Source: a virus (Duplodnaviria; Caudoviricetes). From it: a stretch of 52,533 nt of DNA. A program made the position numbers and the translations under genes. How positions within the stretch are numbered: position 1 is the first letter of the stretch; each line of letters opens with the position of its first letter. Where the stretch lies: positions 1 to 52,533 of the IMG/VR virus record IMGVR_UViG_3300014932_000216; one strand, given 5' to 3'. The notes beneath the pieces were generated by a model. The model saw only the letters and a program-made list of their open reading frames with translations, was not told the DNA's origin and did no database searches. Below, in pieces: positions 1 to 52,533 of this stretch.

Positions 1-643
1 CCTGTAGTTTTACCCCCGCCGCCGCCACTAACGGGGCATTTTCTCCGAAGGATGCGTTAAGTCCCTCCATTTTAGTTTTACCCTCCTTTACGGTGAGGAA
101 AAATGAATTGGCAATTTGATCGGCCGTCATTCCTTGGCTTTTGAATGACACCATTGCCGATGTTACAGCCTTAGTTGCGTCGGTAGCAGATGACAACCCT
201 GCAACGCTCAATTTTGCAGATGTTTCCAATACGCCCATTGCGTCCGCTGCGCTTACGCCGGAACTCCTGATTTGATAAAGCGACTCGGTTAGGTCGGATA
301 TTTTAACCGGCACCTTGGCGGCAACTTTCAAAACAGCATCGCCCATATCAGACATGCTTTCCTTTGTAGTATCTACCAGAGTTGCGACATTACCCATCTG
401 CTTTTCAAAGTCAATGGCCGCTTTCGTTGCTAACCCAAGTGGAATCAATAAAGCTGCTGCCATTAATGCAGAGTTCCCCGCAACGCTCATAGCCTCTGCG
501 GATGTTGCTTGGTACGATTGCCTTAGTTTGGCATTCGTCGCCATTGCTGCGGTGCCAAAACGAGTAGTGTCGCCGGTCATTTTATTGACCGGGCGGCTGT
601 ACTGATTTACGGCTGTGAATATGGTTGGAACAATAAACTGCAT
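1..643 (-). CDS. Tail tape measure protein, 5' part (continues at 52533)
   Basis: ATG at 643 overlaps the upstream TAA (TAATG). The frame is open to the window edge and reads ...FFLTVKEGKTKMEGLNASFGENAPLVAAAGVKLQ, a TP901-like core. It follows sheath, tube and chaperone. Confidence 0.85.
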   Translation of the reverse strand, partial: MQFIVPTIFTAVNQYSRPVNKMTGDTTRFGTAAMATNAKLRQSYQATSAEAMSVAGNSALMAAALLIPLGLATKAAIDFEKQMGNVATLVDTTKESMSDMGDAVLKVAAKVPVKISDLTESLYQIRSSGVSAADAMGVLETSAKLSVAGLSSATDATKAVTSAMVSFKSQGMTADQIANSFFLTVKEGKTKMEGLNASFGENAPLVAAAGVKLQ

Positions 644-849
644 TACTTTTTCCTTGTCAACTCCTTTACTAAGTCATACCAATAAAACAAACCTTTATAA
701 TCCTCCCTATCACAATAAAACCCGTCAATAACAGACGGGTTCCATTTAAAATAACATATCACAATCTTTATCGCGCCATCAATGTCAATTTCAATGTCAC
801 CCTCATCAACCAAGTTTGTTAGATAAAAAAAAGGCTGATACAGTCGCAA
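643..849 (-). CDS. Tail assembly chaperone C-terminal extension (gpT-like), probably reached by -1 frameshift
   Basis: Overlaps the end of 819..1238 in the -1 frame at a T8 run (825-832) and lies directly before the tape measure. Confidence 0.65.
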   Translation of the reverse strand: MRLYQPFFYLTNLVDEGDIEIDIDGAIKIVICYFKWNPSVIDGFYCDREDYKGLFYWYDLVKELTRKK

Positions 850-1238
850 ATATTCCTATCCTGCGGTTCAAGCTTATCGAGCATTCCGACCGGTTGCTCG
901 GTCAAAAGGCTAGCCACGGCAACGGTTTGGGTTGTTTGATTTTGAACCTTTAGCGCGGAAATTTTCTTATTCACTTCGGAAGGTTCCAGCCGCGACTTGT
1001 AAGTAAGCGTTTCCAGCGCATTTTCTCCGGTAACTTTATCCTTAATGGGGTCGATAAGAGTATGGGTGATTGTGCTATCGTTAGCAATGACAATAAATCC
1101 CAACGAAATGCCTTCCGCAACCGCTTCAACCGCCGGTGTCAACGTCTCCCTTCTTTTGGGTAGCATTCTTTTTTTATCGAGATATGCATTGACATCTTTT
1201 AGCGCTACTTCGTAATCAATTTTTATTTCAAAAGACAT
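819..1238 (-). CDS. Tail assembly chaperone (gpG-like)
   Basis: Lies between tube and tape measure and ends in slippery CTT TTT TTT ATC TAA. Confidence 0.7.
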   Translation of the reverse strand: MSFEIKIDYEVALKDVNAYLDKKRMLPKRRETLTPAVEAVAEGISLGFIVIANDSTITHTLIDPIKDKVTGENALETLTYKSRLEPSEVNKKISALKVQNQTTQTVAVASLLTEQPVGMLDKLEPQDRNICDCISLFFI

Positions 1239-1256
1239 GAGAGGTGGTATTTAGAG

Positions 1257-1658
1257 TTAGATTATTTGTAATGAACCGCCGCCAGCTACCTTGACGGGTA
1301 TTTTGCTATCCATGCCGGACGCGGTTAATGCGCCAACCGGCTTGCCTGTTATTTTATAAACAGTGCCGTTTATGTTTGTGCCTGTCCATACGCCAAATAC
1401 GGGGTCGCCTTGCAGGGCTTGCAGATTTTCGATAGTCCCATCTCCGGGACTCCCGGCCAATGTGAATGAAAGCGACGCCCGCTGCAATGTCATCTTATCG
1501 ACCATTACACCCTTCCCGGTTATCGCGGTATCGTCATCATCTGACATTATCGCGCCGAGTTGATATGTGCTATCCTCGCTGCCATACGGGTCAAAGGTGA
1601 ATGAACCAAGGGTAGGGTGGTTGCAGGTTATGTCCGTAAGTGATCCGCCGCTTGGCAT
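1257..1658 (-). CDS. Tail tube protein
   Basis: 133 aa, G/T-rich, directly after the sheath gene. Confidence 0.75.
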   Translation of the reverse strand: MPSGGSLTDITCNHPTLGSFTFDPYGSEDSTYQLGAIMSDDDDTAITGKGVMVDKMTLQRASLSFTLAGSPGDGTIENLQALQGDPVFGVWTGTNINGTVYKITGKPVGALTASGMDSKIPVKVAGGGSLQII

Positions 1659-1673
1659 AGAATGAATGATTTA

Positions 1674-3194
1674 TTAATTACTAAAATTTGAACCTGCCGC
1701 TACTGTTGTAGCCAAAATGTAGGCCGTACCCGTGCGCTTATACGACCATGTATTATCAAGCCGGTTGTTATTGCTAGGGTTGATAATAACGGTTACGCTA
1801 TTTTTTGAGAATGTATCGTCCGCTATCCACGCCTTTGTGACTATCTGGTCGATGTAGTCGAAAATCAACCCCTTTAATTGCTTTGGCTTAATGATTTTTG
1901 CCGCGTTCACATTATCGCTGTCCTTGCATATGGTCGCGCCCTGTACGTTGGTAATCTCAATCAACTTCAACCCATAGGCTATGTTAAAATCAATCATCAG
2001 GTTGCGCGCAAAGCGATATGCGGGCGTAAGGGTGCCGTCAAAGAATGTAGTAACGAATTGCTGAACCTTCCATTGATTCTGCTCAATGATAATAGTTGAA
2101 CACCCAGCCTGCACGTAGGTATCGCGTATGTTGTAATTCATCATTGCAGGAACCGTACCGGCGGGAGGTAATGGCATATCTGGGTAAACCTGTCCGTAAA
2201 CATCATCTTTAGGGTCGTTAGCCCATGTATTGCCGGAAAGAACAGCCATGTTAGCGGCTGCTTCGTAATGTTGCGCGGGGCTTAAAGGGGCTGGACAAAT
2301 AGCTATTGTACATTGTGCGCTACGAGGTGATGTAAAGCTTGTTGGGTCGTCATCTACGCTACCTGTAAGGGCAACAAACGGTTTGAATGTAATACCGGCG
2401 AATCTGCCAGTACCGCCGCTTTGCGCCGGGAATCCATTAGCCGCTTCAAGTGCTGTACAAACCGTTGCATTCTCGCCGTAGCAATTAATTATCTGAGTAC
2501 CCCATTCGCTACCGAATAAAGTAAGGGCATTTGTTACGCTCGGTGTTCCTACTCCTGCCTGAGTTTCGGCCACGGTGTAGGTAAGTGATGTAGATGGAGC
2601 CAAAGACGCATCCATAGTAAGCCCAAGCGTTTCCGCCGTCAGTCCATACCATTTGGTAGTGACGGTAACAACCGCGCCAGATGACGTAGCGGTTACGGGA
2701 CTTCCGGCAACTGCATTGATGGCATTTTTTATCTTTGTTGCAACTGCCGTAGCCGTATCGGCACTAGCGATATTCACCTGATAGTATGCGCCATCTACAT
2801 TATTGCGGCCACCTACATTTACGTAGTGTGTGCCGCCTGCTGTAGCCGGGCCGGTAACGGTAATAGTCTGAATCCTTGCTGCTGCGCTGTCCGCTTCGGC
2901 TTGTGGATAGGCATACACAGGAACATTCGTGCCGCCACCATTGATTGGGAATAAAATGCGGCAAACGGCATGAATTGGCGAACCTGCACCGTATAATGTG
3001 GCAGCCTGTGTCGCCGATGTGATTTGCGCCGGAGTGTCCGCCACCAATGCGCCTTGATTGGCGTGGTTGGCTTCGCCGAGAATGTTTATCCTCTGTGGCA
3101 GATTATCGGTAGTCGTATTGAAATTGCCGGAAGTGAGCATGTAACCCACCGCTGCGGCGATTCTGTTTTGCGATACCGAATTACTTACTGACAT
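1674..3194 (-). CDS. Contractile tail sheath protein (Mu gpL-like)
   Basis: 506 aa with LPQRINILG and QITSATQAATLYGAGSPIH N-terminal motifs and a sheath-like C-terminus. Confidence 0.9.
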   Translation of the reverse strand: MSVSNSVSQNRIAAAVGYMLTSGNFNTTTDNLPQRINILGEANHANQGALVADTPAQITSATQAATLYGAGSPIHAVCRILFPINGGGTNVPVYAYPQAEADSAAARIQTITVTGPATAGGTHYVNVGGRNNVDGAYYQVNIASADTATAVATKIKNAINAVAGSPVTATSSGAVVTVTTKWYGLTAETLGLTMDASLAPSTSLTYTVAETQAGVGTPSVTNALTLFGSEWGTQIINCYGENATVCTALEAANGFPAQSGGTGRFAGITFKPFVALTGSVDDDPTSFTSPRSAQCTIAICPAPLSPAQHYEAAANMAVLSGNTWANDPKDDVYGQVYPDMPLPPAGTVPAMMNYNIRDTYVQAGCSTIIIEQNQWKVQQFVTTFFDGTLTPAYRFARNLMIDFNIAYGLKLIEITNVQGATICKDSDNVNAAKIIKPKQLKGLIFDYIDQIVTKAWIADDTFSKNSVTVIINPSNNNRLDNTWSYKRTGTAYILATTVAAGSNFSN

Positions 3195-3213
3195 GGAAGA
3201 TAATTATTTCCAT

Positions 3214-3267
3214 GCAAGGTAAAATGAGGATAAGCGGGGGTAATATTTTAAGCCCTAGCGGGGCTAT
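3214..3267 (-). promoter_or_regulatory. Putative late promoter, copy 1 (tail operon)
   Basis: ATAGCCC-N5-GGGCTTAAAATATTACC-N17-TACCTTGC, with the same motif and spacing as 38008..38061. Confidence 0.65.
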
Positions 3268-3294
3268 TATTATTTAGCTGTAGTCGTTGAGAAT

Positions 3295-3699
3295 TTATTT
3301 TTTGACAAATTCGCCGAAAAATTTATTCCCCTTAATGCCCATGAACTCAATAAACTTAGCTTGTACTTCTGGTGATTTGTACTCGGTTATGTAATCAATG
3401 GGTGTATTCCGTTTTAAAAAATCATCCCTCTGATCCGGATTTAAACTGTCGGCATACCACTTAATTGAAGTTTCCACAATAGATATTTTCTCATCCGGCG
3501 CGGGTATGCGAGTTTCGTTGATTACGGAGAAGTCGTGGTCGTAAAACCGCTTATCTTCTCCGGCAATACGCCACATTAGATCAGACCCATCGCCATTATT
3601 ACAATACCACAATGCCGCCCGCCAGTGATCTCCGTAGAATTTAAGCTCATCGTCGGTCGTATCTATCTTCACCCAATAATAACCAGATTTGCGTTCCAT
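3295..3699 (-). CDS. Hypothetical protein (MERKxGYYWV family, paralogue of 5744..6097)
   Basis: Shares MERKxGYYWV and INETRIPxPDE blocks with 5744..6097. Confidence 0.7.
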   Translation of the reverse strand: MERKSGYYWVKIDTTDDELKFYGDHWRAALWYCNNGDGSDLMWRIAGEDKRFYDHDFSVINETRIPAPDEKISIVETSIKWYADSLNPDQRDDFLKRNTPIDYITEYKSPEVQAKFIEFMGIKGNKFFGEFVKK

Positions 3700-3709
3700 G
3701 TGGTTTGCT

Positions 3710-5707
3710 TTAACTCAATACAAAATTAACAAAATCAGTCCATGTAAATTCCTTTTCGCCCTGCTCCTTGCCAACACGAGCAACAATAATATCTCTTAAT
3801 GCCATCGCGTATATCCGGCAATCAAACATGTGATTCTGCACTACACTATTTTTCTTAGCCCACCGAAACAGACTACTGCCGTCTTTATTTTTTATCATAC
3901 TCCTGCTCTCCGCCTCGAAATGCGAAAAGTAATTTTCATACATATACAGTCCGTTGGTTGGGTTCGGGAAGTTCATGTAATTGGGCGGCTGTGTATCGTC
4001 TTTGCCGGATTCCCATTTCAGTTTCATATATTCCGCTAACTTGTCTTTGAACAAGCCAACTTGCAGGTAATACACGTCATTACGTGCGGCACCCACATTG
4101 AATAGCTTTAGATTGTCTCCGTGGGCCTTATATTTTTCCTCCCTGAATCCACGCACCCCGACGGTTGGATTTGCCGGGTATCTGCCAATTGTCCAGTCGA
4201 TAAACGGTTCGATATGCTCAGACATATGCCCCATATCTATACCGGGCGTGTTGACCTGATAAAATAACCCATCATCGCCCTTGTACCAATCCCTCATTAT
4301 CTTGTCCAATTCCGGCCACACACTATTTGGCCGGTTGTGTTCATACGTCCAATGCTTGCGGTCTGCCTTATTTGAACCTTCGCGGGGAATAAAAGTACCT
4401 ACGGATCCGTGGAGTACTGAATATGTAGCCCCGGTTTCACTATGTGCGAGTATCTCAAAATCAATTCTGGCATCATCTAGCGTACCGTTACCGTCCGTTC
4501 CCATTGTGAGTAACACAATGCGTCCGTTTCCGTCTTTTTTGCTTAATTCTACAGGGACAATGCCGGGAAGATAATCTCGGTAGTGCATTATGTCGGTCGC
4601 TTTAGGAGCTTCGGCAAGTTCCTGGTATGTCTCACCGAGGCATGTATTTACAAAAACCTTCCATTCACCCTCTTTTCGCGGTTCATTGTATGGGTTCGCC
4701 TCTACGTAGTTATTGACGTATCGCCACCAATCATACATGCCCAATGGGGCGTAAAGACTGGAAATATGGTAGCTGTAATAACCCTCCTGCGAAGGTATTG
4801 CGGTTGGGTTCCAATAACCATCATTCAATTGTTGGTGCTTATTGTTGTCCTTGAAAAATCCGGCGCACTTTTGGCAGATATACCCAACACTGCTTTTGAT
4901 CGGCTTATTCAAATCGTCGGGCTTCCAGTAGATGCCGCCACCTTCCGGCGTACTCCAAACAAGCTCAATGAATTCATGGCAATGCGGGCATGGTATTAGA
5001 AACTTTCTTTTGTCGCCAAGTTCATATGCCGGCTCAATATTGCTCGTCCCTTTTACCTGCGGCGTGCTTATGTAAAATATCTTATGGGTGTCAGCGTAAG
5101 ATGCAAACCGCTGCTCTATCAATTTTCGTATATCTCCGTCAGATTCGGACACCTTTTTAAAACGCTCGAAGTCGTCAAAAAAACCTATCTGCCAATCTAC
5201 CTGTGCAAAATTCTTGTGATTGTTTGCGCTGCCAAGCGTAACATATCCGCCGGGAAATTCTTTGAGTAAATTAGTGTCGCCGGATTTGTTGTTGCGGTTT
5301 CTGAGTGCTTGCGGCCTGATATAGTTACGCAACCCGCAACTATCAATCATCAAATCAACCTTCCCCATCGCCTTTTCTACGAGGTCGGGCGCGCCAACAA
5401 TAAAGGCAATATTAGCGGGATGGTTCTTTATCGCCCACCCGATTCCGGGGTAAATTACACCGCTCGAAAATCCAATTTGGGCTCCTTTCATTACGGCAAC
5501 CCATCTCGCCGGGTGGTCGGGCATCAGGCAATCGATAATCTCGCGGGTGTACGGTGTTTTGGAGTACTTGAACGGCCCCGGAAAGGGCTTTTGCATTATC
5601 ATATTCTGCTCAGTCCAATCGGACGGCTTAATATCAGATAGCAGGACGTTTCCGGCGTCAATTATGCTGTGAAGTTGCGGGATATATAGGTTGGAGTCGT
5701 TGAACAT
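3710..5707 (-). CDS. terL: Terminase large subunit, lambda GpA family
   Basis: TPYTREI, KGAQIGFS (Walker A), FFDDFE (Walker B), ISTP coupling motif, CPHC/CQKC zinc motifs and C-terminal NHMFDC nuclease motif. Confidence 0.93.
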   Translation of the reverse strand: MFNDSNLYIPQLHSIIDAGNVLLSDIKPSDWTEQNMIMQKPFPGPFKYSKTPYTREIIDCLMPDHPARWVAVMKGAQIGFSSGVIYPGIGWAIKNHPANIAFIVGAPDLVEKAMGKVDLMIDSCGLRNYIRPQALRNRNNKSGDTNLLKEFPGGYVTLGSANNHKNFAQVDWQIGFFDDFERFKKVSESDGDIRKLIEQRFASYADTHKIFYISTPQVKGTSNIEPAYELGDKRKFLIPCPHCHEFIELVWSTPEGGGIYWKPDDLNKPIKSSVGYICQKCAGFFKDNNKHQQLNDGYWNPTAIPSQEGYYSYHISSLYAPLGMYDWWRYVNNYVEANPYNEPRKEGEWKVFVNTCLGETYQELAEAPKATDIMHYRDYLPGIVPVELSKKDGNGRIVLLTMGTDGNGTLDDARIDFEILAHSETGATYSVLHGSVGTFIPREGSNKADRKHWTYEHNRPNSVWPELDKIMRDWYKGDDGLFYQVNTPGIDMGHMSEHIEPFIDWTIGRYPANPTVGVRGFREEKYKAHGDNLKLFNVGAARNDVYYLQVGLFKDKLAEYMKLKWESGKDDTQPPNYMNFPNPTNGLYMYENYFSHFEAESRSMIKNKDGSSLFRWAKKNSVVQNHMFDCRIYAMALRDIIVARVGKEQGEKEFTWTDFVNFVLS

Positions 5708-5743
5708 TTATTTATGCAAATTCCGTGTAGGTGTGGAGGGCCA

Positions 5744-6097
5744 TTAGATTAAATTTTCTAATTCCCGAATCTCAGCATCGGTAAATGTCACATCGCTGTC
5801 TGGGTGGTTATTGCATCCCGGAAAGAAGTTAGTACCCTCTGTTTGATATACATGATTTATATATTTTTTTAGAATTAACCTATAATCAAGAGATGTGACG
5901 AAGATTTTATTATTGGTATCGGTAAGGGGCGGATCCTCTTCATCCGGCGTGGGTATGCGGGTTTCGTTGATTTCTAATAGTTTAATAGGTTTTACACTAT
6001 GAAGCCCTATTCCATCAGCAAAATTATTCCCGTCAAAATGCGCTACATGCCATCCTGATAATGATCTCACCCAATAATAACCTTCTTTGCGCTCCAT
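5744..6097 (-). CDS. Hypothetical protein (MERKxGYYWV family)
   Basis: Paralogue of 3295..3699. Confidence 0.7.
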   Translation of the reverse strand: MERKEGYYWVRSLSGWHVAHFDGNNFADGIGLHSVKPIKLLEINETRIPTPDEEDPPLTDTNNKIFVTSLDYRLILKKYINHVYQTEGTNFFPGCNNHPDSDVTFTDAEIRELENLI

Positions 6098-6103
6098 AAT
6101 TAG

Positions 6104-6295
6104 TTATTCAATAATGATAAATTGCTTTCTCGCGTCTGCCATTTGCGCCTCGTTTGGTTCGTGTCCTAGCATCAACGCGATATGGTGTTTTGTAAGCATA
6201 GCGGTATGTGGCCCTTTGGTGCTACCTTGTTGTTTTAGCCATTCGGCGGCCTCGGCAAGTGCTTTATTCTGGTCTATAGGTTCTTTGCGCTCCAT
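6104..6295 (-). CDS. Hypothetical protein
   Basis: Co-oriented short ORF; its MERKE start is shared with the neighbouring gene. Confidence 0.55.
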   Translation of the reverse strand: MERKEPIDQNKALAEAAEWLKQQGSTKGPHTAMLTKHHIALMLGHEPNEAQMADARKQFIIIE

Positions 6296-6416
6296 GTGGT
6301 TTAGTTATGTTTAAAATAATCATTCATCCAAGCCCATCTTGCAAGGATGGCAAGTGCAATAAGTAGAAATAAACCTATTTTCTCGAAAATACTGGGCCAG
6401 TCGCGCTTCATATGGT

Positions 6417-6713
6417 TTAGTTTTTAAGACAGAAAATAACTTTTATTTCCTCGCGTGCTGGCAATCTCATTAATTCAGATAAATCCATCGGCGGCTGAAC
6501 TTCGCGAAAACACCTGCTACATATGCCAAGCGGCAGCCTCAACTCTTCAAAATAAAGCATAACATACTTCTTTTGTTTTGCCATATCGCCAAAAGTGTAT
6601 GGCTCTATATCTGTAATAGTAAGTATGTCGCCTTTGTTTGGATAATTAAAACCCCAATCCCTGCGAACATCGTCGAAATCTTCTATTGCTTGAACTAAAC
6701 TACCTATTTGCAT
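6417..6713 (-). CDS. Hypothetical protein
   Basis: Co-oriented 98-aa ORF. Confidence 0.6.
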   Translation of the reverse strand: MQIGSLVQAIEDFDDVRRDWGFNYPNKGDILTITDIEPYTFGDMAKQKKYVMLYFEELRLPLGICSRCFREVQPPMDLSELMRLPAREEIKVIFCLKN

Positions 6714-6826
6714 GCGGTTTGCTTTTTAAATAAAAAAATGCTCCTTGCCATCAATAATTAGAGAGAATGGGAGCTGATACTTGCCAGACAATAGGGCATC
6801 AATCCCCGCTGTAAATATTTTTGTGG

Positions 6827-7462
6827 TCATGTGGTTTGCTTTTTAACTGCGTAATCATTCACGATAATAACAACAGCGCGTTTACTCATCTCTGTCGCCT
6901 TGGTAATAGCGGTATTTATCCATTTCACGCTTTCACCTTTAGATACCGCCACATCTGCGCCAGATAGATCGTATTTCTTTGCCAGCAGCCTCAACCATTC
7001 GTCGAATTCATCCTTGTAAGCCTTAGATATGCTTTGGTTGTGTTGAAGAAAAACAGGCATAACGAGGGCGTAGGGGATAACTTCGCCCCGGATTTTCTCG
7101 GTCTTTAGGGCTAAAAGTTCTGAATTCCGTTCAGATACAAGCGCATCAAAGTGTTTTTTGTTCCTTTCGGAAATAGGGAGGGGTAAAATGCCGCTTTCGT
7201 CTGGCTCTCCTTCATATTCACTAGACGGCTCGATAAATGTTTCCTCGCGAGGTATTTGAACAGGTTTGGGTTTTAGCCCTTTATGCTCAGTCAATCCTTT
7301 AGCCTCCCGTTTGTTGAAAAAACTTACATTCTTTTCATGGTTGGTATCTATCATATCGCCGTCAGCAACAACAGAACCACGTTTTGGATTAATATAAACC
7401 ATCAATGCCCGGCGAGGCATATTACACTTTGTTGCAAACTGGTCTATCGTAAGAATTGCCAT
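6827..7462 (-). CDS. Probable terminase small subunit (Nu1-like)
   Basis: N-terminal HTH-like segment (LTIDQFATKCNMPRRALMVY), coiled-coil LKTEKIRGEVIP motif, and position upstream of terL. Confidence 0.7.
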   Translation of the reverse strand: MAILTIDQFATKCNMPRRALMVYINPKRGSVVADGDMIDTNHEKNVSFFNKREAKGLTEHKGLKPKPVQIPREETFIEPSSEYEGEPDESGILPLPISERNKKHFDALVSERNSELLALKTEKIRGEVIPYALVMPVFLQHNQSISKAYKDEFDEWLRLLAKKYDLSGADVAVSKGESVKWINTAITKATEMSKRAVVIIVNDYAVKKQTT

Positions 7463-7467
7463 TGTTG

Positions 7468-7475
7468 CAAATATA
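7468..7475 (-). promoter_or_regulatory. Bacteroidota -7 promoter element (TATATTTG) before the small terminase
   Basis: Exact TAnnTTTG match 5 nt upstream of the ATG, implying a near-leaderless mRNA. Confidence 0.55.
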
Positions 7476-7595
7476 CGAAGATTGTTGCAACATTACTGCA
7501 ACGCTTTTTGAAAAATATCGATACACCCAAACTTTCGAGAAGTTCCATACATTGCACCTATTGAAATATATTCTGGGAGTACCTATTGTTTTTTA

Positions 7596-8138
7596 TTAAG
7601 CCGCTATGGGATTCCTTTGCACTTTGCGCTTATTGTTCTGCTGCTCCTTCATTGTAGCCCATCGACAATTGAACGGCTCGTATATGCCGTCATTATTGCG
7701 TCTATCGAGGCTATGTAACTTTGTTGGTTTAACTCCCATATCCTTCACAAACATATCAAATGACCTCAGCCATCTATCGCATACTGTTATCCCTCTGCGC
7801 CCGTAATCATTATATTTTGGGTGTGATGGCTTCGTACACCTATATATCATGTTCTTCCATGTCCAGTAGAGAGGGTGTTTATATTTCGCATTTGGATTCC
7901 GAATATGAATTACATGAGCGCGACCCTTTTTTACGTACGGCCCTTTCTTAGGTAGATTAATGCACCCGCAGTGTTTTGCAGATTTACCGCGACTCGCATT
8001 AGATACATTCACTATGAAATTATTATGGCAATGCGGGCATTTTACGATTGCTGACCGCCTACCATGTATCATACCTAAGTCGGATATAACAATTAATGCC
8101 CCTAAAGTATCAGGTATTTTGTCTAATGTTTTTGGCAT
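7596..8138 (-). CDS. HNH-family endonuclease with N-terminal Cys motifs
   Basis: HPLYWTWKNMIYRC, YGRRGITVCDRW and SLDRRNNDGIYEPFNCRWAT motifs. Confidence 0.85.
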   Translation of the reverse strand: MPKTLDKIPDTLGALIVISDLGMIHGRRSAIVKCPHCHNNFIVNVSNASRGKSAKHCGCINLPKKGPYVKKGRAHVIHIRNPNAKYKHPLYWTWKNMIYRCTKPSHPKYNDYGRRGITVCDRWLRSFDMFVKDMGVKPTKLHSLDRRNNDGIYEPFNCRWATMKEQQNNKRKVQRNPIAA

Positions 8139-8478
8139 AACAATATATTTTTGAGTGTATTTCGTCCTTCGTCAACCCCAGAACCCCTTAGAAAACTGAT
8201 AATTTCGCGCAACCGGATTAACCGATGTTGTACTAATCTTTTTGAAGGCATTTTTATTGAAAAGAAAGGAAAGGACATAGAACCAACCACATTGCGCTCG
8301 GACATTACCCGTTTGCGTCGTTCGCCATGCGTTGTTGCACTGCTGCATAATAGGCACCTGAATTGGCAGCATCTTCTACCGTGATAGGGTCACAGAACTT
8401 CAAAATTACGCCAACTTTCTCCACAATTCCAAATAAAACATCCTCACCTGATCGATTTAATAAAATCTTTCACTTTTG

Positions 8479-8679
8479 TCATGGTGTTTGCTTTTTAAAT
8501 AGGTCAATGGCTTTTTGTGGGGTTTCCATTTGCAGCAATGAAAGTATATTATCAACATACTTACCATTAGGAACATCTTGCAGCAGCCTTGCAATCTTGA
8601 TTCGGGCTGTCATAATATCCTCGCTGAATATCTCATACAGCGCATCTACTTTCTTCTTACTTATGGTGTGTTTGTTCAT
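8479..8679 (-). CDS. Hypothetical protein
   Basis: Co-oriented ORF tightly packed with its neighbour. Confidence 0.55.
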   Translation of the reverse strand: MNKHTISKKKVDALYEIFSEDIMTARIKIARLLQDVPNGKYVDNILSLLQMETPQKAIDLFKKQTP

Positions 8680-8680
8680 G

Positions 8681-8929
8681 TCAGATTGTTTTAGTTAGTT
8701 TTTCGTAGGCGTCTTTCCATGCATCCTGCTCGGTAAATCCGTGTGAGATTATTTTGTCTAATATTGGCAACTTAAAGCCGAATACCCTATATCTGCGAAT
8801 GACATATAAACCCATTGCCAAAGCACAATAAGGATCGCGAGCAATGCAGGTTTCTGCATCAGGGTACACCTTCTTAACCTCGACCTCATAATTTATGTTG
8901 CTCATTTTGTGTGGTTTAAGTAAGGTCAA
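8681..8929 (-). CDS. Hypothetical protein
   Basis: Co-oriented ORF; the true start may be the second Met (MSNIN). Confidence 0.55.
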   Translation of the reverse strand: MTLLKPHKMSNINYEVEVKKVYPDAETCIARDPYCALAMGLYVIRRYRVFGFKLPILDKIISHGFTEQDAWKDAYEKLTKTI

Positions 8930-9076
8930 TGAATATTTTATCGACTCCCTTGTAATCTTTCTTTGCTCGTTTTACTATGTCGGCAACCAAGGCTACATAC
9001 TCCTTTGGTGTTAACTTTTTTTCTCCAGGAAGTAATCCTGAGTTCCATTCTTTACAAAGCTGTATGATGTGCCTTT

Positions 9077-9484
9077 TCATTTCTCATTTTGTTTTTTAAT
9101 GAATGAATCGTATTCCTGTTTTGTGTCGGGGAGCATAAGTGATTTATTGAGCCTAACCATATGCCGTAAATACTCATTGGGTTCCGACAAATCGAACGGA
9201 TGATTTTCAAACCATTCAACATGATATACCTTTCCGGTTGCTATACCTCGCAAATAGTCCGGCATATCCCCGATTTCCCGCCGTTCGTACCAAGGGATTG
9301 GGCGGAAGATGTGTGGGTATTTTTTTACAACATCTACGCCGTTTGGGCGACCTTCTAATCTACCTCGGAAAGTAAGAATATCGCCTACTTTATAAATAGC
9401 CTCGGGATATGGGTCGCTTCCGTCTTTTAGTCCGGCACATTCAACAATGTACCTCGGTATCATTAACTCTTCTACTGTTTTCAT
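9077..9484 (-). CDS. Hypothetical protein
   Basis: 135 aa with a KKYPHIFRPIPWYERR motif of the kind seen in phage accessory proteins. Confidence 0.65.
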   Translation of the reverse strand: MKTVEELMIPRYIVECAGLKDGSDPYPEAIYKVGDILTFRGRLEGRPNGVDVVKKYPHIFRPIPWYERREIGDMPDYLRGIATGKVYHVEWFENHPFDLSEPNEYLRHMVRLNKSLMLPDTKQEYDSFIKKQNEK

Positions 9485-9558
9485 ATCACTTTGTTTTGAA
9501 TGGTTTGATTAGTGTTAATGTTTGATTGTGTCGCCTACGTTTCTTTTTAATTGCGAGG

Positions 9559-10806
9559 TTATGCTGTTGGGGATTTGAATAGTTTGAAAGCATCTTCAAA
9601 AGTTATCTCCGTAGCTGGCAATTCATACCCTATATCTGTTCTCATAAGAAACAACTGACCGTTTTGGAATTCAGTACACAGGCCAAGCCAATGCCCAAAC
9701 TCGCACGCCACTTTCTCATCACTTACGCCGGAAGTGGAGAGGCGGGATTTGACGAAAGAAATAAACTTTTTTAAATTCCAATTAGGAATATGAGGCATAC
9801 TCATATCGGCATGAAAGTCGCTTTCTATCTTATCCCAGTCCACAACCTTATCGGCTTGCTCACACATAAATATCGCCGTATTTACCATTTGCTCAAATGT
9901 CTGTCCAGTTGTATTTATGCCAAGTTTTTTAAACTTTTCAATTTGCCTATTCATTTCAATTGTAAGATATTTGAACGTATGGCTTTCAGAAACCTTATCG
10001 GCTTGCTTGTAGGATCTTAATTGCTCTAATTCCAATAGCTTTCCTTGCAGTAATTTTACTGCATCATAACTGCCGCGAACATACATATCCCCGCTACCGT
10101 CGCCTACTCCAATGGTAGCCCCCGCACTCACCCCATGCGACACTTCTGGCTTATGTTGAGATAGGGCGGTGTGGTAATATTTTGCATACTCCGTACAAAG
10201 CCTATTCTGCGCAAAATCATGGTAGCTCTGACCTTTGTAGTTTGATTTAAACCATTCAGGGAAATTCATTACTTCGCTCGGCACATCAGCGGGTTTACTT
10301 GGGGTATCACTCATTTTTGAGAATATGTCCAATATCTCACCTTCTTGGGGTGGTACAATTTCCAGCGCAATAAATCCGGATTCTAGGCGGGGTGAAGATA
10401 TACAACACACTTCACAGCAATCACAAGCCTGATTATATAATGTTGAATGACATTGCATCTCGCACCACACCTCCCCATCTGGATTCTCGCAGTACATCTT
10501 CATAAACTCGGGGGATATTGGCGGCAGTCCTTCGATGGTGGGGTAGGCGGCTTCGATGCGCTGACAACCGTTTTTTACACAATATTTCTCCGCCTTATGT
10601 GCGGTATAATCGCTAAATACATCATCTCCTTCATTGAATGCGCGGTCGGAAAGTAGCAGGAATTGTTGTGGCAAATCAATATTAATATACGGATCTTCTC
10701 CAACTATATACAATCTGCCAAATATTGCGCCTTTGCATAAATTACCGGCTTCTACTTCTACAGGGTCCATCCCGATCAAAACGGGTGTTAATTTTAGTTT
10801 GCTCAT
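9559..10806 (-). CDS. Hypothetical mosaic protein
   Basis: 415-aa ORF of short modules joined by repeated linkers (QADKV twice). Confidence 0.7.
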   Translation of the reverse strand: MSKLKLTPVLIGMDPVEVEAGNLCKGAIFGRLYIVGEDPYINIDLPQQFLLLSDRAFNEGDDVFSDYTAHKAEKYCVKNGCQRIEAAYPTIEGLPPISPEFMKMYCENPDGEVWCEMQCHSTLYNQACDCCEVCCISSPRLESGFIALEIVPPQEGEILDIFSKMSDTPSKPADVPSEVMNFPEWFKSNYKGQSYHDFAQNRLCTEYAKYYHTALSQHKPEVSHGVSAGATIGVGDGSGDMYVRGSYDAVKLLQGKLLELEQLRSYKQADKVSESHTFKYLTIEMNRQIEKFKKLGINTTGQTFEQMVNTAIFMCEQADKVVDWDKIESDFHADMSMPHIPNWNLKKFISFVKSRLSTSGVSDEKVACEFGHWLGLCTEFQNGQLFLMRTDIGYELPATEITFEDAFKLFKSPTA

Positions 10807-10816
10807 GTTGTGTGTT

Positions 10817-11203
10817 TTAAATTTCTGTGATTGTAATACCTAACTCCTTTTTCATCATTTTACATTTCAACCTGTATGCCGGCAGTCTCTTTGTGGCTTT
10901 GCTTTTCACATCTTCAACAACAATCAATCCGCTTTTATCTACATACTGAAAGTCGGCGAAATATTTGCAAACACTTAACTGAAAGCATACCTGCAATTGC
11001 AATTCCGATATTTCACCGATGCATTGTAATAACTTCAATTCGCTATATCGACACGCCTCCTTTTTTGAATCAAACACTATCCCGTCAGAGCTGGTTTTTT
11101 GGCTGCGATATTTACTAACCTTTGGCGCTTTATCGGTCGGCAATCCGGTTACCTTCATTCCTCGGCCGGCTAGTTTCTGTATGGCGGATAAATCCCACTT
11201 CAT
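10817..11203 (-). CDS. DUF1064-like PD-(D/E)XK nuclease
   Basis: KYRSQKT..DGIVFDSKKEA, YFADFQY and VVEDVK motifs. Confidence 0.85.
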   Translation of the reverse strand: MKWDLSAIQKLAGRGMKVTGLPTDKAPKVSKYRSQKTSSDGIVFDSKKEACRYSELKLLQCIGEISELQLQVCFQLSVCKYFADFQYVDKSGLIVVEDVKSKATKRLPAYRLKCKMMKKELGITITEI

Positions 11204-11336
11204 TTGATAGCTTTTAATATTTCGTTCATAATGGCAAAATCAAAAACCTCACGCAGCAACAATTCATACTTTCTTATCGGAAACATTATGTACAAGTCGA
11301 AAACGAAATACAGGAAGTAGGCTAGTATGGTTTGTT

Positions 11337-11564
11337 TCATTTTATTTTCGCTTCATTGAAAAGGTTAATCAATTTCCTGCCGGTCGTAGGGTATGCTGTT
11401 ATTCCGTTCTTCATAAACACCTCGAACGCCTGCATGAATTGTAGCATCTTGGCGGGGTCGTAGCTGGCGCCGTAAGTGTTGTTGATGGCGGACAATATCA
11501 ATCCGTCCGACACGCTGTTTAGTAAATTTTCTATGTCTGTGTATTTTTCTTCGTTCTGCTTCAT
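11337..11564 (-). CDS. Hypothetical protein
   Basis: Co-oriented ORF with an A-rich leader. Confidence 0.55.
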   Translation of the reverse strand: MKQNEEKYTDIENLLNSVSDGLILSAINNTYGASYDPAKMLQFMQAFEVFMKNGITAYPTTGRKLINLFNEAKIK

Positions 11565-11592
11565 TTTATTAAGTTTTTAATAGATTGTACGG

Positions 11593-11808
11593 TTATAATT
11601 GAACCGCATCCGCCGTCGTTACCATCATCTTTTTATACACCTTCTTTTTGTGACTTGGTGGGTATCTTTCAAACCACACATTAGGTATCATTTGGTTAAT
11701 GATATGGTTTACCTCTTCGTCGGGCGGCTTGCTGCGGATTATCGCGCAGATTTCGTGAAATGATAGGTGTGTTATTCTCATATCGCTTTCCTCCTTTCGA
11801 TATAACAT
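11593..11808 (-). CDS. Hypothetical protein
   Basis: Co-oriented ORF; the likely start is MRITH, overlapping the upstream stop. Confidence 0.5.
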   Translation of the reverse strand: MLYRKEESDMRITHLSFHEICAIIRSKPPDEEVNHIINQMIPNVWFERYPPSHKKKVYKKMMVTTADAVQL

Positions 11809-12317
11809 TTGCGCTCCGGCACATACACCCGTTCATGCGTGGCAGGATTAAATGGATTTCGCAGCGCAATAGTGCTGTTTTGGTTTATCAACCCTTTGCC
11901 GGCTAACATAGGGCCGTGCTGCGTTGCCTGCGTCGCCATGGGTTTCTTTTTGAGTATCGGCATTTTTATAGTTTTAGTTTTGATCAGTTTTGCTTTTTTC
12001 ACCTTACCAACTCTTATCGGCTCCATGCGCTTTCCGGCTGTCTTGGTGAACCTGATACGCATGTTGTCGGGTAGTTCTTTATTCATCAGGAACACCCATG
12101 TACGGAGCGTAGGAACAGGAATACCGATGTGCGATGCAATATCTTTCGATAGTGATGTTTTACAGTTGGCATGGACATACCCCAGCCATGAAAACTTTTC
12201 ACCCGTCCGGCAAACATTATCACAGTAGTTCTTTTTGAACTTACCGATATGGCACGGACGTAGCTTTATTGGTTTGTCGCATGTTGTGCAGGTTGTATGT
12301 GTTGTGGCGGGTTTCAT
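11778..12317 (-). CDS. Basic Cys-containing putative DNA-binding protein
   Basis: CxxC...CxxxC motifs, an HTH-like SKDIASHIGIPVPTLRTW segment, and ATGA coupling to the methyltransferase. Confidence 0.6.
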   Translation of the reverse strand: MKPATTHTTCTTCDKPIKLRPCHIGKFKKNYCDNVCRTGEKFSWLGYVHANCKTSLSKDIASHIGIPVPTLRTWVFLMNKELPDNMRIRFTKTAGKRMEPIRVGKVKKAKLIKTKTIKMPILKKKPMATQATQHGPMLAGKGLINQNSTIALRNPFNPATHERVYVPERKCYIERRKAI

Positions 12318-13099
12318 GTTGCTGGGTTTGGGGTGAGTGTGGATTCTATCGCTTTGAATATTTCGTAGGCTATTTGTGGGACTATGGCGTTGCCTAAGGC
12401 TTTAACTCTGTCCATCCAATCGGGTAGCCCATCATCTGCTCTAATAAGTTCGGATTCACTTTCAGCCGAATATCCTGTGGTAAATTCTCTCTGGTTGAAC
12501 AGATGCGCCTGGCTATCCGCCCCCCCTTGTCTATACTTGAAAGTGTTTTTGGCAACCCCACATCTTTCCATTCCATAGCTGACGGGGTGGGCAATAATCC
12601 ACACCCTTTCCCGCTTGTGATTCGTCCCAACGCTTGCAGATGGAATAATAAACGGAATGACGGCGTAATTAATATCTTCCAGGTCAGAGCATATTCTTTC
12701 GATAACCATTCCTTCTGAAATATTAATAAGTCCATATACATTTTCGGCCAGGAACACTTTGGGGCGTATTGCATCAACTGCGGCAAACATGAAATCCCAT
12801 AAGAAACGTTCGTCTTTTTCGCCTTTCCTTTTCCCGACTTGGCTGAATGGCTGGCAAGGGAATCCACCTGTGATAATGTTGATTTTATCTCTATATTGAA
12901 CAAAGTCTGTTGTTTTAATGTCTCCATGTTGTATGCAGTTTGGAAAATGTTTTTTTGTTACTTTATTGCAGAATTCGTCAATCTCAACGCTTGCTACATT
13001 CTCCCAGCCCATCCAATGCGCTGCGAGTTGAAATCCGCCAATTCCGTTAAATAGCGATAGGTGCTTCATATTTGTTTTTTGATCGTTAAAAATCTTCAC
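12314..13099 (-). CDS. DNA (cytosine-5) methyltransferase, large (alpha) polypeptide
   Basis: Motifs I (SLFNGIGG), IV (GFPCQ), VI (ENV), VIII (RERVWI) and X (LGNAIVPQ) are present and motif IX is absent. The likely start is MKHL. Confidence 0.92.
   Translation of the reverse strand: MKIFNDQKTNMKHLSLFNGIGGFQLAAHWMGWENVASVEIDEFCNKVTKKHFPNCIQHGDIKTTDFVQYRDKINIITGGFPCQPFSQVGKRKGEKDERFLWDFMFAAVDAIRPKVFLAENVYGLINISEGMVIERICSDLEDINYAVIPFIIPSASVGTNHKRERVWIIAHPVSYGMERCGVAKNTFKYRQGGADSQAHLFNQREFTTGYSAESESELIRADDGLPDWMDRVKALGNAIVPQIAYEIFKAIESTLTPNPAT
12394..12927 (-). CDS. Overlapping-frame beta polypeptide of the C5 methyltransferase
   Basis: Nested alternative frame encoding LLPTP and VNPNLLEQMMGYPIGWT, which is motif IX-like. 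Confidence 0.7.
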   Translation of the reverse strand: METLKQQTLFNIEIKSTLSQVDSLASHSAKSGKGKAKKTNVSYGISCLPQLMQYAPKCSWPKMYMDLLIFQKEWLSKEYALTWKILITPSFRLLFHLQALGRITSGKGCGLLPTPSAMEWKDVGLPKTLSSIDKGGRIARRICSTRENLPQDIRLKVNPNLLEQMMGYPIGWTELKP

Positions 13100-13136
13100 C
13101 TAAACAACTCCTTTTGTAACACTCTCAATCCCGGTA

Positions 13137-13418
13137 TCATCGCGTACAACTCGCATCTTTGAACCTGTTCAACTTTCTCAATTGATTCCTACTTTCAATC
13201 GGTAAGTTTGAAATATGCCATTCAACCAATTCTTGACGGGCTACATTGCCATCAGCTAACATATGCTGACACCATAACTCCCAATAATCCATTTGCTCCA
13301 ATTCACGCTGTAATGGTGGTGTAGGGGTATATTGCCTTATTGGGGTGTTTGTCGCGAATAGTGTTTGTTGGTTCATATATTTTTCAAAATGTTCGTTGTC
13401 GATTATTATGTGGGTCAT
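13137..13418 (-). CDS. Hypothetical protein
   Basis: Co-oriented 93-aa ORF. Confidence 0.5.
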   Translation of the reverse strand: MTHIIIDNEHFEKYMNQQTLFATNTPIRQYTPTPPLQRELEQMDYWELWCQHMLADGNVARQELVEWHISNLPIESRNQLRKLNRFKDASCTR

Positions 13419-13449
13419 AGGGTTTTACTCGTTTGAATTATTGAGGTTG

Positions 13450-13980
13450 CTATTCGGTAAGGTTTAGCGATTTACCGAAAGTCATATCTCGGCACAGTAT
13501 GTATTTTGCGCGGTAGCAGTGATTCGGGGATAGTCCCGCATATGGGTCTATTTGGATGAAGTTATTGCGCTGCCACAAAAGCATATCACTATCATCATCG
13601 AAAATCACGTATTCTTTAAAGTCACTGCCAGTTGATACGCCTAACATTTCAGTATGTTGCTGAATCCACAGATAAATTTCATTTCCCCTTAAAGCCCCTT
13701 CATAATGCAATATGGGTGTATATGCAATTATCTCCCCAATGAATCCTTTCTTTTCTAACAATGACTGCATGTATGGCATTGTATTACCCATACGCCATGT
13801 GGAACTTAAAACAACTTTTGCACCCGTTTCCTCTATTAATGAGTTAAGAAAGATAATTGATTCACTGTCTAGTTGATGTAAGTGATAATCTTCCTTGGAG
13901 TCACCTTCATTATTTCCCCTATTTGTATAAAACAGTTGGCTATTGAGAACACCATCTATATCAAGGAAGATTATTTTCAT
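13450..13980 (-). CDS. HAD-superfamily phosphatase (Swiss-Army-Knife RNA repair type)
   Basis: IIFLDIDGVLN, VVLSSTWR, RGNEI and YVIFDDDSD motifs. Confidence 0.85.
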   Translation of the reverse strand: MKIIFLDIDGVLNSQLFYTNRGNNEGDSKEDYHLHQLDSESIIFLNSLIEETGAKVVLSSTWRMGNTMPYMQSLLEKKGFIGEIIAYTPILHYEGALRGNEIYLWIQQHTEMLGVSTGSDFKEYVIFDDDSDMLLWQRNNFIQIDPYAGLSPNHCYRAKYILCRDMTFGKSLNLTE

Positions 13981-14036
13981 ACTCGTTATTTTTGTTTTAC
14001 GTTTATTATTTCCATTGGGTTGGGTCGTATCGGCGG

Positions 14037-15551
14037 TTATGATTCATCGTCCCAGTTAACGTTATTCCCGGATTCAGACGGGTTGCGGTATGTCTGGTAA
14101 TTACCTGTGATAAATGAAGCTGGAACACTTTGGTTCATATCTTCCAAATTCATCCACCGTTGAATAGAGAAGTTTGTTTTCAGCTCCACCGATGTTGTTT
14201 CACCGTCCTTATTCTTAGCGACAATGATGTGGGTTTTTACTGTCAATTGTCCGCCCGGCTCCTGTATCTGTTCATGCCAAATCAAAAGAATTACCTGTGC
14301 ATCCTGTTCGAGCTGGCCAGAGTTTCTAAGGTCTGTTGTTTGTGGTTTATCGCTCCCTCTTTTACCCACTTCCCGGTTAAGCTGAGCTAATCCAATTATG
14401 ATAATATCTAGCTCAGTACCTAGTTTTTTAAATGCTTGGCTAATCCTTGAAACCCTCGCTTCGTCATTCAAGTTGCCGGGAACGGTTATTAATTGGAGGT
14501 AGTCTATACCGACTATAAAAGGTAGTCCTTGTTTGCCCTTCGGGGTCTTCGTGTATTTTTTATGAGCGTTACGGATCGCGGCAACAATAGCATTTAGGTT
14601 TTGTGTCTTGTCGTCTATACGAATTGGCATACGGGAAAACTCAGCCATATATCGCATCATTAGTTGGTCTTGAAATTCATTGGTGCTACCTTCCCTGATA
14701 TTCTTTAGCGGCACACTACATTTTGACGCCGCGAACCTGCGGCCCAGATTTACCTTTGAACTTTCTATTGAGAAAATAAGAACCTCCCCAGCGGCACTAA
14801 CCTTACTTTCAACCGCATTTTGAGCAAAATTGAGCAATAGCGCCGTTTTCCCTTGGCTTGGCCTCGCACCCAACATTATAAAATCCCCTTTACATAATCC
14901 AAGCAAAACCCGGTTTAATTCCACAAAGCCTGTATCTACCCCTAATAGTTCCGATTTGCGCTGCTTCTGCTCTTCGATACCCATTAGCACCTCTTGGAAG
15001 ATTTCACCTAATGGCGCGGCTGTATTGCCCTGTATTATGCCATCCCGCAACTCCTGTACCTGCGTATCAATTCTGTCGAGTAAATCAAATACATCGGTTG
15101 AATCTTCGTAGGCGTCGCCGATAACAGCCCCACTGATCCTGATAAGCTCCCGCTGTATGAATTTCTCCATAACAATCCGGGCGTGCGTTTGAACGTGAGC
15201 GGAAGTAAGTACAGCTTGTGTTAATCTTGTCAGGTAGTAAGCGCCGCCAATAATCTCCAATTCATTCCGTTTACGCAGTTGCTCTGTTATGGTTAGTAGA
15301 TCCACCGGGCTACCTTCGTTGTGAAGCTCACAGCAAGCGGAGTAAATCTTTTGGTGAGCATCCATGTAGAAACATTCGGGGCTTTGTAGTATTTCCATCA
15401 CCTGCTCGAATGCGTCACGTTCCAGCATACACGCGCCTAATACGGCCTCTTCAAGTTCAATCGATTGTGGTGGCACCTTACCCCATACAAGCGTGTTTAG
15501 GTCTGGTTTGCGGCTGCGGGTTGAGTAATCTTTTTTTATGTTGACTGCCAT
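14037..15551 (-). CDS. dnaB: Replicative DNA helicase
   Basis: VPPQSIELEEAVLG, Walker A GARPSQGKT, IDYLQL, AQLNR and DLRNSGQLEQDA. Confidence 0.95.
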   Translation of the reverse strand: MAVNIKKDYSTRSRKPDLNTLVWGKVPPQSIELEEAVLGACMLERDAFEQVMEILQSPECFYMDAHQKIYSACCELHNEGSPVDLLTITEQLRKRNELEIIGGAYYLTRLTQAVLTSAHVQTHARIVMEKFIQRELIRISGAVIGDAYEDSTDVFDLLDRIDTQVQELRDGIIQGNTAAPLGEIFQEVLMGIEEQKQRKSELLGVDTGFVELNRVLLGLCKGDFIMLGARPSQGKTALLLNFAQNAVESKVSAAGEVLIFSIESSKVNLGRRFAASKCSVPLKNIREGSTNEFQDQLMMRYMAEFSRMPIRIDDKTQNLNAIVAAIRNAHKKYTKTPKGKQGLPFIVGIDYLQLITVPGNLNDEARVSRISQAFKKLGTELDIIIIGLAQLNREVGKRGSDKPQTTDLRNSGQLEQDAQVILLIWHEQIQEPGGQLTVKTHIIVAKNKDGETTSVELKTNFSIQRWMNLEDMNQSVPASFITGNYQTYRNPSESGNNVNWDDES

Positions 15552-16318
15552 TACTTTTTCAGGTTGTTTCTATGCCATGCCAAAATGCACAGATAAGGTG
15601 AACGATATTTTTTTAAATACTGCTTGTTGTTCTCGATTTGCAAAAGCATATCCAAACACTCTTCTTTTGGGATAACCGTAGTTATCCCCTTGCTATTCGG
15701 GAGCAATCCGCGTAGGATGAAAAGCTGCTTAATGGTGATTGGTATTTCCATCTTTGCAACCGTAGGCGTGTTTTCGTCCATCCATGCCTTGAAACTCTCA
15801 AATGATTTTACCTGAGCTTCATTAGGAATAAATTCATTTTTCTTTTTCGCCGTAGGCGGCAAAACTCCTTCCTTTCCTTTCCCTTCCCTTCCCTTCCCTT
15901 CCCCATCTATTACAAGACTTGGAATAGTCTTTAACAAGTCTTGTGGTTGACTTGCGGGCAATAAGGACGGTTTTTCGTTGTACCCGTCTATCTTCTGGTG
16001 CTTCAAAAAGTTGACGATTTCAATACAGTTTAGTTCGGTTGTAGGCTGCTCTGGGGGTAATATCCTATCCGTGATATTTGCATTACCCTTGTACCTAATG
16101 ATGAACCCTTTCGATTGTAAATCATTCAATGCTTTTTCTACATCCATATTGTCGTACGGGAAAACATCTGCCTTTATTCTCTTTGGCCTATCTTCCAACC
16201 TTCCGGATCTATCCGCTAAAGTCCACAACCCAATAAAAAGTAGTCGCGACATTGCTGGTAATTCCGCAAGCTGCTCATTCTTAAAAAATTCAGGTTTAAT
16301 CGTTCTTATTCGTGCCAT
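15551..16318 (-). CDS. Phage replication initiator / replisome organiser
   Basis: MARIRTIKPEFF...RLLFIGLWTLAD N-terminus, GKGREGKG linker, and coupling to dnaB. Start revised to 16318. Confidence 0.8.
   Translation of the reverse strand: MARIRTIKPEFFKNEQLAELPAMSRLLFIGLWTLADRSGRLEDRPKRIKADVFPYDNMDVEKALNDLQSKGFIIRYKGNANITDRILPPEQPTTELNCIEIVNFLKHQKIDGYNEKPSLLPASQPQDLLKTIPSLVIDGEGKGREGKGKEGVLPPTAKKKNEFIPNEAQVKSFESFKAWMDENTPTVAKMEIPITIKQLFILRGLLPNSKGITTVIPKEECLDMLLQIENNKQYLKKYRSPYLCILAWHRNNLKK
15867..15904. repeat. Pyrimidine-tract tandem repeat (CCCTT/CCTTT)n inside the initiator gene; candidate origin region
   Basis: ccttcctttcctttcccttcccttcccttcccttcccc; origins of lambdoid phages usually lie within the initiator gene. 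Confidence 0.4.
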
Positions 16319-16541
16319 TTTTATAAGTAGGTTTATTAGGAAAAATTTCTGTCTCCCCAGTAACAGGCGCATACACTACAAAGTATCTACCCATAAATCC
16401 GGTACCCGATCTCGAATGGCGCTTTATCGCTTTGTAGTTAAGATTTAAAACAGAGCAAAGATGCTTTAGGTGAAAGAACAAATAGCAACCACCTGTCTTT
16501 TCATCCATAAGTATTCCGCGCCTAAAGTTTCCTTTATCCAT
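16296..16541 (-). CDS. Hypothetical protein
   Basis: Fills the gap between the HNH gene and the initiator, overlapping the latter. Confidence 0.5.
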   Translation of the reverse strand: MDKGNFRRGILMDEKTGGCYLFFHLKHLCSVLNLNYKAIKRHSRSGTGFMGRYFVVYAPVTGETEIFPNKPTYKNGTNKND

Positions 16542-16542
16542 A

Positions 16543-16959
16543 CTACCCGCAGTTTATTTCTATTTCCAGATCGTGCAATTCCTTTATTATACTCCAGCTA
16601 AATGAATTTTGGTGGTGGTACCCATCGCTGTCTTTTGTTTGGGACTCAACCGAAAAAGGATCGCAGGCAAAGAGACGGCAGTCGCCCATATTGTTCTTTA
16701 TTTTCAAAACCTTAGCGACATAATCTAGGTCCTTTATGTTATGCAAAAGTCCGTGACAATCTTCGCACACTGTTTTTAGCGCGCGGTTTGGAGCATCCCA
16801 TGGTTCGCCAGTGTATTTCTCATGGTGTACATGTAGCTGAGATTTATCATCCCCGCATAAGGTACATTTCCATTGATCTCTGTTGAGAATTTCTAATCTG
16901 CGCTTTTGCCAGCGCACGTCTTTGAGTTTGTCCGAATAGGACTGGTTTTGATTAAGCAT
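16543..16959 (-). CDS. HNH endonuclease
   Basis: WQKRRLEILNRDQWKCTLC, LHVHH and VCEDCH. Start revised to MLNQ at 16959. Confidence 0.85.
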   Translation of the reverse strand: MLNQNQSYSDKLKDVRWQKRRLEILNRDQWKCTLCGDDKSQLHVHHEKYTGEPWDAPNRALKTVCEDCHGLLHNIKDLDYVAKVLKIKNNMGDCRLFACDPFSVESQTKDSDGYHHQNSFSWSIIKELHDLEIEINCG

Positions 16960-17010
16960 ATTTCGCGGATTTTTGATTGTGAAAGAAAGGAAACTGAAAT
17001 GTATGGACAC

Positions 17011-17073
17011 GCCGGTAGGGTGCCAGAATCCGCGAAGAAACTAACAACCCCGTGCAGGGCGACCCTAACCGAC
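17011..17073 (-). ncRNA. Candidate C4/CI-like antisense RNA
   Basis: A closing stem (GTCGGTTAGGGTCGCC / GGCACCCTACCGGC) encloses TTCGCGGATTC, which is complementary to sites at 17127-17137 and 16962-16971. Confidence 0.5.
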
Positions 17074-17268
17074 TTATCTTGAGTGATATTTGTTTGCAAT
17101 TGGCACGGAATTGAGATTGTTTGAATTTCGCGGATTCGACCCCGAAGATACGAAAACAATAGCTTTCAGCCAAAAAAATGTTAACCATAATCTAAAGAAT
17201 TTTGTTACCTTTATTTCTCCCGAATATTGGCACAAAAGTTGTTTAGGCTATTGTACCTTTTAATCAAT

Positions 17269-17310
17269 AGCTCTGGTAGGACTGCAATCCAATAATCCAG
17301 AGCTTTTTTT
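17269..17310 (+). terminator. Intrinsic terminator-like hairpin antisense to the early operon
   Basis: AGCTCTGG...CCAGAGCT followed by a T run. Confidence 0.5.
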
Positions 17311-17348
17311 ATTTCCTCGCGGGCTGTTAGCTATTGCGGGGGATTTTT

Positions 17349-18365
17349 TTATGCTTCTTTTAAAAGAAATTTATTGCTTATCACCTTAAAGGAAATATTC
17401 CGGTTGTGACTGCGAATTACAAGCCCTTCACGCTCCGTATTTTGATTTATAATACTCTTCCCTTCCGCAGATGCAATAAGTGTCTCTATTGTGTCGGGAA
17501 GCGAATAGGATTCAAAAAGGAATGGCACACTATCGAGGCAAAGTATATTTAACAGGGCGCGGAAGTTTTCATAATCCAGGTACTCTTGTTTATCTATGTT
17601 GTAGGCGTTGAAAAATCTAACGCTATGCCCCTTTATTTTATAAGGGTTGCCTTGTATTCCTTCGCCTATAAGCTCACCTTGCAGGGCGTAATTTCCTAGG
17701 CTAGAAAGTTTAGTTTCTAAATCTAGGTCCCGCGCCATCTTCCAAAAAGTATTATCAGGCGTTTCGATCAGGTCAATATTCCGGCTGCAAACTCCAAAAA
17801 AATTATTATTGTTGTAGAATGTCGCGCTGCTGCCGTCCAGCTTTTCAGTAACATAAAATGTATTGGTCTTAAAATTTTCATAAACTGGCGAAAGGTTTTG
17901 TATTCTCTCTTCGTCTGTTTTTGGTATAAATAAGGGGAATGAACTGCGCATAATTCCGGCAAGCTGCGCCGGTATAGGCATTTCATATTTCCACACCCCG
18001 AGCGTTTCGGTAATATCATCACCAACCTGCAAAGTGTTGTAAACGCCGTTATCTATCAAACCTTTCAGGTAAGACAATGGAAGTATCAACCCTTGTGACA
18101 CCTGCCCGCGCAATTTTATTGTTTTCAGTCGGAATCCTTCTTTGCCATTCATTTTCTTGAATGAGGATTTGCGGAGAAATTCAAATTCCTCGCGGACTGG
18201 TAAAAGGCTGTCTATTTCAAAATAAATAGCCTTGTCGCCTATTTTAAATTCACCTTTTTTGACTACCAATTTCCATGCGTTTATGGTAGCCACTTCGATA
18301 AGGTCTGCGCCCTCTATCGGTTGTAGGTCTGCAACGACCTGAATTGATGCTAATTTTCTTTCCAT
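17349..18365 (-). CDS. ATP-dependent RNA ligase, DRB0094-like (Rnl2-type fold)
   Basis: RKLASIQ..PIEGADLIE, LRGQVSQG, FIPKTDEERIQN, adenylation motif EKLDGSS, QGELIG, REGLV and SFKVIS. Confidence 0.9.
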   Translation of the reverse strand: MERKLASIQVVADLQPIEGADLIEVATINAWKLVVKKGEFKIGDKAIYFEIDSLLPVREEFEFLRKSSFKKMNGKEGFRLKTIKLRGQVSQGLILPLSYLKGLIDNGVYNTLQVGDDITETLGVWKYEMPIPAQLAGIMRSSFPLFIPKTDEERIQNLSPVYENFKTNTFYVTEKLDGSSATFYNNNNFFGVCSRNIDLIETPDNTFWKMARDLDLETKLSSLGNYALQGELIGEGIQGNPYKIKGHSVRFFNAYNIDKQEYLDYENFRALLNILCLDSVPFLFESYSLPDTIETLIASAEGKSIINQNTEREGLVIRSHNRNISFKVISNKFLLKEA

Positions 18366-18424
18366 TGTTTTTTTTTATTTTTACTCTCCTTTAAAAACTA
18401 ACTCCCTAACTTTTATCGGGGGTG

Positions 18425-20644
18425 TTATGCTGCGAATAGTTGTGCTTGTTCTTTAGATTTTTCAGCGTTCTTTACATTCTTTTCAGCAATGTTGTAGTAG
18501 CTGGTTTTTAGCTCAAACCCAATGCCTTTACGTCCCATCTGAATAGCCTTAAATACTTCACTACCTATGCCCATAAAAGGAGTTAAAACGGTATCACCAT
18601 CATTGCTCCATAGATGTATGGCCCTCTCAATAGTTTGCAGCTGCAATGGGCATATATGCTTCTCGTCTTTCTCGGCGCGGGCTTCCGTCCGGTTTAATGT
18701 TTCGCCGTAATCAATATCCATCCATACCGGGCTGGCGTATTTCTGCCATAGGTCAACCGGAATATCATCTTTTCTTACAGGGTGTTTATGTTCGCCCGGC
18801 TTACGGAATACTAAAAGATAATCGGGTATGCCCACGCGGGACATTGCAGCGTCTTTCTTTACTTGCTTATGGAGTAGTCCCAACGCCTTTGTACGTTGCA
18901 TTTCAGTAACAGGATCTTTCCATATTGTTACCCTGCTATGGTAGATAAAACCTGCATCCTGAAACGCCTGCAATATCATTCCCGAAAAATCACGCAGTCC
19001 GATATACCCCTCTTTACCTTTCTGTATTGGTAAATCCATACAGTGAACAGCAACATTGCGACCAGACCACATCACCCTAAACAGATCCGCTACAAGGAAT
19101 TTAAAGGCGGTAAAAAATTCTTTGTAATCCTTGCTATTACCCATATCCTCTAATTCATCGGAATAGGTGTATAGCTCTGCAAATGGCGGGCTGAAAATGC
19201 TAAACCCTATACTTTCATCAGGTACGGATTTAATGCCCGTTACGCAGTCTCCGAGGCGTATATCGGCCATTTCTGATTTGTAGGAACGTTCCATTCTAAT
19301 AGATTTTTTTTGGTGTTTAAATGAGCTATTCATGCTTATTTGCATTTCCTTTTGCATTTCCTCAAACTGTGCCTGTTTACGCTTTATTGATAGGATAACA
19401 TTCTGCATAGTATCAGTAGTTATCAACCATGCATTAACAGTGTTCTTTTGCCCGAAACGCCATTCTCTACGAATAGCCTGATACAATCCCTCAAAGCTAA
19501 AATCAGGGCTGGCAAATATCATGTTGTGGCATGACTGAAAATTCATCCCAAAACCGCCTATTTTTACTTTGGTCAATAAAACGCGAAACTCATTATTAGC
19601 AAAACCTAATAACTTATCTCGCTTCCATTCGGCACTATCTGAACCTTTTACCTCAATTGCTTCGGGTATTAGTTTACGCAACGTTTCACCTTCCTCATTC
19701 TGCTTTACCCAAATGATAAAACTTTCATCAGGCCGGGAATTAACGATTGCTGCCACTTCATCGAGCCGGACAATTTTAGTAAGTCTCAATTCTGCGTTGT
19801 GGGTAGTGGCGGATATGGCAGTATCATTAAACAAAGTGCCGTTATCTTTCTTTTCGGTAACGATCATTTTTTCTATATACTCCAATGGCGGCAGGTTGTA
19901 ACCTTCATCAGAAAAACCAATATCAGAAGGTTTGGAAAGCATGATAGCCCAGCTACTAACGAAGTCCCAAAATAGCTTTCCGCAATGCCCCTTCAATCTC
20001 CATTTAGCAGTTTCCCCACCATCATGCACGAAATACATTGCCAGCATTTCATTGTAATTCATGGCGTTTAGAAACTCCGCATGATTACCTAACTCCATAG
20101 GGTCGTTAGGGCTTGGTGTAGCTGTGCAGCATAGTTTATATGGCGTGTCGCCAAAGTTCTCAATTAGCAGGTTGCGGTAAGCCCCCTCAAAGTTTTTAAT
20201 GATGCTGCTTTCGTCTAATACTATCCCGGTGAAGTCAGAAGATGTGATATTTTCCAACTGCTCATAATTGGTTATATAAACAGCAGTCGGCAGATCACGC
20301 AATGAATAAAACCCCTCATGGTATTCTATCGGCTCAATGCCGATATTTATACCTTCCTGAATAGTCTGCGATACGACCGCCAAAGGAGCTAATATAATAA
20401 CAGGGCGATTTGTGAAGTTCACCACCTCATGCGCCCATGTTAATTGCTGGCGGCTCTTGCCTAATCCACAATCCTCAAACATTGCAAACCTGCCTTTCTT
20501 TAGAGCTAATTTGACGCAGTATTGCTGAAAAGGGTATAGATGTTGCCATCCGCCTGCGTGGTCAAATCCGCTATCTATGTGCGTTTTTACTTTTGTCTCT
20601 AAAAATTGATCGTAGTTCATAATCTCACTTCTTTTTAAATCCAA
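18425..20644 (-). CDS. SNF2-like helicase fused to an amino (N4/N6) DNA methyltransferase
   Basis: DCGLGKS, LDESS, TATP and QAIRREWRFGQ helicase motifs, followed by FSPPF, HICPL and TPFMGIGS methyltransferase motifs in one frame. Confidence 0.88.
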   Translation of the reverse strand: MDLKRSEIMNYDQFLETKVKTHIDSGFDHAGGWQHLYPFQQYCVKLALKKGRFAMFEDCGLGKSRQQLTWAHEVVNFTNRPVIILAPLAVVSQTIQEGINIGIEPIEYHEGFYSLRDLPTAVYITNYEQLENITSSDFTGIVLDESSIIKNFEGAYRNLLIENFGDTPYKLCCTATPSPNDPMELGNHAEFLNAMNYNEMLAMYFVHDGGETAKWRLKGHCGKLFWDFVSSWAIMLSKPSDIGFSDEGYNLPPLEYIEKMIVTEKKDNGTLFNDTAISATTHNAELRLTKIVRLDEVAAIVNSRPDESFIIWVKQNEEGETLRKLIPEAIEVKGSDSAEWKRDKLLGFANNEFRVLLTKVKIGGFGMNFQSCHNMIFASPDFSFEGLYQAIRREWRFGQKNTVNAWLITTDTMQNVILSIKRKQAQFEEMQKEMQISMNSSFKHQKKSIRMERSYKSEMADIRLGDCVTGIKSVPDESIGFSIFSPPFAELYTYSDELEDMGNSKDYKEFFTAFKFLVADLFRVMWSGRNVAVHCMDLPIQKGKEGYIGLRDFSGMILQAFQDAGFIYHSRVTIWKDPVTEMQRTKALGLLHKQVKKDAAMSRVGIPDYLLVFRKPGEHKHPVRKDDIPVDLWQKYASPVWMDIDYGETLNRTEARAEKDEKHICPLQLQTIERAIHLWSNDGDTVLTPFMGIGSEVFKAIQMGRKGIGFELKTSYYNIAEKNVKNAEKSKEQAQLFAA

Positions 20645-20709
20645 ATCCCGCGCCTTGTGAGCTAACGGGTTATTTGGTGTGGGGTGGAGTGGGGCGGTGC
20701 CTAACGGAA

Positions 20710-21141
20710 TTACATTTTCCCGAGTTCCAAAAGGAGTTGTTTTATCTTATTCTCTTGTGGCATATACGGCAACATCTTCGCCCGCATATCCTTTAGCTTT
20801 TGCAACTGTCCGTTGTACTTCATCAGCTTAAAACGTAGCTTAATATCATGCTGCCAATCTTCCGGCGAAAAACCGCACCATTTAAAAACAGGGTATTCAG
20901 ATATGCCGATTTCGGAAGCGGCGGCATGGTATTGTTCATTTTTGTTTTTCACAAAAGCGAACGCATGTAACAATTCCGACTCATTCATTGTCGAAGTAAT
21001 GTCAACACTTGAATAGTTGTTGGTGGGGTTGTAGCGAAAATTACCGTTAGTTCGGTATGCCTCGCTATGCACCTTTTCGAGTTCGGCAATATTTGCTTCT
21101 ACTTCTTTGAATTTGCTTTCTAATTCTGTTTGAAAATCCAT
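20710..21141 (-). CDS. Hypothetical protein
   Basis: 143-aa co-oriented ORF. Confidence 0.7.
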   Translation of the reverse strand: MDFQTELESKFKEVEANIAELEKVHSEAYRTNGNFRYNPTNNYSSVDITSTMNESELLHAFAFVKNKNEQYHAAASEIGISEYPVFKWCGFSPEDWQHDIKLRFKLMKYNGQLQKLKDMRAKMLPYMPQENKIKQLLLELGKM

Positions 21142-21196
21142 CTTTCTATTTTTTTTACGTGAACAATTATTTTACTTCAATTATTACTGGGGTGGG

Positions 21197-22006
21197 TTAG
21201 GCGGCGATTGCGTTTTTAACAGCGTTTTTTGCATCCCCGGCGTTCATATTTTGCCGGTCTTGTGGGGCTAGTTGGTTTAGTTGCAGGTAAGCTATTTTCG
21301 CTTTCGCTTCACTAGATGAAATTCCGTTCTGACACTCCCATAGAATGCCGCGCCGTTTGCTATCCTCGAATGTTGAAGTAGATACAAGGCTTTCGATAAA
21401 CTGCATTTGCCCATCACTTATCAGCTCTGTAAAATCTTCCACCTCTTCAACCGTTGACATGCCCATAAGAATGTCGGGGCAATAGACGCGACCGAAAAAA
21501 GCCCCGGCCCTGTATTGCATCATTTGCTCAGGCATTGTCTTCCATTTGCTGCCTGACTTATTAACCCATCCCTCACCGTTAGCCATAGCCATAGTGATTA
21601 GCGTCCCGTTAAGGCGCTCTCCTGTCTTTTTATCATTAGCCCATGCCCGGCATTGCAGCGTATCACCTTCTCCTTTCATCTCAAACCGAAGGGGCGTAAA
21701 ACGACCGCAACCGTTGATTGCAGCTATCGTGAATTGACCAGACCATGCAGGTTTTCCGTGGACTACGTACAGGTTTTGCATGACCATAACGGCGGGTAGG
21801 TTCATGCGCTGAGCTATGTCCATAGCTATAAGCGTATTGGGGATATTGTTGCGGTATGCTTCCGGGATAACCGCCGCTTTGCTTATTGCGACCGCTACGC
21901 GCTGGGCGTGTTCAAACTGGTCTTTGTTGCCGAATGATATTTCGGTTGATTGCTGGGGCTGCTGTATTTGCAACTCTGTTTGTGGCTGTAATGCTTCGTT
22001 TTCCAT
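21197..22006 (-). CDS. RecT/Redbeta-like single-strand annealing recombinase
   Basis: IPEAYR, VMQNLYVVHGKP and WKTMPEQMMQYRA motifs. Confidence 0.75.
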   Translation of the reverse strand: MENEALQPQTELQIQQPQQSTEISFGNKDQFEHAQRVAVAISKAAVIPEAYRNNIPNTLIAMDIAQRMNLPAVMVMQNLYVVHGKPAWSGQFTIAAINGCGRFTPLRFEMKGEGDTLQCRAWANDKKTGERLNGTLITMAMANGEGWVNKSGSKWKTMPEQMMQYRAGAFFGRVYCPDILMGMSTVEEVEDFTELISDGQMQFIESLVSTSTFEDSKRRGILWECQNGISSSEAKAKIAYLQLNQLAPQDRQNMNAGDAKNAVKNAIAA

Positions 22007-22031
22007 AACTATTATTTTATCTGGTTAAATT

Positions 22032-22475
22032 TTAGGCCGCTTTTCTCGATGAATTACGAATGATGGTAAACGCGTGTTGTAGCTCCTCTGCGGATGGGTA
22101 CGGAATATGCTGGTCGAGGTCGGTCGTCTGGTCTTGTTCCTCATATTCTATTTCTTGCCCGAAATGAGCCGCTATTTCGGCTTTGAATACCCATTCGAGA
22201 TGTGAGTAGGTAGCCTTTTCGATCACGTCTTTAAGTGTATCGTCCAGCATACATTTCGCGTGGTACAACTTTGTAATGTCGATACCCTCCCATTTAATGC
22301 TCTCAATGTCGAAATTGAAAACGGTGTCCCAAATATCTGCGTCAATCATCGACCATTCCGGCTCCATGTTCTTGGCGATAAACTTTGCCTTACCAATAAT
22401 TATCAGCTCTCCGAAATCCTTCTTATAGTATGGGTCGAAGTATCTAGTCTGAAATCCGAATTGTGTAGGTTCCAT
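22032..22475 (-). CDS. Hypothetical protein
   Basis: 147-aa co-oriented ORF with an A-rich leader. Confidence 0.65.
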   Translation of the reverse strand: MEPTQFGFQTRYFDPYYKKDFGELIIIGKAKFIAKNMEPEWSMIDADIWDTVFNFDIESIKWEGIDITKLYHAKCMLDDTLKDVIEKATYSHLEWVFKAEIAAHFGQEIEYEEQDQTTDLDQHIPYPSAEELQHAFTIIRNSSRKAA

Positions 22476-22623
22476 CGTTTTGAAATTTTAGTTTAAAAAA
22501 TGAAAATGTTCGATGCAGGATTGCAAGGCGTTCTGTTTGTCCATTGTTTTAGGCTTATCCCACCACGGTAAGCGTTCCAGTCCGTCCTTTGAACTATTAA
22601 AGTCTCCTTACTTTCCCAATTCA

Positions 22624-22821
22624 CTAATCCATTACGTGCATAGAATCATCAATACTCTGCTTTGGAGCGCAAGCCACTCCACCCCAAACCATCTTACCCA
22701 TATCGGCACCTGCTTTATATCTATCGTCTGCATAGTTGGAAATTGCCTCCAATATCTCAGAGTAGTTTGCCGGCGTTCCGTGCCTTTTGATTTCGGCGTA
22801 AACTTTTTCAAGTAGGTTCAT
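22624..22821 (-). CDS. Hypothetical protein
   Basis: Short co-oriented ORF. Confidence 0.5.
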   Translation of the reverse strand: MNLLEKVYAEIKRHGTPANYSEILEAISNYADDRYKAGADMGKMVWGGVACAPKQSIDDSMHVMD

Positions 22822-23107
22822 CGTTTCGTTTTTTAATTATCTTTCACATTTACTATTTAAAAATTGCAGGTACATAAACAGCCCAACAAGTGCAGCGGAG
22901 ACTAGCGTTATCGCCCAATGGTTCGCGTCCAGGTATGTTGTGAGTGCGTCCATTAGATGCCTATAAAGTCTTCGTGAGCGCAATCTCTTAGCTTCCTTTT
23001 ATAGTAGGCTACCCGCAATGAAAAGCCTATGTAAATCAGGTCTGCGACAATCGTAATGCAGATGTACGTTGCTATTATTCCGGGGTGATTTTGGATGAAG
23101 TGTATCA

Positions 23108-23323
23108 TTATCCTAGTATTTTAAAGATTCGTTTATCGTCATTGAATGTTAGCAAGCTGCGGTGTTGTCCTATCGGGCTATCAATAAGTATCTCCATTAT
23201 CTGTAACCCGCAATCTGAGCCTCTTACGTGCGTAACGGTGGCATTTAACCGCTCCGTACTATCGAATGGATCGCCACACACTTGTACTCTTTCTGATTCG
23301 GTGAAATATTGGAGGATTGGCAT
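23108..23323 (-). CDS. Hypothetical protein
   Basis: Short co-oriented ORF. Confidence 0.5.
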   Translation of the reverse strand: MPILQYFTESERVQVCGDPFDSTERLNATVTHVRGSDCGLQIMEILIDSPIGQHRSLLTFNDDKRIFKILG

Positions 23324-23331
23324 GGGTGCAA

Positions 23332-23583
23332 TTATTTACGGCTGTTCTTTACTTTGGTGCGGTAGGCGGTGCGGTTACGGCGTTTCGTAGCGAGGCGCGA
23401 ATATTGCCTTACAGACAACCCCTGTCCGCGTCCGGCACCACATCTACGTTCCGCCTTTGTCCTCAGCGTTTTAGGGTTCATGGTGCCACTATAGTCATTG
23501 CCCTTTACTGGGCTGCTAATCATTGCCATTGTTGCTGCAAGTAATGCCAGCATGCCGCGCATATTCCCGTTTCCTTGTTTCAT
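23332..23583 (-). CDS. Hypothetical basic protein
   Basis: Hydrophobic N-terminus and Arg/Lys-rich C-terminus. Confidence 0.45.
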   Translation of the reverse strand: MKQGNGNMRGMLALLAATMAMISSPVKGNDYSGTMNPKTLRTKAERRCGAGRGQGLSVRQYSRLATKRRNRTAYRTKVKNSRK

Positions 23584-23621
23584 AAATCAGTTTTTGAGGT
23601 TAAAAGCGAACTTGCCTTCAC

Positions 23622-23656
23622 CCAGAAAGCCCCGCCGTGTTATGGCGGGGTTCTGG
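23622..23656 (-). terminator. GC-rich hairpin, putative terminator
   Basis: CCAGAAAGCCCCGCC / GGCGGGGTTCTGG stem; shares AAAGCCCCGCCGTGTT with 34508..34540. Confidence 0.5.
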
Positions 23657-23671
23657 TTAACACACACATCT

Positions 23672-23989
23672 TTACTCTGCTGGCGCTACTTCCGTGGCCG
23701 GTGCGGTCACATTAGCCAATGCGTCAAGATTTGACACAGCGGCATTTAAGTCCGCGAGGCTTGCATCCGAAATGGTGTTTTCGGGATTGCTGATAACATT
23801 TGTCAGCATCGTTTTGATCGCTGTTGCATCGTTGTTGATGCGGGTTACTAAACCCTCAATTGTGGTACTCTGGTCTGCCATCTTGTTTAGTTTTAGGCGG
23901 GTTAACAATAAAAGAGCTATAATGAATAGTAGCATTGCGAAGAACGCAACAACTATTACTATTTGTTCGGTCGGGGTGAATGTTTGCAT
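23672..23989 (-). CDS. Hypothetical membrane-anchored coiled-coil protein
   Basis: One N-terminal transmembrane segment followed by a heptad-like region. Confidence 0.6.
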   Translation of the reverse strand: MQTFTPTEQIVIVVAFFAMLLFIIALLLLTRLKLNKMADQSTTIEGLVTRINNDATAIKTMLTNVISNPENTISDASLADLNAAVSNLDALANVTAPATEVAPAE

Positions 23990-24176
23990 GGTCCGTTATT
24001 TAAAAATGTAAAGGCAGTAAAGCGTAAACCATGTTGCGGAAATACCTAGCGCAAGCAATACGTATTTTGTATAGTTGCCGCCATCTGTGCCGCCAAGGTC
24101 ATACTTGCCTCTGTTCATGTGGTATTCGTAATTACGTTTCATGATGATTTGTTTGAACTTGTTTTGAATGGTGGGT

Positions 24177-24656
24177 TTATGCTGCTAAAAGTTTTTTCAA
24201 ATTCACATAAGAAAGTTTAAGGCCTTTCATTGCTTCGCGCTGCGATTTATAGATAATACCGTTGTGGGTTATGGCGATCCTATTGTTAGTTCTATGATCA
24301 CACAATCCACTTTCCCATGCGTGCGCTATATTTTCCTTAGCGGTGCACCACTCTAAATTTTCTATACTGTTATCTGTTTTTATTCCATTTATGTGGTTAA
24401 TAAATGGTTTGTTATTTTGGTTCGGCACAAAAGCTATAGCTATTAATCTGTGAACTTTTTTGTGCTTAGGGGTTCCATTTTTTGACAAGCAAACGTGCAA
24501 ATAGCCGCCTATTTCATACTGAGTTGTGGGCTGACCATTATAAAAACGCACCCTTCCGCTATTTCCCCGTAGTGTTCTATCCACACTTCTTACATTACCA
24601 AGATTGCTAACCTGATAAATACCCTCATATCCTTTTATGTCTTTCCAGATTTCCAT
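24177..24656 (-). CDS. NUMOD4-HNH homing endonuclease
   Basis: EIWKDIKGYEGIYQVSNLGNVRS, VHRLIA and INHINGIKTDNSIENLEW. Confidence 0.92.
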   Translation of the reverse strand: MEIWKDIKGYEGIYQVSNLGNVRSVDRTLRGNSGRVRFYNGQPTTQYEIGGYLHVCLSKNGTPKHKKVHRLIAIAFVPNQNNKPFINHINGIKTDNSIENLEWCTAKENIAHAWESGLCDHRTNNRIAITHNGIIYKSQREAMKGLKLSYVNLKKLLAA

Positions 24657-24904
24657 TATGCGTAAATTTTATTGTACTCTCTCAGATTTATTTGAACGCC
24701 CTCCCCTTCTCTTTCTCTGCGCAGTTCCGGGCGTTTCTTCAAAAGGTATTTTACAGACTCCCTGCTTTTCCCTGTTATCTCAATGAACTCCGGCATACGC
24801 ACCCATGTTTTATTTATCGCTTTGCCCTTAAGCATTTTGAGCAGTTCGGAAACATTCTCATTTAGTTGCCTCCATTCGTCCGCCGGTACTTGTATCAGGT
24901 TCAT
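24656..24904 (-). CDS. Excisionase-like winged-HTH protein
   Basis: Coiled N-terminus plus WVRMPEFIEITGKSRESV; located in the early operon near cro. Confidence 0.55.
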   Translation of the reverse strand: MNLIQVPADEWRQLNENVSELLKMLKGKAINKTWVRMPEFIEITGKSRESVKYLLKKRPELRREREGEGVQINLREYNKIYA

Positions 24905-24944
24905 TGTTAAAAGTTTCGTTTCGATTGGTATTATATAGCGGTTG

Positions 24945-25355
24945 TTAAATCATTGCTGATGAAAAGGTGAAGAACTTTTTTGCGTAAGATTTCGTGCTTG
25001 TGTGCACCTTATCCCTTCTGATTCCCCCATAAAGCAACTCCATAGTAGCTTTTGACTTGTGAGATAAATTCTCCGATTTAGTACACCATTCCAGATTTTT
25101 AACTCTCGCATCTGTCTTGTCGAAATTTCTGTGGTTCACCTCTGGCTTGTTTTCTGGGTTCGGAATAAAGGCGATTGCCACACATCTATGCACCGACACA
25201 TTGGCAATCTTTCCAGACTTATCTGGCATCGAAACCATTGGATAACCCATGCACATAACAGATTTTCTAACCAGCGTAGACCCTATTAGCCGTATGTTCC
25301 CAAGCGTACTAACCTCATATCTCGGGCACCTTTTTATTTTCTTCCACTTCTCCAT
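24945..25355 (-). CDS. NUMOD4-HNH homing endonuclease
   Basis: EKWKKI..YEVSTLGNIR, VHRCVA and VNHRNFDKTDARVKNLEW. Confidence 0.88.
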   Translation of the reverse strand: MEKWKKIKRCPRYEVSTLGNIRLIGSTLVRKSVMCMGYPMVSMPDKSGKIANVSVHRCVAIAFIPNPENKPEVNHRNFDKTDARVKNLEWCTKSENLSHKSKATMELLYGGIRRDKVHTSTKSYAKKFFTFSSAMI

Positions 25356-25393
25356 GTTAAAACGTATTAACTTTTTTTGGAACTAAAATTGTT

Positions 25394-25609
25394 TTAGGCA
25401 GCTAACGCTTTTCGTATGATTTCTGTGTTGGTTGGTGATGCGCTTCCGTAAAGCATAGTTCTTTCTAATGTTGACCGAGGTATGCCGATTTCGTCCGCAG
25501 CCTGCGATAAAGAAGGATATTTAGCTACATACTTCGCTAAAGCATTTTTTTCTTTTGGCAGAAGCGGTGCGCTTTTATACTTTTTTGTAACTTGGTTGCT
25601 TGTTGGCAT
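25394..25609 (-). CDS. Cro-like HTH regulator
   Basis: SLSQAADEIGIPRSTLER HTH; first gene of the early operon, divergent from 25720. Confidence 0.75.
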   Translation of the reverse strand: MPTSNQVTKKYKSAPLLPKEKNALAKYVAKYPSLSQAADEIGIPRSTLERTMLYGSASPTNTEIIRKALAA

Positions 25610-25719
25610 TTTGTAGTTATTTTGTCGTGATTATAACACAAAGCTAAACATTCTTTAGATAACTTGTACACTTTTACTAAAATATTTTTAAAGAAATTTA
25701 AAACTAATACGAAAATGCC
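25610..25719. promoter_or_regulatory. Divergent lysis/lysogeny control region
   Basis: AT-rich gap between divergent HTH genes, with TAGCTTTG on the minus strand at 25639-25646. Confidence 0.65.
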
Positions 25720-26235
25720 ATGAAAACGTTACTGCAAGCGGTTTACGATGATTTGCTCCATGAAGGGAAAGTTAAGAGCAAGACGGATTTGGGGCTGAAA
25801 TTAGAGCTTTCAAGGGGTAGAATAAGCCAAGTTATCGCATCTAATGATCCGTTACCTAAAACAATGCAAGAAAAGCTAAACAAACTTTATGGATATTCTC
25901 TGGAATGGCTTGCTAGTAATGGAAAACAAGGCACAATGTTTGCTCGAAATGGAGCGCATGAAAGAAAGCATGAAACAAATAGCGAAACAATTAAAAATGA
26001 CAAATTAAATATTAATCCTCAATTACAATTCGGTACAGATTTTGACGTTAGTAAAAGTTCACCAAGCACCCAAACAGATATGGATAGAATACTAAGAATT
26101 GCCGAACGCCTATCAATTGCGATAGAAGAAGATGCCTTTACGAAAAGAGAACTGGCAAAAACATTAACCTACTTCCGCGAGATGGCGGAAGAAAACCGGG
26201 AACGCGGTAGCGAACGATCAAAAAAGACGGCCTAA
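25720..26235 (+). CDS. CI-like repressor (XRE HTH)
   Basis: KSKTDLGLKLELSRGRISQV HTH and YSLEWLASNGKQGTMF; divergent from cro and upstream of int. Confidence 0.75.
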   Translation: MKTLLQAVYDDLLHEGKVKSKTDLGLKLELSRGRISQVIASNDPLPKTMQEKLNKLYGYSLEWLASNGKQGTMFARNGAHERKHETNSETIKNDKLNINPQLQFGTDFDVSKSSPSTQTDMDRILRIAERLSIAIEEDAFTKRELAKTLTYFREMAEENRERGSERSKKTA

Positions 26236-26361
26236 TTACACCCTTCTACCCGCCTATCAAAAGAAAATTAGTATCACCAAGAATACATGAAATCTATTAG
26301 AAATACACCAACAAATAATACACCTCGGACGAAAGCCCCTAGAATCAACACATAGGCTTTA

Positions 26362-26375
26362 CCAACGGAATCACT
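26362..26375 (+). other. Candidate attP core (tRNA 3' end fragment)
   Basis: CCAACGGAATCACT resembles the T-stem/acceptor 3' end of Bacteroidota tRNA-Arg or tRNA-Lys. It is followed by a hairpin and lies upstream of int. Confidence 0.5.
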
Positions 26376-26384
26376 CTAAAAATG

Positions 26385-26439
26385 AAGCCCACAGCGTATT
26401 CCCGTTGTGGGCTTTGTGTTTACCGGGATTCCCGGTAAA
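26385..26439 (+). terminator. Terminator-like hairpin plus a 21-bp palindrome upstream of int
   Basis: AAGCCCACAGCG / CGTTGTGGGCTT stem, then TTTACCGGGA-T-TCCCGGTAAA. Confidence 0.55.
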
Positions 26440-26516
26440 ATAGTTGGGTTAAAATGGGGCAAAAAGTGTACTATTGTTGCTATAAATAATACACAAATAA
26501 GCAACGGCAAGACACC

Positions 26517-27680
26517 ATGAAACTACCTACCGTAAAAAACGTGCTTCGTAAGAAATTCAAGGGGGACAAAGAGGGTTATCTTTTCCTTCGTGTTGGTATG
26601 CCTGGTAATAAGATTCCAAAATTCAGGTCGTACAACTACAAGATTCCGGCGGCGCAATGGGACGAAGTGAGCGAGGTTGTAAAAAAGCCTCATATTGATG
26701 CTGGCCAGATAAATGCGGAGATAAGTGCGGAGAAAGACCGCATAGCTGATTTACTTAAATCGGAAGCCCGTAAAGGAACGACAATAACCAGTGATTATAT
26801 AGATGCCGTTCTTAACCCATCGGCCTCGCACGGGTCGTTCCTGCGATTCTACGATAGCTTTATTGAATTGCAGCGCACGAGGCATAGTAAAGGATATGCC
26901 GACCATCTGCTTATTGAGTATAACGGTGTAAAGCGATTTGCCGGGAATAACTTGCAGTTTGAGGACATTACCAGCGATTTCCTAGAGCGGTACGAAATGA
27001 GCCTTGCAAGCGGCAAAAAAAAGATTGCAGGCACCACCTTACATATCAAGATGAAGCGATTAAAAGAAGTTATTGCAAAGGCTGTTGATCGCGGGCATAT
27101 CGAAAAGAAAAAAGTAGCCGGGTATAAATACCCACCATATCCTGAGCCGGAGACGTTTTATTTGACGCTGGAGCAAGCGGATAAGATTTTCAACAATCTA
27201 AAGTCGGGTATTTATGACTATGACAGCAATGTAAGGTCGGTTGTTGCTTTCTTTCTGGTGGAATGCTTCTCAGGGATCCGGTTTAGTGACTGGAAACGAT
27301 TTGAGATTGAAAAGCTACTGCATGATGACAATTTGAAGGTAAGGGCAAAAAAGAACGGGGAGCCTGTTTACTTACCGCTAAGGGTATTTAAAAGGCTTGG
27401 GGCTATCATTGACTATATATCGGCAAACAAGGTCGCGTTTGACCTAGAGGAACAAAGTACGAACAGGATATTAAAATCTATAGGGCATGATTTGAAATTA
27501 AAGTTCCCGCTAACAACCCATGTGGGCCGGAGAACATGCGGGACTATGCTTGGTGAGCTCGGCTACTCTACGAGGGCGATTGCCGAGGTGTTGGGCATTA
27601 CAGAAATGACGGCAAAAAGATACGTGAAGCAGACCCGCCAGTCGTTAAATAATGAGTTTGAAAAGTTCGGCGGTATATAG
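26517..27680 (+). CDS. int: Tyrosine integrase
   Basis: Arm-binding N-terminus, SAM-like core, GIRFSD, K, THVGRRT and C-terminal KRY. Confidence 0.93.
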   Translation: MKLPTVKNVLRKKFKGDKEGYLFLRVGMPGNKIPKFRSYNYKIPAAQWDEVSEVVKKPHIDAGQINAEISAEKDRIADLLKSEARKGTTITSDYIDAVLNPSASHGSFLRFYDSFIELQRTRHSKGYADHLLIEYNGVKRFAGNNLQFEDITSDFLERYEMSLASGKKKIAGTTLHIKMKRLKEVIAKAVDRGHIEKKKVAGYKYPPYPEPETFYLTLEQADKIFNNLKSGIYDYDSNVRSVVAFFLVECFSGIRFSDWKRFEIEKLLHDDNLKVRAKKNGEPVYLPLRVFKRLGAIIDYISANKVAFDLEEQSTNRILKSIGHDLKLKFPLTTHVGRRTCGTMLGELGYSTRAIAEVLGITEMTAKRYVKQTRQSLNNEFEKFGGI

Positions 27681-27716
27681 GCCGGCTCGATGCCGCTATG
27701 GCGTTGTGGGAGAAAT

Positions 27717-27743
27717 AAAAAAGCCCCCATTTACGAAGGGGGC
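27717..27743 (-). terminator. Intrinsic terminator of the tmRNA gene
   Basis: GCCCCC-TTCGTAAAT-GGGGGC followed by T6. Confidence 0.8.
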
Positions 27744-27962
27744 AAGTTTCGTTAGGCGGCGATACTCACAGAGTACCGAGGCGTAAAGGCAATAGTTCTG
27801 CCGTTTATTGTTACATCTCCTCTTCTTCCCATCCCTTGCTGTCAAAACCAGTCGGCCCCGGTAATTTATCTATAAGGCGATGTTCTTACTCATCGCTTTG
27901 TGGAGCCGGTGGGAGTCGAACCCACGTCCAAACAAGTTTTCAAAAAGCGTCAACGGTTATGC
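27717..27962 (-). ncRNA. ssrA: Circularly permuted (two-piece) tmRNA gene
   Basis: The acceptor piece ...GGACGTGGGTTCGACTCCCACCGGCTCCA ends at 27901 and precedes a 41-nt spacer. The coding piece GGGGCCGACTGGTTTTGACAG starts at 27859. The acceptor stem has G3:U70, and the tag ORF at 27802..27752 encodes GRTIAFTPRYSVSIAA*. Confidence 0.88.
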
Positions 27963-27966
27963 TTTG

Positions 27967-27974
27967 TAAAGATA
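27967..27974 (-). promoter_or_regulatory. Putative -7 element (TATCTTTA) for the tmRNA gene
   Basis: One mismatch from TAnnTTTG, just upstream of the acceptor piece. Confidence 0.55.
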
Positions 27975-28094
27975 GTGGTTTTATAGATTTACCATTTCAA
28001 TTTAATTCGTTAGTTGTTTGCCGATTCATTTAAAATACCATTGATGCGCCGAAGCTGATCGAGGCCTTATTTCCGTCCTTTACCTGTTCTGTGT

Positions 28095-28376
28095 TCATTT
28101 TGAGTAGGTTTTATCGAAGTAATCGGATTGGCCTTTAAAGTTAATATCATCAACTTTGCCGTTTATTCTACCTACGCCATACGCCTCCTCTATCTCCTTC
28201 CGTTCTTCCGGCAGCAGGGAGGTGAGAATGTCGATGGCTTCCAAGTGTAATTCTATCTTTCCATCTAGGATATTTTTTACAGACTTAGAATCGCCGAATA
28301 TTTTATATTCATTTCGTAGGTTCTCTATTCTAGCCTTTATCTGCTCAATCGCAGTTTCTATCGGTGTATTTTTCAT
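28095..28376 (-). CDS. Hypothetical protein
   Basis: KNTPIE...ERKEIEEAY...YFDKTY pattern typical of small phage accessory proteins. Confidence 0.65.
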   Translation of the reverse strand: MKNTPIETAIEQIKARIENLRNEYKIFGDSKSVKNILDGKIELHLEAIDILTSLLPEERKEIEEAYGVGRINGKVDDINFKGQSDYFDKTYSK

Positions 28377-28385
28377 GTTCGGTTT

Positions 28386-28646
28386 TTAAGGGGTTGTTAA
28401 AGTGTTACTCTTAGCGATAATGTATTCTTCCGCCAGCCTGCAAGCTATTTTAGCTATTCTCTCTGGGAATAAGGATGATGTCCACACATCGCCAAATGAT
28501 GAAGGACAATGTATTCTCAACTGATTACAAATATTCATCATCATAGCATCATGCAAACCAGAATAATGTTCCCTATCTTCTTGCAGGTGTACCATTTCAT
28601 CTAATAGTTCTTTTGGTGAGTTCGGTAGTAATGTATTTATTTTCAT
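28386..28646 (-). CDS. Hypothetical protein
   Basis: Co-oriented 86-aa ORF. Confidence 0.55.
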   Translation of the reverse strand: MKINTLLPNSPKELLDEMVHLQEDREHYSGLHDAMMMNICNQLRIHCPSSFGDVWTSSLFPERIAKIACRLAEEYIIAKSNTLTTP

Positions 28647-28775
28647 ACTATACTTTTAGGTGGTTAAAGTGAAATAAAAACAGTTTCTTTTTCGTGGTAA
28701 GTCTTTCGGCTATTAAAGAAACTATAAAAGAAAACCAGATTTTTACTTTTAGGTGTGAGGGGTGGGGGTTAGGAA

Positions 28776-28994
28776 TTAACGGTGTATTTGTTGGCAATTC
28801 ATTAATTTGGCCAACTCTATTTTAGAAAACAAATACCTACCGGAATATGACCCATCAGTCTTTCTGCTAGCTAGCCACATAAATATGTCATTTATTTCAA
28901 CCACCTTAAAATGGTGTGCGCCATCTACAAGTCGCTTATTGCCCACCGTGGTAAAAGATATTTGTTGTCCGGTAATCAGTATTTGAGTGTTCAT
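28776..28994 (-). CDS. Hypothetical protein
   Basis: The MNTQI start overlaps the upstream stop (ATGA). Confidence 0.5.
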   Translation of the reverse strand: MNTQILITGQQISFTTVGNKRLVDGAHHFKVVEINDIFMWLASRKTDGSYSGRYLFSKIELAKLMNCQQIHR

Positions 28995-29209
28995 ATTTCT
29001 TGTTGTTGGTGAGGTGTTAAATGACGCGTAACGTTGTTGATCGGTTGAAGTCCTTTTATTTTTTGCCCTGTCAGGTTTGTGCCGTAAAGCAATTTGACCC
29101 ACCCAGATTTATAAACCTTTAGTATCGTTCCGGTTGCACCGGCCGGTATGTCGCACATGAGGCGAACGGTGCAGACCGTATCACCTTTGGTTAAAAGTCT
29201 GTCGCCCAT
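28991..29209 (-). CDS. Hypothetical protein (SH3/KOW-like)
   Basis: KGDTV...IPAGATGTILKV pattern. Confidence 0.5.
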   Translation of the reverse strand: MGDRLLTKGDTVCTVRLMCDIPAGATGTILKVYKSGWVKLLYGTNLTGQKIKGLQPINNVTRHLTPHQQQEI

Positions 29210-29409
29210 GTGTGCGCTTTGGTAAGTTTGTTAAACTTAGCATCGGTAACTTTCTGTGTAGCGCCGTTAGTCCATGTAATAACCTTTGGTCCTACCTGAA
29301 TAAGTCGGAAATCAACGGTAGATTTATTTGCATCTACGCTTGTTGGTTTATACTCGCCCATCGGTTGTGCGTCTGCTATTTTGCGGAATGTTACTGTGCA
29401 GGTGTTCAT
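29191..29409 (-). CDS. Hypothetical protein
   Basis: ATG with an A-rich leader, downstream of TACATTTG (29451-29458). Confidence 0.6.
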   Translation of the reverse strand: MNTCTVTFRKIADAQPMGEYKPTSVDANKSTVDFRLIQVGPKVITWTNGATQKVTDAKFNKLTKAHTWATDF

Positions 29410-29474
29410 TTTTTGGAAGGTTTTTATCTCCGCTTCATTGCTTTGATACACAAATGTACACAACATTTTGATAC

Positions 29475-29743
29475 TACCAAATATTTGGTAATTATTTTTT
29501 GACTTTTATTTGTAGCTCCTTAATTATCTTGGTAAGTTCTTTCAACTTCGTATCGGGCAAACTGATAATGCCATTGACTACCTTATGAAAGTTGCTAACA
29601 TCATATTCAAGCCTGTTTGCAACCTCTCGCAGACTAATTAATTTCCTATTTTTGCGTATATATTCAATTGCTTGTTCCTTATCCATAAAAACAAAATTAT
29701 ACCATTTTTTTGGTAGTACAAAATACATACCATATATTTGGTG
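29475..29743. promoter_or_regulatory. Three TACCA-N6-TGGT(A/G) operator-like palindromes
   Basis: Copies at 29475-29490, 29700-29715 and 29728-29743, each next to or overlapping a TAnnTTTG element. Confidence 0.65.
29492..29686 (-). CDS. Small XRE-type HTH regulator
   Basis: ISLREVANRLEYDVSNFHKVVNG; start revised to MDKEQ. Confidence 0.75.
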   Translation of the reverse strand: MDKEQAIEYIRKNRKLISLREVANRLEYDVSNFHKVVNGIISLPDTKLKELTKIIKELQIKVKK

Positions 29744-29757
29744 AAAAATAGAAAGAT

Positions 29758-30030
29758 ATGAACGCGCCAACAGCAATATTTATAGCAGTTATTTTATTGA
29801 TTATTTTAGAAGTAGTTTATTTATGTTGCAAAATGGCAATCATATTTAATAGTAGAACTGATGAGCAAAATAGTTCTAATGCTTATTTTTATGGCGAACG
29901 AGAGCGATGGCACAAAGAGCAAGGACATAAAAAAATAAGTATGACAGTTATTGATATGAAAATGGGTCGATTTGGCTATAGATGGGAGGATATGCACGGC
30001 AATGATGTAACATACAGGTCGCAATATTAA
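29758..30030 (+). CDS. Hypothetical membrane protein
   Basis: N-terminal transmembrane segment; TATATTTG promoter element upstream. Confidence 0.6.
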   Translation: MNAPTAIFIAVILLIILEVVYLCCKMAIIFNSRTDEQNSSNAYFYGERERWHKEQGHKKISMTVIDMKMGRFGYRWEDMHGNDVTYRSQY

Positions 30031-30035
30031 CACGC

Positions 30036-30239
30036 ATGGAAAAGAAAGAAGTAGAAAATAAAGTAAAGGCGGACTATTCGGGTAGTTCGAGTGATGGGCG
30101 TACAAGCGTATGGCTAATTACCTGCATTTGCGGCAAGCAATATACCCCGCCGACCACCATTTTTGCACAACAGCAGGTGCATTGCCCAAAGTGCGGGCAT
30201 TACGAAGTTATTGATTACAACAAAATAACCCACCCATGA
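30036..30239 (+). CDS. Small zinc-ribbon protein
   Basis: CICG and CPKCG motifs. Confidence 0.6.
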   Translation: MEKKEVENKVKADYSGSSSDGRTSVWLITCICGKQYTPPTTIFAQQQVHCPKCGHYEVIDYNKITHP

Positions 30240-30490
30240 GCGAAGTAAAGAAGGTGAAGCTGAGTGAAGCGCAAAAAAATGTAATAGAGGTAATGCGAGG
30301 TGGTAAACCTGTGTTTAAATGCACTCACGCCCCATACAGGTACGAATGGACAATGGGAGGCAAAATACAGATACTAAACGGGCAATCTATGCGCGGGTTG
30401 CGAACCCTAGGACTTATCGTAGGCAGACCGCACACGCTTAACTTTGAAATGATTGAATTAACTCCCCTCGGCCGCACCATCGAACTTTAA
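30236..30490 (+). CDS. Small winged-helix-like protein
   Basis: KLSEAQ...GLRTLGLI...ELTPLGR; ATGA-coupled to the upstream gene. Confidence 0.6.
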   Translation: MSEVKKVKLSEAQKNVIEVMRGGKPVFKCTHAPYRYEWTMGGKIQILNGQSMRGLRTLGLIVGRPHTLNFEMIELTPLGRTIEL

Positions 30491-30640
30491 TTCGCGAACA
30501 CGCGATCTAGGTAGCAACGAGTAAAACGGGGCATAAAAAAAGGCCGCCAATAAGCAGCCCTTTACCCCAATTTAAAATCTATACCCTCAGCAAGTGTGCG
30601 CAGGGGATGCGCATGCCGAGGCTGTTATTTACCGGATCGA

Positions 30641-31216
30641 TTAAGCCGTCACGGTAGTTCCGCCGCTGCTAACATAAACCGATTCTACGTCAGATAAAGT
30701 ATGTGTAGGCTGGCCATATGGGGAGAGCGGAAAACTCGCCCATTGTCCGCCTAATGCAGTCTGTACGGTCGTACTCATAAAATACCCGTTGATTATTTTG
30801 CCAAGTACGTTTATTTGGTCGAATAGAGCCACACAAAGCAAATCCTGGGTAGGCGCATCGAACCCACTTATGCCATAAGTATTGCACAATTCAACGTATG
30901 TCTTATGCAGGAATTGATAAGCTCCCGCAGCGGTGCTTGTAAGACCGTTTGCGGTTATTGCCCTGTTCGGATGCGCGGACATATCCGTAAAGCGCACATC
31001 GTTGCGTGGTGAGCTTGTAAATAGGTAATTATAGCAGTCGGGCGCATTGTTACACTCTGTTGTTCTGATTACCTTTAACGCCGCCTGTATATTTGCGTTA
31101 TCTAAAGCCTTTAGTAAAAACTCTTTGCTTGTTGCCATTTTCTTATCTTTTAAAAACCAGTAATCGCACTCGCAGTCATTCGCGCCACGGTAACATATTT
31201 CGCATGGGAGTGACAT
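30641..31216 (-). CDS. Endolysin, lambda R-like lytic transglycosylase
   Basis: ALKVIRTTE, STAAGAYQFL, FDAPTQD and WASFP motifs; the start may be MATSK at 31138. Confidence 0.88.
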   Translation of the reverse strand: MSLPCEICYRGANDCECDYWFLKDKKMATSKEFLLKALDNANIQAALKVIRTTECNNAPDCYNYLFTSSPRNDVRFTDMSAHPNRAITANGLTSTAAGAYQFLHKTYVELCNTYGISGFDAPTQDLLCVALFDQINVLGKIINGYFMSTTVQTALGGQWASFPLSPYGQPTHTLSDVESVYVSSGGTTVTA

Positions 31217-31319
31217 TTTGTAATTACTATTTCTGTATCTTTGAAGTCATTTATTAGTCGGAATCAACCGACACTTTAATTTTCGATCAGCGCAAAAGCG
31301 CAAAGATTGCCCGGATTAT

Positions 31320-31349
31320 AAAAAGCACTCAATTTATTGGGTGCTTTTT
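31320..31349. terminator. Bidirectional intrinsic terminator upstream of the endolysin
   Basis: AAAAAGCACTCAAT-TT-ATTGGGTGCTTTTT. Confidence 0.7.
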
Positions 31350-31455
31350 GCTTTTAATTACCCCGAATTCGGTATAATTAAAGTATCGTGACTCTAATTA
31401 AAAACAACCGGGCTTTCGCAGTCCCGAACACATTTACTCTACTCGCCCGATTGAA

Positions 31456-31836
31456 TTACCCTACAAATGCGGCCTGAAAGTCGGCAATATAACCGCTGAT
31501 GCCAGTTGGCTTTTTACCGCCGTCAAGTATGCTCCATGCCTCAGCACCGAGCCGCTCCGCAATAGCCTCTAATGTGGCTATGCTTTTAACTGCAAGCATA
31601 TCAGTAAGCAGGCCGGATAGAATAGCGATAGCGGGTGCCTCCAATGCCCCTACGGCTGGAAATGCAGATGCTATTATGGTCTCTACTGCAACGCCATCAG
31701 GAGATTTAGCCCATGCAAGTGCTTTCGTAGAAAACTGTGCTGCAATAGCCATATCAGATACCACCTTTGGTTCTGTGTTTTTAATCCAAGCGATAAGTTT
31801 TGCTTCATCTGTTTTTAACAGGTCAATTAGTTTCAT
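31456..31836 (-). CDS. Hypothetical protein in the lysis cassette
   Basis: Ala-rich amphipathic 126-aa ORF. Confidence 0.65.
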   Translation of the reverse strand: MKLIDLLKTDEAKLIAWIKNTEPKVVSDMAIAAQFSTKALAWAKSPDGVAVETIIASAFPAVGALEAPAIAILSGLLTDMLAVKSIATLEAIAERLGAEAWSILDGGKKPTGISGYIADFQAAFVG

Positions 31837-31915
31837 GCTTTCTATTTTTTGTTGTCAATATAAATGAGATAACAGCATAGCCACATAGCGAGCAGTATGC
31901 ATGTTGTTGTAATCA

Positions 31916-32200
31916 TTATTTAGGCTGGTCATTATTTGGTAGCCCCGTAACTTGTGCGTCTTTTGCCAAGTACCCAAATAGGGCAATCCCAGCCGCCGTA
32001 ACAAGGTTTTTCCAATCCTTGTGTATATCGAAGTTGCCTGTATTGATAAGCGGCAATAGAGCCACCCAAATAGCGCCGGCACAACCTGCCGCAAATGTTC
32101 TCCAGTTTTTCATCTTTTCGTTTTTAAAATGGTTGATAATTATTGTTACCGCCTTTTCTTCGGCGCGGGTCTTCAATTCGTTTCGCAGTTTGTTGAACAT
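31916..32200 (-). CDS. Putative holin
   Basis: MKNWRT...two transmembrane segments...AKD; second in-frame ATG at 32113. Confidence 0.65.
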   Translation of the reverse strand: MFNKLRNELKTRAEEKAVTIIINHFKNEKMKNWRTFAAGCAGAIWVALLPLINTGNFDIHKDWKNLVTAAGIALFGYLAKDAQVTGLPNNDQPK

Positions 32201-32202
32201 AA

Positions 32203-32334
32203 CTACCTGTTTTTATTAAGTTCTTTAGTTCTAAAATTCGTTACATACAGATTCCAAAATGGCGTGACAATCATTGCGCTTAGACTGAAAGCAGCGATTG
32301 CGTAGCCGATTATTGCGAGAGCGTAACGGATCAT
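32203..32334 (-). CDS. 43-aa single-transmembrane peptide (not in the ORF track)
   Basis: MIRYALAIIGYAIAAFSLSAMIVTPFWNLYVTNFRTKELNKNR; ATGA overlap upstream and a 2-nt gap downstream. Confidence 0.6.
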   Translation of the reverse strand: MIRYALAIIGYAIAAFSLSAMIVTPFWNLYVTNFRTKELNKNR

Positions 32335-32633
32335 GGTTCTATTTTTTTAACTACAATGCTTTTATTGTATTCGGCGCGAAGGATATTCTTTTCACTCTGC
32401 GAATTGTCTATGTGGGTGCGAAATTCCTGCCTGTCCTTGTCCACGTCAATTCGCCATCCGCGCCAATCACCAAACCACGCCCCAGCACCAAACACACTGC
32501 CAAAGGAGCACAATACCAAAGTCAGTATCTTGTATTTATTCCACCTAACATCTATTTTCTTAGAGGACGCCGTGGACTGCTCTACAACTTCCGCTATTAA
32601 CTGTATCAATTCCGATTTATCCTGATCTGACAT
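32331..32633 (-). CDS. Membrane protein in the lysis cassette
   Basis: One central transmembrane segment and a charged C-terminus. Confidence 0.6.
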   Translation of the reverse strand: MSDQDKSELIQLIAEVVEQSTASSKKIDVRWNKYKILTLVLCSFGSVFGAGAWFGDWRGWRIDVDKDRQEFRTHIDNSQSEKNILRAEYNKSIVVKKIEP

Positions 32634-32730
32634 AAAATATTTTACGCTATATTTTAGTGAACCACTTTTTTTGTACCTCCTCGAATAGCTTTTCTACCTG
32701 TGCGAGTTCGTGTGTTGACATGGGTTTGGG

Positions 32731-33225
32731 TTATGGCACTATGCATTGAAATGTAATTCCGCCTACTGTTGTTTTATAGAGATTACCCGTAGAAAGCCCT
32801 CCCAAAATAGCTGCTGCATCATTTGCATAGGTGGGTACATTAGTTATTTGTACTGTTTTCATACTATCATTTACAATTATAACAGTACCTCCACCATTTA
32901 AACTTCCTATAGATACAGTGCCGTTAGGAGCATTTATTTCGCATGCAGTGGGAGTAATTTGCATTACAATAACACCTGACCAACCAACATTAAATGCATC
33001 GCGCCCACTAGCCGAATCCGCATATATAAAATCACCACTACCAGTAAGTAGATTACTAATATCTCCATACCCTATATAGGTAGCACTAAGTGGGCGAGAT
33101 ACAAGATTGACCGGCGTTAGCTTATCCGTAAATGTCCCATCTCCATTATCAACTACAGATACGACCGAAACGGTATCGTCTATCGTGGTATTGGCCGGGA
33201 ATGCGCTAAGTTTTATATCTGCCAT
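32731..33225 (-). CDS. Putative virion fibre/accessory protein
   Basis: MADIKLSAFP start and PTYANDAAAILGGLSTGNLY C-terminal motif. Confidence 0.55.
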   Translation of the reverse strand: MADIKLSAFPANTTIDDTVSVVSVVDNGDGTFTDKLTPVNLVSRPLSATYIGYGDISNLLTGSGDFIYADSASGRDAFNVGWSGVIVMQITPTACEINAPNGTVSIGSLNGGGTVIIVNDSMKTVQITNVPTYANDAAAILGGLSTGNLYKTTVGGITFQCIVP

Positions 33226-33234
33226 AAAATATTT

Positions 33235-33924
33235 TTAATCGCTAATAATATTGTTTCCATCCTCGGTTAGTAAATAGCCGCCGCCCGATTCGGGTATCAG
33301 ATATGGCAGCCCATTTATTTGCACCTGATAGCCATTCGGGCCGCTACCTATTGTAATCCCGCTGGTGCCGATCTCGAATAAATAACCCGAACCAAGTGGC
33401 GAACCTTCGGCGCATTTCACCGTCAATACAATTCTACCTACCGTTGAGCTTAGCGAATCCCACGCTTCCGCTTTACTCATTATGCCAAACCCCGTAACGC
33501 TAACACCCTCTATGCCTGCATACCCGGCTGGTATAGGATTTGCAAATCCTAATGTCAAATAAGCCTGATTCATAAGTATTGTACGAATCTTGCCCATTAT
33601 ATTTTGCATCTGAACTTTTGCGAGCTTATCGCCCGCGTCCAAAGGCGTAGATGCCGAATCGGTGTAAACGTCTATGTAAAAAGTATAGATGCCATGCTGT
33701 AGCCGGGGTGTGTTGCTTATATACTGACATTTATATAGGCAAATATTTATTAGCGGCACTGCCGTTTGGTTTACGTCAGTGACGCGCTCTATTTCTATTG
33801 TTGGGTTGATGAATGTATTATCAAGAACACTTTGTTCCGTAAGCTCCAACCCAATAATACCTCCGAGCTGATTGCGAATCAACTCATAATTTTGAAGCAG
33901 TATTTTGGTGGTTATCAGAGCCAT
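33235..33924 (-). CDS. Putative tail terminator / neck protein
   Basis: Position after the head-closure gene, and size. Confidence 0.5.
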   Translation of the reverse strand: MALITTKILLQNYELIRNQLGGIIGLELTEQSVLDNTFINPTIEIERVTDVNQTAVPLINICLYKCQYISNTPRLQHGIYTFYIDVYTDSASTPLDAGDKLAKVQMQNIMGKIRTILMNQAYLTLGFANPIPAGYAGIEGVSVTGFGIMSKAEAWDSLSSTVGRIVLTVKCAEGSPLGSGYLFEIGTSGITIGSGPNGYQVQINGLPYLIPESGGGYLLTEDGNNIISD

Positions 33925-33926
33925 TC

Positions 33927-34298
33927 CTACGGGGTGTAATCATCGAGTATGCAAACTATCGAACCGAGCGTTTCGCCGGGTATCGTAATCTTTATTTTGT
34001 AAGTCCACGAATTGCCAACAACGTCCGTCCATGCAACAAGGTGTCCGATTAGCGCAACCTCTTTATTTACATTCCTAACTGTATATCCAACCGCATTTAA
34101 AGCCAACTCACTAACACTTATCCTTGTTGTTTTAGAGCTTATCGGTGCGCCATATTCATCATATTTCAGGTGATGCTTTACGCCAATACCTTTTATTGTT
34201 TTTGGGCTTCCGGTTGGCGGGGTAAATAAAATATCAGTGCCGAAATCACCTGTGGTAATTTGCAGTAGATCCGCCGCCGCTTGCTCCATCATGCCCAT
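33927..34298 (-). CDS. Putative head-tail joining protein (gpFII-like)
   Basis: 123 aa, beta-rich, downstream of the capsid gene. Confidence 0.55.
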   Translation of the reverse strand: MGMMEQAAADLLQITTGDFGTDILFTPPTGSPKTIKGIGVKHHLKYDEYGAPISSKTTRISVSELALNAVGYTVRNVNKEVALIGHLVAWTDVVGNSWTYKIKITIPGETLGSIVCILDDYTP

Positions 34299-34495
34299 TA
34301 CTTGATAATTTTAGTTGTATCGGGCGTTATGCTTACAGCCTCATCAACCTTCGGCACATAAACAGCAATCGCCTTATCGTCCAAAAGGTCTTTAATGTGG
34401 TCGGGCGTTATCGCCGCATCTTCAATTATACTCCCCGATTTGTATGTCTTGCCGTACTTTCCGGTTATTGATAGCGCCTTTACTTCGTATTGCAT
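34298..34495 (-). CDS. Small head-associated protein (gpFI-like position)
   Basis: Directly after the major capsid gene; GKTYKSG...LLDDKAI. Confidence 0.5.
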   Translation of the reverse strand: MQYEVKALSITGKYGKTYKSGSIIEDAAITPDHIKDLLDDKAIAVYVPKVDEAVSITPDTTKIIK

Positions 34496-34507
34496 AATAT
34501 TGTTTTT

Positions 34508-34540
34508 AAAAAGCCCCGCCGTGTTTATTGGCAGGGCTTT
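34508..34540 (-). terminator. Intrinsic terminator after the major capsid gene
   Basis: AAAGCCCTGCC / GGCGGGGCTTTTT. Confidence 0.7.
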
Positions 34541-34561
34541 GTTTATAAAATCGTATTGTTA

Positions 34562-35659
34562 TTACGCTATCGGCTGTAGCGTGTACATCTGGTCAACTGC
34601 GAGCGGAACAGGCAGCGGTGAACTTTCCAGATAAGAACGGTCGTAGCCATGCTCTTCATTCACGTAACGCTTAAATATCTTGGTGCCTACCGCAAGACTG
34701 GCCGTATTTGTGCCAAGCGCAACAACCTGCGGTATTGCCCCGTAAAGCATTGTGAACTTTGGTTTTTCCGGCAGCATGTAGATTTTCTTAGGATCCATGT
34801 ACGGCGTGGATGCCCCGGCGGTGATAATACCATTTGCGTCTATGCTTGGCATATCGAACACATCGTTGTACGTCCAACACATTAGCATGTATGTATCGCA
34901 GTCGATGTACCCCTGAAATATCGCACCGGTGCTTGCTAGCTGTGCGGGCTGAATGAAATCGCGCTTGTTGTTAAACTCTTTTAGCCGCTCCTGTACGGCA
35001 GGGTTTGCGCGGTACGCTTGCCATGCTTTTATGCCAAAAATAGCATTGATGGCATATCCGCTATACTTTCCTTTTTGACGCAGCCAATCTCCGCCCGCCG
35101 CAAGGTCAGTATATGGGTTCGTGCCTGCATTATCCCATGTTGCACCACCCGTAAGCGTCACCATAGACAACGGTTGGCGCTTAAAGTCCACTACGCTGCC
35201 GTCCTTAATGGATGTGCATGTACCATTGTTCATAACGGACGCGCAATGTATCTCCTCTGCGCGGTCGTACATGTCGGCCATGAGGCGGTTTTGAACCGCT
35301 ACTCCGTTAGCTAACTCGGCCATATCATTCACGTTGAATGAAGTCGATCCGAATACGCGGTAATATGGAGCAAGCTCTGTAGCGTCAAAGTATGACTTGT
35401 AATAGAACGGGTCATACGCCTTTTGACTCGACTTGTCAATGGCAATCCTGCGCCCCTGATGCCCGCGCATAACGTCAATTGCCACCTGCTCTGAACCCCT
35501 GCGAATATCAATCACAGGGTATCGGTCGGTCGCGGTTGTAGTAGGGAAGAACGAACGAAAAAAGTTATTCACTTTAATTTCGCTCAACTCGTCATACTTC
35601 GCATGTATGGCGGATGTAAATATTGGGCTTGCTTGACCTAATGGAATTTGTCCCGGCAT
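34562..35659 (-). CDS. Major capsid protein, lambda gpE family
   Basis: FFRSFFP, DRAEEIHCASVM..G, VDFKR and LESSPLPVP; follows protease and decoration genes. Confidence 0.9.
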   Translation of the reverse strand: MPGQIPLGQASPIFTSAIHAKYDELSEIKVNNFFRSFFPTTTATDRYPVIDIRRGSEQVAIDVMRGHQGRRIAIDKSSQKAYDPFYYKSYFDATELAPYYRVFGSTSFNVNDMAELANGVAVQNRLMADMYDRAEEIHCASVMNNGTCTSIKDGSVVDFKRQPLSMVTLTGGATWDNAGTNPYTDLAAGGDWLRQKGKYSGYAINAIFGIKAWQAYRANPAVQERLKEFNNKRDFIQPAQLASTGAIFQGYIDCDTYMLMCWTYNDVFDMPSIDANGIITAGASTPYMDPKKIYMLPEKPKFTMLYGAIPQVVALGTNTASLAVGTKIFKRYVNEEHGYDRSYLESSPLPVPLAVDQMYTLQPIA

Positions 35660-35694
35660 TGTTCTATTTTTTAAAAGTTGAGTTTATAGGTTGA

Positions 35695-36135
35695 TTACTG
35701 GTTAGGGTCTTGTACTGTCAGTTCGGTTGTAGGCACTAATGAAATGTGTGTATTTCTTATAAGAACGCTTTTCATTGTACCACCTCCGGTACCTTCCGCC
35801 CCAACCGCAGTTGTGAGCGTATCGGTGCCATTTTGGAAAACAATTTTGTTTTGGTTCACGCGGCCTTTGAAGCAATAAGTAAGCAACGCACTAGCGCCAT
35901 TGGCGATAGTGACGGTGTCGTCCGCATAAATCGCCATTGGATATTGGCTGCCGTCTGACGAGCCGCTATCCGTAGGTAATAATTTAGCAGAACTTTCCAC
36001 CTCACCCATGAGCGTGCCACGTACTATAGTTACAGGCGAACCGGTACTATTAGTATAGGTTTTGTCGTCATACTCGTTATCGCCCAGAAATATCTGCGAA
36101 ACGTCATAATTGGTTACTAACTGTGTTGCTGGCAT
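35695..36135 (-). CDS. Head decoration protein (gpD-like)
   Basis: RGTLMG and SDGSQYPMAI motifs; lies between protease and capsid. Confidence 0.8.
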   Translation of the reverse strand: MPATQLVTNYDVSQIFLGDNEYDDKTYTNSTGSPVTIVRGTLMGEVESSAKLLPTDSGSSDGSQYPMAIYADDTVTIANGASALLTYCFKGRVNQNKIVFQNGTDTLTTAVGAEGTGGGTMKSVLIRNTHISLVPTTELTVQDPNQ

Positions 36136-36163
36136 AGCCGTTGCTTATTTGATGGGTTTATAA

Positions 36164-36529
36164 TTATTTTTTGATGTTCATTGCCCGCAGAACTTCTTCT
36201 GTATTCGCTTCTATGGCAGCGTCCGTTTCGCTCTTTGCCTTTGGAACAGGTGCGGTGTTTATCTCCGGTGCGTTTTCTGCTTCGGCGGCTTTGATGTGCT
36301 TTGATGTAGCCGCCTTTACCGCGAACTGAGAGTAATCGGCGCGGCTCATATCTTTGCCGCTATCTATGCCTTTAGCGACAGATTCCGGGTCAATATCTTT
36401 CCATGCCTGCCACTCCTTGACCCTTTCCTGTTCCGCGCCAACACCCTTTTCGATTCCCGACTTTTCGCCAGCCTCAAATATTGCATTGTATGTGTCCGGG
36501 TGTGCCGCTTTTAATTCTGTTGTTGTCAT
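36164..36529 (-). CDS. Probable nested scaffolding protein (Nu3-like)
   Basis: In-frame ATG (MTTTELKAAHP) preceded by AAAAAATAAAAAA. Confidence 0.55.
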   Translation of the reverse strand: MTTTELKAAHPDTYNAIFEAGEKSGIEKGVGAEQERVKEWQAWKDIDPESVAKGIDSGKDMSRADYSQFAVKAATSKHIKAAEAENAPEINTAPVPKAKSETDAAIEANTEEVLRAMNIKK

Positions 36530-37411
36530 TTTTTTATTTTTTGAATAAAAGTTTGAACTTGTATTTGTCTGTTTTGAAAATGCGTAATCAAGGGTTTGTT
36601 CAAAAGATTTTATCCCATCTATCAACCCTACTTCTTTTGCCTGCTCGGCCATGTAGGTTTTACCCGTCAACACATTTTCTTCTGTCTCAATCTTTTTACC
36701 TCTGTTCTTTTTCACTGCACCCATAAACTCATTGTTCATAGGGTCGAGTATTTCACTTATCAGGGCTTTGCCATTTCCTTTTTCCGCTTCCGAAAACACC
36801 TTATTTTTATCCTTGCTTTCCGTTGCGTAGTATTCGCGTATCACGTACCCTTTCTTTTCAAGTGCCGCCGTAGAATCAACGAGGGCGCACATTGTGCCGA
36901 TTGAGCCGATAATGTCTGTAGTCGAACTGGCGTATATTTCATCGCAACTAGAGCCGATCCAGTAGGCCGCACTGCACATCATGCCGTTTACAAATGCTAT
37001 GGTTTTCTTACCACATGATTTGATTGCGTCGGCTAATGCTTTTGTGCCATCCACCGTACCGCCCGGACTGTCAATGTCGAAGATTATTGTTTGAACGCTT
37101 GGCGTGCTGGCGGCTAATTGTACAAGTGCTTTGTAAGAAGCTGTACCTAAGTCGCCGCAATAATCATTCTTCATTAGCGGGCCGCTGATAGGTATTATGA
37201 CCGTCTCTGCACCTTCAAAACTTTTAGGGTCTGAAAGGTTGTACCCGCTCCCGATTGCTACTTTCGATCTCGTTAAGAACTTCGGTATTGATTCACTTTT
37301 TACACTCCAATCCTCTTTACCACTCATCCACAAATCAAGCAACTGAACAGCCGCATTAGGCTCAATAAGCCATGGTTTGTTGTATATGGCTAATCCTGTT
37401 TTTATGTCCAT
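36164..37411 (-). CDS. S49 head maturation protease with C-terminal scaffold
   Basis: IDSPGG, CSAAYWIGS and GSIGT motifs; charged helical C-terminus. Confidence 0.92.
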   Translation of the reverse strand: MDIKTGLAIYNKPWLIEPNAAVQLLDLWMSGKEDWSVKSESIPKFLTRSKVAIGSGYNLSDPKSFEGAETVIIPISGPLMKNDYCGDLGTASYKALVQLAASTPSVQTIIFDIDSPGGTVDGTKALADAIKSCGKKTIAFVNGMMCSAAYWIGSSCDEIYASSTTDIIGSIGTMCALVDSTAALEKKGYVIREYYATESKDKNKVFSEAEKGNGKALISEILDPMNNEFMGAVKKNRGKKIETEENVLTGKTYMAEQAKEVGLIDGIKSFEQTLDYAFSKQTNTSSNFYSKNKKMTTTELKAAHPDTYNAIFEAGEKSGIEKGVGAEQERVKEWQAWKDIDPESVAKGIDSGKDMSRADYSQFAVKAATSKHIKAAEAENAPEINTAPVPKAKSETDAAIEANTEEVLRAMNIKK

Positions 37412-37431
37412 AACGCGTTGCCATTGCTCAA

Positions 37432-37983
37432 TTAGTTTACTTCACTCTTCAAAAACCATTGACTTGTGAAAGACACCGATTCGGTGCCAGCCCCTACAAT
37501 ATGCCACCTCAAAAAAGGCGCTGTAATTACTGGCAAATTGCAGATAATGGTATTTGTGGTAACATTGGTAAGCGTAAATACGTAAGGTGTCGTGTAGGTG
37601 TACGTAGCAGTTACAGAGCCGGTAACAACTGTTGCAATCTGTGCGGGTGTTACCGGAACATCGCCCCAAACAATACCGTCTATAGACTGCTGCAAATGTG
37701 CTACTGCGGCGGGTGTACCACTGATTTTATGCCCTACAAGGTGAAATGACATTTTACCTTCGGTGTATATCCCCATCGTATCGGGCAATCCGTTGGTCAT
37801 CCATGATGCGATTGTCAAATCCAGAGTGCCTGCATCTGTTAGTGTATCGACCGTTGCTTTCGGAATAGAATTCGCAAGATTCAGCAACGGGCCATACTTG
37901 ACATATCCGTTAACCTTTACAACCTGAGCGTTTGAAAAACCCGCTACGAAAATCAGTGCAACCAGAAAAAAGATACGTTTCAT
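37432..37983 (-). CDS. Signal-peptide-bearing beta-rich protein heading the capsid operon
   Basis: MKRIFFLVALIFVAGFSNA-Q start and a Thr-rich body. Confidence 0.7.
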   Translation of the reverse strand: MKRIFFLVALIFVAGFSNAQVVKVNGYVKYGPLLNLANSIPKATVDTLTDAGTLDLTIASWMTNGLPDTMGIYTEGKMSFHLVGHKISGTPAAVAHLQQSIDGIVWGDVPVTPAQIATVVTGSVTATYTYTTPYVFTLTNVTTNTIICNLPVITAPFLRWHIVGAGTESVSFTSQWFLKSEVN

Positions 37984-38007
37984 AAATGCTATAAGTTCTA
38001 ATTGGAA

Positions 38008-38061
38008 GCAAGTTAGAACGGGCGTTTACGGTGGTAATATTTTAAGCCCCAATAGGGCTAT
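38008..38061 (-). promoter_or_regulatory. Putative late promoter, copy 2 (capsid operon)
   Basis: ATAGCCC-N5-GGGCTTAAAATATTACC-N17-TAACTTGC. Confidence 0.65.
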
Positions 38062-38177
38062 AAATAAATTATGTGAAATATCAAAGTCATTACATTATAT
38101 TAAATATAAACACATGTTAATTGATAGTTGTAACTTTGCACATTTTTTTCGTAACTTTATCGGCATAAATCAACCTT

Positions 38178-38501
38178 ATGCGGGAATTAAAAGTTAGCGC
38201 GGTATCTGGACAATTGCACGACGATTTTAAGAACATAGCAGCGCATAAGGGAATAACACTGAGTGCCGTTCTAGCACCAAAGGTTAGAGATATAGTGGGT
38301 AGATTCGCGCATCTGATAGAACCGAAGCCATGTGAAAAATCCTACTTCCGCATCAGGGGTATTGGCGAAAAAACAAAGAAGGAATTAAAGGCGATTGCAG
38401 ATAATATGGGTATCGATGTTTCCGACCTGCTAAAAATGGAATTGCAAAAGGATTCAGAGACGTACCCGGCGCATATGAAAACACCAATGATTGTTGATTA
38501 G
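38178..38501 (+). CDS. Tandem ribbon-helix-helix DNA-binding protein
   Basis: Two repeats (LKVSAV..FKNIAAHKGITLSAVL and FRIRGI..LKAIADNMGIDVSDLL), with its own promoter element (TAACTTTG 38131) and terminator. Confidence 0.7.
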   Translation: MRELKVSAVSGQLHDDFKNIAAHKGITLSAVLAPKVRDIVGRFAHLIEPKPCEKSYFRIRGIGEKTKKELKAIADNMGIDVSDLLKMELQKDSETYPAHMKTPMIVD

Positions 38502-38523
38502 TATGTAAAGCATACAATTGATT

Positions 38524-38579
38524 AGGCTACTTCGGTAGCCTTTATTATTTGAAATAAAAAGCCCCGTAGAAACGAGGCT
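38524..38579. terminator. Back-to-back terminators for the RHH gene (+) and the portal operon (-)
   Basis: AGGCTAC-TTCG-GTAGCCTTT on plus and AGCCTCGTTTCTACGGGGCTTTTT on minus. Confidence 0.7.
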
Positions 38580-38608
38580 ATCTTACTAACTCACCACTAT
38601 CATGTACT

Positions 38609-40345
38609 TTATGAACTTCCGCCGCTCGATGGCTTTCTTTTAGTCTGTCCCTCCTTCTCTCCGTCTGCCGCATCTGGTGCAATTACATCTTGATCGGGCA
38701 ATTCTATCCCTGCCGTTGATGTCGCTTTTAATTCTTCTCCGGCCTGCTTAATGACTGCAAGTATATCCCCTTGGTCTATTAATTCCGCCGCCGCCTCTGC
38801 TGTCATAATTGGCACATGCTCAAACGCCACACCTAGAGCTTCGCGAATGTATTTTATAGTTTTCAGCGGGTCAATGTCCGGGAACATAGCGCCCACCCAC
38901 CTGTTGTACAGGTATGCTTCGACCGCCATCATATTTTTACTAAACAACGCCTCCAGGAACCCGGGAGCCTGCACTTTATTATTCAATACCCACAGGTACA
39001 TTTGCAGAGCATAAATCGGATTAAGGTATTGCTGTGAGAAATCCGCCCGCTCGGTCATGAACGTATGTTCCCAATCCTTACCGGCCATGCGTGATGCGCT
39101 AAAACTATCCTCATACTTTGACATTGCCACATTTGGCGGCATATTCACCGCTGCGCAGATAATATCCACATGGAACATGGAGAAGTCCTTAACGTAGTAT
39201 TCCCGCTTTGTGTCCGGCGTTTTAATGGTAACATCATTCGGTAGGTTAATAACCGTCCTTTTCGTGCTTACCGCCGTGTCTGCTGCAATCTTATTACCGG
39301 CAACATCTACGCCAATATCCGTAGCCGCTGCGCCTCCTGCGGTCGGTTGCGCTATCAACCCCTTTGCCCTGCGCCCGCTTAGAGGGTCTTCATTGTCGCT
39401 ATTCACTCCATGCTCAAAAAAGAACGGAAGGTTCGCAGTCTCTTCTGCCGCCGCCAATGCCGCTGAGTTGTACCGCTCCAGTTTCTTAGCAGTTTCCATA
39501 ACAACAGAGATAAGTGGTGTCCCTCTTGTGCTGTCAATCTCCGGCTTGAATCCGTAAATCATATACGCCCTTACCATGCCATTGCTGTCTCTGGCGGGAA
39601 CGCGGACATAATTTAGGGTAATTCCTACGCGGACATGGTACGCAACATGGTTCCCTGTTTTGTCTATTTCCACACCTAGCCGGATCCGGTTGCCCGTTGG
39701 TTGATAAACGTAATCATACCCGTTATATGCAGGACTTCCCTCTAATTTATCGGCATTGTTAGTTATGCTGCAATTTGGCGGATTACCTACATGCGAACTA
39801 TCTATGTGCTGAACCTTCGCTAGTCCACCGACAACGCGAAGCACCACAAGCATATCCCCTGCGATTTTGCCCTCCCGGTGCGCTTCTTCCATTAAAGCGT
39901 CGAGGCTCTGCTGCCCAGCATAGTCTGCAAGTTTTGAATGCGTGTAAACCTTAAATAAATTCTCCACCGACTTGTTAAATAATTCGGTATCAATGTTTAT
40001 TTTCTCGCTTTTCAATACTTCGATTTGAGGTTCGGCTTTTAACTTCAAACTAGGCCCGATAACCCATTGAGTGAACCTATTTACTACTATCTGGCAAATG
40101 GGGGATTCTAAATAAAGCTGCCGCGAACGAACGCGAAGAATATAAAAGTCCTTTTGATATTCTTTAGGCGGCCCCATCTCACCTAAACCCATCTCGCCGT
40201 CATAAATAGCGTACACGACGCCCTGCGTTGCTGCCATTGCCGAACTAGGGCCGTACACGTTAGCGGATATGCTGCCGCGTTTGACAGCCGTGTTTGGTTC
40301 GTCAATTTCTTTCTGTTTCGGCTTCAAAAAATCAAAAAATCCCAT
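38609..40345 (-). CDS. Portal protein, lambda gpB family
   Basis: LRVRSRQL, GVEID..G..VAYHV, RGTPL, SFSASR and IDPLK motifs; likely start MGFF. Confidence 0.9.
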   Translation of the reverse strand: MGFFDFLKPKQKEIDEPNTAVKRGSISANVYGPSSAMAATQGVVYAIYDGEMGLGEMGPPKEYQKDFYILRVRSRQLYLESPICQIVVNRFTQWVIGPSLKLKAEPQIEVLKSEKINIDTELFNKSVENLFKVYTHSKLADYAGQQSLDALMEEAHREGKIAGDMLVVLRVVGGLAKVQHIDSSHVGNPPNCSITNNADKLEGSPAYNGYDYVYQPTGNRIRLGVEIDKTGNHVAYHVRVGITLNYVRVPARDSNGMVRAYMIYGFKPEIDSTRGTPLISVVMETAKKLERYNSAALAAAEETANLPFFFEHGVNSDNEDPLSGRRAKGLIAQPTAGGAAATDIGVDVAGNKIAADTAVSTKRTVINLPNDVTIKTPDTKREYYVKDFSMFHVDIICAAVNMPPNVAMSKYEDSFSASRMAGKDWEHTFMTERADFSQQYLNPIYALQMYLWVLNNKVQAPGFLEALFSKNMMAVEAYLYNRWVGAMFPDIDPLKTIKYIREALGVAFEHVPIMTAEAAAELIDQGDILAVIKQAGEELKATSTAGIELPDQDVIAPDAADGEKEGQTKRKPSSGGSS

Positions 40346-40346
40346 A

Positions 40347-40667
40347 TTAACAATTATTTTTACGCCCAATGAAATTACTTACCGGTTGCATTCTTACGCT
40401 TCTGCGCCCTTGGTTTAAATAGTGGTTGCGCTGTTTTTGCATAACAGCAATGCTGTCCTCTATTTGCTTGCCTGTCCGGTATATAGTTTTGATAGTCGTT
40501 TGCCCGTCATTAAGCATGTATTCCTGTATAGGGCTACCTCGCTGAGCAATGACTAGCATTTGAGCAAATAAAGCATCAATAATAGCATCTATCGCCGCAA
40601 TCTTCGCGGCTCTATCCGTACAGGAAATTATAAAATCGGTCTCTGTTATGTATGTTACCGGAGCCAT
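40347..40667 (-). CDS. Head completion protein (gpW-like position)
   Basis: Helix-hairpin-helix pattern (EYMLNDGQTTIKTIYR), directly before the portal gene. Confidence 0.6.
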   Translation of the reverse strand: MAPVTYITETDFIISCTDRAAKIAAIDAIIDALFAQMLVIAQRGSPIQEYMLNDGQTTIKTIYRTGKQIEDSIAVMQKQRNHYLNQGRRSVRMQPVSNFIGRKNNC

Positions 40668-40669
40668 GT

Positions 40670-40918
40670 TTAATGGTTTAAAAGTGAAATTCCTTTTTGA
40701 TTCATTACGTAAGTTTCCCCATATTCGCTATCCGCCTGCCATGCAGCTAAGTCGTCACCTGTCAGCGTATAATTACCGGTGTCTATATACGCACCCAGTG
40801 CATCATAAAGTGTCCATACGATAACTACCCACGCGTCCGTCTCTGGCAAATTGGATATATCCAGTTGTGTTGCTGTCAACTGCTGGTCTGTCGTGATATA
40901 TGGTTGTATCTGTATCAT
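40670..40918 (-). CDS. Hypothetical protein, possible fibre chaperone
   Basis: Small acidic ORF directly after the fibre-like gene. Confidence 0.5.
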   Translation of the reverse strand: MIQIQPYITTDQQLTATQLDISNLPETDAWVVIVWTLYDALGAYIDTGNYTLTGDDLAAWQADSEYGETYVMNQKGISLLNH

Positions 40919-40919
40919 A

Positions 40920-42956
40920 TTAATATCCTCTTAGCTCTTCATAAACTTGAACAATTCCTAATACCGGAGATACAGACGCACCACCAGAATTGGAAAGCAC
41001 ATGCCATAACATCTGAGTGCTTGCGGCTGGTATTTTAGCGCTGTTCGTTGCGCTGTTTTTGGTACTCGCCGTTTTAGTGCGCCTCTCTATTTGTACTGCT
41101 GAATATGTTGTATTCGATGGCATTGTCACCGTAATAATGTACTCATCATTTACTGTTGGTGTTATCCCGGTATTCACCTTGGTAGCAGTACCGGAGCCAT
41201 TATTGAACATAAAGAATAGAGTGGCATCTGCCGCATCCTTGCCTACACCTATCGTGTTCAATACGGTTGATGGGTCGGTGGTGGATGACATATTGCCGGC
41301 CGTATTCACGTACCCCGCGAAGAACCGCTGAGTAGATACATATGATGGTAGCACGCAATCAATAACCAACCTTGCCCCGCCTCCATATTGAGAGTTATTT
41401 ATAAAGGCATCTAGCCCGGAAGCGGACATTCTCAATTCTACCGAAGTATTAGGGGATGCAGCCCCGGCGAGGTTGTTATACATAAGCATCGGTGCAATGT
41501 TGGATGCATCATAAGCGGCTACGTGAAATGTAGGTGTTCCATTTGTACCGACCTGTGATGTGAATCTACCAAGTGACTGAGTAGCGACTCCGTTAGTTGT
41601 CCACAGCCCCCAATGATGCATTCCATTTGCGGTTTGTAATGGCAGGTCCACACCGTTAGAATTAGCAGTCCAAAGTTCATCTTCTCCGTTTATATTATTG
41701 CCATACGCCTTTACATTACCACTGGATGGCAGTGTAGCACCCACGGTGTAAATGCCTGTCACGAAGTACATAAGCCCGTCGTTACCTATCCCGGCTCCGG
41801 TTGCGCCGCTGAATAGGCCGGAATTGTCATATTGTATTGCTCCGTTCGGTGTGCCGGGGGCTGGTATCAATGCCGCTATACTATCGGTCCCTTTGCGCCT
41901 GTATTGCCATGTTGCAAACCGGCTGCTGTCTGGCCTGAGCGTCCACGCAGGGTTGCTCCCGATTGTCTGCGCCGAACCACCGCCTAACATGCCATACCCG
42001 TTAGTAATGGTTTCCGTCTTTGCTGTAGCGATAGGATCCGTTTCTGTGTATGAGGTTAAAAATGTCAATAGCGACCAAGCGGCAATACTATCCGTGCCTT
42101 TTCTCCTATATTGCCACGATGACACCATGGAACTATCGGCCTTTAGTGTCCACGCGGGGTTACTCCCAATAGTTTGCGCAGCTCCGCCACCGAGCACGCC
42201 CCACCCATTTGTTATAGTGGCAGTTTTGGCGATTGCTATCGGGTCAGTCTCGGTGAACCCGGTAATATATCCTATCCCGGTAATGCTGTCCCGCACCTTA
42301 TCGAGCCGGGCTTTAGATGCCACCAAATAACTATCCACAGCAATGTTATTGCTCGATGTGATTATCGTTCCCCACACATTCACAACATTAGAAATACCAC
42401 CAAGCCCGGCGAGCGTATATCCGGGAATATTCAGTACATTAGAAATAAAGGTTGCACTGCCGCTGGTGCCTGATGTTGTAAACGATGCTATTCTATTCCC
42501 ATATGCGGTATTCCAATTGCTTTGGTCGGTCGTAGTTGGCAGATAGTACCCGGCCGTAAGGCTCAATACACCAGTAGTATTGTTGTAGGTAATCCCGGTA
42601 ATGCTCGATGATATGTCGGTCAATGAAATAAATGCGTCCGGGTTGCTCAGCGGGTAGTACGTTGCTGCCATAACCCCTAGCAGACTATCAATCGCTTTTT
42701 GCCGCCATAGGCGCGTACACCATGTAAAGCTGTCAATGGCGGCGGCTCCTGAATAAACCGGTATATTCAGAACACCTCCGGTATAGGTAGCCGCGCCGCT
42801 AGTGCCGGTAGTGGTTAACGTAAAGGCTGTGCCAGATGAGGGGATTATGTATGAACCATTAACATTTAATGGAACGGGGACGCCATTCAATGTAATAACC
42901 CTTGGCGATTGAGCAAAGCAAGAAATAGAAATTAGTAATAGTATTATAATTCTCAT
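40920..42956 (-). CDS. Tail fibre-like protein with N-terminal signal peptide and internal repeats
   Basis: G/T/S-rich; ETDP-containing block duplicated with a 69-aa period; TTxGTSGxAT...VLNIPxY twice; start MRIIILLLISISCFA-Q. Confidence 0.65.
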   Translation of the reverse strand: MRIIILLLISISCFAQSPRVITLNGVPVPLNVNGSYIIPSSGTAFTLTTTGTSGAATYTGGVLNIPVYSGAAAIDSFTWCTRLWRQKAIDSLLGVMAATYYPLSNPDAFISLTDISSSITGITYNNTTGVLSLTAGYYLPTTTDQSNWNTAYGNRIASFTTSGTSGSATFISNVLNIPGYTLAGLGGISNVVNVWGTIITSSNNIAVDSYLVASKARLDKVRDSITGIGYITGFTETDPIAIAKTATITNGWGVLGGGAAQTIGSNPAWTLKADSSMVSSWQYRRKGTDSIAAWSLLTFLTSYTETDPIATAKTETITNGYGMLGGGSAQTIGSNPAWTLRPDSSRFATWQYRRKGTDSIAALIPAPGTPNGAIQYDNSGLFSGATGAGIGNDGLMYFVTGIYTVGATLPSSGNVKAYGNNINGEDELWTANSNGVDLPLQTANGMHHWGLWTTNGVATQSLGRFTSQVGTNGTPTFHVAAYDASNIAPMLMYNNLAGAASPNTSVELRMSASGLDAFINNSQYGGGARLVIDCVLPSYVSTQRFFAGYVNTAGNMSSTTDPSTVLNTIGVGKDAADATLFFMFNNGSGTATKVNTGITPTVNDEYIITVTMPSNTTYSAVQIERRTKTASTKNSATNSAKIPAASTQMLWHVLSNSGGASVSPVLGIVQVYEELRGY

Positions 42957-43456
42957 TGTAGTAATTGTTCGAGGTTCGCTAAATCTTCCGCTATATCGGC
43001 TATATTTAATACTATATCGGCATTTACACTTGGCGGCGGTGAGCCTATTGTTGCAAACAAATCTGCAAATCCAGTATTCACATTCGTCATAAATGAGGAT
43101 AGGTGATTTATGAGATTTTGCAGATTAGTTAATAAACTTTGCTCTTGGTTTTTTATGCTTATCAGTCCGGTATTGTGCAGCCATATTTCCCCCATTAAAT
43201 TCCCGTCCGTATCTGTAGAATATTGCCTATACTCCCCCGGCTGCGCTAATGCGGAAATATTAACATAGCCCAACAGAACAGGCGCACCGCTCATTGACGT
43301 TTCATTATAGGCGGCCTGCATGCCGGGTATAGGTGAGCTGTCAACACCAAATGGCCCAACCTCTGTTGGTGTTCGGGCAAAGCCTTTACCCCACCCAGAA
43401 ACCGTTACGCTTCTATGCTCGTTATTGGTGGATGATATAACTTTTGCTATGTTCAA
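42953..43456 (-). CDS. Baseplate spike protein (Mu gp45-like)
   Basis: PFGVDSSPIPG and AQPGEYRQYS motifs; TTG start. Confidence 0.7.
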   Translation of the reverse strand: MNIAKVISSTNNEHRSVTVSGWGKGFARTPTEVGPFGVDSSPIPGMQAAYNETSMSGAPVLLGYVNISALAQPGEYRQYSTDTDGNLMGEIWLHNTGLISIKNQEQSLLTNLQNLINHLSSFMTNVNTGFADLFATIGSPPPSVNADIVLNIADIAEDLANLEQLLQ

Positions 43457-43630
43457 TTAAACCTCATTTGCATGAAGTTCTTTGACATATTGGATTTGGT
43501 AAGTGAAATAAAAAAGAAATCTTTGAGGTAGCAAAGGAAGATTTTGTTGCTATAATTTGACGTTATAGTTAAGCAGAAAGAAAACTACGGAAGAAAATAT
43601 TTGTTTTAATTTTTTGCTAGGCTTCTTATT

Positions 43631-43816
43631 ATGGAGAGTAAAAATAAAAACCTAATGACATTAGGTGAGCTTAGAGAAAAGCTTAAAATATACGGAGATG
43701 AATTTTATATCTCATTCGGAGATAAATACCTAACAAGGGTTGATAATAGAGATACAGATATTATCTTCTGCGAATGGATTTCTATTGAGGAATCCGACTA
43801 TTTAGAGAAGCCCTAA
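43631..43816 (+). CDS. Hypothetical protein inside the inverted-repeat cassette
   Basis: 61 aa with an MTLGELREKL motif; follows the left leader. Confidence 0.55.
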   Translation: MESKNKNLMTLGELREKLKIYGDEFYISFGDKYLTRVDNRDTDIIFCEWISIEESDYLEKP

Positions 43817-43988
43817 CCGGGTCTACGCCATCTAGTATGTGGCATATAAATTCTTTTGCTAATTCTCGCCTTACGGGCATCCATGACGATATGCCTTTGC
43901 CTGTTATTCTACTACGGATAATGAATTTATCCTTATAGGCCGTAATGGTGTATTCTTCCACTCCGTCAGGAACTTTCTCAAATGCCAT
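43782..43988 (-). CDS. Hypothetical protein inside the inverted-repeat cassette
   Basis: 68 aa; follows the right leader and overlaps the convergent ORF by 35 nt. Confidence 0.5.
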   Translation of the reverse strand: MAFEKVPDGVEEYTITAYKDKFIIRSRITGKGISSWMPVRRELAKEFICHILDGVDPVRASLNSRIPQ

Positions 43989-44242
43989 AATCTATGGCAG
44001 ATACTTTTTCCATGTAGCGTGCGCTCCGCGGCTTCAAAAAAATTAAAACAAATATTTTGTATCTAATCTTTCTTGCTCAACATAACGCGAATACATTATA
44101 GAACAAAATGCTCTCTTTGGTTATCTGCCACCTCAAAGATAAGGAGAAATTATTGGCATATCTGCCGCTAATCAAAATTTCTCCTTAATTCTTTTTTATT
44201 TCACTTACCAAATCCAATATGTCAAAGAACTTCAAAATCTTA

Positions 44243-45424
44243 CTAATTAAAAATATTTTTTACATCTTCATCATTATATACCTCAGGCAATACGCATGAG
44301 ATAACCGCCGTTTGCTCGTCTGCCGTTTGCCTGTAATCTACCTGCTCAATAAAGAATCTTGTGTTGTGGTATAGGTAGCATTCTGGATTCTTCGCGGTTA
44401 TTATCTGATTCGGCCTCACCAACTTTCCATTAAGTGTCCAACCAACTATTTCAATAGTTAGCGCGATTGCCTTTAATTCACTACCTAGTATTGTTCTAGA
44501 GGTGTCCGGCGTATCATTATCATCTCCTATAGATTGAATCTTTCTAGTGACACGCAAAACATTAGATGGTACATAGGGATTTGTTATTAAATCTTCTATG
44601 GCATTGCCGCCGTCCTGCTGGCCTATTACATGAATATGGCTGTGCATCTTCTGCCCATTTACGGGCATAGACATTTTAGTCCAGATAGATTGCCCCGGCT
44701 CAAAATGAAATATTGGTTTTGAGTTGAAATAAGTAATACTATTGGATAATGCGTTTGCCGCCGGTGCGCCGTCAATATCGCTAATGAATGGCGTCGTTGA
44801 TATGGGTTGCAGTGTCGTTGCCGTCTTGCTGCCCTTCTCTGCCTTTGACCTCGTGTAAAGCAATCTACCATCCACGGTATGAGACAATACAACATTTCTA
44901 TGCTCCGCCATTGAGGTTAAAAAATCCTCAATGGTCTGCGTTGGTGAAGCGGCTATTTTGGTATATACCTTGCTGCACTCATCCTTTACATTATCATCAA
45001 CTATACACGTACTGATATTTAGAGACGATGTGAGCCTATTTGAAATCTGCTCCAAACTTTGGTTCGCGAATTCAAGGCTGCCATTTGGCTGAATTGTCTC
45101 TGCACCCGTTTGCTGCAATAATGTAGAAAATACGCAGTTGTCAGCTAGCACCCCCGTAGTGGAATATCCCGATATGGCTGTTAATTCTTTCTTCGGTGAG
45201 CTACTAAACGCCTGCGATAAAAGCCGACCTGTTATTAACGTTTGCCCATTGTGTGATATGGTGCAGTGCTGGTAACTAACCGGCTTTAGTATGGATTTGT
45301 GAGCCGCATTAGTAGGGTCAAAATACAACTTAAAAGAAAAGGTATCGCCAATGCATGCATACCTGAGCGATACGCTTACTTCGCTGAACTTATCTATTGT
45401 ATGTGAGCCTACGGTTAGTTTCAT
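44243..45424 (-). CDS. Baseplate hub protein (Mu gpP-like)
   Basis: Size, ISGYSTTGVLAD and FFIEQVDY motifs, and position after the gpN-like gene. Confidence 0.75.
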   Translation of the reverse strand: MKLTVGSHTIDKFSEVSVSLRYACIGDTFSFKLYFDPTNAAHKSILKPVSYQHCTISHNGQTLITGRLLSQAFSSSPKKELTAISGYSTTGVLADNCVFSTLLQQTGAETIQPNGSLEFANQSLEQISNRLTSSLNISTCIVDDNVKDECSKVYTKIAASPTQTIEDFLTSMAEHRNVVLSHTVDGRLLYTRSKAEKGSKTATTLQPISTTPFISDIDGAPAANALSNSITYFNSKPIFHFEPGQSIWTKMSMPVNGQKMHSHIHVIGQQDGGNAIEDLITNPYVPSNVLRVTRKIQSIGDDNDTPDTSRTILGSELKAIALTIEIVGWTLNGKLVRPNQIITAKNPECYLYHNTRFFIEQVDYRQTADEQTAVISCVLPEVYNDEDVKNIFN

Positions 45425-45654
45425 TTCTTTTTATTCTTAGCGCTTTTTTGAAACCCCACTATTTGATCATGAGATAATTCCTGAATCTTAACTCCCGGCG
45501 GTAAATTCACAGCCGCAGGCAATGCTTCTCGCTTAAACCAAAACACATTCCCGATTATCTTGTAGTTATCCCAACCGTCTTTGCCATACTCATTCATTTG
45601 CTCTTCGCTCATAGTGTGCTCAATCTGAACCACTTTTTTATATTCTATTGCCAT
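45421..45654 (-). CDS. Hypothetical protein
   Basis: EYK...MNEYGKDGW...WFKRE pattern; start revised to MAIEY. Confidence 0.55.
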   Translation of the reverse strand: MAIEYKKVVQIEHTMSEEQMNEYGKDGWDNYKIIGNVFWFKREALPAAVNLPPGVKIQELSHDQIVGFQKSAKNKKK

Positions 45655-45664
45655 AACTGATAAT

Positions 45665-46906
45665 TTATACGTAATAAATAATTTGTCTGCCTTGTTGAAG
45701 TTTGAAAAGTTCGTAACCAACAATGTTGTTATTACTTATAATGGTTTTTATTGTGCTGTCATCCGGCAAAATACCGTACAGCTTATTGGCTACTAAAATC
45801 ACATTGCTGTCATACGGCAGTATATAGGTGCGCTGCTGCTTTGCGCTCGCTGCGATGCCGTACAGGCTGCCAACAGTGTAGTACAATAGCGAATCCAGCA
45901 ATGATAATCCGTCAGGATTTGGGATATAGCTATCGGGGCTACCTCCATCATGCGTCTGCATACCGCACAGATTATCGAGGTAGCCGTTATATTTCTGAAT
46001 AATCAACGCTATGGCCGCTACAACGTCATTCCTTGTCAGGTAATCCGTACTGGTAATGTTAGTCACAGATGCGGAGCAAATGCCGGCGATTAACGCCCCT
46101 GCATTATTCTCATACCCTTGCTTCTCCCCGGTTAATACCAAGTCGATAATATCGTCAGAAAGTGCGTCCAGTTGTTTTCCAAACATCGCCATTCTGTTAA
46201 CTATGGTATCATTAAAACCTACAGGCAACATAATCATGGCCTGCAATGTCCCTATAGCCGTTTCGGTAGCAAATACAGTCGCATTTAGTAACCCATTGCA
46301 TTGATTGAAGGCGTTGAAATATTGGTTATAATCTTCCGCGTCTGCTATTGTAGTATTTATGCTATTGAATGAAGATGCGAGATTAGTTCGTAATGCCGAT
46401 ATGCTCGTAGTGCTGGGCGTCGGCTGGTTAGCTGCGTATGTTTTAGCAAGCTGAGCATTAGATATAGCAGCCTTTGACGTTACAACATCTGGCGGGGAGA
46501 GCGCGGGTGCTAGCTGAGCGGTGCCGATCGTCTCAATTATAGTCCCGGTAATAACCGTTGTATTCAGCCCGCTATTATCCGACTTCAAACCGAGTGGCTG
46601 CACTACTATACCGCCATATTGCGGGTGGTTGATTTGCCACGCTGCGGGGTTATCTGCCGACTTGAAAAACTTTTCTCCGTCATCTACATTGGTTGCGCCT
46701 TGAAAGATTATCTCAATATCATATTGAACCCCCATTGGCAACCTGCGGTCAATCAAGCTACCTTTAAGATCAATAAATTCAAACTTAGAAACGTTGAACT
46801 CTTTAGACTTATTCGCGCTGGCATTCAGATACAATGGAGTGTATCGCTGACCGTCCCCGGTAACGATAACTAAATCCTGCTTAATCTTTTCCAGCCAACT
46901 TGCCAT
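45665..46906 (-). CDS. Mu gpN-like (DNA circularisation N-terminal domain) tail protein
   Basis: W..HPQYG N-terminal domain and LysM-like C-terminus (LVANKLYG...IISNNNI). Confidence 0.72.
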   Translation of the reverse strand: MASWLEKIKQDLVIVTGDGQRYTPLYLNASANKSKEFNVSKFEFIDLKGSLIDRRLPMGVQYDIEIIFQGATNVDDGEKFFKSADNPAAWQINHPQYGGIVVQPLGLKSDNSGLNTTVITGTIIETIGTAQLAPALSPPDVVTSKAAISNAQLAKTYAANQPTPSTTSISALRTNLASSFNSINTTIADAEDYNQYFNAFNQCNGLLNATVFATETAIGTLQAMIMLPVGFNDTIVNRMAMFGKQLDALSDDIIDLVLTGEKQGYENNAGALIAGICSASVTNITSTDYLTRNDVVAAIALIIQKYNGYLDNLCGMQTHDGGSPDSYIPNPDGLSLLDSLLYYTVGSLYGIAASAKQQRTYILPYDSNVILVANKLYGILPDDSTIKTIISNNNIVGYELFKLQQGRQIIYYV

Positions 46907-46908
46907 AA

Positions 46909-47658
46909 CTATTTTTTAGCCAATCTTGCCATTTGCTTTTCAGCATTTTTAATATAAAATCCCTCAATCTTTGCCCCGCTCAATAACGAAGCCTTACGCA
47001 TGAAGTGTGTTGCTTTAGGGTGTACATGCCGGCCTGCTTGCACCGAGTAAAGCGGTGTGCTGTTGACAACCGTATTGCCATCATCCAGCCTGTGAACGCT
47101 GTTAATCCGCATCATCATCCTTTTGCCTTTGCGAATGGTATTGCCGATAACAACGCCGCCTTTGCCGGCATGAATAGCCGACTTTATGAACCGTTGTTTA
47201 TTGTTCGCGCCTTTTGCGTTTTTAGCATCAACGATGTTGCTACGTATCTGGCTAATCCTATTTGCCGCCCGCACATTGCCGCCATGTGAGCCACCAACAC
47301 GGGCGGCATCCAAAGGAATGAAAGTGCGCCCACCGATAGAGCCACCGGCGTCCTGCTGCTGCATATCTTCTACCGCCTGCTGCTGCGTTCCGTTATTTTC
47401 AACAAATCCCACCGTGGCCCTCATTGCGTCAACTTCCCAACCTTTCGCCTGCTCTACTTTGCTATTCGCTTTAAAGAAATTCTTTTTTCGGTGAAAAAAT
47501 ATATTGCTCTCATCAGGCATTGTTCGGGTCTTGACGTCAAACGCTGCATTATTCAGCGTGTCCCGTATTGCGTTTGGGATTGCCGAACGGTGCATTTGGC
47601 GCAGTGTTTGGGTAAACTCTACGACCGCCGATGCATCGATATTTAAGACCGTATTCAT
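46909..47658 (-). CDS. Basic tail completion / neck protein
   Basis: AIRDTLNNAAFDVK and KATHFMRKAS motifs. Confidence 0.55.
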   Translation of the reverse strand: MNTVLNIDASAVVEFTQTLRQMHRSAIPNAIRDTLNNAAFDVKTRTMPDESNIFFHRKKNFFKANSKVEQAKGWEVDAMRATVGFVENNGTQQQAVEDMQQQDAGGSIGGRTFIPLDAARVGGSHGGNVRAANRISQIRSNIVDAKNAKGANNKQRFIKSAIHAGKGGVVIGNTIRKGKRMMMRINSVHRLDDGNTVVNSTPLYSVQAGRHVHPKATHFMRKASLLSGAKIEGFYIKNAEKQMARLAKK

Positions 47659-47763
47659 TATTTCAAAGTTACGTTACTTTGTAAAGCAAAGTTCTTTTTA
47701 TTGCAAAGTACATTTTAACATTTATTAGCATTATTTGGATTTAAAATTGTATTTTGCAATCCT

Positions 47764-48162
47764 ATGAAACAAACACTACTCATTATCGCATTATCAGTTT
47801 TATGCTTTTCCTGCACAAAAAGCACCACGCCTGCCGCTCTCCCTTATTACAACAACGAAGGGATAACATTCACCGCGAATCACGCATTCACATACTCTAA
47901 TGCCAATGCGCCCGTTACTAATATTATACTTGACCAAAGCAAAGCAATTGATGGGAAAAAGGCGACATTCGCATTTACCGCCATCAACGGATATGATTTG
48001 GAAATCGTCACTACCCAGTCGCCCGGAGTGATTAAGTTTGAGACCGGCTCACTTGATTCAAAGAACTCGTTAACCGCCGAGTATAATATCAGCATTACAT
48101 ATCATGCTGCTGTCGGCGTGGAATCACAATATTTCAGCGTAAATATTGTTAAGCCAAATTAG
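47764..48162 (+). CDS. Lipoprotein (moron-like, opposite strand in the tail operon)
   Basis: MKQTLLIIALSVLCFS-C lipobox. Confidence 0.75.
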   Translation: MKQTLLIIALSVLCFSCTKSTTPAALPYYNNEGITFTANHAFTYSNANAPVTNIILDQSKAIDGKKATFAFTAINGYDLEIVTTQSPGVIKFETGSLDSKNSLTAEYNISITYHAAVGVESQYFSVNIVKPN

Positions 48163-49079
48163 GTTGTTAAAATGTATCGTGCGCTTACATACAAAGCCCA
48201 CCCAGAGCCGGACGGCAATAAGCTAGAGGCTTTTATTTTAACATTCCCGCTTGTATCTACCTCCATTGGTAGCATTGCACTAAAATTACCAGAGCCATCA
48301 AACAGTTGCCCGATAATCGCCCTACCGTGATTTGGAAAGTAGCTGCTTGATGGCATTGTAAATACAGTGAGTGCCGGGGTTGCACCGGTAGATACTACCG
48401 AACCTTCTACATACCCATAAAGGCCGTCTTTATTGTATTTCATCGCGGCAAAATCACCCTCCGCAACTGCCGACCAGTTAGTCCCCACGGACGGCGTTGT
48501 CCATGTTCCTATGGTTAAATCGGCAACAAGTCCATCAATCCCTACCGCCGTACTCCATGGCACCATAGCCGAATAGTTAAACTGGCTGGCACCGGGCGAA
48601 ACGGACGCACCCTGCGTGACATTGGCGTAAGGCTGCCCGTCTATCGTGAAGATGTTTATTAATGGAACATTGGAGCCGGTAAGCACCGCACCGCTCCCGG
48701 CCATATTCACAAACTGCCCGTTGTAAAAGAAGAAACCGGAACTAATAAGGTAAGCACCGGACGCGCCTGTGTTTACGCAGCCCGACATAGTAACGGGCGT
48801 AAACCCGGACGCGCCAAAAGCTGCCGCCATGCCGTTGAATCGACGCACGTAAAGGGTATTCAATGCCGTTGTTAGCTGAAAACCATTTGCCGCATTTTCT
48901 TCAAGGCTATTTGGCGTAACTCCCGCCAACGCCATCATGCGCTGAAAAAACACCTGCAAATCAAAGTTGCTCTTTGAATTTATTTTAGTGCCGCTTGGCG
49001 CGTTTTTGATGCCGCCGTACAAATTCGTACTATCTACCGGCAACACCGTACCATCGAAATCTACTATTTCCCTTGCCAT
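48159..49079 (-). CDS. Baseplate-attached tail fibre protein
   Basis: Follows the wedge genes; TPNSLEENAANGFQL N-terminus and beta-rich C-terminus. Confidence 0.65.
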   Translation of the reverse strand: MAREIVDFDGTVLPVDSTNLYGGIKNAPSGTKINSKSNFDLQVFFQRMMALAGVTPNSLEENAANGFQLTTALNTLYVRRFNGMAAAFGASGFTPVTMSGCVNTGASGAYLISSGFFFYNGQFVNMAGSGAVLTGSNVPLINIFTIDGQPYANVTQGASVSPGASQFNYSAMVPWSTAVGIDGLVADLTIGTWTTPSVGTNWSAVAEGDFAAMKYNKDGLYGYVEGSVVSTGATPALTVFTMPSSSYFPNHGRAIIGQLFDGSGNFSAMLPMEVDTSGNVKIKASSLLPSGSGWALYVSARYILTT

Positions 49080-49861
49080 TATGTGAAGTTTATAAAGGTG
49101 AACCCTATTGTTTGTAATGGTTTAATTTGTAACACAAGTTGCCTTAGCTCTGTTTGCCGTACCGCTGGAACGGTTGCGAATGTGGTCTGCCCCGCCGGGT
49201 CTGCAATGAAGAACGTACTGCTATAACTATCGCCAATATCAAAAGTATCATCCAGTGCAGGTTCTAAATGGTTAGCAATGATCGTTATGTCGTCGAGCGA
49301 ATAATCATCGCCATACTCCGAAAGTCCGTAGTCGGTTTCGCCGTAAATGGCATCGCCTGTTGATATACCCAATACCTCGGCCGGGCTTTTACTTATCCAT
49401 CCTCCAGACCCATCGCTGAAAATGTTTTCGTACACATTGACATTGAATCCCGCCGCCTGTAACTGGTCTTGCAGATATAAAGCTGACTGCCTCGGGGCTG
49501 TACTACCGGGGTAATTCATCTTGCGAATAATAGCAAGTTTCCGATTTGCTGTTGTTGGCGTAGATGCCGAGGTAACACCCCATTGTATCATGCCTAGCCG
49601 CCCCTCCCAATCATTACAGTCGTTATCCAGCGGGTCGCTGGTGCCGTCCGTAAACAGGCTTGTATCTGGTAGTATGCTATTGAATGTACTCCGGGCATCT
49701 CCCCATAGTTGCGCTTCGCTTATTGCCAACGCCCTATGCAGCCGGAACAGAAAGCCACCGTTACCGTCTGCGTCCGGGAATGGCATATTAAACGCACGGG
49801 CTTCCTGCGGGTACAAGTCCCGCGAAAGGTCGGCAAGTGCATTTGTTATGAAATCCCCCAT
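49079..49861 (-). CDS. Baseplate wedge protein (Mu gp48-like)
   Basis: LYPQEARAF, DWEGRLG, YLQDQLQAAGF and LQIKPLQT motifs. Confidence 0.75.
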   Translation of the reverse strand: MGDFITNALADLSRDLYPQEARAFNMPFPDADGNGGFLFRLHRALAISEAQLWGDARSTFNSILPDTSLFTDGTSDPLDNDCNDWEGRLGMIQWGVTSASTPTTANRKLAIIRKMNYPGSTAPRQSALYLQDQLQAAGFNVNVYENIFSDGSGGWISKSPAEVLGISTGDAIYGETDYGLSEYGDDYSLDDITIIANHLEPALDDTFDIGDSYSSTFFIADPAGQTTFATVPAVRQTELRQLVLQIKPLQTIGFTFINFT

Positions 49862-51024
49862 TAGCTATAGGTTACAGTGTTAGTGAATGGGATTGCCCCA
49901 AAATCGAAATTATAGGTAGAGACAGCAGAGCCGCCAACAGTCATTGTCGCGCCAGTGAAATAGCACCCCGGAGCGGCATTTAGGGCAACTTGTATCAAAG
50001 TATTTACGGTTAGTGTATCATTCCTTTTGGTGATAATGTCGGCACCGGGAATAAAGGGTCGTATTAGCGCAATAGCCTCCGTAAGCCCCGCCGTTATTAA
50101 CACCTGCTGGTCTGCTGAGATACCTGGTGTTCCAGTACTGCCGGTAAATGTTATGTTCACGTCTTTTACGGTAACGGCATTTACCTGCACCGGCATAACA
50201 CCCAATGGCTTTAATCCGTTGCTTGCAGCCATAATAGCGGTAACAGCATCTAATATCGTAGATGTTGGCACCCCCTTATGTGGCGGTCCTACTGAATCGG
50301 CTAAAATCGCCTCTACGTAAACCGCGACGGTGTCTGCTTCGCCATCTACCGCATACGGGTATATCTGCGCAACACCCGCCGCCTCGCGCCCCCATAGCCG
50401 GTAATCTGCTGCCGCGCCGCCTTGTGGTTGCAATTGGTATGTTTCAACCACCCGCGACCGGAATTGCTCTATCGTCTCAGCATCAACAGGGGAAATAGAA
50501 ACACTTGCAACCGAAACGCCGGTATTTATGTTTATCAGCGGTTGTGTGCATGTGAGCGTGTCAGCTGCTTTTAATACCGCAATGGTGCCTACCGTAAGAG
50601 CGCGCAATGTGATCGTATCGCCTGAGCCGGAAAGCGTGTATGCATTATCAAGTACGAATAAATATCCGGGACTTGTGCTGCTATCGTCGCTTTTAAACGT
50701 CGTAGATGCATCAATGGTCTCACCTGCCGAACCTGTAACATTTACAATATATTGCCCCTGCGTCCCTTGTTGCGGAGACATATTTTTTATGCGCCCAAAC
50801 CATTCAAGTGTTCCTCCGTTAGCCTCGCTCGATGCGGTGGTTGGCCATACATTAGCCTGCACGTCAGCAATACCAAGATATTCAAGCCATAATTTGCCAG
50901 CCTGCACCATAGCTAAAGCCCGTAAGAAAGCCTTACCGTTTGGGTCTAATTCAACGCCGAACTCGGTTTCTATATTACCAAGTATGCTGGTGTAAAGTGA
51001 CTGTATCGAAGGTATTTGTACCAT
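49861..51024 (-). CDS. Baseplate J-like protein (Mu gp47-like)
   Basis: DAETIEQFRSRV and PQGGAAADYRLW motifs. Confidence 0.88.
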   Translation of the reverse strand: MVQIPSIQSLYTSILGNIETEFGVELDPNGKAFLRALAMVQAGKLWLEYLGIADVQANVWPTTASSEANGGTLEWFGRIKNMSPQQGTQGQYIVNVTGSAGETIDASTTFKSDDSSTSPGYLFVLDNAYTLSGSGDTITLRALTVGTIAVLKAADTLTCTQPLININTGVSVASVSISPVDAETIEQFRSRVVETYQLQPQGGAAADYRLWGREAAGVAQIYPYAVDGEADTVAVYVEAILADSVGPPHKGVPTSTILDAVTAIMAASNGLKPLGVMPVQVNAVTVKDVNITFTGSTGTPGISADQQVLITAGLTEAIALIRPFIPGADIITKRNDTLTVNTLIQVALNAAPGCYFTGATMTVGGSAVSTYNFDFGAIPFTNTVTYS

Positions 51025-51437
51025 TAAATCTGATATTTTAAAAAGCCGCTATTGGGGCTCCATTGGTAAAAAAACTTTTGTCCGTTTATTGTTATGAGCG
51101 CATCTAATCGGTTCGCGGCGGCTATTGTGCAATTAACTGTTACGGTAGTTCCTGTAATGTCATCTTGCAGATATTGCAGGTCGGCCAACATCGCGTTTTC
51201 TATATTCTGCAGCCCGGCGCTATTCAAAACATTATCCTTTAATGCCTGTTCTGTTTTTGATGAAAACTGAATTTCAACCGGCGGATCTAAAAGGGCATTT
51301 CCCCACCAACTACCATCTCCGCCGAACTGTGCTAATATTGGTTGATTCTCATAACCCGTAGTGGTCGCCAGGTCGTCACCATGCAACACAAGATCGCCGC
51401 CGGTTCCGCTCATCATCAAGAGTAGGTCTATTGCCAT
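51024..51437 (-). CDS. Baseplate protein (Mu gp46-like)
   Basis: GGDLVL and WWGN motifs; lies between tape measure and baseplate J. Confidence 0.7.
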   Translation of the reverse strand: MAIDLLLMMSGTGGDLVLHGDDLATTTGYENQPILAQFGGDGSWWGNALLDPPVEIQFSSKTEQALKDNVLNSAGLQNIENAMLADLQYLQDDITGTTVTVNCTIAAANRLDALITINGQKFFYQWSPNSGFLKYQI

Positions 51438-52533
51438 GAGAACGTATTTTTGAGGTTGACCGGGATTGCTGAGCCGCCAGTATCGACACTTGCGGCATGG
51501 CCTGTTTGGTTGTCTATGGTGATTTTTATATCGTGCAATTGCTTTTTTAATGAATATGCCGTTTCTGCATCGTCATTATCGTCGTTGTTTGTCACCCCGT
51601 TTTCTATATTGCCAAAAGCCTGCCTTATTTCCGGGGTATTGTATTTTTGATTTTCCGAAATGTATTGCTGCGCCGCCTGCGGGTCTTTCATATACATACG
51701 CTCTAATGAACCCTTTACCGCTTCATTGTCGCCAATCATATTATTATACCCGCGCCCTATTGTGGTATCATTAGCCCAATCCATTATTGATTTGCGATTC
51801 CAAATAATTGCAAGTACAGCCGCAACACTTCCGAGCGTTCCGAGTAGTTTTGTTGCGCCGCCATTCATGAGGTTAAACCCAAGAGCGGCCCCTTTGGATG
51901 CAATGGCGTTTTCGAGTATCGCCCCGGTTAGCGTTCCGTTGGCGACAGATAAAAGACCTGTGATAAATAAACTTGCCTTTTGTATGCTTGTCCATATCAT
52001 CATTGCTTTGGCTGCTATTCCTATACTGCCCGCGACAACAGTTATAGCCAATGCAAGGCCGCCGAGAAGTAAAACCGCTCCGACAATCCATTTAGCAAGT
52101 GTCTTGTGGTGATGAACCCATTGCGCCATACCTTGCAACATTGGCGTTATTGCCTTAGCTAAGGCCGTCACCATCGGTAATAGTAATGAGCCAATAGTTA
52201 TACCCAATATCTGTAGATTATTCTTAGCTATTTGCGCCTGAGATGCGGTAGTGCCCAGTTGCTTATAATATGCATCATTCACGGCATTTACCCCCGCCAA
52301 CTGCTCTTTGGTATTATCCCTAAAGGCCTGCCTGAGATTGCCAACCAACAATGTGTATGACGTTAAGCCGGTGCGGTTAAACAACTTCGGGGCTTCGATA
52401 TTCATCTGCTTGCTTGCCTCCGCAACCGCATCTAGCGCACCGCCGAGACCATTCATTTTAGTTATCAATTGTTCACCAGTCACGACCCCGAGACGAGCGA
52501 ACACCTGCTTCATTTCGGTAGTTGGTTTTATAA
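51428..52533 (-). CDS. Tail tape measure protein, 3' part
   Basis: Open from the window edge (IKPTTEMKQ...), Ala/Gly-rich helical sequence with hydrophobic segments. Confidence 0.85.
   Translation of the reverse strand, partial: IKPTTEMKQVFARLGVVTGEQLITKMNGLGGALDAVAEASKQMNIEAPKLFNRTGLTSYTLLVGNLRQAFRDNTKEQLAGVNAVNDAYYKQLGTTASQAQIAKNNLQILGITIGSLLLPMVTALAKAITPMLQGMAQWVHHHKTLAKWIVGAVLLLGGLALAITVVAGSIGIAAKAMMIWTSIQKASLFITGLLSVANGTLTGAILENAIASKGAALGFNLMNGGATKLLGTLGSVAAVLAIIWNRKSIMDWANDTTIGRGYNNMIGDNEAVKGSLERMYMKDPQAAQQYISENQKYNTPEIRQAFGNIENGVTNNDDNDDAETAYSLKKQLHDIKITIDNQTGHAASVDTGGSAIPVNLKNTFSWQ

Follow-up and report, generated by a model that had tools for sequence, protein, structure and literature searches.

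Results

Organization of the locus

A circularly permuted tmRNA gene occupies the minus strand at positions 27717-27974 of the window, by which we mean the whole stretch of 52,533 nt of viral DNA analyzed here. ARAGORN, applied to the entire window, reported a single gene, a permuted tmRNA at 27661-27990(-) with the tag GRTIAFTPRYSVSIAA, and the merged Rfam model RF04321 (tmRNA_permuted; gathering cut-off 47 bits) matched 27752-27960(-) over its full length (model positions 1-213) with 56.1 bits (E 2.6e-8). This was the only gathering-level Rfam match across the 52.5 kb, and none of the lineage models RF01849, RF01850 and RF01851 reached its gathering score in the window. A sequence-only reading had proposed this permuted order and exactly this tag, and every element that it listed was found again at the same minus-strand place.

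The gene runs from a T-arm and 3' acceptor strand through an intervening sequence (IVS) to a 5' acceptor strand and tag frame. On the minus strand, a promoter-like box, TATCTTTA (27974-27967), precedes an acceptor piece (27901-27966, its 5' limit uncertain) that was delimited from the sequence, ARAGORN and Rfam. This piece contains a helix 2b strand, CTTTTT (27947-27942), a helix 2a strand, CTTGTT (27936-27931), followed by GGAC, and then three elements placed by reading the sequence: a T-arm GTGGG-TTCGACT-CCCAC with a TPsiC-type loop (27925-27909), the 3' acceptor strand CGGCTCC (27908-27902) and the discriminator A (27901). The 41-nt IVS (27900-27860), whose removal in maturation would be expected, contains the hairpin GCGATG/CATCGC (27896-27877). 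The coding piece (27717-27859), supported by the same three sources, begins at 27859 with the 5' end GGGGCCGACTGGTTTTGAC; its 5' acceptor strand GGGGCCG (27859-27853) is followed by a D-loop analogue through GAC (to 27841), a helix 2a strand, AGCAAG (27840-27835), a helix 2b strand, AAGAAG (27827-27822), and the A-rich leader AACAATAAAC. The tag frame of 16 codons assigned by ARAGORN (27752-27802) opens with the resume codon GGC (27802-27800), preceded by AATAAAC, and closes with TAA (27754-27752). A post-tag element, ACGAAACTT (27752-27744), a terminator hairpin GCCCCC...GGGGGC (27743-27723) and a T-run (27722-27717) complete the gene. On the plus strand, convergent with the tmRNA gene, lies a tyrosine-type integrase gene (26517-27680; PHROG phrog_1, E 4.1e-18).

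The two pieces, which together amount to a mature gene of ~210 nt, share a seven-pair acceptor stem, GGGGCCG/CGGCTCC, that includes the alanine identity pair G3:U70. The discriminator is followed by CAA and CCA is thus absent from the gene, as the earlier reading had noted, but this is the norm of the host phylum, in which 1/54 one-piece genes encodes CCA.

TAnnTTTG is the consensus of Bacteroidota -7 promoters. The box TATCTTTA, which lies 52 nt upstream of the T-arm, is one base off this consensus and may be described as a promoter-like, one-mismatch candidate. Exact TAnnTTTG boxes stand at the same position in two relatives (L223 and L206) and were found in 4/17 genes of the compact class described below versus 0/38 genes of the PK1 class; a promoter scan found no sigma-70-type promoter at the locus. 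As an alternative to promoter function, AUCUUU of the box could pair with GGAGAU of the leader. The terminator scan returned one site, 27739-27724(-), and the arrangement of ACGAAACTT plus hairpin was also present in L198, L050, L265 and L255. The IVS of the window gene folds with -8.0 kcal/mol (z -2.4), and a predicted hairpin ends 1-17 nt before G1 in 17/17 family IVSs (mean z -2.3, with 12/17 below -1.5).

The phage

The 52.5-kb record represents a temperate contractile-tailed phage whose terminase has its nearest counterparts in Cellulophaga and Flavobacterium phages; this, together with the cultured relatives of the tmRNA gene, bears out the earlier assignment to a phage of Bacteroidota. 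The same phage also encodes an RNA ligase. A search for SmpB (PF01668) found none in the record, as had been noted from the sequence, and function of the RNA would therefore depend on the host SmpB accepting it.

A leader without room for pseudoknot 1

The window gene has 57 nt between G1 and the resume codon, compared with about 91-99 nt in host genes, which leaves no room for pseudoknot 1 (PK1); the measurement upholds the earlier count of 57 nt and, as far as PK1 is concerned, the earlier suggestion of lost pseudoknots, and we take PK1 to be missing on the basis of the available length. Among phage permuted genes this distance is bimodal, at 56-63 nt in 18/66 and 80-155 nt in 48/66, an analysis from which three loci with no ARAGORN call (L046, L048 and L051) were left out.

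The pairing of the two pieces through helix 2 appears firmer near the acceptor stem than beyond it. Cofolding of the window gene in the family architecture gave -63.8 kcal/mol against a minimum energy of -64.1, and this fold is thus 0.3 kcal/mol dearer. The duplex of tail and leader (-13.3 kcal/mol) was no better than non-cognate combinations (mean -14.0, with 10/16 as good or better), which suggests that helix 2 of the window gene is weak beyond 2a/2b. Compensatory changes between the window and the metagenome contig L297 were found in helix 2b and the T-stem. The helix 2 pairing proposed in the sequence-only reading, AGCAAG/CTTGTT, corresponds to helix 2a, which covaries in the family; the distal part (helix 2c) appears weak in the window.

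A compact family of phage-borne genes

On sequence grounds the window gene is a member of a compact class of phage-borne two-piece tmRNAs. Seventeen phage genes whose resume codon lies 57-63 nt from G1 form this class, those of four crAss-like phages and of Chryseobacterium phage MA9V-3 among them. Two further members, from Maribacter phage Panino and from L297, the one locus obtained in a metagenome scan, were verified afterwards, and the compact anatomy is thus shared by a family of at least 19 phage genes. L045, whose T-arm (GAGAG/CTCTC) is missed by the T-arm regular expression, was left out of these counts.

The alignment of the 17 compact-class genes provides evidence for a conserved two-piece structure. 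Paired cells amounted to 89.5%, compared with 76.4 +/- 1.5% in shuffles (0/500 reached the observed value), and the covariation score was 0.351, compared with 0.121 in shuffled alignments (0/500) and 0.07-0.18 in slid controls. Changes on both sides were seen in 3/7 acceptor-stem pairs and 5/6 helix 2a pairs; the T-arm was paired in 98.8% of cells with covariation at 2/5 pairs, and G3:U70 was present in 17/17 genes. RNAalifold on the same alignment recovered the T-arm and acceptor stem only, and not helix 2. The sequence-only reading had proposed that phage homologues be collected for covariation analysis, and in these 17 genes both the acceptor stem and helix 2a covary.

The coding part of the RNA is likewise maintained. 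In the alignment, the pre-resume motif has two invariant A's and the resume codon an invariant first base. Lack of conservation of the tag frame in homologues had been named as a sign against the gene; frames are kept in all 17 aligned genes, in Panino and in L297. The relatives' tags have 10-23 residues, mostly start with G and end in AA or VA, with an N-terminal pattern of the class's own (for example GKQINV.., GKVMNV.., GNSIQF.. and GRTIAF..). CCA is unencoded in 16/17 compact-class genes.

Other searches added few or no members. A strict two-part DNA pattern gave 0 matches in viral contigs, related viral loci selected by an integrase query gave 9 pattern matches, none of which was confirmed, and a narrower permuted pattern re-found the contig of L045 only; one further DNA pattern yielded 101 loci, of which 80 were fetched. 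With blastn, the gene of L223 had no match in phage records and that of L050 matched actinophage T-arms only. Several candidates were rejected: L190 and L191 (pattern GACAGCARG..AACAATAAACGG) gave no tmRNA by ARAGORN or Rfam and were chance matches, Cellulophaga phages Calle and phi40:1 carry one-piece genes, and L032 is of the beta type (84.2 bits on RF01850) with CCA encoded.

Relation to Bacteroidota one-piece tmRNA

The tRNA-like domain of the window gene is of a Bacteroidota type, as supported by sequence comparison of both pieces. The first 19 nt of the coding piece are identical to the 5' ends of one-piece tmRNAs in >120 Bacteroidota genome loci, and beyond about 38 nt the resemblance to host genes is lost. 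In the acceptor piece, 35/37 positions agree with the 3' end of a Flavobacteriaceae tmRNA, and the two differences are the two sides of a single T-stem pair. The identity of this piece to host genes (0.90 best, 0.83 mean) exceeds that to the PK1 class (0.80 and 0.73), which places it closer to Bacteroidota one-piece genes than to PK1-class phage genes.

The earlier reading had attributed one-piece genes with Gly-starting tags to Bacteroidota, and only one-piece genes were found, with a GENNYALAA-type tag in 69/71 calls. It had also considered that the novelty would fall if the host lineage already carried the same gene; a permuted tmRNA gene was found in none of 80 + 151 Bacteroidota genome loci or genomes. 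Twenty-one sub-threshold RF04321 matches in Bacteroidota genomes were considered as permuted candidates, and the 12 examined proved to be 11 one-piece genes and one tRNA pair. The suggestion of an independent permutation requires revision in one respect: the same compact anatomy occurs in at least 19 phage genes, so the permutation did not take place in this phage itself. What the comparison supports is a Bacteroidota-type tRNA-like domain on a kind of gene that Bacteroidota genomes have in one piece only.

Comparison with known tmRNA systems

The closest counterparts are permuted tmRNAs of other Bacteroidota phages: cr114_1 (NC_055897), cr125_1, cr60_1, cr10_1, MA9V-3 (PV245944) and Panino (PP540027). 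They have the same gene order as the window gene and 59-62 nt from G1 to the resume codon, and share with it the GGAC/T-arm/acceptor and TTYGAC-helix 2a anatomy, G3:U70, an IVS hairpin, an A-rich pre-resume motif, the lack of an encoded CCA, and tags that start with G and end in AA or VA. In addition, AACAATAAAC-GG is common to the window and MA9V-3, and the Panino tag also has 16 residues. Differences lie in the phage, which is temperate, contractile-tailed and ~52 kb in the case of the window and crAss-like or 77-103 kb for these relatives, in the tag sequence, which differs from the crAss-like, MA9V-3 and Panino tags, and in the IVS (41 nt versus 39-166 nt, that of cr114_1 housing a tRNA-His). 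Moreover, in the window the integrase directly adjoins the gene and distal helix 2 appears weaker than in the crAss-like, MA9V-3 and Panino relatives.

Two-piece tmRNAs are also known from marine myophages (OM43 phage Melnitz, pelagimyophages and cyanophages; PMC9004378), and these are likewise phage-borne, permuted and detected by ARAGORN in its permuted mode. The text of that paper describes phage tmRNAs of alphaproteobacterial, cyanobacterial or betaproteobacterial lineages, and the label 'Permuted' appears in its Table S1 for crAss-like phages and for Cellulophaga phage phi4:1. In the sampled PK1-class phage genes the resume codon is preceded by 80-155 nt and most tags start with A; CCA is encoded in 23/38 of them versus 1/17 in the compact class.

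The two-piece tmRNAs of Alphaproteobacteria (RF01849), a betaproteobacterial lineage (RF01850) and cyanobacteria (RF01851) are permuted, with pieces held by the acceptor stem and helix 2 and fewer pseudoknots (PMC3968760 and PMC11915505). The window gene resembles them in being permuted and in having two pieces joined by acceptor stem and helix 2, but differs in its Bacteroidota-type tRNA-like domain and in having no room for PK1. These lineages are bacterial chromosomal genes, whereas the compact class was found on phages only in the present searches. The relatives score 25.9-46.8 bits on the lineage models against cut-offs of 50-84 (for RF01850, 28-47 against 84).

One-piece tmRNAs of Flavobacteriia and other Bacteroidota agree with the window gene in G3:U70, a G-starting tag and a CCA that is usually unencoded, but the host genes are of one piece, measure 345-401 nt and have about 91-99 nt before the resume codon; the 16-residue tag of the window is unrelated to the GENNYALAA type except for the first G and the final AA. 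One-piece tmRNAs of flavobacterial phages (Cellulophaga phages Calle, phi38:1 and phi40:1; L047 and L049) are phage-borne, have a tRNA-like domain of Bacteroidota type and carry long tags unlike those of the host, and those of L047 and L049 have the exact 19-nt 5' end of the window gene and G-starting tags. Unlike the window gene they are unpermuted, with 315-360 nt in total and about 85-112 nt before the resume codon.

Discussion

The reading that we favor, and hold with good confidence, is that the locus is a functional compact two-piece tmRNA gene derived from a Bacteroidota one-piece tmRNA. From the gene as described we infer the following course of processing, charging, SmpB use and tagging. 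A precursor of ~250 nt would be transcribed from the gene's own promoter to the intrinsic terminator. Host RNase P would cleave before G27859, host 3'-end enzymes would trim the acceptor piece to A27901 and the 41-nt spacer would be discarded; the host CCA-adding enzyme would then add CCA, and should be usable for the phage RNA because the host's own tmRNA needs CCA added too. The resulting RNAs of ~65 nt and ~143 nt would be held together by the 7-bp acceptor stem and helix 2a/2b and charged by host AlaRS via G3:U70, and host SmpB and EF-Tu would bring the charged RNA to stalled ribosomes. Translation would resume at GGC and append (A)GRTIAFTPRYSVSIAA, a tag whose C-terminal hydrophobic-Ala-Ala resembles a ClpXP-type degron.

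The missing pseudoknot bears on this proposal. Tagging by wild-type E. coli tmRNA requires PK1 (PMC3968760), and by analogy this counts against pseudoknot-free function of the window tmRNA. The same paper reports that PK1 of E. coli is replaceable by a hairpin and that two-piece tmRNAs work with fewer pseudoknots. In the window gene a pseudoknot may be unneeded, since the A-rich leader follows helix 2 almost without a gap.

The convergent tyrosine-type integrase adjoining the gene raises the question of integration. The locus might be a relic without a working RNA, in which the acceptor piece is an attP copy of a host ssrA 3' end and the coding piece a captured, decaying fragment of a host 5' end. 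The 3' ends of tmRNA genes are common integration sites, this motif marks the end of many proviral contigs, the possibility of a tmRNA attachment site is raised in the Panino paper, and the acceptor piece has the 35/37 match to a Flavobacteriaceae 3' end described above. We consider this reading highly improbable, because the two-piece anatomy, covariation and intact tag frames recur in at least 17 unrelated phage contigs, the class occurs in the cultured phages MA9V-3 and Panino and in three relatives of an estimated 100% completeness without any integrase, and a complete coding piece with tag is present beyond a mere 3' end. Furthermore, the leader, tag and post-tag element do not resemble those of host genes yet are conserved across the phage family, and the T-stem GTGGG/CCCAC occurs in 0/54 host 3' ends examined. 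An integrase was present in 1/5 relatives' records, about 8 kb from the tmRNA gene, and its adjacency is thus not a family trait. The same adjacency, together with a 37-nt 3' block nearly identical to that of host genes, would also fit a working two-piece tmRNA whose acceptor 3' end doubles as the attP core. On integration into host ssrA, the pieces would come to lie at opposite ends of the prophage, the coding piece downstream of the host ssrA thus restored, and both could still be made because they are already separate RNAs, a consequence that would follow logically from the gene order. A link of integrase and tmRNA gene through attP is possible, but this dual role seems unlikely to us, given that no host with an identical block was found (the same T-stem being absent from the 54 host ends), that an integrase homologue at E<=1e-20 was present in 0/401 sampled Bacteroidota genomes, and that most relatives are without an adjoining integrase.

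A different question is what a working RNA would gain for the phage. It may mainly compete with or re-route host tmRNA, by titration of SmpB or through a tag of different fate, so that the gain would be altered proteolysis rather than more rescue. This would agree with a 16-residue tag related to the GENNYALAA type only in its first G and final AA, with the N-terminal pattern that the class tags share, and with a phage that encodes no SmpB; moreover, PMC11915505 describes a mycobacteriophage tmRNA-like RNA without a tag frame that inhibits host tmRNA when expressed in E. coli. On the other hand, the degradation-type C-terminal hydrophobic-Ala-Ala is kept, and the sequence offers nothing that separates competition from plain rescue. 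We assign this modulating role a low probability and return to the compact, tagging tmRNA as the preferred reading.

Two-piece tmRNA is a textbook example of a permuted RNA gene. In PMC3968760 and PMC11915505 it is credited to three bacterial lineages and mitochondria. We tentatively propose, at less than even odds, that the compact class is a fourth independent permutation, arising from the Bacteroidota one-piece gene, restricted to phages (from crAss-like podophages to temperate myophages) and free of pseudoknots. Through it the phage tag (A)GRTIAFTPRYSVSIAA would be imposed on stalled-ribosome products, for example after host RNA-cleaving defences make non-stop messages, and in this temperate member integration via the acceptor piece would split the gene without inactivation. 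RefSeq and GenBank phage records already label family members as tmRNA, and together with the 'Permuted' entries in Table S1 of PMC9004378 this makes the gene less novel than the sequence-only reading had implied. An analysis of the compact lineage was not found in the literature searched, and Table S2 of the 2025 tmRNA database paper (PMC11915505; phylum by gene form) may already include such genes.

For the window itself, the result provides a correct annotation and one more data point for the family, and this phage is the first temperate member with an adjoining integrase among those examined here. If the proposal is true, this lineage, confined to phages and descended from Bacteroidota one-piece genes, would give permuted tmRNA a further independent origin and, at ~210 nt, would have the smallest tag-encoding tmRNA architecture among those compared. 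It would constitute a natural minimal system for asking which parts a tmRNA really requires, and the cultured members (Panino on Maribacter halichondriae and MA9V-3 on Chryseobacterium sp. MA9) make the class testable. It would also suggest that phages infecting this phylum, a major one in the gut and the sea, routinely supply a ribosome-rescue RNA of their own, with a private tag.

Identification of the permuted tmRNA gene

The minus-strand gene (27717-27974) is a permuted, two-piece tmRNA gene of a compact class, in which the acceptor piece precedes the piece that carries the tag frame. A permuted-mode ARAGORN run, suggested by the sequence-only reading, reported this as the single RNA gene in the 52.5-kb window (27661-27990(-), tag GRTIAFTPRYSVSIAA). 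The Rfam scan of the window was in agreement, with the permuted model RF04321 (tmRNA_permuted) covered in full at 27752-27960(-) (56.1 bits, E 2.6e-8; gathering cut-off 47 bits). RF04321 was the sole family to reach its gathering score; the standard tmRNA model matched the T-arm piece only, at 30.7 bits and under its cut-off.

The elements listed by the sequence-only reading were all present at their assigned positions and in the claimed order. On the minus strand, an upstream box TATCTTTA (27974-27967) is followed by a stretch ending in CTTGTT-T-GGAC, by the T-arm GTGGG/TTCGACT/CCCAC (27925-27909) and by the 3' acceptor strand CGGCTCC (27908-27902) with discriminator A27901. A 41-nt spacer containing the hairpin GCGATG/CATCGC (27900-27860), here the intervening sequence (IVS), separates this piece from the 5' end of the coding piece, GGGGCCGACTGGTTTTGAC, whose first nucleotide (G1) is 27859. 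AGCAAG and a purine-rich leader with a terminal AACAATAAAC then lead to the resume codon GGC (27802-27800), 57 nt from G1 as originally counted, which opens a 16-codon tag frame closed by TAA (27754-27752). The gene ends in a GC-rich hairpin with a T-run (27743-27717); ACGAAACTT and then a hairpin follow the tag in the window and in four related genes (L198, L050, L265 and L255).

The carrier phage

The window is an entire IMG/VR virus record, classed as linear, with a CheckV completeness estimate of 89%. Tape-measure-protein fragments occur at both of its ends (2-643 (-) and 51428-52513 (-)), so that the "linear" record represents a circularly permuted assembly cut within the tape measure gene. 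PHROG matches include structural proteins of the tail (sheath, tube, baseplate and tape measure) and of the head and packaging apparatus (large terminase, portal, protease and major head protein), together with a DnaB-like helicase, a RecT-like protein, an RNA ligase, several HNH endonucleases and DNA methyltransferases, an endolysin and a repressor-like protein. A tyrosine integrase, also a PHROG match, lies at 26517-27680 on the plus strand, convergent with the tmRNA gene. Across 94-95% of its length, the large terminase shares 35-37% identity with its nearest counterparts, which belong to Cellulophaga phage phiSM and related phages and to phages of Flavobacterium columnare, FCL-2 among them, in keeping with the Bacteroidota phage originally proposed. 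The carrier is best read as a temperate phage with a contractile tail that infects a Bacteroidota host. Its temperate backbone and the integrase immediately adjoining the tmRNA gene are what set the window apart.

No SmpB gene was found in the window, as the sequence-only reading had noted. The RNA ligase gene (phrog_968, E 1.3e-89; 17349-18365 (-)) is carried by the same phage as the tmRNA, and the two together might serve as a response to host RNA-cleaving defences. Four HNH endonuclease-like genes were observed (7596-8138, 16543-17010, 24177-24656 (-) and 24945-25355 (-)), the last two being adjacent paralogues with a shared pair of PHROG matches (phrog_59 and phrog_959).

Comparison with host one-piece tmRNA genes

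The exact 19-nt 5' end of the coding piece was found at more than 120 loci in a collection of species-representative genomes. Among the 80 matches listed, nearly all belonged to Flavobacteriaceae, Cryomorphaceae, Chitinophagaceae or other Bacteroidota, and two records bore Phycisphaera or Phycisphaerales titles. ARAGORN called a standard one-piece tmRNA at 71 of these loci and a permuted one at none; eight of the nine loci without a call matched the standard model RF00023, either in full or truncated where the contig ends, and the ninth holds just 19 nt of the gene. Gly-starting host tags had been expected, and 69 of the 71 calls were of the GENNYALAA type; the exceptions were ANSQYSLAA at the Phycisphaera-titled locus (L075) and EASNFNAG, read from an atypical position, at L059. 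Host genes measured 345-401 nt (median 396), with the tag starting at position 92-100 in all calls but one (70 of 71; position 221 at L059), leaving about 91-99 nt before the resume codon. Two Arenibacter MAG contigs also carry Flavo-1 RNA motifs, with about 230 nt between the motif and the tmRNA 5' end (L076 251-350 (-), 42.9 bits; L132 274-375 (-), 45.1 bits).

At 35 of 37 positions the window's acceptor piece is the same as the 3' end of L116, a Flavobacteriaceae gene; both sides of a single T-stem pair account for the two mismatches. The resemblance of the coding piece to host genes ends after about 38 nt. CCA is not encoded in the window (CAA), as previously read, and this is ordinary given that CCA is encoded in just one of 54 host genes. 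The sequence-only reading had raised the prospect that the host lineage already carries a permuted gene. An RF04321 search of 151 genomes, a sample of the phylum to which Maribacter flavus belongs, gave no match over the cut-off, and 12 of 21 sub-threshold matches, when examined, were resolved as 11 ordinary one-piece genes and one tRNA pair. Together, these results indicate that the host phylum, as sampled, lacks the permuted form.

Related genes in other phages

The exact 5' motif was present in seven viral contigs. RF04321 matched two of these at 73.3 (L050) and 64.3 bits (L045) and three partially at 46.5 bits (L046, L048 and L051); the remaining two (L047 303-619 (-) and L049 289-619 (-)) hold compact one-piece tmRNAs. 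These are unusually short, about 315-330 nt, and combine the 19-nt 5' end of the window with long G-start tags (GKQIDANMAKVRSLITSEEVLMAA and GKNVQIASAKVIALGGIGVSTNVRTLMAA); they may represent one-piece cousins of the compact permuted class, or its ancestors.

A BLAST search of GenBank phages matched the T-arm within annotated tmRNA genes of the crAss-like phages cr114_1, cr125_1, cr60_1 and cr10_1 and of Chryseobacterium phage MA9V-3, in all five towards the gene's annotated 5' end. All five were permuted according to ARAGORN, with the tags GNFYVTDYTRIAA (cr114_1 and cr125_1), GNTSYVMDYTRLAA (cr60_1), GNNFVTDYTQLAVA (cr10_1) and GNVIDINKYVAKLEVAA (MA9V-3). Their RF04321 scores ranged from 40.3 to 64.7 bits, with cr125_1 (46.3) and cr60_1 (40.3) under the 47-bit cut-off. 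Maribacter phage Panino (PP540027, 27557-27889) was likewise called permuted, with the 16-residue tag GKVMNVSFAPTVRQFA and an RF04321 score of 62.2 bits.

Several of these records show additional features. A tRNA-His gene lies inside the 159-nt IVS of cr114_1 (NC_055897; L052 653-725), so that one precursor could yield three RNAs. RAGATH-9 (153.7 and 154.4 bits) or RAGATH-20 (122.4 bits) motifs occur upstream of the permuted genes of cr114_1, cr125_1 and cr60_1 (L052 129-296, L187 389-557 and L188 232-333); the cr125_1 motif ends within the annotated tmRNA gene and the other two end about 200-260 nt before it. In the Panino record (L296; 470-619 (-) and 358-690 (+)), the hypothetical protein PANI_CDS0067 lies on the opposite strand inside the tmRNA gene, whose annotated limits overlap the flanking tRNA-Asp and tRNA-Thr; the protein is probably spurious and the limits are probably too wide.

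A search pattern of general form (T-loop and 3' acceptor strand, a gap of 30-60 nt, then 5' acceptor strand and D-loop analogue) matched 101 viral contigs, of which 80 were analysed. Of 89 sequences, some of them identical, 88 entered the comparison, L045 being left out, and 66 of these had an ARAGORN tag. In the 66 the distance from G1 to the resume codon was cleanly bimodal: 18 fell at 56-63 nt, 48 at 80-155 nt (the pseudoknot 1, or PK1, class) and none at 64-79 nt. One short-distance sequence (L242) was dropped because of an apparently mis-called tag start, and the remaining 17 genes, including that of the window, define the compact class. A metagenome contig (L297, tag DNDYQMKAAA) provides a further member. 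A 59-kb viral contig (L032 534-840 (+)) carries a betaproteobacterial-type permuted tmRNA with the tag ADSFELPVAA (RF01850 84.2 bits, RF04321 97.7 bits), an IVS of just 6 nt, encoded CCA included, and a T-arm and 3' acceptor strand identical to those of the window.

Covariation and folding of the compact class

In the 17-gene alignment, GGAC, the T-loop, CTCCA, GGGG and the TT-GAC of the D-loop analogue are invariant. Two A's in the pre-resume motif are likewise fixed, and so is the base that opens the resume codon, a conservation that supports the proposed tag frame. RNAalifold recovered the T-arm and acceptor stem and nothing more. The structure tested for covariation among the phage homologues, as had been suggested, comprised these two elements and helix 2a, its register set by the invariant GGAC and GAC. 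Paired cells made up 89.5% of 306 (shuffled 76.4 +/- 1.5%), cells changed on both sides numbered 39 (12.0 +/- 2.8) and the covariation score was 0.351 (0.121 +/- 0.022), with none of 500 shuffles as high for any measure. As the shuffles ignore relatedness, a control with partners slid by 1-3 columns is the safer comparison, and its scores of 0.07-0.18 were clearly exceeded. Changes on both sides were found in 3/7 acceptor-stem pairs, 2/5 T-stem pairs and 5/6 helix 2a pairs, the last bearing out AGCAAG/CTTGTT as helix 2. The alanine identity pair G3:U70 is U:G in all 17 genes.

Single-sequence cofolds of seven genes (L198, L213, L186, L236, L187, L223 and L235) contained nested helices 2b and 2c, in which the 5' tail of the acceptor piece pairs with the leader and closes 7-13 nt before the resume codon. 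Tail-leader duplexes averaged -18.2 kcal/mol for cognate and -13.9 for non-cognate pairs, and the cognate duplex was better than all 16 non-cognates in 7 of 17 genes. The window's distal helix 2 is weak by this measure, since its duplex (-13.3) is not outstanding against a non-cognate mean of -14.0, with 10 of 16 non-cognates equal or better. With the transcript started after the TATCTTTA box, the family architecture folds in the window at -63.8 kcal/mol (unconstrained minimum -64.1). It includes the acceptor stem, T-arm, 2a, a 6-bp 2b (CUUUUU/AAGAAG), a 4-bp 2c that includes two G-U pairs, a hairpin spanning the end of the tag and the terminator hairpin. L297 shows compensatory changes in helix 2b (CUAUU/AAUAG) and the T-stem (ATGGG/CCCAT).

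The IVSs span 41-166 nt, and predicted folds place a hairpin ending 1-17 nt before G1 in 17/17 genes. Their mean fold z against mononucleotide shuffles was -2.3, with 12 of 17 below -1.5; the window has a z of -2.4 and, at 17 nt, the longest gap between hairpin and G1.

Origin and maintenance of the gene

The two phage classes differ in several respects. Of 38 distinct PK1-class genes, 23 encode CCA, against one of the 17 compact genes. Exact copies of TAnnTTTG, the Bacteroidota -7 promoter consensus, lie 52-64 nt ahead of the T-arm in four of the 17 compact genes and in none of the 38 PK1-class genes; TATCTTTA in the window, one base off this consensus, lies at -52 from the T-arm, where L223 and L206 have their exact boxes. 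Mean identity places the 40-nt acceptor pieces of 16 of 17 compact genes nearer to Bacteroidota one-piece 3' ends than to the PK1 class, and the best match does so for 15 of 17 (for the window, 0.90 best and 0.83 mean to host genes versus 0.80 and 0.73). This similarity supports but does not prove an origin, given the shortness of the sequences and a host set picked via the window's 5' motif. These comparisons favour derivation of the compact class, apparently confined to phages, from a Bacteroidota one-piece tmRNA gene.

It is fair to ask whether the locus is merely the attachment-site relic of an integrase-bearing phage, given that a tyrosine integrase adjoins the tmRNA gene. A search for PF00589 in the records of five relatives found one integrase, about 8 kb from the tmRNA gene in the record of L223. 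Three of the five are estimated to be 100% complete, two with terminal repeats, and these retain the tmRNA gene and have no integrase, which indicates that the gene is maintained by non-integrating phages. A search with the window integrase identified integrated relatives in 0 of 401 sampled genomes (E<=1e-20), and the window's T-stem is absent from all 54 host 3' ends compared. It is possible that a working gene doubles as attP in this particular phage.

Relation to known tmRNAs and proposed mode of action

Permuted calls on Bacteroidota phages are already in print as table rows. The Melnitz paper (PMC9004378) counts 53 tmRNAs called two-piece by ARAGORN in a set of 133 unique phage tmRNAs, 50 of the 53 from marine or aquatic phages, covers alpha, cyano and beta/gamma lineages in its text, and lists CrAssphage cr115_1, cr114_1, cr10_1, cr50_1 and cr273_1 and Cellulophaga phage phi4:1 as 'Permuted' in Table S1. 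RF04321 was built from alpha, beta and cyano sequences only, according to the 2025 tmRNA database paper (PMC11915505). The Panino paper mentions a phage tmRNA copy, with neither 'permuted' nor 'two-piece' in its available text; a study of North Sea flavobacterial phages merely counts the tmRNA of phage Calle, which we found to be one-piece, and a paper that refers to both tmRNA and crAss-like phages (PMC12291355) does not describe the form of the gene. Among the papers listed in full-text literature searches, none described a Bacteroidota-derived or pseudoknot-free phage tmRNA lineage. As far as searched, the compact class is thus annotated and tabulated in public data but apparently not analysed in print, and the window's gene is a new member of it. 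The description and interpretation given by the sequence-only reading are borne out.

By analogy with two-piece tmRNA biology, as covered in PMC3968760 and PMC11915505, a precursor would be transcribed from the phage's own promoter through to the terminator. RNase P would cut before G27859, and the acceptor piece would be trimmed at its 3' end to A27901 and receive CCA from host enzymes, with the acceptor stem and helix 2 holding both RNAs together. Following alanylation via G3:U70, host SmpB and EF-Tu would carry the RNA to stalled ribosomes, where the tag (A)GRTIAFTPRYSVSIAA would be appended. The I-A-A end of this tag resembles the LAA that is bound by ClpX in E. coli, as described in PMC3968760.

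Follow-up and report, generated by a model that had tools for sequence, protein, structure and literature searches.

Antitermination through boxA is textbook knowledge for rRNA operons and lambdoid phages and, to our knowledge, has hardly been described outside Proteobacteria. The boxA of rRNA operons is an RNA site that loads NusB and NusE and makes RNA polymerase resistant to Rho, and it functions only at the level of RNA. In lambda nut sites, boxA is followed by boxB. The G segment of Mu and the C segment of P1 are invertible segments of two-fold layout with convergent genes, and Correia-type MITEs, when co-transcribed, can form hairpins sensitive to RNase III. Our literature search for boxA together with Bacteroidetes or Bacteroides and phage found no account of the subject.

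We analyzed a stretch of 52,533 nt from a virus of the Caudoviricetes (IMG/VR record IMGVR_UViG_3300014932_000216; hereafter the window), in whose tail operon two small convergent open reading frames (ORFs) are enclosed by a perfect 46-bp inverted repeat. As in a lambda nut site, the right arm of this cassette has boxA and then a hairpin 25 nt later. In lambda, nutL and nutR are placed immediately downstream of divergent early promoters; for the cassette, there is no known N-like protein. Each arm has, in its outer 21 nt, the exact sequence of a Bacteroidota rRNA spacer element, and GTTCTTTGACA agrees at 10 of 11 positions with GYTCTTTAANA, the gamma-proteobacterial consensus given in PMC5725501. 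Two inverted copies of this element face each other across the convergent genes, within the 46-bp repeats and in the middle of a structural operon, an arrangement unlike that of rRNA operons and nut sites.

Several other systems are similar in part. As in the leader-trailer helices of pre-rRNA, which are cut by RNase III, boxA adjoins long complementary segments that bracket a payload; here, however, what is bracketed is 0.42-0.67 kb containing genes for two small proteins and not rRNA, and boxA lies inside the predicted helix. Phage morons likewise are inserted between genes that are adjacent in relatives, with lower G+C and a terminator-like hairpin, but the cassette differs from them in its two convergent genes with a duplicated leader of 145 nt, its inverted boxA and its lack of a consensus promoter. 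Perfect inverted repeats, two-fold symmetry, convergent genes and location in a tail module are shared with Mu G, P1 C and the invertons of Bacteroides; unlike in those segments, no invertase is adjacent, neither gene encodes half of a tail fibre joined to a constant part, inversion would set a terminator in the operon, and the cassette is known from one assembled orientation. Correia-type MITEs and mobile insertion cassettes also have terminal inverted repeats without a transposase, but the cassette differs from both in being present as a single copy, with no target duplication, in the great length of its subterminal homology and in having an RNA signal of the host at its ends.

A two-gene insertion in the tail operon

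The cassette and its short margins fill the 786 nt between a gene for a gp44-like baseplate hub and a 167-aa tail-module gene, both of them intact and in the expected order (Table 1). The hub gene has matches in 123 phage records and scored 20.7 bits against PF22255, below the cut-off of 27, and in relatives it is followed by the 167-aa gene. Because the two genes are at most 60 nt apart in 51 of the 64 related loci having both, as compared with 786 nt here, the cassette is an insertion. Among annotated phages, the genes overlap by 8 nt in phiSM and are separated by 1 nt in FCV-1 and by 132 nt in FL-1. Upstream of the 167-aa gene, 16 nt that belong to it remain, a GAGG among them, and the G+C content is 34% in the cassette and 43% in the genome. 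A sequence-only reading of this DNA had placed the insertion between hub and spike genes; the insertion and the hub were borne out, but the name spike was not, as the 167-aa gene matches only phrog_5226.

Gaps of more than 200 nt at this junction were found in 9 of the 64 relatives. Related phages carry other, unrelated insertions at the same place, and these are without boxA or repeats; a device against polarity is therefore not generally required. The flanks, ending in CCTCATTTGCA and beginning with AAATCTTACTAA, have no direct repeat adjoining the arms, in agreement with the earlier remark that no target-site duplication is obvious. Single-protein scans found no close phage relatives, and since no locus has a hub more than 38% identical, no empty site is comparable at the DNA level. 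The 786-nt stretch may be a foreign two-gene insert of the moron type, which we propose tentatively as one part of the explanation favored below.

Table 1. Features of the cassette and its flanking genes (window coordinates)
Feature	Coordinates	Strand	Remarks
167-aa tail-module gene	42953..43456	-	downstream flank; phrog_5226 (function unassigned), 8e-25
Left 46-bp arm	43473..43518	+	first 21 nt (43473-43493, TGAAGTTCTTTGACATATTGG) match Bacteroidota rRNA-type boxA, sense, inward to ORF1
Left inner arm	43519..43615	+	untranslated leader of ORF1; from alignment and 22-mer
ATCTTTGAGGT in left inner arm	43519-43529	+	second boxA-like or -7-like motif
ORF1, 61 aa	43631..43816	+	antisense to late operon; from homologues and codon score
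ORF2, 68 aa	43782..43988	-	late-operon strand; orphan
Small terminator-like hairpin with U-rich tail	43983..43999	+	about 170 nt after ORF1 stop, over ORF2 start
Right inner arm	44037..44140	-	untranslated leader of ORF2, homologous to left inner arm
48-nt hairpin block	44141..44188		right arm only; indel relative to left arm
Right 46-bp arm	44189..44234	-	boxA at 44234-44214, same sense as hub and downstream tail genes, starts 8 nt past hub stop codon
Right-arm bases forming U-run	44189-44201	+	U-run of the candidate terminator
gp44-like baseplate hub gene, 393 aa	44243..45424	-	upstream flank; phrog_177, 2e-37

Inverted arms with two perfect blocks

The repeat search confirmed perfect terminal repeats at 43473-43518 and 44189-44234, with 46 nt that are 100% complementary and 670 nt between them. 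This pair is the sole long inverted repeat of the 52.5-kb record; allowing up to three mismatches, the 46-mer has two sites in the window, and no match of any kind was seen in 100 shuffles. A 22-mer, AAAATATTTGTTTTAATTTTTT, also reported earlier, occurs in the window only at 43594-43615 (+) and 44037-44058 (-), with 0 sites expected. Each arm therefore carries separate perfect blocks, of 46 nt and 22 nt, at its two ends. Homology extends about 145 nt inward, and in a gap-tolerant alignment of the inner arms 82 of 89 ungapped columns are identical (92%), alongside 71 gap columns, which comprise the 48-nt block at 44141-44188 and 23 others. The diverged inward homology that had been described is thus real, with less divergence by substitution than was apparent, the rest being indels, of which there are six or more between the arms. 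By our own arithmetic, the chance of 46 identical columns at the 92% identity of the inner arms is about 0.02. The perfect outer repeats may reflect either homogenization or selection for pairing, the two causes suggested earlier.

The left inner arm contains a conserved TTTTGTT..CTATAAT block and shows no significant fold (z -0.49), and its 22-mer ends 15 nt before the ATG of ORF1. In the right inner arm, ATCTTTGAGGT is found at 44140-44130, and the 22-mer (44058-44037) ends 48 nt before the ATG of ORF2. The arms can pair over about 140 nt on either strand, with duplex energies of -129.3 kcal/mol in + strand RNA and -138.7 kcal/mol in - strand RNA, and folds of the whole cassette join the 46-nt arms. 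This energy is not evidence of selection, because any inverted duplication pairs by construction. The transition differences between the arms are all (4 of 4) A in the left and G in the right arm, so that a G-U wobble is formed only in - strand RNA, a bias of 4 to 0 that has a one-sided chance of 1 in 16 and is too small for significance.

It had been asked whether the cassette moves as a unit, and our searches of phage and plasmid records and of IMG/VR returned no second copy of an arm. More specifically, no copy was found in IMG/VR with an exact 37-mer and the 22-mer, in JGI metagenomes with the 22-mer, or by blastn against phage records or plasmids, nor was there one in two related MAGs. 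Short-word blastn of the arms against 75 loci and the rest of the window returned AT-rich matches only, at E of at least 0.01, and the cassette gave only short boxA or AT-rich matches in 401 Bacteroidota genomes. Nothing in the cassette reached the gathering score of an Rfam family. Both arms matched RF02956 (DUF2693) weakly, at 20 bits as compared with 81.3 (E 0.2), a match that we do not take as membership and that arises because the consensus of the model has a boxA-like 5' stretch; RF02956 was not found in 151 Bacteroidota genomes or 14 controls.

The outer arm ends match an rRNA boxA of Bacteroidota

Read inward, the outer 21 nt of each arm are, by sequence identity, the boxA of Bacteroidota rRNA-operon spacers. 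In a BLAST search of the cassette against the 401 genomes, bases 1-21 of the arm matched at 21 of 21 positions at two places each in two genomes (G085 and G041), and all four matches lie in rRNA operons, in sense, in the order spacer tRNAs, match, 23S. The 17-mer GTTCTTTGACATATTGG was found with at most one mismatch at 37 places in 28 of 201 genomes, as compared with 7 places for the reversed control. In 9 of the 10 loci that were fetched it is located 39-202 nt upstream of 23S, past the last spacer tRNA; the other locus (L096, one mismatch) is without rRNA. The 16S leaders of two of these operons have the variants AAGTTCTTTGAGAGACTGG and AAGATCTTTGAAAGAATGG, and a leader copy together with a spacer copy is the classic layout of boxA. 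A separate match of 33 nt in genome G329 falls at the start of a protein gene (ATG TCA AAG AAC...) and was taken as chance.

The right boxA has the same sense as the hub gene and the genes downstream of it. As the repeats begin with the rRNA boxA of the host, an element that works only as RNA, a reading at the RNA level gains support. The earlier suggestion of an RNA panhandle is supported to this extent, by the boxA at the repeat ends and by the pairing of the arms; the support does not extend to the release or circularization of a 670-nt RNA. Since a boxA beside a ribosome-binding site can promote Rho termination, for instance at suhB according to PMC12360218, the effect of the boxA copies may go in either direction, promoting termination or preventing it.

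Copies of the same boxA in other Bacteroidota phages

The exact 17-mer was present in at least 115 IMG/VR contigs, and its reversed control in 2. Among the 115 contigs listed, none has rRNA nearby, while in 50 a sense tRNA starts no more than 150 nt downstream of the 17-mer, at a median of 10 nt; tRNA genes, mostly in arrays, were also found in 15 of 20 further loci that were checked. Judging from these exact matches, Bacteroidota phages carry copies of the rRNA spacer boxA of their hosts, mostly in tRNA arrays, and boxA modules appear as common building blocks in phages of this phylum. The cassette resembles the boxA-headed tRNA arrays in having the same exact 17-mer, in sense, ahead of untranslated RNA, but there single copies stand by tRNA genes and here the copies are in leaders of small proteins; the window has no tRNA genes.

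An inverted second copy of boxA within 1.5 kb was found in none of the 115 listed loci, and the tail modules of related phages contained only 10-mers at chance level (13 in 486 kb). A TAnnTTTG box is located no more than 45 nt upstream of boxA in 16 of the 115 listed loci; the equivalent positions of the cassette read CTCATTTG and AGATTTTG. As far as its sequence tells, one phage has built an inverted boxA pair around a two-gene insert in its tail operon.

Hairpins and candidate promoters

The extra hairpin is indeed limited to the right arm, with TATCTTTG adjoining it. It has perfect 12-nt arms at 44140-44151 and 44176-44187, and on the + strand it is followed by AAUUCUUUUUUAUUU, while on the - strand it stands 25 nt past boxA and is without a U-run. 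The + strand fold of 44100-44245 has a minimum free energy of -25.0, as compared with -15.5 for shuffles (z -3.44), and none of 200 shuffles was as stable; the equivalent sequence of the left arm, on the - strand, gave z -0.14. The hairpin and U-run look like an intrinsic terminator of the + strand for transcripts antisense to the late operon, and its presence in the right arm only is an asymmetry that makes functional sense. The smaller terminator-like hairpin at 43983..43999 has a 7-bp stem with 3 G-C pairs and is a weak candidate, with 1 site found and 1.3 expected in shuffles.

No consensus Bacteroidota promoter (TTTG-N17-22-TAnnTTTG) was detected upstream of either boxA or within the arms, and 6 such sites are located elsewhere in the window. 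Closest to a promoter are TTTG-N19-AATCTTTG on the left side and, on the right, TATCTTTG, which lacks a -33 element. The earlier idea of a promoter box created by the hairpin was not substantiated: TATCTTTG lacks a suitably spaced -33 TTTG, and its letters also fit a second boxA-like motif. With no recognizable promoter upstream of it, the left boxA may not be transcribed in sense.

A tentative model of boxA-headed leaders and its rivals

Our best reading, which we put forward tentatively, is that the cassette consists of two RNA leaders, both facing inward and each headed by boxA, through which transcription is able to pass the insert. The cassette probably works at the RNA level rather than as a switch of the DNA, and the inverted arms would be duplicated transcribed leader regions and not ends for recombination or transposition. 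On the - strand, polymerase leaving the hub gene would transcribe boxA 8 nt past the stop codon and, if Nus factors load there and protect it against Rho, as we infer, would cross an insert of about 790 nt, mostly untranslated, without Rho-dependent polarity, and proceed to ORF2 and then to the genes for tail, fibre and portal further downstream. The left boxA would head, on the + strand, a transcript of ORF1 that is antisense to the late operon and would be halted before the hub gene by the right-arm-only hairpin and its U-run. A transcript spanning both arms is predicted to fold into a leader-trailer helix, with 46 perfect pairs and an interrupted extension, which would resemble those flanking 16S and 23S in pre-rRNA and would likely be a substrate of RNase III. 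If the model is correct, foreign genes with long untranslated stretches can sit in an essential operon without Rho-dependent polarity, and the locus may be a natural case of rRNA-style leader-trailer processing on messenger RNA. More broadly, the result warns against taking every long perfect inverted repeat of a phage genome for a DNA switch or the ends of a transposon. By itself, the model gives no reason for all 46 nt being perfect.

RNA processing may instead be the main function, with a panhandle in the late polycistronic RNA that is cut by RNase III, separating the hub message from the downstream messages and releasing a separate RNA of about 700 nt that is sense for ORF2 and antisense for ORF1; boxA would then mainly keep the leader attached to polymerase until the trailer has been made, as happens when rRNA matures. 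The pairing of the arms over about 140 nt (-129.3 and -138.7 kcal/mol on the two strands) is in favor of this, but inverted duplications pair by construction and the inner arms hold 71 gap columns. The four transition differences are wobble-compatible only in - strand RNA, a count that chance would give once in 16. boxA does head the 5' strand, as it does next to rRNA processing stems, but it is within the helix here and not upstream of it, and the + strand terminator would end that transcript before most of the 46-nt complement. According to PMC10250234, the antitermination complex has a role that involves the leader-trailer helix. Overall we consider this reading unlikely. Its fullest form follows the logic of rRNA maturation: boxA would load Nus at the entry, the perfect trailer would zip with the leader about 700 nt later, and RNase III would excise the insert as a stable RNA. 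This form, which we also regard as doubtful, would mean that an insert in an essential operon removes itself at the RNA level and that an antitermination state is bracketed by boxA and anti-boxA.

The remaining explanations place the symmetry in DNA, in history or in the assembly. As an invertible switch, which the sequence-only reading had offered beside the panhandle, the 46-bp repeats would recombine through a host or phage recombinase or by homologous recombination, for which 46 bp is long enough, and flip 43519-44188 so that ORF2 or ORF1 is in sense to the late operon. The perfect repeats have a sharp boundary at the 48-nt heterology, as gene conversion would leave, and the arrangement, two-fold with genes that converge, is reminiscent of Mu G and P1 C. 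Candidate invertons have been reported on viral contigs assembled from metagenomes (PMC13501310). However, a search for serine recombinases (Resolvase family) gave 0 matches in the 52.5-kb, 89%-complete record, where the control was positive in 13 of 14 genomes, and the sole tyrosine recombinase is the integrase at 26517-27680, 16 kb away. An action of this integrase on the repeat was rejected, as the repeat and the att region align with a local score of 15, which is reached by 7% of random windows. Flipping would also turn the hairpin and U-run into a - strand terminator directly upstream of the 167-aa gene, in the late operon, and the outer 21 nt are accounted for by boxA, so we judge a switch to be decidedly unlikely. 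A host enzyme could flip the segment in trans. We give still less credence to a MITE or mobile insertion cassette mobilized by a transposase in trans, with the 46-bp repeats as its ends and two passenger genes: terminal inverted repeats, the lack of an internal transposase, the precise fit into an intergenic junction and the status of this junction as an insertion hotspot (gaps of more than 200 nt in 9 of 64 relatives) agree with it, but there is no target-site duplication at the ends, no second copy in the window, IMG/VR, JGI metagenomes, phage and plasmid records, two MAGs or 401 Bacteroidota genomes, and the homology goes about 145 nt inward from ends that are a host RNA signal. Historical accident would require that a boxA leader was duplicated in inverted form as two morons landed back to back, the 46-nt identity being a recent gene-conversion tract and the symmetry having no present role. 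The unrelated insertions at the same junction in relatives, the frequency of boxA modules in phages of the phylum and the only moderate improbability of the perfect block (about 0.02 at 92% inner identity) speak for it; two separate perfect blocks (46 and 22 nt) at the ends of each arm and a hairpin asymmetry that makes functional sense speak against it, and we find it about as unlikely as a switch. Finally, the record is a metagenome-assembled contig, and an assembly artefact such as a fold-back chimera could be considered. Fold-back chimeras yield long perfect inverted copies, whereas these arms differ by substitutions and at least six indels and enclose unique sequence with a conserved gene, between flanking genes that are intact and in the expected order, which makes an artefact hardly credible.

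The two small open reading frames

ORF1 and ORF2 are convergent, and their tail-to-tail overlap, which had been described, amounts to 35 nt. Inside the cassette there is no ORF for a recombinase or transposase, again in line with the earlier reading. The two translations show no similarity to each other, so the genes are not diverged paralogues. A type I toxin-antitoxin pair was considered, given the overlap of the 3' ends by 35 nt, but rejected, as neither translation is hydrophobic. Neither ORF belongs to a family in Pfam, PHROG, NCBIfam or PADLOC.

ORF2 is probably coding, judging from its coding-like codon usage: its codon score is 0.158, and the best of 68 spurious ORFs reached 0.150. It has no homologues at similar or longer lengths. 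The best of its single-sequence structure models has a pLDDT of 71.5 and the other four have 46-54, while the model of ORF1 has a pLDDT of 72. When the two models were compared with the PDB by Foldseek, no match had an E below 0.001; ORF2 had RNase H-like rows at E of about 0.02 from a single-sequence model, and the Atlas scores of 0.78 (the best for ORF2) and 0.88 are below the meaningful level.

ORF1 is a real gene and represents a real family of small proteins, as indicated by its relatives and its codon usage. Its codon score of 0.356 was reached by none of the 68 spurious ORFs. Four small homologues were found (E 3e-13 to 8e-6, 40-55% identity), and the family has the conserved pattern L..GEL..L..Y.D.Y.I.FGD.YL..D...T....W. 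A shrimp protein of 3000 aa with 18 matched stretches (P0002) was discarded as a repeat artefact. In two cases (P0006 and L077), the ORF1 domain is fused to the C-terminal domain of the RNA polymerase alpha subunit.

An insertion downstream of the baseplate hub gene

In this IMG/VR virus record (52,533 bp, class linear, about 89% complete), the two cassette repeats of 46 nt are fully complementary, spaced 670 nt apart, and form the sole long inverted repeat; allowing up to 3 mismatches, the 46-mer had no further site in the window and 0 matches in 100 shuffles. Homology between the arms reaches inward to 43615 on the left and 44037 on the right, and an identical perfect 22-mer stands at the inner end of both. 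A gap-tolerant alignment of the inner arms gave 82 identical columns out of 89 ungapped ones (92%), the differences being 7 substitutions (4 A/G, 3 G/C) plus 23 gap columns outside a 48-nt block. Each ORF is entered from its own arm, and the two share 35 nt at their 3' ends. The sequence-only reading had described this anatomy (repeats, inner homology, a hairpin block on the right only, two convergent ORFs), and our repeat, alignment and ORF checks agree with it. The cassette is a real, unusual feature.

Features of the cassette and its flanks
Feature	Position	Strand	Product or extent	Remarks
167-aa gene	42953-43456	-	167 aa	phrog_5226 (function unknown); start 16 nt from left repeat
Left repeat	43473-43518		46 nt	
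ORF1	43631-43816	+	61 aa	
ORF2	43782-43988	-	68 aa	
48-nt block	44141-44188		48 nt	right arm only
Right repeat	44189-44234		46 nt	
Baseplate hub gene	44243-45424	-	393 aa	phrog_177, 2e-37; ends 8 nt from right repeat

The hub protein also shows a Gp44-like second domain at 20.7 bits, under the Pfam cut-off. The 167-aa gene had been labeled a spike gene, a label that no family match backs. Among cultured phages, those of Cellulophaga and Flavobacterium come closest by the hub (28-29% identity), and the spacing between hub and 167-aa gene is an 8-nt overlap in phiSM, a 1-nt gap in FCV-1 and a 132-nt gap in FL-1. A hub alignment supplied 66 loci from IMG/VR and 3 from genomes, the latter being MAGs of Cyclobacteriaceae, Flavobacteriales and Treponema. 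The 167-aa gene lies downstream of the hub on the same strand in 64 of 72 hub-bearing loci, where the corrected gap is at most 60 nt in 51, 61-200 nt in 4, 201-500 nt in 5 and more than 500 nt in 4. Because of this distribution, the 786 nt found here are an insertion, as had been proposed, and the junction is a recurrent insertion point. The other insertions at this junction hold unrelated ORFs, and among them we found no long inverted repeats and no relatives of ORF1 or ORF2. Inserts of about 0.4 to 2.4 kb follow the hub in five of the fetched loci (L038, L054, L061, L063 and L065), with cargo such as a 166-aa ORF (L065) and a lipoprotein-like 43-aa ORF (L038).

The arm ends match the host boxA

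We compared the cassette with 401 Bacteroidota genomes, asking whether the arms are the ends of a host mobile element. The genomes held no copy of such an element; arm bases 1-21 matched 21/21 at two sites in each of two genomes. All four sites lie in rRNA operons, in sense orientation, 3' of the spacer tRNAs and 60-100 nt ahead of 23S. With up to 1 mismatch, the 17-mer GTTCTTTGACATATTGG turned up in 28 of 201 genomes, at 37 places altogether; the same letters backwards gave 7 places. In 9 of 10 fetched loci it follows the last spacer tRNA and precedes 23S by 39-202 nt; the tenth showed no rRNA. The 16S leaders of two such operons carry the variant TTCTTTGAGAGA or ATCTTTGAAAGA. Leader and spacer position together with sequence identify the arm-end element as boxA, which in RNA serves to recruit NusB/NusE. 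Set against GYTCTTTAANA, the consensus stated for gamma-proteobacteria in PMC5725501, GTTCTTTGACA agrees at 10 of 11 positions, the sole mismatch being G for A at position 8. The window has two boxA copies, both in the cassette. What is new is that the perfect repeats are built on the host's rRNA antitermination signal, which lends support to the RNA-level half of the sequence-only interpretation (an RNA panhandle). The 46-nt identity exceeds what boxA requires, and may reflect gene conversion that stopped where homology ends on one side and at the 48-nt heterology on the other, or else a selective advantage of pairing.

Both arms had weakly matched the DUF2693 model (Rfam RF02956) at its unpaired 5' end. 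Taken alone this match gave no lead, the family being absent from the 151 Bacteroidota genomes and 14 controls searched; the boxA ends of the arms explain it. The RF02956 consensus itself begins with an unpaired 5' end (GaUCUUUGACAUAcUUGAU...) that resembles Bacteroidota boxA, so transcription of this RNA family, too, may be controlled by Nus factors.

The exact boxA 17-mer was present in at least 115 IMG/VR contigs (L106-L220), compared with 2 for the reversed control. Among the 115 loci listed, none showed rRNA. Downstream of boxA, 50 have a sense tRNA gene starting within 150 nt (median 10 nt; 46 of 97 when counted by distinct context); upstream, 40 have the end of a sense tRNA no more than 150 nt away, and 16 have a Bacteroidota -7 box (TAnnTTTG) no more than 45 nt away. 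Several phage copies directly follow a hairpin and T-run or a TAnnTTTG box. An Rfam scan of 20 further boxA loci found tRNA genes in 15, mostly arrays. Most copies sit within phage tRNA arrays or at their head, so Bacteroidota phages routinely put a host-type boxA into untranslated transcription units. An inverted second copy within 1.5 kb was seen in 0 of the 115 loci listed, the tail modules of this phage's relatives had no conserved boxA, and our literature search found no account of boxA in Bacteroidota phages.

ORF1 and ORF2

A word-indexed search with ORF1 returned only itself, and an exhaustive HMMER search recovered 4 small relatives (54-158 aa, 40-55% identity, E 3e-13 to 8e-6) with a clear pattern of conserved residues. 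The protein match P0006 and the metagenome locus L077 (208-669, +) join the ORF1 domain to an RNA polymerase alpha C-terminal domain (PF03118, 36 and 41 bits versus a cut-off of 23.8), a fusion that hints at a link of the family with transcription. The ORF1 codon-usage score (0.356 per codon) falls inside the range of the phage's real genes, and 0 of 68 spurious ORFs scored as high. ORF2 had no relatives of similar or greater length; since its score (0.158) is barely above that of the top spurious ORF (0.150), its status as a gene is probable rather than certain. Direct comparison showed no kinship between the two ORFs. Structure models were of moderate confidence (pLDDT 72 for ORF1, 71.5 for ORF2) and gave no fold match with E <0.001, and neither ORF matched a named family in libraries including PHROG, Pfam, NCBIfam and PADLOC. 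The ORF1 start region (43626-43650) has an 88% complementary match of 25 nt to 18372-18396, directly ahead of where the RNA ligase gene starts; this may be chance or a common translation-start context.

A putative anti-polarity role

As boxA works only as RNA, its orientation matters. The right boxA reads in sense with the hub and downstream genes, and a polymerase exiting the hub gene would transcribe it immediately, then cross about 245 nt of untranslated sequence, ORF2 and about 325 nt more of untranslated sequence to reach the next tail gene. Rho-dependent polarity is favoured by long untranslated stretches within an operon. Polymerase loaded at boxA resists Rho, as described for rRNA operons and lambda in PMC12360218. 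Because such an insert invites Rho and a boxA-loaded polymerase resists it, the right arm is best read as a putative anti-polarity device through which the late operon reads across the insert; the left arm would be the same module at the head of an antisense ORF1 unit. On the + strand, the 48-nt hairpin followed by AAUUCUUUUUUAUUU is unusually stable (z -3.44, 0 of 200 shuffles equally stable), versus an unremarkable fold of the matching left-arm sequence on the - strand (z -0.14). This asymmetry, terminator-like on the antisense strand only, fits the read-through model: antisense transcription would be halted before the hub gene, and late transcription would not be halted before the next gene.

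Inverted arms pair by construction, and on one transcript they can do so over about 140 nt (-129 kcal/mol for + RNA, -139 for - RNA). This long pairing resembles the leader-trailer helices of 16S and 23S rRNA, and the paired arms would be a likely RNase III substrate. At all 4 transition differences the left arm has A and the right arm G, giving G-U pairs solely in - strand RNA, a number too small to count as evidence.

Several points count against the mechanism or can be read in more than one way. The window has 6 consensus Bacteroidota promoters versus 2.2 expected, 3 of them at 29.45-29.74 kb and none in or just outside the arms, which leaves the left boxA without a visible promoter. Just inside each repeat, ATCTTTGAGGT can be read as a second, leader-type boxA-like motif or as a -7 box (TTTG-N19-AATCTTTG on the left; TATCTTTG with no -33 on the right). 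In addition, boxA near a start codon can favour Rho termination, with suhB as the example in PMC12360218. Overall, the anti-polarity mechanism is plausible but unproven, and the cassette is a variant of known things, namely boxA/nut sites and morons.

We also weighed whether the repeats serve recombination. An invertible switch, the other half of the sequence-only interpretation, would flip 43519-44188; we consider this improbable, given that the record has no serine recombinase, the sole candidate enzyme is an integrase 16 kb away, the repeat is unlike the att region, and a flip would place the hairpin and U-run on the late strand immediately ahead of the 167-aa gene. Nothing supports a non-autonomous transposon: the cassette ends show no target duplication, and a search for further copies, as had been suggested, found none in the window, IMG/VR, JGI metagenomes, phage and plasmid records, 2 MAGs or the 401 Bacteroidota genomes. 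The arms have diverged and enclose a conserved gene, which rules out a fold-back artefact of assembly.

Other features of the record

A tmRNA-like gene (27661-27990, -) lies beside the integrase gene (26517-27680, +); ARAGORN called it a permuted tmRNA with tag GRTIAFTPRYSVSIAA, and Rfam tmRNA_permuted scored 56.1 bits versus a cut-off of 47. Only two short blocks of it were matched, in 109 of 401 Bacteroidota genomes. Where a genome has both (e.g. G297, G281, G125 and G357), they lie about 360 nt apart in reversed order, so that, compared with the one-piece host gene, the phage gene appears to be circularly permuted. Near the integrase region are also two neighbouring genes resembling NUMOD4 + HNH_3 homing endonucleases (24177-24656 and 24945-25355, -). 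Three full-consensus promoters (TTTG-N17-22-TAnnTTTG; two -, one +) stand within 300 nt at 29451-29740, partly overlapping back to back, and this is probably an early or immunity control region. Finally, the small ORFs 3295-3699 and 5744-6097, which flank the large terminase gene, are at least partly paralogous, as indicated by direct repeats of 31-33 nt with 87-94% identity (3491-3523 / 5940-5972 and 3669-3699 / 6067-6097).
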